NCBI GenBank assembly: GCA_044450345.1
Contig: JBIOIY010000027.1
Location: 1-38,383, forward strand
Reading direction: 5' to 3'
DNA from: Thermodesulfovibrionales bacterium
GTDB taxonomy: Bacteria > Nitrospirota > Thermodesulfovibrionia > Thermodesulfovibrionales > UBA6898
DNA: 38,383 bases
Part shown: one piece after another, positions 1-38,383 of the stretch
Layout of the letters: each line of letters begins with the position of its first letter
Position numbering within the stretch: the stretch's first letter is position 1
The notes under the pieces: generated by a model
Database searches by the model: none
What the model was told of the DNA's origin: nothing
What the model saw: only the letters and a program-made list of their open reading frames with translations
Position numbers and translations under genes: made by a program

Positions 1-1
1 G

Positions 2-127
2 GAGGTCACTGATGATTTATCTGGTAATCTCAGGGAAAATTTAAAATGTGGAAAGTGTGGTGCTACATCTATTTACTTTATCATAGGCAAGAATGAAGAA
101 GATGATTTAGCAGCATTTAGCGGTTGA
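2..127 (+). CDS. 3' end of an AT-rich hypothetical ORF with a CxxC motif (truncated by the window edge)
   Basis: Open frame from nt 2 reads EVTDDLSGNLRENLKCGKCGATSIYFIIGKNEEDDLAAFSG, then TGA. Much lower GC than the rest of the window. Confidence 0.45.
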   Translation, partial: EVTDDLSGNLRENLKCGKCGATSIYFIIGKNEEDDLAAFSG

Positions 128-269
128 TAAAAATAAATTGGCTGAAAACGTATGAAAATATTATCTCGCAAAGGAAGCATTGTTCTTCTCATAGTCTTGA
201 TTACGTTTGTATTGAAGGGACAGCAAAGTTGAAGGTTGTAGCATGTTGATTGTAAAGGGTTTTGAAAAT

Positions 270-302
270 GGGCGAGAGGTTCGAATCCTCTCGCCCCGAC
301 CA
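270..302 (+). mobile_element. att-like site: 3' fragment of tRNA-Pro (T-arm, acceptor 3' strand, ACCA)
   Basis: AGAGG-TTCGAAT-CCTCT-CGCCCCG-A-CCA at 275-302. No D-arm or anticodon arm upstream; AT-rich DNA lies on the left. Confidence 0.8.
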
Positions 303-507
303 ATGCCCTCCTCATTTTCCGGACTACTCCTCCAACGCCTTTCCCACGCCATTTCCTTTTGAGAAACAAAATAAAATGTTCAAAATAAAATGTTATTATA
401 AACAATACGGGTAAAGTTTCCGACGGGTGCGGAGAAATAATTCTCTCAATTCAAATTGAATGCGGAGCTTCTTTCTGCGGTGCCCTTTTTCCTCAGGAAA
501 ATAAAGC

Positions 508-2106
508 ATGGATAACCAGCACAAGACACGCGAACAGCTCATCGAAGAGCTTGCGAAGGCGCAGCAGCGGCTCTCTCAAATCGAGAAGTCACTTGCCGAA
601 CACAAGAGAACAGAGAAGGCCGATCAGGACATGTTCAGGGATTTTGTCGAACAGTCCTTTATCGGCGTCTATATAATCCGTGGCGAAAAAATCCTTTACG
701 CCAATGCAAAAACGGCGGAGATCTTCGGATATTCGAGGGAAGAGATGATGTCCACAGTATCGCTTCCGGACCTTGTTGCGGCAGAGAACCGCTCCCTGGT
801 TACGGAAAATATCCGCAGACGCCTGGCCGGAGAAATACAGAGCCTCCTTTACACTTTCAAAGGAGTAAAAAAAGACGGGACCCCGATAACTGTGGAGGTG
901 CACGGGGCCGTCACATCCTATAACGGCGAACCCGCGATCATTGGGGCGTTGCTCGATATAAGCATGCGCAGAAAAATGGAAGAAGAATTGTACAAGGCAC
1001 AGAAGCTCGAATCCCTTGCGGCATTCGCCGGAGGCGTTGCACATCAATTTAACAACATAATGACCGCCCTTGCCGGCAACATTATCCTGGCAAAAATGTA
1101 CGCCAAACCCGGCTCGGAGGTCTCGGATATCCTGATCGAAGCGGAGAGGGCCTCTCTCATGGCGGGGGACCTTACCAGGCAATTGCTGTCCTTCTCCAAA
1201 GGCGGATCGCCTTTGATCAAAACGGTATCTCTCAATAGCATCATTGCCGAGCTTGCCAGCATATCTTCGAGCGATTCCGGCATAGGCTATGAAATATCTC
1301 TGCCTATGAACCTCTGGCCTGTTGAAGCGGACGAGGCACAAATCCGGCAGGCCTTTGTCAACCTCGTCATCAATGCGCGTGAGGCCATGCCGTCGGGCGG
1401 CACCATACGGATACGAGCTGAAAATAAAGAAGCCGGGTCTTTGCATCTGTCTTCGCTGGTTCCTGGAGATTATGTAATGGTGACCATCTCAGATCAGGGG
1501 ACTGGGATTGCAAAGGGCCATATGGAAAAAATTTTCGATCCCTTTTTCACCACGAAGAAACAGAGCAGCGGCCTCGGGCTCACCAACACGATCTCTATAA
1601 TCAAAAGCCACAAAGGACATATCTCCGTGGAATCAGAGGAAGGGACAGGAACGACTTTTACCTTTTATCTTCCGGCCGCGCCGGATAAGATCCCCGAAGA
1701 GAGCGTCGAAAAAAAATTCTTTCTTAACAAGCGAATACTCGTCATGGACGACGAGGACCTGGTAAGGAACGTCATCGACAGGATGCTTACACAGTGCGGA
1801 TGCACGGCAAGCTTTGCCCGGGACGGGGAGGAAATGATAAGGCTGTATAAGGAGGCCCTGGAAAACGGGACCCCTTTTGATGCAGTACTTATTGATCTGA
1901 TCATCGCAGGCGGCATGGGGGGCAGGGAGGCCGTCAGACAGCTCCTTGAAATGGACCCTCATGCAAAAGCGATCGTTTCCAGCGGTTATTCCGACGATTC
2001 GACAATGTCCGCCTTCAAGACATTCGGCTTCAGCGGAGCGCTTGCCAAGCCCTACAGCATTTCAGAATTAGGGAAAGTACTAAATGACGTTATCTTCGGC
2101 AACTAA
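508..2106 (+). CDS. PAS-domain hybrid sensor histidine kinase/response regulator (CckA-like architecture)
   Basis: PAS, H-box AHQFNN, N box NLVINAREAM, G boxes DQGTGI/FDPFFTTK/GLGL, C-terminal REC (VMDDE..LIDL..KPY). Confidence 0.93.
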   Translation: MDNQHKTREQLIEELAKAQQRLSQIEKSLAEHKRTEKADQDMFRDFVEQSFIGVYIIRGEKILYANAKTAEIFGYSREEMMSTVSLPDLVAAENRSLVTENIRRRLAGEIQSLLYTFKGVKKDGTPITVEVHGAVTSYNGEPAIIGALLDISMRRKMEEELYKAQKLESLAAFAGGVAHQFNNIMTALAGNIILAKMYAKPGSEVSDILIEAERASLMAGDLTRQLLSFSKGGSPLIKTVSLNSIIAELASISSSDSGIGYEISLPMNLWPVEADEAQIRQAFVNLVINAREAMPSGGTIRIRAENKEAGSLHLSSLVPGDYVMVTISDQGTGIAKGHMEKIFDPFFTTKKQSSGLGLTNTISIIKSHKGHISVESEEGTGTTFTFYLPAAPDKIPEESVEKKFFLNKRILVMDDEDLVRNVIDRMLTQCGCTASFARDGEEMIRLYKEALENGTPFDAVLIDLIIAGGMGGREAVRQLLEMDPHAKAIVSSGYSDDSTMSAFKTFGFSGALAKPYSISELGKVLNDVIFGN

Positions 2107-2113
2107 ATATTGG

Positions 2114-2428
2114 TCACGGGACAGCCTGCGCAACGCGGCACTCCTTTTTTGCGCTCTTTGCCGGCCTTTTCCCTCTCTGGCTGAAACTCTCCTTGTCGGC
2201 CGCCCTGCTTTTCATAGTGCCGCCTACAACACCCGTTACAAGATTGAGTACCTTTAGCTGGTCCGGCAGATTCATCCCTGCCAGCCCCGCGCAGACGCCG
2301 AATTCCTTGCTCGTAAAAAAGGCAATGCTTTCACCCTTGTGATTTTCACTCCATAAATCCTCAATAGACTGTAAGATAATTCCTTCCGCAAGCACTCTTA
2401 ATCCCATAGCTTGCCTCCTTTCCACCAT
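2114..2428 (-). CDS. small hypothetical protein (104 aa)
   Basis: Helical core LAEGIILQSIEDLW..AFF..F..CAGLAGM; co-oriented with the two upstream small genes. Confidence 0.65.
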   Translation of the reverse strand: MVERRQAMGLRVLAEGIILQSIEDLWSENHKGESIAFFTSKEFGVCAGLAGMNLPDQLKVLNLVTGVVGGTMKSRAADKESFSQRGKRPAKSAKKECRVAQAVP

Positions 2429-2562
2429 CTGTTGTCTCTAAGATCGGTTATTAATTTAGCCTTACAAAAAATATCTGCCGGGCACTACTGCAATCTGCTC
2501 TGCTGCCGGTCAGTTAATAAGACATTTCGGAAATAACCTTAATTCCATCTGCACTCGGAGGT

Positions 2563-2751
2563 CTAGTCTTCCTTGACTCCTGCCCACGACAATGATTCGT
2601 GACCTACGTGCCCAACATCCACATAGAGAGGGCACCTCTCATGTGCCCCGACAGTGCAGTATTCCTGCAGTTCATAGACACTCGGGATATAAGGCTTATC
2701 GTCCGCCTTACAGGATGAAACCGTCCACTTCAACAAGTGAGGGCAACTCAT
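2563..2751 (-). CDS. small Cys-rich protein (CP-x9-C..YC-x7-CPLY)
   Basis: Four spaced Cys; its ATG overlaps the stop of the upstream gene (ATGA coupling). Confidence 0.75.
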   Translation of the reverse strand: MSCPHLLKWTVSSCKADDKPYIPSVYELQEYCTVGAHERCPLYVDVGHVGHESLSWAGVKED

Positions 2752-2999
2752 ATCTCTTCGGCCCTTCCTTCAGCATTTTTCGCATATATCTCGCAATCTT
2801 TATAGTTGCCGCCGCAGTAGTAGATTGTGGCCTCCGCATATAAGCTGCTGGTACTGATGCAGTAACAGTTGTCTAAAGGCTTATGAATATTCGGGCATAA
2901 AACCTTTTTCCCTGTCTGATTGGGCATTTCTCCGTCCATTTCACTGTTTCTTTCTCGCACATCCTCACGATTGCACTTCCTCTCCAAAATCATCATCAC
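2748..2999 (-). CDS. small Cys-rich protein (CP..CYC..YC-x6-CEIY)
   Basis: Cys pattern similar to the downstream gene; purine-rich AGGAAAGGA upstream of GTGATGATG. Confidence 0.7.
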   Translation of the reverse strand: MMMILERKCNREDVRERNSEMDGEMPNQTGKKVLCPNIHKPLDNCYCISTSSLYAEATIYYCGGNYKDCEIYAKNAEGRAEEI

Positions 3000-3087
3000 G
3001 CGAGTCCTTTCCTAAATTTGATGAGCCCAGGGCTCATCAGGTCTCTCGGGGAGACAAAGGTCATTCGTCCCCTTTTGGTCAGGTTAA

Positions 3088-3104
3088 TACAAGATATATG
3101 CCTG
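3088..3104 (-). promoter_or_regulatory. putative sigma54 -24/-12 promoter
   Basis: Minus strand CAGGCATATATCTTGTA = GG-N10-GT (GC->GT variant), about 90 nt upstream of the small-gene cluster and downstream of a GAFTGA activator gene. Confidence 0.55.
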
Positions 3105-3195
3105 AAGTCTCATTATGTCCGAGTAATGTCAATTTTCTTGATTCATTTTATTGAATTTTGTAATCGACATGCCAGATAGAAAAATTAAGCAGAAA

Positions 3196-3208
3196 GATCA
3201 ATCGGTTA
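3196..3208 (+). promoter_or_regulatory. IHF-like binding site
   Basis: GATCAATCGGTTA vs consensus WATCAANNNNTTR (1 mismatch); lies between the dyad array and the sigma54-like promoter. Confidence 0.4.
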
Positions 3209-3308
3209 CAGACAGATGAGGGGTCATGATCGGTAGCCTTCCAGGAAGAGTTGCCCAGTACGAAGGCTAAAAGAACACTATGTCAAGAGGACTCACTTCG
3301 GCATAATA

Positions 3309-3367
3309 TGTGGCATGCATCAATGTAGAGATGCCACGCATGTGTGGCAAGCCACAGGGTACCCACG
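3309..3367. promoter_or_regulatory. array of TGTGG..CCAC dyads, putative enhancer (UAS) sites
   Basis: TGTGGCA (3309), TGTAGAGATGCCACG (3324-3338), TGTGGCAAGCCACA (3343-3356), CAGGGTACCCACG (3355-3367). Confidence 0.55.
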
Positions 3368-3460
3368 CTAGAGCGCCTTGTTTTTTATCGCAGGGAAAAT
3401 GATTTATCCTCTGGAACAACCACGGGTTTATCCTCTTTAGAGAGAAATACCTAACGGAGT

Positions 3461-5173
3461 TTACTCAGGCTTCAAAGGAATATTTAGCTTCTGGATCTTT
3501 CTATAGAGGGTCTTCCGGTCAAACCCGAGCAGCCTGGCGGCTTTGGCCTTGTTCCAGCCCGTTTTTTCGAGAGCATTGAAGATATCCGATGCCTCGTCAC
3601 TTCCTCCGTCCCTGTGAGTCCGTGCCTTGACAACCGAAGAGTCCCTAATATGGCCGGGAAGATGGTCCAGGATAATAGTATTTTGACGGCAGAGTATAAA
3701 AGCATGCTCAAGCGTGTGCTCAAGTTCTCTGATATTGCCCGGCCAGGAATATTCCATGAAAATCTGCTGGACATCGGCTGATACGGCACTGATGTCCCTG
3801 TCCAGCTTCTTATTGAACTTATCGATAAAATGGTCTACAAGAAAAGGGATGTCTTCGCGCCTTTCCCTGAGAGGGGGAACAGCGATTTCAACGACCTTGA
3901 GACGGTAAAAGAGGTCTTCTCTGAACTCACCGCGTCTGATCTTCGCCGCAAGGTCTTGGTTGGTCGCGGCAACGACACGGACATCTGCTTTTATTGGGGT
4001 CGAGTCCCCCACACGTTCGAATTCCATATCCTGAAGGACCCTCAATAGTCTGAGCTGAATACGATGGGATATATCGCCGATCTCGTCAAGGAAAATCGTG
4101 CCTTTGTCGGCCCTCTGGAAACGGCCTACTTTGTCTTTTACTGCGCCGGTAAAGGCGCCCTTCACATGCCCGAAGAGTTCGCTTTCAAGCAAGCTTTCAG
4201 AGAGAGCGGAGCAGTTCACCTTCACCAAGGGTTTGTGACTGCGGATGCCCTTATAGTGGAGGGCCTCGGCGGCAAGCTCTTTTCCAGTTCCGCTTTCACC
4301 TGTTATCAGCACGGTAGTCTGGACATCGGCAAGACTTTCTATCAGCGAATAGATCTCCTGCATCTTCTCGCTCGTTCCTATAATATTATGAAACTGACGC
4401 CGTTCCTTCAGGTCACGTTCCAGATCAAACAAACGCGTCTCGTCTCTGATCACGATCACCGCCCCTGAAAAGAGCCCCTGGTGGTCTATGAGGGGAGACG
4501 TGGAAAGGCTGACCACGTGACCCGCCCGGTTCTTATGATGGCACTCGATGTGAAACATCTCGACCGGTTTCTTCTTATCGATGGTCTCCACAAAGGCATC
4601 CAGGCAGTTTCTCCTGCAGCCCACCTCCAGGGAATTAAAGATCTTTCCGATCGCCCCACGCGTTATACCGCAGATCTTTTCGGCCGCCCTGTTGAGTTCC
4701 ACGACCCTCAGTTCTTCATCAACCGTAACGATAGCATCCTTTACGCTCCTGAAAATCGCCTCCAGATTGAGCCGGTACTTTTCCTTTTCATCGCTTAATG
4801 CCTTATCCCTCAGTGCCATTCGCGCTACCCGCAACAATGTCTCCTGATGGACCGGCTTGGAGATGTAGTCAAACGCACCCAGTCTCACCGCATCCGATGC
4901 GCTCTCGATATTCGGAGCTCCGGTGACAATGACGAAAGGGCAATCAAGATTTCGCTCCCTGGCCTCGCGCATCAGATCGATTCCTGTCCTGCCGCCGCCA
5001 AGCAGGATGTCTGCAAAAACAAGGTCGCACCCGGGTCCTGTAAGCAGAGCCGAGGCTTCGCCATAGTCAGATGCAGTCGTCACGGAATACCCTTCGTCCG
5101 AGAGAAAGGTATTAAAAGTGAACCGGATGCTCTCTTCGTCGTCAATAACAAGAATATTTGCCTTATTTTCCAT
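3461..5173 (-). CDS. sigma54-dependent Fis-family response regulator (REC-PAS-AAA+-HTH)
   Basis: N-terminal REC, PAS, Walker A GESGTGKE, GAFTGA, FLDEIG, FREDLFYRL, WPGNIREL, HTH NKAKAARLLG. Confidence 0.96.
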   Translation of the reverse strand: MENKANILVIDDEESIRFTFNTFLSDEGYSVTTASDYGEASALLTGPGCDLVFADILLGGGRTGIDLMREARERNLDCPFVIVTGAPNIESASDAVRLGAFDYISKPVHQETLLRVARMALRDKALSDEKEKYRLNLEAIFRSVKDAIVTVDEELRVVELNRAAEKICGITRGAIGKIFNSLEVGCRRNCLDAFVETIDKKKPVEMFHIECHHKNRAGHVVSLSTSPLIDHQGLFSGAVIVIRDETRLFDLERDLKERRQFHNIIGTSEKMQEIYSLIESLADVQTTVLITGESGTGKELAAEALHYKGIRSHKPLVKVNCSALSESLLESELFGHVKGAFTGAVKDKVGRFQRADKGTIFLDEIGDISHRIQLRLLRVLQDMEFERVGDSTPIKADVRVVAATNQDLAAKIRRGEFREDLFYRLKVVEIAVPPLRERREDIPFLVDHFIDKFNKKLDRDISAVSADVQQIFMEYSWPGNIRELEHTLEHAFILCRQNTIILDHLPGHIRDSSVVKARTHRDGGSDEASDIFNALEKTGWNKAKAARLLGFDRKTLYRKIQKLNIPLKPE

Positions 5174-7733
5174 TACGCTCCTTTGCAGGAAGGTCGATAG
5201 TCACCTTCGTATAGGCACCCTCAACGCTCTCTACCGCGAGCCTGCCGCCATGGCTCCTTATGATCCCGTGACTTATACTTAACCCCAGGCCGGTTCCCAG
5301 CCCGCTCGGCTTTGTTGAAAAGAAAGGGTGCACAACCTTGTCGATAATGTCGGCGGAGATGCCGGTGCCCGTGTCATAAAAAGTCGCCCTTACAAAGGGG
5401 GCATTATCGATCGGTATCCTCTCAACTGATATTAGAAATTTCTTCTCTTTTTGCGCCCCGGGATATTTCTGGTTCAGGGCATACCTCGCATTGCTTATGA
5501 CATTCAGGAAGACCTGCTGGATCTGCTGGGGGTTGGCAAATATGTCAGGCAGTCTGCCCTGGATATTGACAAGCAGTTCGATGCCGTCTTTGCGGATCTG
5601 CGTTTCTGTCAGCGTAAGGGTGTCTTCCATGATCTTCTGGACAGCTGCCGTTATCCTCTCTTCCTTTCTTTCACGCGCAAAAGAAAGAAGGCCGCGTACG
5701 ATGCCCGCGATGCGGTCTCCCTCCCTGATTATCCTTTGCGCGATTTCGTTTTCCTTGCTGCCCGCCGAAATTTTATTGGCAAGGATCTGAGCGTAGTTGA
5801 TTATACCGTTGATGGGATTATTGATCTCATGTGCCACACCCGCGGCGAGCTCGCCGAGAGAGGCAAGATGGCTGGCCCGCATCGCCTCCGCCTGAAGCGC
5901 GGTCTTCTCAGTGATGTCGCTGAGGACTATAATGACACTATTGACCGCCCCTTCCTCACCCTTGATCGGAAAGGCCCTGCCGTCGAGCAGCTTTCCCGAA
6001 GGGGTCGTCCACTGGGAGTTTTCGTTGGTGCCGGTGTTGAAGCTTCTCAAAGCGAAACAGTCCTCACACGGCTCCGAACGGTTGTACCACATTTCAAAAC
6101 AGTGCAGCCCGGTCAGCACGGAAGGCTCCCTGCCGAGCAACGATGAGGCGGCGCTGTTCGCCCACATGACCCTGAGGTCAGAGGAAAGCAGGAGCAGCGA
6201 GTCGGGCATAGCATCCAGCACAGTATTAAATTCCAGTGAAAGCTTGCGGAACTTGGCCTCGCTCTCCTTCAGCGTCTCCTCGGTCATCTTGCGGTAATTG
6301 ATCTCGTTGGTGAGGAGCTGGACAGCGGTCTTCAATTCTACGGTCCTTTCTTCCACCATCTCCACAAGGTGCTCCCTATGTCTCTTCAATTCCTCCTCAG
6401 CCTTCTTGCGGCCCGTGACGTCCCTCACGACCCCCACCATTGACAGGGGCTCGCCCTTTGCGTCTTTGATGATGGATGCCGTCAGCCACACGGGGAACTC
6501 TCTGCCCTCTTTATGCCTGACCATTAGTTCGCCGTTCCAGCGGCCCGCCTTCCGTATATTCGGGATAATTTCCCTGCCGGCATAGTCGGGATCGACGTTC
6601 ATCTCATTTACGTGTCTCCCGAAGAGTTCTTCCTGGGAGTAGCCGTATATCTCCGTTATCGCCCTGTTTGAATACACGATGTATCCGGTGAGATCGGTGA
6701 TCTGGATCCCGTCCATCGTCTCTTCCACAGCCTTCGAAAAGAGCATCAGCTTTTCTTCCATCTTCTTCCTCTGCGAGATGTCCCGTTCGATCGCAAGTAT
6801 ATAGGGCCTCCCGGACAGATGGATGAGTTGGGCTGAAACCTCCGCAGGAAAAATTCCACCGTCTTTGCGCAGATGACGGACCTCGAAGGTGACAGACCCT
6901 CCCGACATGATCCGTTTTATCAGGTCCGGCGCCTTCTTTCGACCCTCCTCATCATTGAGGGCCGATATCGGCATGCCGATCAGTTCATCATACTCATACC
7001 CGTTCATGACGCAGGCCGTGATATTGGCGTCCACGATTTTAAGTGTCTCACTCCCGGCATCTATGAGGAGAATGCAGTCCGATGCAAGGTTGAAGAGCGA
7101 CCTGAAACGTTCCTCGCTGTCTCTCAATGCCGTATTTATCAGGTTGAGACGTTCGTTTGCCTCCGACAATTCGGCGGTACGCGCCATGACCATTTCTTCC
7201 AGGCGCTGATAATATTTCCTCAAGTCGTCTTCGGCCTTCTTACTTTCGCTGATATCCATAAATATCCCGACAACGCTGCGGATCTGCCCGTCAGCGCCGG
7301 GCACCGGATTGAGCACCGCGTTCAAGATCAGCCGTTTCCCGTCGGGTCGAGTGCCCTCGGCCTCAAAAGAATGCTTCTCCCCCTTCAAAACACCCGCAAA
7401 GAGTTCATCTATGCCACGGCCCGTATCGTGCGTCCTGAACCTGTCAAACCTCTTGCCTATGATCTCTTCCTCACTGCAGCCGATCAGACTGAGCCCCGCC
7501 TTGTTGATCGTCACACATCTGCCCTCCCTGTCAAAGAGCATTACACAATCCGGCGAGCCATCGACAAGGCTGCGGTAACGGCGCTCCGATGTGCGGATCC
7601 GTGCTGCGGACTGGCGAAGGATCTGCATCATGGCGTAGCAGGCAACAGCAAGACCAAGGCTGGCAAGCCCATAAAAAAAAGAGAGAGAGTCAATCCGCCA
7701 AGTAAAGAAGTCTTTCATGAAATGCAGTCCCAT
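5163..7733 (-). CDS. multi-PAS sensor histidine kinase
   Basis: One N-terminal hydrophobic segment, four PAS-like repeats, H-box AHEINNP, DTGTGI, PFFSTK, GTGLGL; overlaps the regulator start. Confidence 0.94.
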   Translation of the reverse strand: MGLHFMKDFFTWRIDSLSFFYGLASLGLAVACYAMMQILRQSAARIRTSERRYRSLVDGSPDCVMLFDREGRCVTINKAGLSLIGCSEEEIIGKRFDRFRTHDTGRGIDELFAGVLKGEKHSFEAEGTRPDGKRLILNAVLNPVPGADGQIRSVVGIFMDISESKKAEDDLRKYYQRLEEMVMARTAELSEANERLNLINTALRDSEERFRSLFNLASDCILLIDAGSETLKIVDANITACVMNGYEYDELIGMPISALNDEEGRKKAPDLIKRIMSGGSVTFEVRHLRKDGGIFPAEVSAQLIHLSGRPYILAIERDISQRKKMEEKLMLFSKAVEETMDGIQITDLTGYIVYSNRAITEIYGYSQEELFGRHVNEMNVDPDYAGREIIPNIRKAGRWNGELMVRHKEGREFPVWLTASIIKDAKGEPLSMVGVVRDVTGRKKAEEELKRHREHLVEMVEERTVELKTAVQLLTNEINYRKMTEETLKESEAKFRKLSLEFNTVLDAMPDSLLLLSSDLRVMWANSAASSLLGREPSVLTGLHCFEMWYNRSEPCEDCFALRSFNTGTNENSQWTTPSGKLLDGRAFPIKGEEGAVNSVIIVLSDITEKTALQAEAMRASHLASLGELAAGVAHEINNPINGIINYAQILANKISAGSKENEIAQRIIREGDRIAGIVRGLLSFARERKEERITAAVQKIMEDTLTLTETQIRKDGIELLVNIQGRLPDIFANPQQIQQVFLNVISNARYALNQKYPGAQKEKKFLISVERIPIDNAPFVRATFYDTGTGISADIIDKVVHPFFSTKPSGLGTGLGLSISHGIIRSHGGRLAVESVEGAYTKVTIDLPAKERNGK

Positions 7734-7903
7734 ATTATTCCGAAAGAGAGAATAAGTCCATTCACTATTAAAACAAATTTTCTCTTAAATTGTCTCTATG
7801 CCCCCTATTTGCTTTGCGGGCTGACAGACGCCTGCCGATGATGATAGAATATCTGTGGTTATTTCCCAAAGGCAGACGGCAGGACAGTCGACTTTGCACA
7901 ATT

Positions 7904-9154
7904 ATGGATTCTGAACTCTCAACTTATCTCCAGGTCTTTAAGAACAGGCGTATCGTTGTGATGGTGCTGCTGGGGTTTTCATCAGGACTTCCTATTTCTC
8001 TGACAGCCGCCACTTTGCAGGCATGGATGACGGTGGCGGGCGTTGACCTGAGGACAATCGGCGTTTTCGGCCTGGTTGGGCTCCCTTACATCCTGAAATT
8101 CCTCTGGTCGCCCTTCATGGACCGCTATGCCCCTCCCCTACTCGGGAGAAGGAGGGGTTGGATAGTCCTGACACAACTCAGCCTGGTAGGTGGAATAAGC
8201 ACAATGGCCTTCGGGTCTCCGGCAAATGCACCGTGGACCCTGGCTGCCCTCTCCCTGCTTGTGGCCTTTACGTCGGCCTCCCAAGACATCGTGGTAGACG
8301 CCTATCGTACCGACGTCCTGCACGAAACCGAAAGGGGCGCAGGCGTTGCGGTTTTCGTGACCGGCTATCGCATCGCGATGCTCGTTTCCGGAGCGCTTGC
8401 GTTCATCCTTTCCGACCTGATAGGTTGGCGAAGCACCTACCTCTTGATGGCGGCGCTGATGTCCGTCGGCATCGGGGCTGCCTTTTTCGGGCCAGAACCG
8501 GAGCGCTCAGTGGTTCCGCCGCAAAGCCTCCGAGAGGCTGTATGGGGACCATTGAAAGATTTCTTCTCGCGCCGCGCTGCGTTTATGATCCTGTTACTGA
8601 TCGTCCTGTACAAACTTGCCGACGCGTATGCCGGGGCGATGACGACACCTTTCCTGATCCGCGGCCTCGGTTTTTCGGCCACCGACGTCGGCACGGTCAA
8701 TAAGGCATTCGGCCTTGCTGCGTCGATCGTGGGCATCACCCTGGGGGGAGCATTGATGGTGAAACTTGGACTGTTCCGTTCCCTTCTGGCCTTCGGGATA
8801 TTGCAGGCTGTCTCCATCCTCTCATTCGTGCTCCTGGCTCTCGCCGGAAAAAGTTACGCTATTATGATCATCTGTATCGCCCTTGAGAATTTCACGGCAG
8901 GCATGGGCACAGCAGCGTTTCTCTCCCTCCTGATGGGGTTATGCAATCAAAGGTTCAGCGCCACCCAGTATGCCCTCTTATCGTCGCTCGCCGCAGCGGG
9001 AAGAATATTCATCGCTCCAACTTCAGGATACGTGGCAGCAACGACAGGGTGGCCGGCCTTCTTTCTTATCTCGGCTCTCGCCGGAATCCCGGGGCTGCTG
9101 CTTCTATGGCGATTACGTGCAGATATCTCAGCCCTCCACCGGGAAACAGCCTAA
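7904..9154 (+). CDS. ampG: AmpG family muropeptide MFS permease
   Basis: LLGFSSGLP, LKFLWSPFMD, GRRRGW, SASQDIVVDAYR, SATQYALLSSL. Start placed at ATG 7904 rather than 7790. Confidence 0.93.
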   Translation: MDSELSTYLQVFKNRRIVVMVLLGFSSGLPISLTAATLQAWMTVAGVDLRTIGVFGLVGLPYILKFLWSPFMDRYAPPLLGRRRGWIVLTQLSLVGGISTMAFGSPANAPWTLAALSLLVAFTSASQDIVVDAYRTDVLHETERGAGVAVFVTGYRIAMLVSGALAFILSDLIGWRSTYLLMAALMSVGIGAAFFGPEPERSVVPPQSLREAVWGPLKDFFSRRAAFMILLLIVLYKLADAYAGAMTTPFLIRGLGFSATDVGTVNKAFGLAASIVGITLGGALMVKLGLFRSLLAFGILQAVSILSFVLLALAGKSYAIMIICIALENFTAGMGTAAFLSLLMGLCNQRFSATQYALLSSLAAAGRIFIAPTSGYVAATTGWPAFFLISALAGIPGLLLLWRLRADISALHRETA

Positions 9155-9171
9155 TTTTATCCTGCGCGTCA

Positions 9172-9310
9172 TCCAATGCGCGATCTAAAACGTATCTCGG
9201 CCGCTGCATTCGCAAAATGCAGGGCGGAGGCAGGCGTGGTATTGGAGCGGCTTCTTTTATCCCGATGGATGTCGGGAGAAAGGCCCTCGGAGATCCGCCG
9301 ATGGCGGATC
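9172..9310. repeat. cluster of REP-like hairpins between convergent genes
   Basis: TCCAAT..ATTGGA (9172-9246) enclosing TGCATT/AATGCA; TCCCGA-N6-TCGGGA (9260-9277); GATCCGCC-GAT-GGCGGATC (9292-9310). Confidence 0.5.
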
Positions 9311-9327
9311 GAGAATGAGCGACAATA

Positions 9328-10095
9328 TTACGCCTGCCCCCGTCCCCCGGATACCTTACGCATCAAAGCGATGGGCCTCAATAGTATCAATCCGGGCTTG
9401 CCGGAAATATAATTTATTAAATCCTCATCTACAACTTTTCGATGACGCGACGAGGCGTGCCTCAAATATGCTTTCCCCTTACCTGTTATTATGATAATGC
9501 CGACATGCGAGACATCGAGTCCCGGGGCTTCCGAATATATACCGGCGTAATCGCCTGTGCGGAGTCCGTTGAGGACCTTGTCGTCCACCGCAGGCGACGG
9601 GATATATTTTATTTCGCGCCGTGCGGGCCGGATCCCCGCAATCCACGATGTCCCGTCCCCCTTTTTGTTAAGTACCTTTTGGACTGTTACCGCCGCAGAC
9701 TCTCCAATCTCGGGAGTGGCGTCTTTCACGAAGGCCGCATTGGACTCCATCCAGTCGGTGAAGAAGTGGTTCCGGTCTTCAAAGGAGATCCGTCCTCCCC
9801 CGTATCTGATTTTTTGCAGGTTCGCTACAAAGTCGGAAAAAGAGCCGGAAATCCTCATCGCCTCCACGTAATCGATAAAGGTAAAGCAATCGACACCTCC
9901 CAAATTCACGACAAAGACCTCAGGCGTATTCCGGTCCCCAGGGAGAGTATACTCCTGGTAAGCCGTCCCTAGAAACTCCCGGGAGAGAACATCAATCCTG
10001 TTTCCGGCATCTCCGATCTTAGAAGACTCTAGGATGAACTGGTCCAGTTCCTTTTCCGTCCATTTACCTGAGATAAAAAGTATTCTTTCCCTCAT
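9328..10095 (-). CDS. DUF1460 / AmiA-like N-acetylmuramoyl-L-alanine amidase (NlpC/P60 fold)
   Basis: FLGTAY, VDCFTFIDYVEA (catalytic Cys), RNHFFTDW, GLDVSHVG, RHASS. Confidence 0.88.
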   Translation of the reverse strand: MRERILFISGKWTEKELDQFILESSKIGDAGNRIDVLSREFLGTAYQEYTLPGDRNTPEVFVVNLGGVDCFTFIDYVEAMRISGSFSDFVANLQKIRYGGGRISFEDRNHFFTDWMESNAAFVKDATPEIGESAAVTVQKVLNKKGDGTSWIAGIRPARREIKYIPSPAVDDKVLNGLRTGDYAGIYSEAPGLDVSHVGIIIITGKGKAYLRHASSRHRKVVDEDLINYISGKPGLILLRPIALMRKVSGGRGQA

Positions 10096-10222
10096 ACAAT
10101 AGGCGCCGGAATCACGGCAGGGGAATGGAATTCACAGCTGACTTACGAAGAATACAGACGCCTCATACCGGAAACCTCGAAACTGACCCACCCCTAGCAA
10201 ACATTATTTGGGCCCGCCGTTT

Positions 10223-11086
10223 TTACCAACGCTCTTTTTCCGGCTTTTCCGGATTGTCCGCCTTTTCAGACTTGTCCACAGAGTCGACCGGCTCCATCAT
10301 TATCGGTCTCTCTCCTTTGTCCGAGTCAGCCGAATTTTCTTTCTTATCCATCTTCTCCGAAGTGCCCTCGCTTTTCTCCATTTTTTGAGGGGTTCCAGTT
10401 CCTGAGGCGTGTTCATTCAGCAGCTTCTGCAGCCTGTCGACCACGGGCGGGACCTTGAGCTTCTTGTTCCCGATAATGTCGGCCGGAAGGGCGTACCCGG
10501 TGCCGTAAAAAGCCTCATTCGCATCATGGTTGATCTGAATGCCTGCGCCGTCAAGGGCCAGTCCGGCGAAGAGCCCCCTGCTCCTTGAGTAAGAGTAGAT
10601 CTCCGATTTGAGGAGTATATCTGTAGAGGCTGATGCCTGCCTGCCGACAGGGCCGGCTGCTACGCTTGCGTCAGCGCCGAGAGTAAACTTGCCCTTCATT
10701 ATCCCCTCTACGCTTCTGCTGCTCTTAAAAACGAGGATTATGTCGATTGACTCGACGCCGATCTGCCAACCGATGCTGCCGCCTGCGACCGTGATGAAAA
10801 CAGGGTTTGACCAGCTGCCGTCTTTTTGGCGTACCACGAGGATGCCCTTGCCGTAACGGCCGCCGAGAATAAAACCGGCCTTTATCACACCCGGGATGAT
10901 CGCGATGCCTTCGGCGTTGCCGAGGAGAGCAGGTGGGATCCCCCTTTCCGGTATAGACAGGGTCTGATCAAGCACCTCGACGGCGTCATCTATCTTCACA
11001 ATTCCCGCGTTGTCCGCCTTTGCGGGAGACGATATCACCGTAAGGAATATGCTTAAGGCCGCTAACATTATGATGATTCTCTGCAT
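10223..11086 (-). CDS. lipid-binding SYLF/Ysc84 domain protein, exported
   Basis: Signal peptide; KAGFILGGRYGKG, WSNPVF, GGSIGWQIG, YSYSRSRGLFAG; charged low-complexity tail. Confidence 0.92.
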   Translation of the reverse strand: MQRIIIMLAALSIFLTVISSPAKADNAGIVKIDDAVEVLDQTLSIPERGIPPALLGNAEGIAIIPGVIKAGFILGGRYGKGILVVRQKDGSWSNPVFITVAGGSIGWQIGVESIDIILVFKSSRSVEGIMKGKFTLGADASVAAGPVGRQASASTDILLKSEIYSYSRSRGLFAGLALDGAGIQINHDANEAFYGTGYALPADIIGNKKLKVPPVVDRLQKLLNEHASGTGTPQKMEKSEGTSEKMDKKENSADSDKGERPIMMEPVDSVDKSEKADNPEKPEKERW

Positions 11087-11159
11087 TTCACACCTCCTGT
11101 AATATTGATAAATTCTGTCTTACATAATGGTTCAAAGTATATCAAATTCTCGCGAAAAA

Positions 11160-11780
11160 CTATGTGAAAAAAATTTCATCCGATGCACAATTAAGATGTC
11201 CGAAGTCGTATCCTGCGCGTTTCACAACACCGGCGAAGGCATTGATAAGCCCTTCTCTTCTTTCATTGATATCCCGGAGAGCGGCGATGAACCTGCGATA
11301 CTCACGCGCAGGAACCGTTTGAATATGTTCCAGGAGAGGCCCGCAGAAATACCAGTTGCACCGGTGAGGCCGAAGAGGACGTCTTATGCTGCAGCCCCTT
11401 TCCCCGAGAAACTGGCAGGGCTCCGTATCTCCGGCCCCCCTCCTATAAAATGGGGCCCTTTCTCCGAGCCCACAGATGCAGATAATGTCCGCAAGTTCAT
11501 GGTAAGAATGCCTGTTTACGCAGCAGACCTTAAGGCAGGCAGGGCATACAACTGAGGTATGCCGTTCGATAAAGAGGCCCGCGGTTTCGACAGCGGCGGA
11601 AACCCCCGCAGCGCGTCCCCTCAGCTCTTCCAAATCATCTGCGCAGTTCGAGAAGAGGTCCTCCACCTCTTTCCGGATGGAATACAGCGCGTCGATGCCG
11701 GCCCCTCTCGCCGAACCTGTTCCACACCAGTCTGCAATGCCGGCATCATCGTGAGCAGCACTTCGCAGGGGAGAGGTCAC
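11160..11780 (-). CDS. Cys-cluster hypothetical protein (YkgJ-like, possible Zn/Fe-S binding)
   Basis: CPACLKVCC, CQFLGERGC, RPHRCNWYFC; coupled to the upstream MBL gene. Confidence 0.7.
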   Translation of the reverse strand: MTSPLRSAAHDDAGIADWCGTGSARGAGIDALYSIRKEVEDLFSNCADDLEELRGRAAGVSAAVETAGLFIERHTSVVCPACLKVCCVNRHSYHELADIICICGLGERAPFYRRGAGDTEPCQFLGERGCSIRRPLRPHRCNWYFCGPLLEHIQTVPAREYRRFIAALRDINERREGLINAFAGVVKRAGYDFGHLNCASDEIFFT

Positions 11781-12418
11781 TTCGTAAATCTCAGCCCGCT
11801 GCCTGACAAAAAGGGGTTCTTAATCAATTCTTCCCCAATGGTCGTTTCGTCACCATGACCGCAATAAACCCTTGTATCGGACGGCAGGGAGACGAGTTTT
11901 TTGAGAGAGCCCTCAAGCTTCGCAGTATCTCCGCCCGGAAGGTCGGTCCTTCCCACCGACCTTCTGAAGAGCGTGTCCCCGGTAAACAATGTCCCATTTA
12001 GATAGAGACATATGCTCCCCGGAGTATGACCGGGGGTATGCAGCACTTCCCACGTATTGCCGCCAATAACGATTTTATCTCCCTCAGTAACCAGGATATC
12101 CGGGTCCGGGAAATCCTCCTCTGAAAGGCCCCATGAAAGACACAGGGTTTTGGCCATACGGTAAGTCTCTTTTTCGTCTTCATGCATAATGATGGAAGCC
12201 CCGTATTTGCCTTTCAGTTCTCCTGCGGCGCAGACGTGGTCGTAATGGGCATGGGTAAAAAATATGTATTTAGGCGTGATTCCCTGCCCCTCAAGAAGAT
12301 CAGCTATCCTTTCGAATTCGTCTCCCGGGTCGATTACGGCCGCCTCTGACGTACCCCCATCATATACAACATAACAGTTCACACCTAGTTGGCCGACAAC
12401 GATCTTTTCGATGGTCAT
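11777..12418 (-). CDS. MBL-fold metallo-hydrolase (glyoxalase II/YcbL-like)
   Basis: THAHYDH, HTPGHTPG, FTGDTLF, GRTDLPGG, GHG. Confidence 0.94.
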   Translation of the reverse strand: MTIEKIVVGQLGVNCYVVYDGGTSEAAVIDPGDEFERIADLLEGQGITPKYIFFTHAHYDHVCAAGELKGKYGASIIMHEDEKETYRMAKTLCLSWGLSEEDFPDPDILVTEGDKIVIGGNTWEVLHTPGHTPGSICLYLNGTLFTGDTLFRRSVGRTDLPGGDTAKLEGSLKKLVSLPSDTRVYCGHGDETTIGEELIKNPFLSGSGLRFTK

Positions 12419-12592
12419 GAAAACCTCCCGGGGCCTGAATTATCTCATTATACGCCAAGGGCCGCGATAAGTGCATCAGGCGGACTCATGCATGTCCCGG
12501 CAGAGGGAATTTTCAGGCTCATCCGGTTCATTCGTTCTATCGGCGGAATTAGCCTGTTCACAAAACAACTCCGGATGCGCTAAAATATCGGT

Positions 12593-12787
12593 ATGTTAGG
12601 ACCGTACAAAGACCTCGGATTAAAATGCCGGGGATGCAAGGGAACCTTGAATCTCACCTTCGGCTGACGCGGCGTAGCACTGCGCTGCATGGAATGCGGC
12701 AGAAAGTTCACCCTCACCGAATACATAAATGAAATCGACGAAAAGACCTGGGAAAAGATATCGGGTCGCTCTTGTGACAGAGCGTAG
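12593..12787 (+). CDS. dual-CxxC small (seleno)protein, 64 aa, with in-frame TGA (Sec) at codon 25
   Basis: MLGPYKDLGLKCRGCKGTLNLTFG-U-RGVALRCMECGRKFTLTEYINEIDEKTWEKISGRSCDRA*. TGA at 12665-12667 is followed by a hairpin. Confidence 0.8.
12669..12688 (+). promoter_or_regulatory. putative bacterial SECIS-like hairpin
   Basis: GCGGCGTA-GCAC-TGCGCTGC: 8-bp stem (two G-U pairs) starting 1 nt after the TGA. Confidence 0.5.
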
Positions 12788-13025
12788 GGACAGATTTCCC
12801 TCTCTCTAATACTGCAAAGCCACTCTCCCGCTAAGGCACAAGACCGGACAAAAGTCGTGGGATGGTCGTCTGCACAGGGTGAATGTATGCCGGGACAGCA
12901 TGCCTGATGCCATAAGACAGTTAAATGCCTTCCATTACCATATAAGCAGCTGCCCATGATAGATAAAACTGTTTCATGTATATTATTATAGACGACTAAA
13001 AATCAACCGATTACAGGGGGGCCAG

Positions 13026-13733
13026 ATGAGCATCAGAGAAAATATCTATCAGGTGGTGGAGTTGATAAGACCATCTCATATCCTCGTGAGCGTATTCGAC
13101 AAGTCCGGACTCGAAGACCTGGTGAAGGGTATCCTCGGGGTGAACCGCAACGCGAGGTTCTATTCTACCGGCGGTACCGGCAAGAAGATCTTGGAGATCC
13201 TCGGACCGGATGCGCTCAGAAATTACACCTCTGTCGAAGACTTTACAGGAGCGCCTGAGATGGAGGGCGGCCTTGTAAAAACACTCCACCCAAAGATTCA
13301 CGCCGGTCTCCTTGCCGAAAGGGGCAACCCCGCCCATGAGGAATACCTGTTCAAGACCCTCGCAAAGATGGGAGATTCTCCGGGTGTCTACTTCGATATC
13401 TTCGTGGGCAACCTCTATCCCTTTACGTCGGTGGTTGCAAAAGACGGTACCACGTCGGAGACGGCGAGAGTAAATATCGATATCGGCGGCCCAGCCATGA
13501 CCATGGCATCGGCAAAGAACTGGCATAGCGTCACAGCTCTCACCTCACCTGCACAATACAAGGGCTTTATCTCCTCACTCAATGCCAACGGCGGCATGAT
13601 CGGGCTCGAGCAGAGATTCAGGCTGGCGGCAGATGCGATGAAATCTATCGGCGAATACAGGACGGCGATAGGAAACTACTTTTTTTCCCTCGATTTCCAG
13701 AAGGATGTAAGACCTCATTTGAACGTCAAATAG
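13026..13733 (+). CDS. stand-alone IMP cyclohydrolase (N-terminal MGS-like half of PurH)
   Basis: LVSVFDKSGL, STGGT, GGLVKTLHPKIH, NLYPF, NIDIGGPAM..ASAKN; ends at 235 aa with no AICAR transformylase domain. Confidence 0.85.
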   Translation: MSIRENIYQVVELIRPSHILVSVFDKSGLEDLVKGILGVNRNARFYSTGGTGKKILEILGPDALRNYTSVEDFTGAPEMEGGLVKTLHPKIHAGLLAERGNPAHEEYLFKTLAKMGDSPGVYFDIFVGNLYPFTSVVAKDGTTSETARVNIDIGGPAMTMASAKNWHSVTALTSPAQYKGFISSLNANGGMIGLEQRFRLAADAMKSIGEYRTAIGNYFFSLDFQKDVRPHLNVK

Positions 13734-13786
13734 CCGGCGTAGCCTGTTGCTGCATCATAGATAAAAAAATTCAGCGGAGGTGATAA

Positions 13787-14554
13787 ATGCGCAAGATTCT
13801 GTTTCTGGCAATAACCCTGGCTCTCCTGCAGTATGCCTCAAATTCATACGGGTTCAGCAATAAAGGAGAAAACTGCTCTAAGTGTCATACCCTGAAAAAG
13901 GAAGAGGCAGCGGCCTTATTGAAGGAGATCGACCCCAATATCAAGATACTCAACATCAAACTCTCACCTTTAAAATCCTTGTGGGAGATAGACATTGAGT
14001 CGAGCAATAAAAAAGGAGTGATATATCTAGATATCACAAAGAAATATCTGATCTCAGGCCAACTAGTCGATATCAAGGGCAAGAGGAACCTCACACAGGA
14101 AAGCAGTGAGGAAATTAATAAGATCGATGCTTCGAAAATCCCGCTTGGCGACGCAATCGTCATGGGCGACAAAAACGCAAAAAAGCGGGTAATCGTCTTC
14201 ACGGACCCTGACTGTCCCTTCTGCGCAAAACTCCATCCTGAGCTTAAGAAGATCATAGCCGAAAGAAAAGACGTCGTTTTCTTCATAAAGATGTTCCCCC
14301 TGCCGATCCATAAGGAAGCGGCAGACAAGTCGAAGGCGGTCGTCTGCGGGAAATCGCTCGCAATGCTCGAGGCGGCCTTCGAGAAAAAACCGATATCTAA
14401 GGCGACGTGCAAGACCTCCGCCATAGACGAAAACATCAAGCTGGGGCAGAAGCTGGGAATAACAGGAACTCCCACCCTCGTAATGCCGGACGGGAGAGTA
14501 ATTTCGGGGTTCCGGGACGCCAACGCGCTGAAGGCATCGATCGACAAAAAATAG
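13787..14554 (+). CDS. dsbC: DsbC-family thiol:disulfide interchange protein with N-terminal CxxCH
   Basis: Signal peptide, CSKCH, FTDPDCPFC, GITGTPT; RBS GGAGGTG. Confidence 0.88.
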   Translation: MRKILFLAITLALLQYASNSYGFSNKGENCSKCHTLKKEEAAALLKEIDPNIKILNIKLSPLKSLWEIDIESSNKKGVIYLDITKKYLISGQLVDIKGKRNLTQESSEEINKIDASKIPLGDAIVMGDKNAKKRVIVFTDPDCPFCAKLHPELKKIIAERKDVVFFIKMFPLPIHKEAADKSKAVVCGKSLAMLEAAFEKKPISKATCKTSAIDENIKLGQKLGITGTPTLVMPDGRVISGFRDANALKASIDKK

Positions 14555-14566
14555 ATCCTAAAAAAA

Positions 14567-14639
14567 GTGTCAGTGCCGGTTATCAGCCGGTAGCAACATC
14601 AGTATATGCCTCCGCAAAGACATCACTGACACCGGCACT
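14567..14639. repeat. inverted hexamer-repeat arms between convergent dsbC and pfk
   Basis: GTGTCAGTGCCGGT (14567-14580) vs CACTGACACCGGCACT (14624-14639). Confidence 0.5.
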
Positions 14640-14647
14640 CTACGCAC

Positions 14648-15862
14648 TTACAGGTGCCTGTCTATCGTCCCAGTTACTTCTGAAAACTCATATTCGTACT
14701 TATGCGGTCTTCTTCCGAAGCAGATACCGAGGCTTTCGAAGAGGGCTATCTCCGTGACGTCCACCTCTCTCCTTTTAATCGCCGCCGAGGTGGCGATGTA
14801 GTCGATCTTCTTGCCGTTCACGCTGACGACAGTATTGCCGGTCTTTCCGGAAAGGAGAAGGAAGACCGCGGCAGCGCCTGCCCTGTACCCGAAATTGACA
14901 TCATAGGAGGAAGATCCGCCGGAACGGACGAGGTGGCCGGGGGTTACTTCCCTCACTTCGGGAATCACATATATCCCGGGCACAAACATCCCGGTCTTCT
15001 TCATGAACTCCAGGACATCCGGATCGGCCTTCAGCCTTTTCTCGATCTGCTGCCTGACATATTTGCCGGCACCCGCAAGTTTTTTGTGGCCGAAGGCGTC
15101 GACGCCGGCAGATTCGTCATAAAGGAGATCGCCGCTTGCGGTCGTAAGACCTTCCGCGACAACAATGATATACGTGCCGGCCTTTACGTCGCTCCGCAAT
15201 ACCTTCGCAAAGTACGTGCTTTTCAAGTGCTCATACACGATATCGAAATCGACCGGGATCTCGGGGATCAGGATGCAGTCGGCCTCGGCGCCGACCCCTC
15301 CCCGAAATGCGGTGTGTCCGACATACCTCCCGAAAACCTCGATCACGAGGATGCGGTTATGGCTCATGCCCGTGGTCTTGAGGTCCCTTGTGAAAGTGGC
15401 GATCCTGTTTATCGCCGAATCGCCGCCCACGCTGTAGGGCTGCAAATCAAGATCCATGGTCTTGGGGACATGGACGCAGGGAATGCCCTGGGAAGAAAGG
15501 TCGACGACTACGCTTCCGGTATCGTCGCCGCCGCTGATGATAAGGGCGTCTATCCCGAACTTCTTCAGTCCGTTTTTTATACGCTCATATTTCTGGGGAT
15601 CGGCGATCTTGCTTATCTTCACGCGCGAATGGCCGGCCTCGGACCCTGCAAGTGACGCCTCGATCTTGCTCACCCTCTCGGCGCTCAGAAGGACAACTTC
15701 TTCCAGGTCGACAAGATTATAAAGACCCGCGTATCCGTTGGGGATGACGACCGCTTCGATACCCTGGGCGTAGGCCTCTTTCGCCATCCCCTTGATCACC
15801 GCGTTGAGCCCCCCGCAATCACCCCCGCTTGTGATTACACCGATTCTTTTGATGGATGCCAT
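14648..15862 (-). CDS. 6-phosphofructokinase family, probably PPi-dependent, divergent
   Basis: TSGGDCGGLNAVI; GGDDT and PKT (PPi-type signature residues); EVFGR, LIPE, GHLVRSG. Confidence 0.85.
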   Translation of the reverse strand: MASIKRIGVITSGGDCGGLNAVIKGMAKEAYAQGIEAVVIPNGYAGLYNLVDLEEVVLLSAERVSKIEASLAGSEAGHSRVKISKIADPQKYERIKNGLKKFGIDALIISGGDDTGSVVVDLSSQGIPCVHVPKTMDLDLQPYSVGGDSAINRIATFTRDLKTTGMSHNRILVIEVFGRYVGHTAFRGGVGAEADCILIPEIPVDFDIVYEHLKSTYFAKVLRSDVKAGTYIIVVAEGLTTASGDLLYDESAGVDAFGHKKLAGAGKYVRQQIEKRLKADPDVLEFMKKTGMFVPGIYVIPEVREVTPGHLVRSGGSSSYDVNFGYRAGAAAVFLLLSGKTGNTVVSVNGKKIDYIATSAAIKRREVDVTEIALFESLGICFGRRPHKYEYEFSEVTGTIDRHL

Positions 15863-15921
15863 ATCTCCTCCCTAAAAGGTTTGTATGTTTACTTCATAAA
15901 AAAACAGCAGCCTTCTTGCGC

Positions 15922-15962
15922 ACCCTTCCTCCCCTTACGTTAAGGGAAGGTGAGGAGGGGTT
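15922..15962. repeat. REP-like purine/pyrimidine palindrome between pgk and pfk
   Basis: CCTCCCCTTA-CGT-TAAGGGAAGG followed by TGAGGAGGGGT. Confidence 0.55.
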
Positions 15963-15966
15963 ACTA

Positions 15967-17274
15967 TCACCCCGTCGCCCTCCCGCCGTTTTCGATAAGG
16001 GCCTGAACAGGCTTTAGACCGTACGGGGTACCCTGCTCAATCGCGGTAAGGACCGTCCCGCCGCCCGTGAAAAAATAATATTGTGCATTATCGAGCACCG
16101 AAAGGTAAAGACCCGGACAGAGGTCCTTGAACTCCTGGAGCGTATCTCCGCCTCCGTAAAGTTTCTTGGCGTGGGTGTTCCGGTCGATCGTCTCGTCGAG
16201 CGCCTGGGAGCCGTCATAAAAATGCGGGGTAAGCCCCATCACCGCGTTGACAAAGAGGGTGCTTGAATGAAGAATCGCGTCAAGGACCGTCTTATCCGAA
16301 AAAGATTCCTTGTCTATGTCCAGGATGTACCCGTAGCTATTGCCCTTCCTGAAGTCCTTCAGCGAGAGGGTCCTGTGCTTTCCCTCCACTTTTCCATCGA
16401 GGATGTCCGACTCTACTACGAAGGGGAGCTCAACTATCTTCCCGTCCTTCTCATCCATGGCCACAAGTTCCTGCGCAGCCTCGATCTCTTTTTCGGAGAC
16501 CCCCGCGATTCTCACGCCGTATTTGGCGCATAAGAACGTGTTGTAGATTACTCCCCCGAGGATAAGCCTGTCGGCCTTCCGGTATATCGCATAGAGCGGC
16601 CCGATCTTCGTGTCGTATTTCGACCCGGCAACTACGGCAGTGAAAGGCCTTCCGGGGTTGAGCACGTAATCGAGGTTCACTATCTCTTCCTGCATCAAAA
16701 AACCCGCAAATGAGGGCAGGTATTTGGCGATGTCGTATGTCGAAACATGGGGCTGCCACGAACCGAAGGCGTCATTGACGAATATGTCCGCAAGACCTGC
16801 AAGCTGATGCGCCAGCTTGTCCTGTCCTTCTTCCTTTGACTCTTCGGCCTGGAACCAGCGTGTATTCGGCAGATATATGCCGCCTATCCGCCTCTCCTTC
16901 AATGCCCTTATGGCGTGGTTAATTGACGTGTCGATGCCTGTGATGCCCTGGCCGGGGACTACGTTAAACTCGGGGATATGGAATTTGATATGGAGCTTAC
17001 GTTCAAGATATTCGACGATAGGCCTGACAGACTCTTCTTCCCTGCACTTGATCTCGCCCGTCTTCTTGTCCTTCGGTCTTCCGATATGGGTCATCAGGAT
17101 CGGCCGGCCGCCCCTTTCGACGATGTTATAGAGGGTGCCGAGAGTGCGGTCGATACGGTAAGGGTCCCTGATCTGGCCGTTCTTGACGACGTTGTGGTCG
17201 AACCTCACAAGGACGACCTTCCCCTCTATCGGGGCGTTCTGCAGCAAGGGGAGCCGCTCATCTATCGCGGACAT
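15967..17274 (-). CDS. pgk: phosphoglycerate kinase (divergent)
   Basis: VLVRFDHNV, THIGRP, FVNDAFG, AGFLMQEEI, GSKYDTKI, GGGDT, TGGG. Confidence 0.85.
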   Translation of the reverse strand: MSAIDERLPLLQNAPIEGKVVLVRFDHNVVKNGQIRDPYRIDRTLGTLYNIVERGGRPILMTHIGRPKDKKTGEIKCREEESVRPIVEYLERKLHIKFHIPEFNVVPGQGITGIDTSINHAIRALKERRIGGIYLPNTRWFQAEESKEEGQDKLAHQLAGLADIFVNDAFGSWQPHVSTYDIAKYLPSFAGFLMQEEIVNLDYVLNPGRPFTAVVAGSKYDTKIGPLYAIYRKADRLILGGVIYNTFLCAKYGVRIAGVSEKEIEAAQELVAMDEKDGKIVELPFVVESDILDGKVEGKHRTLSLKDFRKGNSYGYILDIDKESFSDKTVLDAILHSSTLFVNAVMGLTPHFYDGSQALDETIDRNTHAKKLYGGGDTLQEFKDLCPGLYLSVLDNAQYYFFTGGGTVLTAIEQGTPYGLKPVQALIENGGRATG

Positions 17275-17417
17275 ATGACACCTCTAGGTCTAACTATTAC
17301 CTTCATTTATTAATGAATAAATAGTAATGTAGTTTAGAGGCAATTGCAAGGATTGGTCGCTGCAGGAGAAACGCCGTCGCGAACTTCACCGACGCCCATT
17401 TAGAGGACACCTGTCAA

Positions 17418-17797
17418 GGTAAAAAGATCCTCTTTCGAAGTTTTTTTGACTTCTCCCTTTTCATGAGCTGCCGATAACCTTTGCCATTGCCGTTTTTTCT
17501 TTGATATTCGGCTGCAGTCTTCACTGTGCCAGACACCCATCAGGATCGAGGCCGCACCCAGAGATCACTCCCCAAAGAGGGCCCTTCCGCTTTATAGCGA
17601 ACCAGAAAACCTTCGGCTCCGTGCCGGGTCCAATTCGTTTCGTACAATTCCTATGGTTCTTAGACCAGTCCGCCATGGCTCCCGGCCCGGGCAGTAAAGA
17701 TACCGGTAACTCTTATGTTGCTGGGTGAGACAGTGTTCCAATCAAACCGTTGGTTTAGTCCCAGTCGGTGAACAGGTTAGCTGCCCCACCCAGTCTT
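17418..17797 (-). ncRNA. candidate bridge/seek RNA of the IS1111-type element
   Basis: About 380-nt non-coding region 3' of tnp. It contains UUCACCGAC (17764-17772 on minus), identical to the flank TTCACCGAC (17385-17393). Boundaries approximate. Confidence 0.65.
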
Positions 17798-18817
17798 TCA
17801 TGCAAACATTTTCTCAGGCATGAACGGGACTCCGTCTCTCATGATGTAAAACGCCGCCCTCGCCAGCTTGTGTGCCAGTGCACTGTGCGCAATCGGTGCG
17901 TTTGTCCTCCTCCGCTTCCGGTCATAATAAGCTCTCGCTTGAGGGTCAAGCCGTCGCGCAAGCTCTCCTGCTTCGGCAAATGCCCAGGACAGATATTTGT
18001 TGCCGTTCTTCCTGTTATTTGTCCCTTTCTTCTTGTCATTGCTGAATCTCGCAGCAGGTACCTTCCTGCAGTACGACACATAGTTGCCTACATCTGCAAA
18101 GCGATCAATAGGACCCGTCTCCATCATGATCGTCAGTGCCAGGACCCTTCCGACTCCTGGCATACTTAGGAGAAGATCATACGGCCGCTTGAGGTTCATC
18201 TTTTTTTCTACGGCCACCTCGATTGCCCTGATCTGCCTGGTAAGAGAGTCAATCGCATCCTTACTCACCCTGCCGGCAAGGGAGAGATCATCGTTGCCAG
18301 CTAAAAGCGGTGTCACCTGATCCTTCCTCAATGCCTTTATATGATTCGCATTCATCTTTGCACCTATGTTCCTGGCGAGGATGTTCTGAAGACTCAAAAT
18401 AAGAGATGTTCTCAACCTCACCAGATGTCCTCGTTTCCTCAGAAGGTCTCGGAGAGGTCTTTGTTCCCTTGGATAGATGAATCCCTCAGGCAATATCTTC
18501 AGTCTCAGCATTTCGGCAAGCCAGAAGGCGTCATCTTCGTCATCTCCATGCTTGAGTCCACAATACTGCTGCACTCTGGAGGGATTAGCTAAGTGGACCT
18601 GATAGCCTTCCTCCATCATAAGATCGACCAGCACATACCAGTTGTAAGTCGACTCCACGACAATCCCCTCAATATCCTTTTTGAATGGTCTGAGTGACTC
18701 TGAAATCAGACTTGAATCGTTCCGGAGTTTCTTCTTCCATAGTCTTTCACCATTCTCATCGATGATCCCCACAAAGGTATTGGTTGAATGGAGATCAAAT
18801 CCTGTGTACAATCCCAT
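17798..18817 (-). CDS. IS110 family transposase/recombinase (DEDD)
   Basis: GFDLH, VVEST, DEDDA, PGVG, FSND (Ser loop), GNKYL..AF, ALAHKLARA. RBS GAGGAGG precedes ATG 18817. Confidence 0.96.
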   Translation of the reverse strand: MGLYTGFDLHSTNTFVGIIDENGERLWKKKLRNDSSLISESLRPFKKDIEGIVVESTYNWYVLVDLMMEEGYQVHLANPSRVQQYCGLKHGDDEDDAFWLAEMLRLKILPEGFIYPREQRPLRDLLRKRGHLVRLRTSLILSLQNILARNIGAKMNANHIKALRKDQVTPLLAGNDDLSLAGRVSKDAIDSLTRQIRAIEVAVEKKMNLKRPYDLLLSMPGVGRVLALTIMMETGPIDRFADVGNYVSYCRKVPAARFSNDKKKGTNNRKNGNKYLSWAFAEAGELARRLDPQARAYYDRKRRRTNAPIAHSALAHKLARAAFYIMRDGVPFMPEKMFA

Positions 18818-19310
18818 AAAGCACCTCCTCAAAGGTTAAGATTGGTTCTCTTACCTCGAGCATACCGCAAACCGATATGCTCGGGGAGGTGCCCTCTATA
18901 TGATTATCAACTCAATAGTTTCAGGCGGACAAAACTCTATGAAGATTACGAACAGAATAGAAGACCTTTCAAAAGATCTGATGACGCGTGTTCCAGCCAC
19001 AAGTTTTCATTTTTTAGTAAGCAATTAAAGCGCGATTTCGAGTTGAAAGAAAGATTACCAAGACGGATCCCAAGCTCTCTTTAAAGGGCTTCGACGACGG
19101 GTTAAGCCCCAGGTGGCCATCCCCGGAGGCTTACAATTAATTCTTGTACAAATTGCAATACTATTTTACAAGAATCTCAAAGTGAACACGCTCGATTATC
19201 CCTGCCTCACGCCCGACCCATTTTCCCCAGATTCAGACGAAGTGCCGCTTGACATTTTTCCTGGGTCATTTCGCTTATGTCCCGGATATCGGCTGTGATA
19301 CTAAACACCT

Positions 19311-19667
19311 CTACCATTTCCCCCTAAATATGTTCGCGACAGTGTCAAAAAACAGATGGCTGAAAAAATCCGTCTTTATATTATATGCGTCCCAATGGTA
19401 TTCAATGATCTCCATCTCTGGGTACCACCTTATATGTAGCGTATCATGATCAAACTTAAGGTTGTTCTTACGACCCGTGACGAGATCGGTACTATGTCTG
19501 CCCCTGCATCCCGGCAGCGAGCATAATGACCTAATCGTACACCATTTCACTCCACCGGGATCTTCGACGGTGTAATACTTGATGCCTCCTTCTATTGCCT
19601 CCCTCCTTGCTGCCGCCTTTGCCTGCGCGTCGATGCCTAATATCTTTTCCATTTCACTAATCATCAC
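19311..19667 (-). CDS. hypothetical protein (118 aa)
   Basis: ORF preceded by RBS GGAGAGG; Cys/His residues (C..CSLPGCRGRH..H..HWD). No family recognised. Confidence 0.6.
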   Translation of the reverse strand: MMISEMEKILGIDAQAKAAARREAIEGGIKYYTVEDPGGVKWCTIRSLCSLPGCRGRHSTDLVTGRKNNLKFDHDTLHIRWYPEMEIIEYHWDAYNIKTDFFSHLFFDTVANIFRGKW

Positions 19668-19862
19668 CTCTCCATTACCACTTTATTCACTCCAGTTTGA
19701 CCGCAATCACTCCGAAAATATAGACCACAAAAAGGATTTTGTCAACGTTTTCTGTATTATTTGTACAGTGCCGCCCAAAGATCATTTGTCTGGTTTGACA
19801 TAGAAAGGTCGGCAGGTATCCGACGCGGGCAGCCCCACCCCTGACCGGTCTCCCTCAACCCG

Positions 19863-19964
19863 TCAGCGACGGTGCAACACCGAGATCGCGATCGCGAGTG
19901 TCGTGAGTAACGTCCTCAGCTTGTGACTAAGGACATTCCTTAGGATGAGTTTAAGTGTGATCAT
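19863..19964 (-). pseudogene. 5' remnant of a MacB/FtsX-type ABC permease gene
   Basis: MITLKLILRNVLSHKLRTLLTTLAIAISVL(HRR*) fits the typical N-terminus L..RN...K.RT.LT.L.I.I.V. Confidence 0.7.
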
Positions 19965-20232
19965 TTGTCTCTAAATAAAGCCTCTCGCCATCCCATGCCG
20001 CCGTTTTTTCGAACCTTTATTCGTACTATGTAGTAGTATATTACCTAATAAGAAGCGAGGCGGGCACCGGTTGCAAACCGGCAAGGTCAACCAGCATGCA
20101 GTGCTTCTCGCATCGGCATTGTGCAGCATATAAGTCCCCCCTTGGACGGTCGCTGGTTCTTCCTTCTGTCCGTGGGCAAAAAGATGGATGTTGCTGCATT
20201 AAACTAGTCATTACAGCATGAGGAGATTATAG

Positions 20233-21657
20233 ATGAGAATTCTCTTATTGGCCATGCCCGACAGCGTTGACATGATTGACTATTTCTGCAAGATCCCGAA
20301 TCTGGCCCTCGTTTCTCTTGCCGGCAGTCTCGAAGGACATGAGGTAAAAGTCATGGACCTGATATCGTTCAAGCCAAAGATCCGTAAACCACTTAAGGAG
20401 ATATTGGATGATTTCAGACCGCAATTCGTGGGCATGAGCGCAATGACGTTCCAGTTCGGTTCACTTCTCAGAATAGCCTCATTTATCCGCAGCCTATACC
20501 CCGATATCAGACTTGCAGCAGGCGGGTATCACGCCAGTCTACTTTCGGGAGAATTGACGTCGGGCGCCCGGGACCTCCCTTTGGATTTCCTGATCAGGGG
20601 AGAGGGCGAGCAGACGCTCAAGGAACTTATAGACGGGCTTCAAGGCGGATCTCCCGATCTCGGTGGCATCGCAGGGCTAAGTTTCAGAGAGAACGGAACC
20701 TGGATACACAATCAGGATCGCTCCCTTGCTGACTTATCCCGGCTCCCCTTACCCCGGCGTCAGACGAGGGTAAGACACGACTTTCATTTGCTCGATATGC
20801 CCATCGACGTGGCGGAGACCTCGCGGGGCTGCCTGTTTGATTGCAAATTTTGTTCCATCACCCGGATGTACGGTCATACGTTCAGGCGCTTCCCGGTGGA
20901 GAGGATTATCGAAGACCTGAAAGCCGTTCGTCTGTCGGGCGCAAAGGCGGTGTTCTTTACTGATGACAACATTACCTACGATGCGCAGCATTTTATGAAT
21001 GTCTGCCACGCCATAGTCGAACACGGGCTCAATGATCTGTTTTATATAGTACAGGTAAGTGCGGTTGGAATCGCGCAACACCCGGAATTGGCTGCCGGGA
21101 TGGGCCGCGCCAATTTCCGTATCGCCTTTGTCGGGTTCGAGTCCATGGATCCTTCGGCCCTCAAGGAGATGAAAAAGCCCACCAGCCCGGGAATTAATCG
21201 CAAGGCCTGCTCAACCCTGAGGGAAAACGGCATTGCGGTCATCGCCGGGACCATTGTGGGATATCCCGATGATACCGATGAGTCAATCCGCAGAAACTTC
21301 ATGCTGTTGAGGCAACTAAAGCCCGACGGGATCTACGCCCAATACCTGACGCCCTATCCGAAGACCGTGCTCCGCGACGAACTTCTGGAATTGGGACTCA
21401 TCACTAATCCCGACGATTACAGTTCATATAACGGCTTTGTTTGCAATGTCCGTACTAAGTATTTATCTCAACGCGAGCTTTACCGCATACTCAGGGTTGA
21501 ACTGATAAAAAGCTATTTTAATTTTTCCCTGATTTCTGGGAACTTCTTTTTAAAAAGGTATGGGTGGTATTACCTCAAGGCAATGGCCAGGAGCCTGAAT
21601 ACGAGGATTCTTAACGTGATAAGAGGAAAGGAGCGTTCTGCGCCCCTTGATGTTTGA
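20233..21657 (+). CDS. cobalamin-binding radical SAM protein (class B-type)
   Basis: B12-binding domain (VGMSAMT, AGGYHAS, RGEGE), SRGCLFDCKFC, FTDDN, VGFES, TPYPKT; RBS GAGGAG. Confidence 0.93.
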   Translation: MRILLLAMPDSVDMIDYFCKIPNLALVSLAGSLEGHEVKVMDLISFKPKIRKPLKEILDDFRPQFVGMSAMTFQFGSLLRIASFIRSLYPDIRLAAGGYHASLLSGELTSGARDLPLDFLIRGEGEQTLKELIDGLQGGSPDLGGIAGLSFRENGTWIHNQDRSLADLSRLPLPRRQTRVRHDFHLLDMPIDVAETSRGCLFDCKFCSITRMYGHTFRRFPVERIIEDLKAVRLSGAKAVFFTDDNITYDAQHFMNVCHAIVEHGLNDLFYIVQVSAVGIAQHPELAAGMGRANFRIAFVGFESMDPSALKEMKKPTSPGINRKACSTLRENGIAVIAGTIVGYPDDTDESIRRNFMLLRQLKPDGIYAQYLTPYPKTVLRDELLELGLITNPDDYSSYNGFVCNVRTKYLSQRELYRILRVELIKSYFNFSLISGNFFLKRYGWYYLKAMARSLNTRILNVIRGKERSAPLDV

Positions 21658-21668
21658 TTAGACCGTGG

Positions 21669-21711
21669 GGAAAGTCCCTTGACCGTATCGCCGGCCAAGG
21701 GACTTTCCTTT
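21669..21711 (+). terminator. hairpin between convergent radical SAM gene and carB, probable terminator
   Basis: GGAAAGTCCCTTG...CAAGGGACTTTCC (13-bp stem) followed by TTT. Confidence 0.65.
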
Positions 21712-21815
21712 AGGGACCCTGCGAAGGATCAGCGGGGTTGCAAGAAGAACAAAGAGGAGGCGCAGCCAAGTATCGTAATGAGCCCTTTTTCGAAAACGTT
21801 CATTTAGTTGGTCCC

Positions 21816-24800
21816 CTACCCTTCCCTATGATACTCCTGTATCGACTTGATGTTTATCTTCTTCTTCTTTAAACTCTCGATCGCGTAGATGACCGCACGC
21901 GCCCCTGCGACGGTGGTCGTGTAAGGCACCCCGTACTGTAGCGCGCTCCGCCGGATCGATAAAGAGTCCTTTTGCGCCTGCGCGCCGCTCACCGTGTTGA
22001 TGACAAAGACGATCTCCTTGTTCTTTATAAGGTCGACGATATGCGGCCTTCCTTCAGCGACCTTGTTGATCACCTCAACCGGGATCCCCTTATTGTCGAG
22101 AAATGCTGCGGTGCCTCTCGTGGCGATGACCGAAAAACCGGCCTCATAGAGCCTTCTGACTATATCGCATATGCCGGGCTTGTCCTCGTCCCTGATACTG
22201 ATCACGATCTTGCCGGACAGAGGTATCCTGTTGTTCACCGCGATCTGGGACTTTGCAAAGGCCCTCCCGAAGTCTTCGTCTATGCCCATCACCTCACCGG
22301 TAGACTTCATCTCCGGACCGAGTATAGTATCGACCCCCGGGAACTTATCGAAGGGGAAGACCGCCTCCTTAACAGCGATATGCTTTACGCACTTTTCCGC
22401 TGTAAGCCCGAGTTCCTTCAATGTCTTTCCTGCCATTACCTTCGCCGCTATCTTCGCAAGCGGAACTCCGGTGGCCTTGCTCACAAAGGGGACGGTCCGT
22501 GAGCCCCTCGGATTCACTTCGAGGATATAGATATCGTTCTTCTTCACTGCGAACTGCACGTTCATCAGACCTACGACCTCCAGCTCTTTTGCAAGCGCCT
22601 TCGTCTGCCTCTTTATCTCCTCTACGATCTCCGGGCTCAGGGAGTAGGGAGGGAGGGAACAGGCAGAGTCCCCGGAATGGATGCCGGCCTCCTCGATATG
22701 CTCCATTACGCCTCCGACGATAACTGCCTCACCGTCGGATACCGCGTCGACATCGACCTCCACCGCATCACTGAGATATTTGTCGACAAGTATGGGGTGG
22801 TCAGGAGATGCCTTCACGGCTCTTTCCATATAATTGCGTATTGAATCTTCGTCATATACGATCTCCATCGCCCTGCCTCCAAGCACATAGGACGGCCTGA
22901 CCATGACAGGATATCCTATCCTGCCCGCCGCAGCGACCGCATCTTCTACCGACATGGCCGTCCCGCTCTCGGGCTGCCGGAGGTCCAGTTTGTGAAGGAG
23001 TTCTTTGAACCTCTTCCTGTCTTCAGCGCGGTCTATCGAATCGGGAGATGTCCCGAGTATCCTTATGCCCTCCCTTTCAAGGGGCACTGCAAGCTTGAGG
23101 GGCGTCTGCCCTCCGAACTGTACGATCACGCCCTCCGGCCTCTCGGCATCGAGGATATTGAGGACATCCTCTATCGTAAGGGGCTCGAAATAGAGCCTGT
23201 CGGATGTGTCGTAGTCGGTGCTGACCGTCTCGGGGTTGCAGTTGACCATTATGGTTTCATACCCCAGCTCACGCAAGGCAAAGACAGCGTGGACGCAGCA
23301 GTAATCAAACTCTATTCCCTGGCCGATCCTGTTCGGCCCGGAGCCGAGGATCACGATCTTTTTCTTGTCCGTCGGGTTCGTCTCGGACTCGGCGGATTGC
23401 AGGGGCACGGCATGCCGTGCCCCTACGTCCGCAATAGTATAAAAAGGCCTTTCATACGTCGAGTAAAGATACGGCGTATACGCCTCAAACTCGGCTGCAC
23501 AGGTGTCGACCATCTTGTATACCGGCCTTATGTTATCTGCCTTCCTCTGGTTCCTGATATCCGCTTCATCTTTGCCCAGAAGCTGAGCAAGCCGCCTGTC
23601 GGAGAAACCATTTTCCTTCGCCTCTCGGAGTAGGGGCGGGGTGACCCCGCCCCTACCCTCCGCTTTGATTTTTTCTTCCATATCCACGATCTGCTTCATA
23701 TGGTTCAGGAACCAGGGGTCTATCGCCGTATGCTCATAAATCTCTTCGACGCTCATGCCGGCACGGAACGCCTGCGCCACATACCAGAACCGCTCGACAC
23801 CCGGTATCTTTAATTTCATCTTTATCTTCTCAAGGTCCCCGCCGACCTCCTCCATGCCATAGCTTCCGGACTCGAGGCTTCTGAGGGACTTCTGCAAAGA
23901 CTCCCTGAACGTCCTGCCGATGGACATTACTTCACCTACTGATTTCATCTGGGTCGTAAGTACTGGGTCCGCCTCGGGGAATTTTTCAAAGGCGAACCTG
24001 GGAAACTTGGTCACCACATAGTCGATGGCAGGTTCAAAGGACGCCGGGGTCTCCCTCGTAATGTCGTTTCTGATCTCATCGAGTGTGAGTCCCACAGCCA
24101 GTTTCGCCGCTATCTTCGCTATCGGGAAACCCGTGGCCTTCGATGCAAGGGCCGAACTTCTCGACACCCTCGGATTCATCTCGATGACCACCATCCTCCC
24201 GTCCTTGGGGTCCAGAGCGAACTGTATGTTCGACCCGCCGGTGTCCACGCCGATCTCCCTGATTATCGCGATCGACGCATCCCTCATCCGCTGGTATTCT
24301 TTATCGGTGAGCGTCTGGGCCGGAGCAACCGTGATCGAATCGCCGGTGTGGATCCCCATGGGATCGAAGTTCTCTATAGAGCAAACGATCACTACATTGT
24401 CTTTTTTGTCCCGCATTACCTCAAGCTCGTATTCCTTCCAGCCGAGGGCCGATTCCTCGATAAGCACCTGGCTCACGGGACTGAGCTTAAGGCCCTTGTC
24501 GAGGAGTTCGACATACTCCTCCATGTTGTAGGCGATACCGCCGCCTGTGCCGCCGAGCGTAAAGGCCGGTCTGAGTATGGCCGGGAAGCCGATCTCCCCG
24601 ATGATGTCCATGCCTTCCCGAACGCTGATAACTGCCGCGCTCTTCGGCACCTCAAGACCTATCTTGGCCATCGCCTCCTTGAAGAGCTCCCTGTCCTCGG
24701 CCTTCTTTATCGCATGGAGCTTTGCCCCTATCAGTTCGACGCCGTATTTTTCGATGATCCCCTTTTCCGCGAGTTCGACCGCCAGGTTTAAGGCGGTCTG

Positions 24801-25076
24801 CCCCCCCATCGTGGGAAGAATCGCATCGGGCCGTTCCTTCTCGATAATGAGTTCAAGGATTTCAGCGGTAAGCGGCTCGATGTACGTGACGTCGGCAGTC
24901 TCGGGATCGGTCATTATGGTGGCCGGGTTTGAGTTGACGAGGATGACCCTGTAGCCCTCGTCCCTGAGGGCCTTGCAGGCCTGGGTACCCGAATAATCGA
25001 ATTCGCAGGCCTGACCTATCACGATAGGGCCGGAGCCTATAATCAGTATGCTCTTAATATCTTCTCTCTTGGGCAA
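21816..25076 (-). CDS. carB: carbamoyl-phosphate synthase large subunit
   Basis: [56 protein letters not shown]-terminal MGS domain. Confidence 0.98.
23399..23426 (-). repeat. GTAG-type REP palindrome in frame within carB
   Basis: GTAGGGGCACGGCATGCCGTGCCCCTGC, encoding VGARHAVPL. Confidence 0.85.
23630..23656. repeat. second GTAG-type REP palindrome in frame within carB
   Basis: GTAGGGGCGGGG-TGA-CCCCGCCCCTAC, a perfect 12-bp inverted repeat encoding [10 protein letters not shown]. Confidence 0.85.
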
Positions 25077-25097
25077 GGTAACCTCTCACTAAAAAAT

Positions 25098-25190
25098 TAT
25101 TAGCTGTCAGCTTTCGGCAATCAGCTCTCAGATTACTACCACTGTTTGTTTGTCATTTCATTCGTGCCGACAAATAGCTGATCGCTGAAG
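25098..25190. repeat. inverted heptamer tandem repeats (NNTCAGC / GCTGANN)
   Basis: TGTCAGC TTTCGGC AATCAGC TCTCAG ... GCCGACA..GCTGATC GCTGAAG. Confidence 0.65.
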
Positions 25191-25198
25191 ACCTGTCA

Positions 25199-25807
25199 TT
25201 ACACTTTCAGAAACCCCTTTATCTCCTCATGCGCATCCATCACGTCCTGCATCTCCGTGTCCGCATAGATCATCCTGTCGCTGCCGTCAGCGAGTATCAC
25301 CTTCAGCATAAAGAAGGTCTTCTCCACGCCGAACCCCGGGATGACCGTCCCGTGCTGCGCTGAAATCTTTTCCACGAACTCGACGGCGTCGGGGTTTTCG
25401 ACACCGAGCTTTTTGCTTTCTATCAGTACGTTCTTCACCGAAGAAAGCGGGAGACTCTCTGTCTTCTTCCCTAGCAGACCGGAAATGGATATCTCCGCCA
25501 GTCCTTTAGAGAGATCGAAGAGGGCCTCCAGGTATCTGTCCTTAAAGACAAACATCCTGAAGAGCGGATAGCCTCCGATAAAGATGACGGCAAATGCAAT
25601 ATGCGGCAGTATCGTCCTTTTTTGCTGCATCGCCAGCGCCGTGTAGATAAGGCCTGCTACGGCAAGGGAAGAGAGCACAGATGCAAATTCTTTATTATAT
25701 ATTCCCTTGTGCAAAACACTGTCCCTCTCCGCCGAGAAATTTTCTGTCCTGAACAAAAGCAAAGAGCCTGTCCTCTCCGTCTTATATCTTTTTTCACTGT
25801 CCGCCAT
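25199..25807 (-). CDS. hypothetical membrane protein (2 TM) between carA and carB
   Basis: Two hydrophobic helices near residues 40-85; start overlaps the carA stop (TAATG). Confidence 0.8.
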   Translation of the reverse strand: MADSEKRYKTERTGSLLLFRTENFSAERDSVLHKGIYNKEFASVLSSLAVAGLIYTALAMQQKRTILPHIAFAVIFIGGYPLFRMFVFKDRYLEALFDLSKGLAEISISGLLGKKTESLPLSSVKNVLIESKKLGVENPDAVEFVEKISAQHGTVIPGFGVEKTFFMLKVILADGSDRMIYADTEMQDVMDAHEEIKGFLKV

Positions 25808-26928
25808 TATGCCGCGGCGTCCTCGATCAGGTCCCTGAACCTCCTGAAGAGATGAACTGAATCATTCGGCCCGGGCCCTGCCTCGGGATGATGCTGGACC
25901 GAAAAGACCGGCAGTTCCACATGCCGCATGCCCTCTTCGGTCCCGTCATAGAGGTTCGTATGGGTAAGTATCGCCTGCCCGTGAAGGCTCTTTATATCCA
26001 CGCAGTAATTATGGTTCTGCGAAGTGATCTCTACCTTGTTCGTAGACAGGTCCTTCACCGGATGGTTGCCGCCGTGGTGTCCGAATTTCAACTTGTAGGT
26101 ATTCCCCCCCATCGCAAGACCGAGTATCTGGTGTCCGAGACAGATGCCGAATATCGGCTTCTTCCCCATGAGCTTTTTCGCGTTCTCTATCCCATACGTC
26201 ACGGTTTCGGGGTCACCAGGCCCGTTGCTCAAGATTATGCCGTCGGGGTCCATATCGAGCACCGCCTCAGCGGGCGTCCCCGCCGGCACAACCGTCACGC
26301 CGAATCCGGCCTCAACAAGGTTTCTCAGAATGTTGAATTTGATCCCGAAGTCATACACAACTACCTCGGCATGCGTCATTTTCTTCTCCACGCCACACCA
26401 CTTCCAGCAGCCCTCTTCCCAGCGATAGGCCTCTTTTGTTGTAACGCCTTTTACAAGGTCAAAGGCAGAAATGCCGGGATGGGACCTGACCTTTTTGAGA
26501 AGGGCCGCCGGATCAAGGCCCACCGAGGATATGATCCCCATCTGGGCGCCGTAGTTCCTCAGGTGTCTCGTCAGCGCCCTCGTATCGACCCCCTGGATGC
26601 CGACGACATTGGACCTTTTCATATAATCGATGAGGCTCCCCGAAGAGCGCCAGCTGCTCGGGAAGGCGCATGCCTCCTTGACTACGAACCCTTCCGCCTT
26701 TATCCCGCCCGAGGATTCGATGTCCTCCTCGTTTATACCGTAATTGCCTATCTGAGGATAGGTCATCGTCACGATCTGACCTTTGTAAGACGAATCGGTC
26801 AGGATCTCCTGATATCCGGTCATAGAGGTATTGAAAACAACCTCTCCCATTGTCTCGCCTTCTGCTCCGAAACCCCGGCCTTCAAAGACCGTACCGTCGG
26901 CGAGCACCAACAAGGCCTTCACTCCCAT
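25807..26928 (-). CDS. carA: carbamoyl-phosphate synthase small subunit
   Basis: [44 protein letters not shown]. Confidence 0.98.
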
Positions 26929-28216
26929 TCGTATATCCTTCCAAGAGTAATTGTGACAGCCGGGTTCGCCTTAAGCAACCATCCCTCAAAAGGGGTGTTT
27001 TTCCCTTTCGAGCTGAAACGTCCCGGGTCCACCTTGTATTCTTTTCCGGTTTCGATCACCGCGAGGTCCGCGTCTGCACCGGGCTTAAGCGTGCCTCCCT
27101 TTATTCCGACGATCACCGAGGGATTGAGCGACAGCTTCCCGATGAGTCCCGAGAGCGTCAGGACCCCTTCATCGACGAGTTTCATACTCAGCCCTATCAA
27201 AGTCTCCAGTCCCGATATGCCGGAGGGCGCGGAGTCGAACTCTCCGAGCTTCTCGTCCGTGTGATGAGGGGCGTGGTCAGTGGCGATCACATCTATCGTG
27301 CCGTCCTGGAGTCCTCTTTTCACCGCCTCGACATCCCTTTTTCTCCTCAGCGGCGGATTGACTTTCGCATAGGTATTATAGTTTCCTACAGCTTCCTCCG
27401 TGATACTGAAATAATGCGGACACGTTTCGGCTGTGATATCGGCGAAGCCCCTCTTTTTGGCCGCCCTGATAAGCTCGACAGAACCCTCCGTGGAAATATG
27501 CGCGATATGCATCCGCCCGCCTGTAAGTTCCGCAAGCGCGATGTCCCTTGCGATCATGATCTCTTCGGCCTGCGCGGGGATGCCGTTCAGTCCGAGAGTC
27601 ACCGCCAGGAGGCCCTCGTTCATCACGCCTCCCGAGGATAGGGTGAGATCTTCGGAGTGAGAAATGACAGGTACGTTCAGGACTTTCGAGTACTCCAGCG
27701 CCCTACGCATCACCAGGCTATCCATGACCGGTCTTCCGTCGTCAGAAAAAGCGATGCACCCAGCCTCCTGCATCATAGTCATTTCGGCCAGTTCCTCACC
27801 CTTTTGGCCCTTTGTAATGGCACCTATGGGATAGACGCGGCAAGCGCCTTCGTGGGCCGCCTTTCTCATTATGAACTCGGTAACACTCGAGTTGTCGTTC
27901 ACAGGGTTAGTGTTCGGCATACAGCATACAGATGTGACCCCGCCCCTTACCGCTGCCTCTGTCCCTGTCTTTATCGTCTCTTTATACTCGAATCCCGGCT
28001 CTCTCAGATGGACATGCATGTCGACCAGTCCGGGGACAACGAGCTTCCCGCCGGCGTCGATGATCTTTTGATCAGGAGAATTCATTTTTTTGCTTCTGAC
28101 TTCCGCACCCTTGGACTTTCGTACCTCTTTGATCTTTCCATCCTCTATCAGGACATCACAGATCCCGTCTATCTCCTGCGAAGGGTCTATGACCCGGCCG
28201 TTCCTTATCACAATCA

Positions 28217-28220
<4 letters not shown>
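26919..28220 (-). CDS. pyrC: dihydroorotase (type I)
   Basis: [41 protein letters not shown]. Confidence 0.97.
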
Positions 28221-29837
<1,617 letters not shown>

Positions 29838-30000
29838 ATATTTAACCATAAAACCGGAAAGGGTGTCAAATGGCACAAAAGAGCGTTTGAAGTTATAATA
29901 GGATATATTCTGGATCGGATTGACAATGCCCAGCGCACTTGCTGTTTCGAAATTATAAAGGTCGTTTCATTACAGGTAAATGTTCTAAGTTATCGTATTA

Positions 30001-30030
30001 TTGACACTTTTTAATTTTCTCGGATATTAT
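30001..30030 (+). promoter_or_regulatory. sigma70-type promoter of the TPR gene
   Basis: TTGACA-N18-TATTAT, 12 nt before the ATG. Confidence 0.55.
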
Positions 30031-30042
30031 TAGGGACACGCG

Positions 30043-32598
30043 ATGCAAGATAAGGCCACAATAATAAGGGAAGCACAGAAATACCTCGCCAAGGGGCAGA
30101 TCGATAAGGCCATATCCGAGTGGGAAAAGCTTATCAGTGGATCTCCCGATGGGAACACTTTTAACACTATCGGCGACCTTTATCTCAAAAAAGGCGACAA
30201 GAAAAGCGCCGTAGAATCATTCCTTAAGGCCGCAAACTATTTTCGGCAGGAAGGTTTTTCCCTCAAGGCCGTGGCCTTATATAAAAAGGTCTTAAACGTA
30301 AACACCACCGATGCAGACGCACTTTACGCACTCGGCGAGTTAAGCGAAGAGAAGGGCCTCGCCACCGATGCCATAAAGTATTATCTCGCAACCGCGGACA
30401 GTCTGTCGAAGGAGGGCAAGAAGGACAGGCTCCTCGATATCTATCAAAAGATACTTTCCCTTTCCCCCTCGAATGTTCCGTTGCGGAACAAGGTGGCGGA
30501 GATATTCCTCAAAGAAGGCCTCACTGCGGATGCGGCTAAGGAATACCTTCACATCGCCAAAATATATGATGACAAGAACGACATCACGAAGGCCACGGAA
30601 TACTACCAGAAGGTACGGGATATCCAGCCGCTGGATAAAGAAGCGACAATGGGAATTGGGTATCTTTATGAAAAATCGGGTGAGATGGCAAATGCCTTGA
30701 CCTGCATGAAAGGGGCTGCGGCTCTTTTCCCCGAAGATGTGGAAGTGCTGTTCAGATACGCGGAACTCTCCCTTGCGACAAACGATGACGATACGGCCAG
30801 AGACCATCTGCTCAAGATCGCCGGAATAGAGCCGAACTATCTGAAGGCACGGAGGCTCCTGGGCGAGATTTATCTAAAAAAAGGTGCACAGGAGAAGGCG
30901 TTGGAAGAATACCTTCCGGTAATCGATGATTTGATCCTTCGCGAGAACTTCGATGAATCCATCCGTCTGCTTGAGCCTTTCAAAAAGATCGACCCCGTTG
31001 AGACCGGCAAGAGGCTGGTGTCTCTTTACAGACAACTCAAGGATGATGATCAGGTCTTCTCTGAGCTTGCTTCTCTTGGCGATTCGCTCAAAGACAAGGG
31101 GATGATCGACGAGGCGATTGCCTGCTACCAGGAGGCCCTCGATGTCCGGCCTAATGACATTCGTTTGAGAGAGGTTGTTGAAGAACTGAGCGGAAAGCAG
31201 GGGGCCGTCGTAACGCCGGAAAAAGAAGCCGTTACCGTTCGCATTACAGAAAAGGAAAAAACAGCCGAGGAAATCTTTATGGAGACCGATGTCTTCTCGA
31301 GATACGGTCTCCTGGCCGAAGCGATAAAACTTCTGGAGGGGTTGAAACTGAAGGAGCCGCAGAACCTCGATTTGCACCTTAAACTCAAAGCCATTTATGC
31401 TGAGACCTCCGACAAAGAGTCGTTTGTTACGGAGTGCATTGTCCTGCACGAACTTTATAAACGGAAGGGGGACACGACAAACTCCGAAAAAATGCTCGCA
31501 GAAGCCCTCGAAATAAATCCCGATGATCCGAGACTCGCAGAAAGGGAGGCATCGCGACTTAAGATAGAACCGACGTCTTACGCGGGGGCCCCAACGGGAG
31601 ATTTTGAGGAAGCCGCGGCAGAGGAAGCAGAGGAATATGAGATAGAAGATTACGAAGAAGAGATATCAGAGGCCGATTTTTATATGCGGCAAGGTCTCAC
31701 CCAGGAGGCCGCCAAGATACTTGAACGGCTGCACAGGCTTTTTCCTCAGAACGAAGATGTTGCGGAGAGGCTGACTAGTCTCGGCCAGTTCTCCGAATCA
31801 TTCGAGCCCCAGGTATCGTCTCCTGACGGCTTTGAGGAACAACCGTTCGGAGGCGGCGCTGCCGGAGAACTTCCTCATGAAGAAGTCCCCGTTGTCCGGG
31901 GACCTGAAGTGGAGGAACGCGTTATCGATGAAAAGATCGTCGAAAAGCCTGTTTTTCGCGAAGTCGTTCCTGAAGAGCCTTCCGGAGAAAAGACTGAAAA
32001 GGTCATTGAAGAAAACGTGGAGCAGCCGGCCGGGAAGACTGAATATGAAGAATTCTCCTTTAGCGATCAGGACCTTGTCGATGCCCAGGAGATGCCCGAA
32101 CCTGAGCTTGACAACGATGTTCTCGAGATATTCGAGGAGTTCAAAAAGGGCCTTGAAAAGGAACTGGGAGACGAAGATTCCGAAACTCATTACAACCTCG
32201 GAATAGCATATAAGGAGATGGGGCTGATCGACGATGCGATCAAGGAGTTTCAGACTTCGAAGAACGATCCTAAGAGGTCCATGCAGTCCTCGACGATGCT
32301 CGGCGTCTGTTACATGGAAAAAGGCCTATTTTCTCTTGCCATCGATGTCCTGACAAAGGCCATCAAGGAAGTAAGCGCCAAAGACGAGTCCTACTGGGCG
32401 ATCAAATATGAGATTGCAGATGCTTACGAAAAGAACAACAACCTGAAGGAAGCATTGGATTTATACACCGAAGTCTTCGGTTGGAACGCGAGATTCAGAA
32501 ACGTTTCCGAAAAGATGGGCCAGCTCAAGACCCGATTTTTGAAGGGAAGCGAGAGTGAAAAACCGAAGGCGAAGAAAGACAGGGTATCCTACCTTTAA
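30043..32598 (+). CDS. large TPR protein, SgmX-like (N-terminal TPRs, acidic linker, C-terminal TPRs)
   Basis: KGQIDKAI, EGFSLKAVALYKKVL, EADFYMRQGL..EA, acidic region, ETHYNLGIAYKEMGLIDDAI. Confidence 0.85.
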   Translation: MQDKATIIREAQKYLAKGQIDKAISEWEKLISGSPDGNTFNTIGDLYLKKGDKKSAVESFLKAANYFRQEGFSLKAVALYKKVLNVNTTDADALYALGELSEEKGLATDAIKYYLATADSLSKEGKKDRLLDIYQKILSLSPSNVPLRNKVAEIFLKEGLTADAAKEYLHIAKIYDDKNDITKATEYYQKVRDIQPLDKEATMGIGYLYEKSGEMANALTCMKGAAALFPEDVEVLFRYAELSLATNDDDTARDHLLKIAGIEPNYLKARRLLGEIYLKKGAQEKALEEYLPVIDDLILRENFDESIRLLEPFKKIDPVETGKRLVSLYRQLKDDDQVFSELASLGDSLKDKGMIDEAIACYQEALDVRPNDIRLREVVEELSGKQGAVVTPEKEAVTVRITEKEKTAEEIFMETDVFSRYGLLAEAIKLLEGLKLKEPQNLDLHLKLKAIYAETSDKESFVTECIVLHELYKRKGDTTNSEKMLAEALEINPDDPRLAEREASRLKIEPTSYAGAPTGDFEEAAAEEAEEYEIEDYEEEISEADFYMRQGLTQEAAKILERLHRLFPQNEDVAERLTSLGQFSESFEPQVSSPDGFEEQPFGGGAAGELPHEEVPVVRGPEVEERVIDEKIVEKPVFREVVPEEPSGEKTEKVIEENVEQPAGKTEYEEFSFSDQDLVDAQEMPEPELDNDVLEIFEEFKKGLEKELGDEDSETHYNLGIAYKEMGLIDDAIKEFQTSKNDPKRSMQSSTMLGVCYMEKGLFSLAIDVLTKAIKEVSAKDESYWAIKYEIADAYEKNNNLKEALDLYTEVFGWNARFRNVSEKMGQLKTRFLKGSESEKPKAKKDRVSYL

Positions 32599-32722
32599 TC
32601 CATCTGTTTTATTCCGAAAAATCTGTTATATTATTATTTAAATATATACTTGCGGCAGCGTGAATCCGCGATAGCAGACCTGTGAGGGAGATGAAGGTCT
32701 TCTCACAGGGCAAGGGGACAGA

Positions 32723-33538
32723 GTGGACTACTTAGAATATTACAGACTCGGTGAGCACCCGTTCTCGAACGTGGTGGACAGCAGGTTTTACTACAATAGC
32801 CCCCAGCAGGCAGAGGCTATCCTAAAGCTGAAATACGCCGTCGACACGAAAAAGGGGCTCGCGGTGGTCATCGGCAATATAGGTGCGGGCAAGACGACCC
32901 TCGCCAGGAAGCTCCTCGAGGAACTTGACGAAGAAAATTATGAGGCGGCCCTCCTCGTCATCATACATTCCTCCGTAAGTTCCGAATGGCTTTTTAAGAA
33001 ATTTGCGCTCCAGCTCGGCGTCACGGACCTGTCTGACGACAAGATCGAACTCCTCAGCCAGATCTACAGAAGGCTTAATGAGATCAACGAACAGGGCAAA
33101 AAGGCGGTAGTGCTGATGGACGAAGTCCAGATGCTCAACTCAAGGGAGATTATGGAGGAGTTCAGGGGACTGTTGAATATGGAAAGCGCCGTCGGCAAGA
33201 TGGTCAATTTCATCTTCTTCGGCCTTCCCGAACTCGACCAGGTCCTTTCTCTCGACGAGCCTCTCAAACAAAGGGTGGCGGTCAGGATAAAGCTGCAGTC
33301 TTTCTCTGAGGAAGATACGAAGGACTATATCAGACACCGGATGGCGGTGGCCTCCGGCAGCAGCGACGTATTCACCGAATCCGCCATAAGGCTGATCTAT
33401 AAGTACTCGAACGGAAGTCCGAGGCTGATCAATACGATTTGCGACAATGCGCTGTTGGAGGGGTTCCTCTTCAAGAAGACGTCGGTAGACGATTCGATCA
33501 TCAAGACCGTTGCGGTAGATTTAGGACTGGAGTCGTAA
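32723..33538 (+). CDS. ExeA/GspA-like AAA ATPase
   Basis: PFS...D..FYY, Walker A GNIGAGKTT, Walker B LMDEVQ, FGLPEL, GSPRLINTICDNALL. Confidence 0.92.
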   Translation: MDYLEYYRLGEHPFSNVVDSRFYYNSPQQAEAILKLKYAVDTKKGLAVVIGNIGAGKTTLARKLLEELDEENYEAALLVIIHSSVSSEWLFKKFALQLGVTDLSDDKIELLSQIYRRLNEINEQGKKAVVLMDEVQMLNSREIMEEFRGLLNMESAVGKMVNFIFFGLPELDQVLSLDEPLKQRVAVRIKLQSFSEEDTKDYIRHRMAVASGSSDVFTESAIRLIYKYSNGSPRLINTICDNALLEGFLFKKTSVDDSIIKTVAVDLGLES

Positions 33539-33641
33539 AACCGCCGTTTCTTTCCCGCTCTTTCCTTTACAACCTGAATAAAAGGCCATCGAAAAAATCT
33601 GAAGGTAAAAAAAACGGGCGTTACTTCTCATTTTTTGCCTG

Positions 33642-35030
33642 TCAGGGTTTCATTGGCGATGTTACCTCTAAACTTGTCCTCCACAGATAATAACTATCAA
33701 GGCTGCCAGCAGGAGCCACTAGCAGATAAGCCGTATATGTGCCAGGAGGAAGAGAGGATATTGGTATATCCCTAAGTAACTCATTTACTGCGCTGGAGAT
33801 ATTGCTTTTCCATGGCGGTAGCCCTCCATGAAGCGGATCTAAGCGTGAGATGAGGACAAAGGTATTAATCGATGTCAACACGTGAATATGGTTGGGGTCT
33901 TTCGAGGGCGCATAATATCCAAAATATATGTCCACCGGCGTCGAGAACTCAGGAAGGGAAACCTTGAGCGTAAGGGTGTCGCCCCCCTTTGCTATGTATC
34001 CAAGTCCAACGGGCTTCGCATGTGAAGCTGTCCCGTCTACAACCGGAGAAACCGTCGGAGCATAGCTAAATATCTCCTGTCCGGCTGGGGCGGGCATCAA
34101 GGGCCTGTCTTCGGGATGTACTTCGTACCAAAAAAGGCGGTAAAGGGCTGCGGTATATTGAATCACGAGCGGCATAAGTTTATCGCCCATAACTTTAAGC
34201 TTATCATCCGGTATATAGCTCTTATCTCCCGATATGATATTCCATCCGGCCGGATCCGGCCATCCGAGGAACCATTCAGGGTCGGCATTTGAAACATTGC
34301 CACTCATATGGTCGCTCGGGAAGAACTGCGTGCGTTCGGCCAGATTAAAGAAGAGGTCTTCCAGTTTCCAGTCCGACGGCACAGGGTCGATCTCGTCGAG
34401 CGATTGGGCGTTCGCACTCCCCCATAATGTATAGTGTGACAGCACGTATGTTTCAAACGAATCGGGATCGATAAGCGGTATATGGATATCTCTGTGTACA
34501 TGCGCCGGAACCGATGAATCACCCAGAAGATGGGCTATCCTCCCCAGGTACCAATACGCCGTGGGCCTTGTCCCCTCGTTCTGATAGAGGGTTTTGGCCG
34601 TCTCCCAATATTGGTCGGCAAAGTAAGCAGCCCCAGGGTCATTCATGAGCCCGTTATAATTACCTGGGATGTCAGGGTCGTAGAAATGATGATAATAGCC
34701 TTTGCCGATCTGATCAAGATGACTGACATCTATATTGCAGACGTTGTCGATTGGGTCATAATCGTCCTCCTCCTTTGCGCCCTCGGTAATCATGCTGCCG
34801 CTCTTTGCGTTTTGGCATGCGGGGAAGAACGTCAAAAGATCCTGCCCCGAGTCATCCCTGTATCCGTAGCCCAGGTACCTGAATATTTCGTGGTTCGTAT
34901 CGTTCGGCCATAGAAAAAAGGCCTGTTCGGCAATGTAGGGATGGACCCGGATATTGTCGTGGGCCGAAAGAATGGCGGGCGAAAGCAGGACCACCAGAGC
35001 CAGCAGCGCAGTCCAGGGTTTCTTTTGCAA
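33642..35030 (-). CDS. secreted Zn-dependent phospholipase C / S1-P1-fold-like protein with C-terminal beta domain
   Basis: Signal peptide KKPWTALLALVVLLSPAILSA|H; HHFYDP, YLGRIAHLLGDSSVPAHVH, DSFE. Start uncertain (TTG 35030 or ATG 35102). Confidence 0.7.
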   Translation of the reverse strand: MQKKPWTALLALVVLLSPAILSAHDNIRVHPYIAEQAFFLWPNDTNHEIFRYLGYGYRDDSGQDLLTFFPACQNAKSGSMITEGAKEEDDYDPIDNVCNIDVSHLDQIGKGYYHHFYDPDIPGNYNGLMNDPGAAYFADQYWETAKTLYQNEGTRPTAYWYLGRIAHLLGDSSVPAHVHRDIHIPLIDPDSFETYVLSHYTLWGSANAQSLDEIDPVPSDWKLEDLFFNLAERTQFFPSDHMSGNVSNADPEWFLGWPDPAGWNIISGDKSYIPDDKLKVMGDKLMPLVIQYTAALYRLFWYEVHPEDRPLMPAPAGQEIFSYAPTVSPVVDGTASHAKPVGLGYIAKGGDTLTLKVSLPEFSTPVDIYFGYYAPSKDPNHIHVLTSINTFVLISRLDPLHGGLPPWKSNISSAVNELLRDIPISSLPPGTYTAYLLVAPAGSLDSYYLWRTSLEVTSPMKP

Positions 35031-35448
35031 TTCCGCAGTGCAGACGATTCTTTCCAGACAGGACAGAATCGGGGTTTTCCTTCCACAAACACTATAATCC
35101 ATATTGTTATCATATTTGTTTTCTACAAAAAATAGCCAGTGGGGAGGGTTGTTTATCGTTCCTCCTTCCCGCAATTCATCTTGCTATGATATTGAACAAG
35201 CCCGCTGCCTCCCTTCTGTCCCGAATAATCATATCTTGCACAACAACGGGGATCTCGGCCAATTACGCAACCATTTAAGTTGTTTGTCGGGAGCGGTACT
35301 CCTCAGTTAACAAAAGGGGAAACTCGCGTTGGTAGGAAGAATGCGCTATCCGTCCATGTTTCGGGGCGAAGCCGATGCTTCTCCTGCTCCGGAACGGATG
35401 TAAAATTTACAGCGGAAACGGTGGCAGGAATCAAGCGGAACGGCTGGC

Positions 35449-35483
35449 ACCCCGTTAGAAGGACAAAGGTCTTCTAACGGGGT
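35449..35483. other. strong hairpin upstream of the rhomboid gene
   Basis: ACCCCGTTAGAAG-N9-CTTCTAACGGGGT, a 13-bp perfect stem. Confidence 0.55.
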
Positions 35484-35526
35484 AAAATAGAGAGAAGGAA
35501 GATCTGCAGAGAAAGGAGCAGGGACA

Positions 35527-36330
35527 TTGTATAACGGCAGAAGGTGGGGTTTTTTTTCCGGAACAACTCCCGCGGTGAAATATCTGATACTGGTCAATTC
35601 CGGGATTTTCATATCTGAACTGCTCTTTCGCGCGAACTGGTCCGCTCTCTTCGGCCTCGCGCCGGCTTATTTCTGGAGGGGGTATATCTGGCAGCCGGTC
35701 ACCTACATGTTCCTCCATGGCGGAATATTCCACCTCTTCTTCAATATGCTCGTCCTCTGGATGTTCGGGACAACGCTGGAGTCGGGATGGGGTGAGCGCA
35801 GGTTCCTTACGTTCTATTTCATCTGCGGTGTGGGCGCAGGCCTGCTGAACGCTGCCGTAACGCCGTCCAGTCCGGTCCCGATAGTCGGCGCATCCGGCGC
35901 TATCTATGGTCTCCTCATGGCCTTCGCCATTCTGTTCCCAAACCAGCTCATATACATATGGGGTATATTTCCGCTCAGGGCAAAATACTTTGTTATCGTC
36001 ATCGGCCTCGTTGAATTCATGACCGCAGTGAGCGCAACACAGAGCGGGATCGCCCATTTTGCTCACCTTGGCGGGATGCTGTTCGGCCTTGTGTACATGA
36101 AGTGGGGTGACTGGCAGAAGTCGGTTTCCGGACGGCAGGCTGAAAAGAGGCGGGGCCGTCACCTGAATGTTGTATGGGACCGCGAGCAGGAAAAGCAAAA
36201 ACTGCAGAAAGAGATCGACAGGCTCCTCGACAAGATCGGAAGCAGCGGCATGGACTCCCTCACCGCGGAAGAAAAGGAGCTCCTCAGGAAAGCAGGCGAG
36301 AAGATAGCCGAACTCGAAAACAAGGGATAG
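35527..36330 (+). CDS. rhomboid intramembrane serine protease with C-terminal helical extension
   Basis: WQPVTYMFLH, HLFFNM, GASG, AHFAHLGG; tail EIDRLLDKI..GMDSLT.EEK.LL; TTG start with RBS AAGGAG. Confidence 0.93.
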   Translation: MYNGRRWGFFSGTTPAVKYLILVNSGIFISELLFRANWSALFGLAPAYFWRGYIWQPVTYMFLHGGIFHLFFNMLVLWMFGTTLESGWGERRFLTFYFICGVGAGLLNAAVTPSSPVPIVGASGAIYGLLMAFAILFPNQLIYIWGIFPLRAKYFVIVIGLVEFMTAVSATQSGIAHFAHLGGMLFGLVYMKWGDWQKSVSGRQAEKRRGRHLNVVWDREQEKQKLQKEIDRLLDKIGSSGMDSLTAEEKELLRKAGEKIAELENKG

Positions 36331-36339
36331 TGCCTTATA

Positions 36340-36365
36340 TGGATGCCCGCCTTCGCGGGGATGAC
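36340..36365 (-). repeat. short palindromic repeat of the GTCAT-CCCGCG-AGGCGGG-ATCC type
   Basis: Minus strand GTCATCCCCGCGAAGGCGGGCATCCA, between convergent genes. Confidence 0.7.
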
Positions 36366-36406
36366 AGACTCATCCAATAAAAAAATCTTCGACAGCCTGC
36401 CCGACG

Positions 36407-37039
36407 CTACGACTTAAACGACATGTGCTTCATCGTAAGGGTCATTGCGTACTGTAAAAACTCGATCCTGATCTTCGACTGGTACCAGACATCGTTTTCC
36501 TTTGTCGGGTTGTCGTAGTAGACATTCAGGACCTTGCCGTCTTCAAAATATATGTTCTGTCTGGCAGGCAGAAAGGTCTTCTTGTCGATCCATATTTCCC
36601 GGTCCGGACTCTCCAGCACGTAGTAGCCGTTTTCTTCGATCAGGCTGAAGTCCCTAATGTCCCACCAGAAGAAACAATCCCTCAATCCTCGCGTAAGGAT
36701 AAGCTTCTTGCCCCTGTCGAGGGAAGGTGTACTCCTGACCAGGCCGTCCCGGGACGTAAGCTCCATAGCCAGGAACCCCAGGGAATATACCCGAAGGCTC
36801 ATGTCTCCAGTCTGTGAGATATCAAGGGCGGCATCACCTCTGGTCTCCGAGTCCTTTTTTTCGAAGAGCACGGCAAACCTCGTTTCGATATCGCGAATGC
36901 CGTTTCTTTCGGAGAGGACTTCTCTGACGGCCCTTCCCTCATATGACGGCAATTCTATCTTCTCGATTTTCCTTGCCGCGCATGCGGTGGAAAGGAGGAC
37001 CATACTAATCAAAAAAAGCTTTAATGCATGCCTCGACAT
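36407..37039 (-). CDS. putative lipoprotein (possible LolA/LolB-like beta fold)
   Basis: Lipobox-like LLSTA-C at residue 20; beta-rich; start overlaps the radA 3' end. Confidence 0.7.
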   Translation of the reverse strand: MSRHALKLFLISMVLLSTACAARKIEKIELPSYEGRAVREVLSERNGIRDIETRFAVLFEKKDSETRGDAALDISQTGDMSLRVYSLGFLAMELTSRDGLVRSTPSLDRGKKLILTRGLRDCFFWWDIRDFSLIEENGYYVLESPDREIWIDKKTFLPARQNIYFEDGKVLNVYYDNPTKENDVWYQSKIRIEFLQYAMTLTMKHMSFKS

Positions 37040-38369
37040 CTCTCACCCCTATTATTTCCAGCCCCTGGCCTTCTTTTATCTTGTCGGCGTTCCCCGCAGG
37101 GATTATCGCCTTCTTAAACCCGATCTTCGCGGCCTCTCTCAGCCTCGCCTCCGCCTGCGCAACCGCGCGTATCTCCCCGGAAAGCCCCACCTCGCCGAAG
37201 ACAAAGGTCTTCGGGTCTATGGCTCTTTCCCTGGCTGACGAGGCTATCGTGGCGATAATGCCCAAGTCTACAGCGGGTTCCAAAATCTTAAGCCCCCCGA
37301 CTACATTGACGAAGACGTCCATCCCGCCCAGGTGAAGTCCCGCCCTTTTTTCGAGCACCGCGATGAGGAGGTTCACCCTGTTGAAATCAACGCCGATCGA
37401 GGTCCTCCGGGGCATCCCGAAGTTCGTCTGGGAGACAAGCGCCTGCATCTCTACCATAAGGGGCCTCGTTCCTTCCAGGCTCGCCACCACCGTAGAGCCC
37501 GAGACATTCCGGGGCCGCTCGGAGAGAAAGAGTTCGGAGGGGTTGTCCACCTCTCTGAGCCCTGAGTCGGACATCTCGAAGACGCCTATCTCGTTGGTGG
37601 AGCCGAACCTGTTTTTTATCGTGCGGAGTATCCTGTATGAGTGTCCCCTGTCGCCTTCAAAATAGAGCACCGTGTCGACGATATGTTCGAGCACGCGCGG
37701 GCCTGCGATCGTGCCCTCCTTCGTGACATGCCCCACTATGAAGATGGGGATGCCCGAACGTTTTGCAAAGAGCATGAGTTTTGCGGCACATTCCCTCACC
37801 TGTCCGACCGATCCGGGCGCCGAAAGCATCTCCTGGGTAAAGACCGTCTGGATGGAGTCCACTACCATCGCCCCGGGAGAGAGTTTCCCCGCTGCATCCA
37901 GTATCCCTTCAAGTGACGTCTCGGGAAGCAGGATGATATTTTCGGGGTTCACGGAAAGCCTGTCGGCCCGCATCTTTATCTGCCTCGGCGATTCTTCGCC
38001 CGATACGTAAAGGAGCTTTCCTAAGCTGCGCGAAAGCCCCGAAAACGTCTGAAGGAGGAGCGTTGATTTCCCGATGCCGGGGTCTCCGCCGACAAGGACC
38101 ACCGATCCCGGGACGATGCCGCCGCCAAGGACCCTGTCGAACTCCGTCATGCCCGTAAGTGTCCTGTCTTCAGCTGATGCCTCGACCGCGCCCAGAGCAA
38201 CAGGCTCCGTCTTGCCTAAGGAATCAATGCCCGCACTGCGCCGGTTGGCCGGCGAGGATTTCTCCTCCACAAACGTGTTCCAGCCGCCGCAGTCCGGGCA
38301 CTTTCCCATCCACTTAGGACTCGCATTGCCGCATGACTGGCACTGAAAGAAAGTTTTTGTTTTGGACAT
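37005..38369 (-). CDS. radA: DNA repair protein RadA/Sms
   Basis: CQSCG..CPDCG zinc finger, GDPGIGKSTLLLQ, KNRFG, GEVGLSGEIR. Confidence 0.98.
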   Translation of the reverse strand: MSKTKTFFQCQSCGNASPKWMGKCPDCGGWNTFVEEKSSPANRRSAGIDSLGKTEPVALGAVEASAEDRTLTGMTEFDRVLGGGIVPGSVVLVGGDPGIGKSTLLLQTFSGLSRSLGKLLYVSGEESPRQIKMRADRLSVNPENIILLPETSLEGILDAAGKLSPGAMVVDSIQTVFTQEMLSAPGSVGQVRECAAKLMLFAKRSGIPIFIVGHVTKEGTIAGPRVLEHIVDTVLYFEGDRGHSYRILRTIKNRFGSTNEIGVFEMSDSGLREVDNPSELFLSERPRNVSGSTVVASLEGTRPLMVEMQALVSQTNFGMPRRTSIGVDFNRVNLLIAVLEKRAGLHLGGMDVFVNVVGGLKILEPAVDLGIIATIASSARERAIDPKTFVFGEVGLSGEIRAVAQAEARLREAAKIGFKKAIIPAGNADKIKEGQGLEIIGVRDVEACIKAFFD

Positions 38370-38383
38370 CGTTAAATCTTACC

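Follow-up and report, generated by a model that had tools for sequence, protein, structure and literature searches.

A Nitrospirota IS1111-type insertion sequence that probably encodes a guide RNA for its DEDD/serine recombinase

We analysed a 38,383-nucleotide contig of a Thermodesulfovibrionales bacterium (the window) and found that positions 17395–18909 hold an intact IS110-family element with IS1111 architecture. With a probability of about 0.9, this element is RNA-guided: its DEDD/serine recombinase would be directed by an RNA that derives from the 403 non-coding nucleotides 3′ of the gene. The covariation between two short segments of this region and the DNA flanking each related element is directly observed, as is the anatomy of the element. 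The mechanism is already known, having been published in 2024 as seekRNA or bridge RNA (PMC11187229, PMC11208160), and the window element counts as a routine addition to an established class. It and its relatives extend the RNA-guided IS110/IS1111 recombinases by a Nitrospirota clade of about 100 elements. They form a clean natural data set: there are 10 or more guide classes, the target and donor segments always specify one and the same first core base, and two copies within a single genome are reprogrammed to different genomic repeats. Such natural variation can help to define guide length, core rules and mismatch tolerance in IS1111-type systems, which are less studied than IS621.

Element ends and transposase

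The features of the element and its insertion site are as follows.

17395–18909, minus strand: complete insertion sequence of 1515 bp, a length that includes the left-hand core dinucleotide
17798–18817, minus strand: transposase gene, 339 aa, ATG start behind an AGGAGG ribosome-binding site, stop codon at 17798–17800
18887–18902, minus strand: left subterminal inverted repeat, 16 bp, 14/16 identical to the right arm
17397–17412, minus strand: right subterminal inverted repeat, 16 bp
18903–18909 and 17395–17396: terminal extensions, 6–7 bp on the left and 2–3 bp on the right
17412–17417, minus strand: -35 hexamer TTGACA, kept in 15/15 aligned relatives
17385–17394, plus strand: right half of the target, core CG plus TCGGTGAA in element orientation; the same half-site is empty in contig C51
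18910–19051, plus strand: left half of the target, the main body of a dispersed intergenic repeat whose other piece is 17356–17394

The limits correspond to the extent of identity with a second copy, 91% identical, on contig C69 of the source genome. The sequence on the right-hand side recurs in contigs C39 and C51, where it runs straight into ...CACCGAC, and we therefore regard these two as empty paralogous sites. Joining the flanks of the window copy restores the 8-nt spacing of the target repeat seen in empty copies. In element orientation, the junctions read ...ATTGAGT-TG-ATAATC... on the left and ...AAATGGG-CG-TCGGTGAA on the right. The first base of the core differs between the junctions, T on the left and C on the right, and the target core was therefore probably CG, like that of the C51 site. 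An earlier examination of the letters alone (the sequence-only reading) had placed one end of an IS1111-type element at 17395. The C69 copy and the empty sites in C51 and C39 confirm this end, and the type is confirmed by two Pfam domains (PF01548 and PF02371), the downstream non-coding region and the subterminal inverted repeats. Its proposal that the element encodes an RNA-guided recombinase is probably correct as well, given the Pfam family, the guide/flank covariation and the fold described below.

Subterminal inverted repeats and asymmetric terminal extensions are the described end geometry of the IS1111 family. The repeats in this group are usually near-perfect over 11–13 bp; here, an 11-bp core matches at 10/11 positions in the window copy and at 11/11 in the C69 copy, and it can be extended to 16 bp at 14/16. 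With 16-bp arms, the left extension is TGATAAT or GATAAT and the right extension is GG or GG plus N, depending on the side to which the core base is given, a geometry that fits the 7 or 6 bp (left) and 3 bp (right) of the IS1111 group. Left and right arms covary in relatives (AGCGG/CCGCT, AAAGG/CCTTT). The non-coding sequence measures 403 nt 3′ of the gene and 92 nt 5′ of it, the long side lying downstream as in the IS1111 group.

If the ends were joined in a circle, TTGACA would be set 18 nt from GATAAT (18903–18908), and the pair could act as a promoter for gene and RNA. This function is predicted by analogy with the IS1111 family, in which a promoter across the joined ends is described for seekRNA elements (PMC11187229). 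A promoter-like site also occurs in the integrated copy at 18903–18932 (minus strand), where TTGTCC of the target repeat and GATAAT of the left end are separated by an 18-nt spacer (9/12 matches). The integrated copy might still be transcribed from it; such sites are no commoner in the region than in shuffles. An Rfam search of 17200–19200 returned no family at E ≤ 1.

The transposase carries the IS110-family domain pair, an N-terminal DEDD/RuvC-like domain (PF01548: 1.4e-16, 61.1 bits, cut-off 29) and a C-terminal Transposase_20 domain (PF02371: 9.4e-16, 58.4 bits, cut-off 21.3). It aligns with the IS621 transposase 8wt6 across both domains (E 1.9e-10). Its length of 339 aa lies within the 330–350 aa of the IS1111 group; the program-made list of open reading frames starts it at a TTG 5 codons upstream of the ATG. 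In the alignment, D8, E55, D91/D94 and the Ser of FSN stand opposite the D, E, D..D and the Ser of ESG of IS621, and we take D8, E55, D91/D94 and the C-terminal Ser to be the catalytic residues. The C-terminal motif is KVP-xxxx-SN and thus ends in SN, unlike the GL-P----S(T)G of the IS1111 group and its seekRNA elements (PMC11187229). Among 63 matches to the motif in the loci of relatives, the last residue is N in 62 and D in one, and the Ser is kept in 61 and replaced by Thr in two. A search of plasmids gave a best plasmid-borne relative of 50% identity, and the labels there are only the generic 'IS110 family transposase'.

A 435-aa gene (15967–17274, minus strand), which we read as a putative phosphoglycerate kinase, has the element about 120 nt upstream of it, and the insertion parts this gene from the upstream repeat. 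For genome annotation, the element is an ordinary mobile element upstream of that gene.

Guide segments, their fold and covariation with the flanks

Relatives were collected in a scan of species genomes (24 loci, mostly labelled Nitrospirota, Nitrospiraceae or Thermodesulfovibrionales MAGs) and a metagenome scan (79 loci). The 403-nt tail is strongly conserved among them with the exception of two short hypervariable patches, and the constant frame of the RNA loop is present in 78 of 105 sequences (the 24 and 79 loci plus the two copies of the source genome). Contigs from two RNA libraries, from relatives 85–95% similar, overlap 17483–17807 and parts of the gene, although contigs of this kind cannot show transcription, ends or strand. 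The segments of the tail are as follows.

17721–17793, minus strand: target-binding domain, a 13-bp outer stem (17781–17793 with 17721–17733) around an internal loop with a small hairpin
17764–17772, minus strand: guide 1, UUCACCGAC, complementary to the core G plus right flank, 9/9 with 17385–17393
17743–17749, minus strand: guide 2, CGGUU plus core UG, in the same sense as the left flank plus core
17541–17720, minus strand: conserved structured middle between the two recognition segments, with long invariant blocks and covarying helices in 15 relatives
17534–17540, minus strand: donor guide AUGGG-U-G, a same-sense match to the 5 final nt of the right end and the core

Guide 1 occupies non-coding positions 26–34 after the stop codon. 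The sequence TTCACCGAC is found on the plus strand at 17385–17393 and again on the minus strand at 17764–17772. The sequence-only reading had noted this 9-mer 25 nt after the transposase stop and just outside the element end, and its positions agree with ours. The window holds three exact copies against 0.24 expected, a number reached in 0/100 shuffles. The third copy, at 9754–9762 (GTCGGTGAA on the plus strand, preceded by CCA), is an unoccupied half-match that does not resemble the target repeat and is unrelated.

In relatives, guide 1 was defined as the 9 nt just 5′ of a constant UGG, and its reverse complement was compared with the DNA past the right end. Both pieces were available for 57 elements, 54 after dereplication. 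The mean match of guide 1 to its own right flank is 7.07/9, compared with 4.53 ± 0.24 for shuffled pairings, and 0/2000 shuffles reach it (n = 54). The score is 9/9 in 15 elements, 8 in 10, 7 in 12, 6 in 7, 5 in 4, 4 in 3 and 3 in 3; thus, 37/54 elements score at least 7/9 and 17/54 score 6/9 or less. The excess over shuffles extends over positions 1–9 and is gone at positions 10–11. There are 10 or more distinct guide classes that agree with their own flanks, among them GTGGCTGAC, GTCCGGTTA and ACCCTAAAG, each at 9/9. The sequence-only reading had suggested that the 9-mer acts as a target guide and that covariation of guide and flank across relatives be checked; the difference between 7.07/9 and 4.53 in 54 relatives backs this role.

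Guide 2 is the patch just 5′ of a constant AUUGG and consists of about 5 nt plus the core dinucleotide NG. In 47 dereplicated elements, its agreement with the left flank rises from.45 through.62,.72 and.77 to.91 over positions -5 to -1, compared with.22–.50 in shuffles. The mean over 6 nt is 3.68/6 versus 2.15 ± 0.17 for shuffled pairings, again with 0/2000 shuffles reaching it. This signal is confined to register 0; shifts of 1 and 2, tried as alternative registers, are at background and were discarded. The core N of guide 2 (T, A or C) equals the left-junction base in 46/47 elements and the first base past the right end in 54/59. The window copy is a poor example, since guide 2 matches its left flank at 2/5 positions while guide 1 matches the right flank at 9/9. 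The weak match to the other flank reported earlier is therefore real (2/5), and the view that one target guide is well supported holds for this copy; the family signal nevertheless reveals a second guide, CGGUU-UG.

Among 37 elements classified by flank match, both flanks match well in 10, the right only in 17, the left only in 8 and neither in 2. We also considered the inverse relation between right- and left-flank match (Spearman -0.56, 37 elements) as evidence and rejected it, as it is largely a contrast of two clades.

The base N of the donor guide is identical to the N of guide 2 in the target loop in 66/66 elements (53 T, 12 A, 1 C). In locus L023, a base change in the donor motif, given as U-to-G and also as first G, tracks its right end. 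The sequence-only reading had matched two segments to the predicted circle junction. One of them, GAUGGGUG, stands up, because it contains AUGGGUG (17534–17540), which equals the right end plus core; the other, UGAUCUC, is present, but its pairing with the left end is unsupported, as its complementarity to the core and left end is 4/9 and it changes while the left end stays constant. A further candidate for a right-donor guide, GRUYRUC, about 53 nt past the donor guide, matches at 7/8 with wobble in many elements. We rejected it because its columns differ in the clade with the other left end and equal matches arise by chance. No left-end-pairing segment could be established in the non-coding region.

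The 9-mer could instead be a leftover of flank capture or of recombination between copies, with the protein alone reading the target, and the good match of only one flank in the window copy would suit this explanation. It does not account for one RNA position matching different flanks in all these guide classes, for a signal that stops sharply past position 9, or for a core base specified in two distant segments without exception. We consider it extremely improbable and retain the guide interpretation.

The fold rests on a consensus of 15 tails and on counts of the named structure over 67 loop domains. In the outer stem, both partners vary at 11/13 pairs, and a pair is formed in 92.8% of cells, compared with 24–49% when the partner is slid. 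Inside this stem, invariant CC/GG and UGG/CCA pairs frame the internal loop, with guide 1 on the 5′ side, guide 2 on the 3′ side and the small hairpin between them; the two inner helices never vary and hence give no covariation signal. Single-sequence minimum-energy folds differ from the family consensus: about half of each guide is paired in the former, whereas the latter leaves the guides unpaired. For guide 1, 6/9 bases are paired in the window copy and a median of 5/9 over 67 sequences. As to the earlier suggestion that the 9-mer should lie in an internal loop, the family consensus places it there, while the single-sequence fold pairs 6/9 of its bases with the other guide. The naked RNA need not display free guides.

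Covariation with the flanks reflects base-pairing specificity and applies to RNA and DNA alike, so the guide segments might act as single-stranded DNA, as in target recognition by IS200/IS605-type elements. The protein, however, is an IS110-family DEDD/Ser recombinase, a type for which RNA guides have been demonstrated (PMC11187229, PMC11208160). The covariation of the closing stem is strand-specific and tolerates G-U pairs on the sense strand (16 at one pair), and the guide segments lie far from the element ends. Action as single-stranded DNA is thus very unlikely, and we favour a guide acting as RNA. This, like the circular form, is assumed by analogy with the family, in which experiments on relatives showed the seekRNA to co-purify with the transposase and to be required for movement (PMC11187229).

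In the proposed mechanism, the 13-bp stem just past the stop codon would close the internal loop, whose 3′ side (CGGUU-UG) would pair with the bottom strand left of the site, both guides including the core NG. About 190 nt further on, AUGGG-UG would read the right end of the element and the same core in the circular form. Two segments that pair with opposite target strands and overlap at the insertion point characterize a seekRNA or bridge RNA, and covariation and shuffles indicate both features here; the family consensus likewise puts the guides in the internal loop of a conserved fold. Donor segments in such RNAs read both ends of the element with a shared core; of these, the left-donor guide, AUGGG-N-G, is supported here by its core agreement in 66/66 elements.

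According to the portion of PMC11187229 on which this comparison rests, ISEc11, ISKpn4 and ISPa11 share with the window element the DEDD transposase, the long downstream non-coding region, the subterminal repeats and extensions of about 6–7 and 2–3 bp. The arrangement in IS1111 seekRNA elements is also the same: the top-strand-pairing segment lies 5′ of the bottom-strand-pairing one, and the two overlap at the insertion point (PMC11187229). Siddiquee et al. describe the guide order along the RNA as reversed in IS1111 relative to IS110 (PMC11187229). In the window element, about 190 nt of a 403-nt tail separate the target segments from the donor segment, whereas the seekRNAs reported there peak at 82–96 nt, with a long form of 154 nt (PMC11187229).

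The bridge RNA of IS621, as far as it is described in the corresponding portion of PMC11208160, also has an internal loop, in which the 5′ guide (8–9 nt in IS621, 9 nt here) is longer than the 3′ guide (4–7 in IS621, 5+2 here). The guides pair with opposite strands on opposite sides of the core, the core is included in both target-guide pairings, and a further segment recognizes the donor together with that core (PMC11208160). The order of the target guides is reversed relative to IS621, and the RNA lies in the right end here and in the left end in IS621 (PMC11208160). Further differences are the long inverted repeats, the low protein similarity (the E of 1.9e-10 above) and the right-donor guide, which we did not find here.

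Target repeats and the second copy

The target repeat is about 150–190 nt long and occurs at 13 places in the source genome, including the one in the window (nhmmer, E ≤ 1.2e-6; L029–L040). Copies are intergenic, often between convergent genes. The repeat is present in 4/7 other genomes of the genus and in 0/13 searched outside it. ISPa11 likewise targets a repeated extragenic sequence (PMC11187229). We considered the repeat as an RNA or coding element and rejected both, as there is no consensus RNA fold on either strand and no consistently open frame. An Rfam search with eight copies gave no match except an adjoining group II intron. This intron domain (RF02003, 60.4 bits, E 4e-12; L031 1–114, C45:167–280, minus strand) adjoins the C45 copy of the repeat on the side of insertion-sequence integration, and mobile elements of two kinds may thus land in this repeat.

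The window copy landed in a member of this repeat whose right half matches perfectly and whose left half matches poorly, with a C/T mismatch in the first base of the core. Such a copy could be a dead relic, now immobile, of an RNA-guided system that once worked: besides the poor left flank, the right junction has C where the RNA has T as first core base. Nevertheless, the frame is open, and the catalytic positions, inverted repeats, guides and junction-promoter hexamers are intact. In addition, excision that uses only the donor arm is reported for IS621 in a preprint (10.64898/2026.08.31.748434). We consider a relic unlikely, though far from negligible, and prefer to view the window copy as an intact RNA-guided element.

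The two guide patches are where the C69 and window copies chiefly differ. Both guides of the C69 copy fit empty sites elsewhere in the genome, in C32 (6/6 + TG + 9/9) and C18 (5/6 + TG + 9/9), and a stretch of 47 nt in the left flank of this copy equals the C18 site. Its right flank matches its own guide 1 at only 3/9 positions; this flank lies 126 nt from the contig end, and rearrangement and misassembly cannot be told apart as the cause of the mismatch. The cognate target of the C69 copy, ...GAAGAGTY-TG-TCCCGAAA, belongs to a second repeat family, found at C18 ~44028–44090, C32 ~35480–35560, C46 ~660–708 and C69 1684–1750. A suspected third copy of the element at the end of C32 turned out to be a right-end fragment only.

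Right-end arrays and solo units

The right end finishes with a 15-nt unit (TG-TCCTCTAAATGGG), of which 10/59 elements carry 1 to 7 additional tandem copies (L002 on C69, 127–186; the right ends of L013, L041–L047, L073 and L076). The guide-matched target comes after the 15-nt array. In L099, the repeated unit measures 21 nt. Solo right-end units with NG on both sides are found at target-like sites that lack an element (C10 ~62301, C36 ~1176 and C3 ~72219), and shorter right-end remnants occur at target-like sites in C26 (~10499) and C32 (~442 and ~35576). The sites in C26 and C10 are copies of the repeat interrupted by the window element. These units and remnants may be excision scars.

The right end contains two sequences that fit the RNA segment UGAUGGGUG at 7/9 positions each, AAATGGG-TG and, 15 nt upstream of it, TGACAGG-TG. 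The 15-nt unit begins at the internal TGACAGG-TG, which resembles the true end as the donor guide reads it. Guide-directed recombination at this look-alike could yield both arrays and solo units, with copies that have one badly matching flank, such as the window copy, persisting because they are unable to excise; we put this forward as a possible, if somewhat doubtful, explanation. If it were true, half-site (donor-arm) recombination and excision by a bridge-type recombinase would have left a natural fossil record in the arrays and solo units. A limited search of the literature on IS1111 excision footprints did not turn up end-unit arrays.

ISPpu9 of Pseudomonas putida offers a partial parallel, being described in the relevant portion of PMC12288879 as an IS110-family element with repetitive extragenic sites and repeated end boxes that lead to alternative recombination products. 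Its modules consist of the gene plus a small-RNA gene, whereas the repeated module here is confined to the 15-nt right-end unit (PMC12288879). A different duplication is seen in L018 (2925–2960), where a 16-nt stretch of flank starting from the core (TGACCCTACCGCCGTC) is duplicated in tandem directly past the right end.
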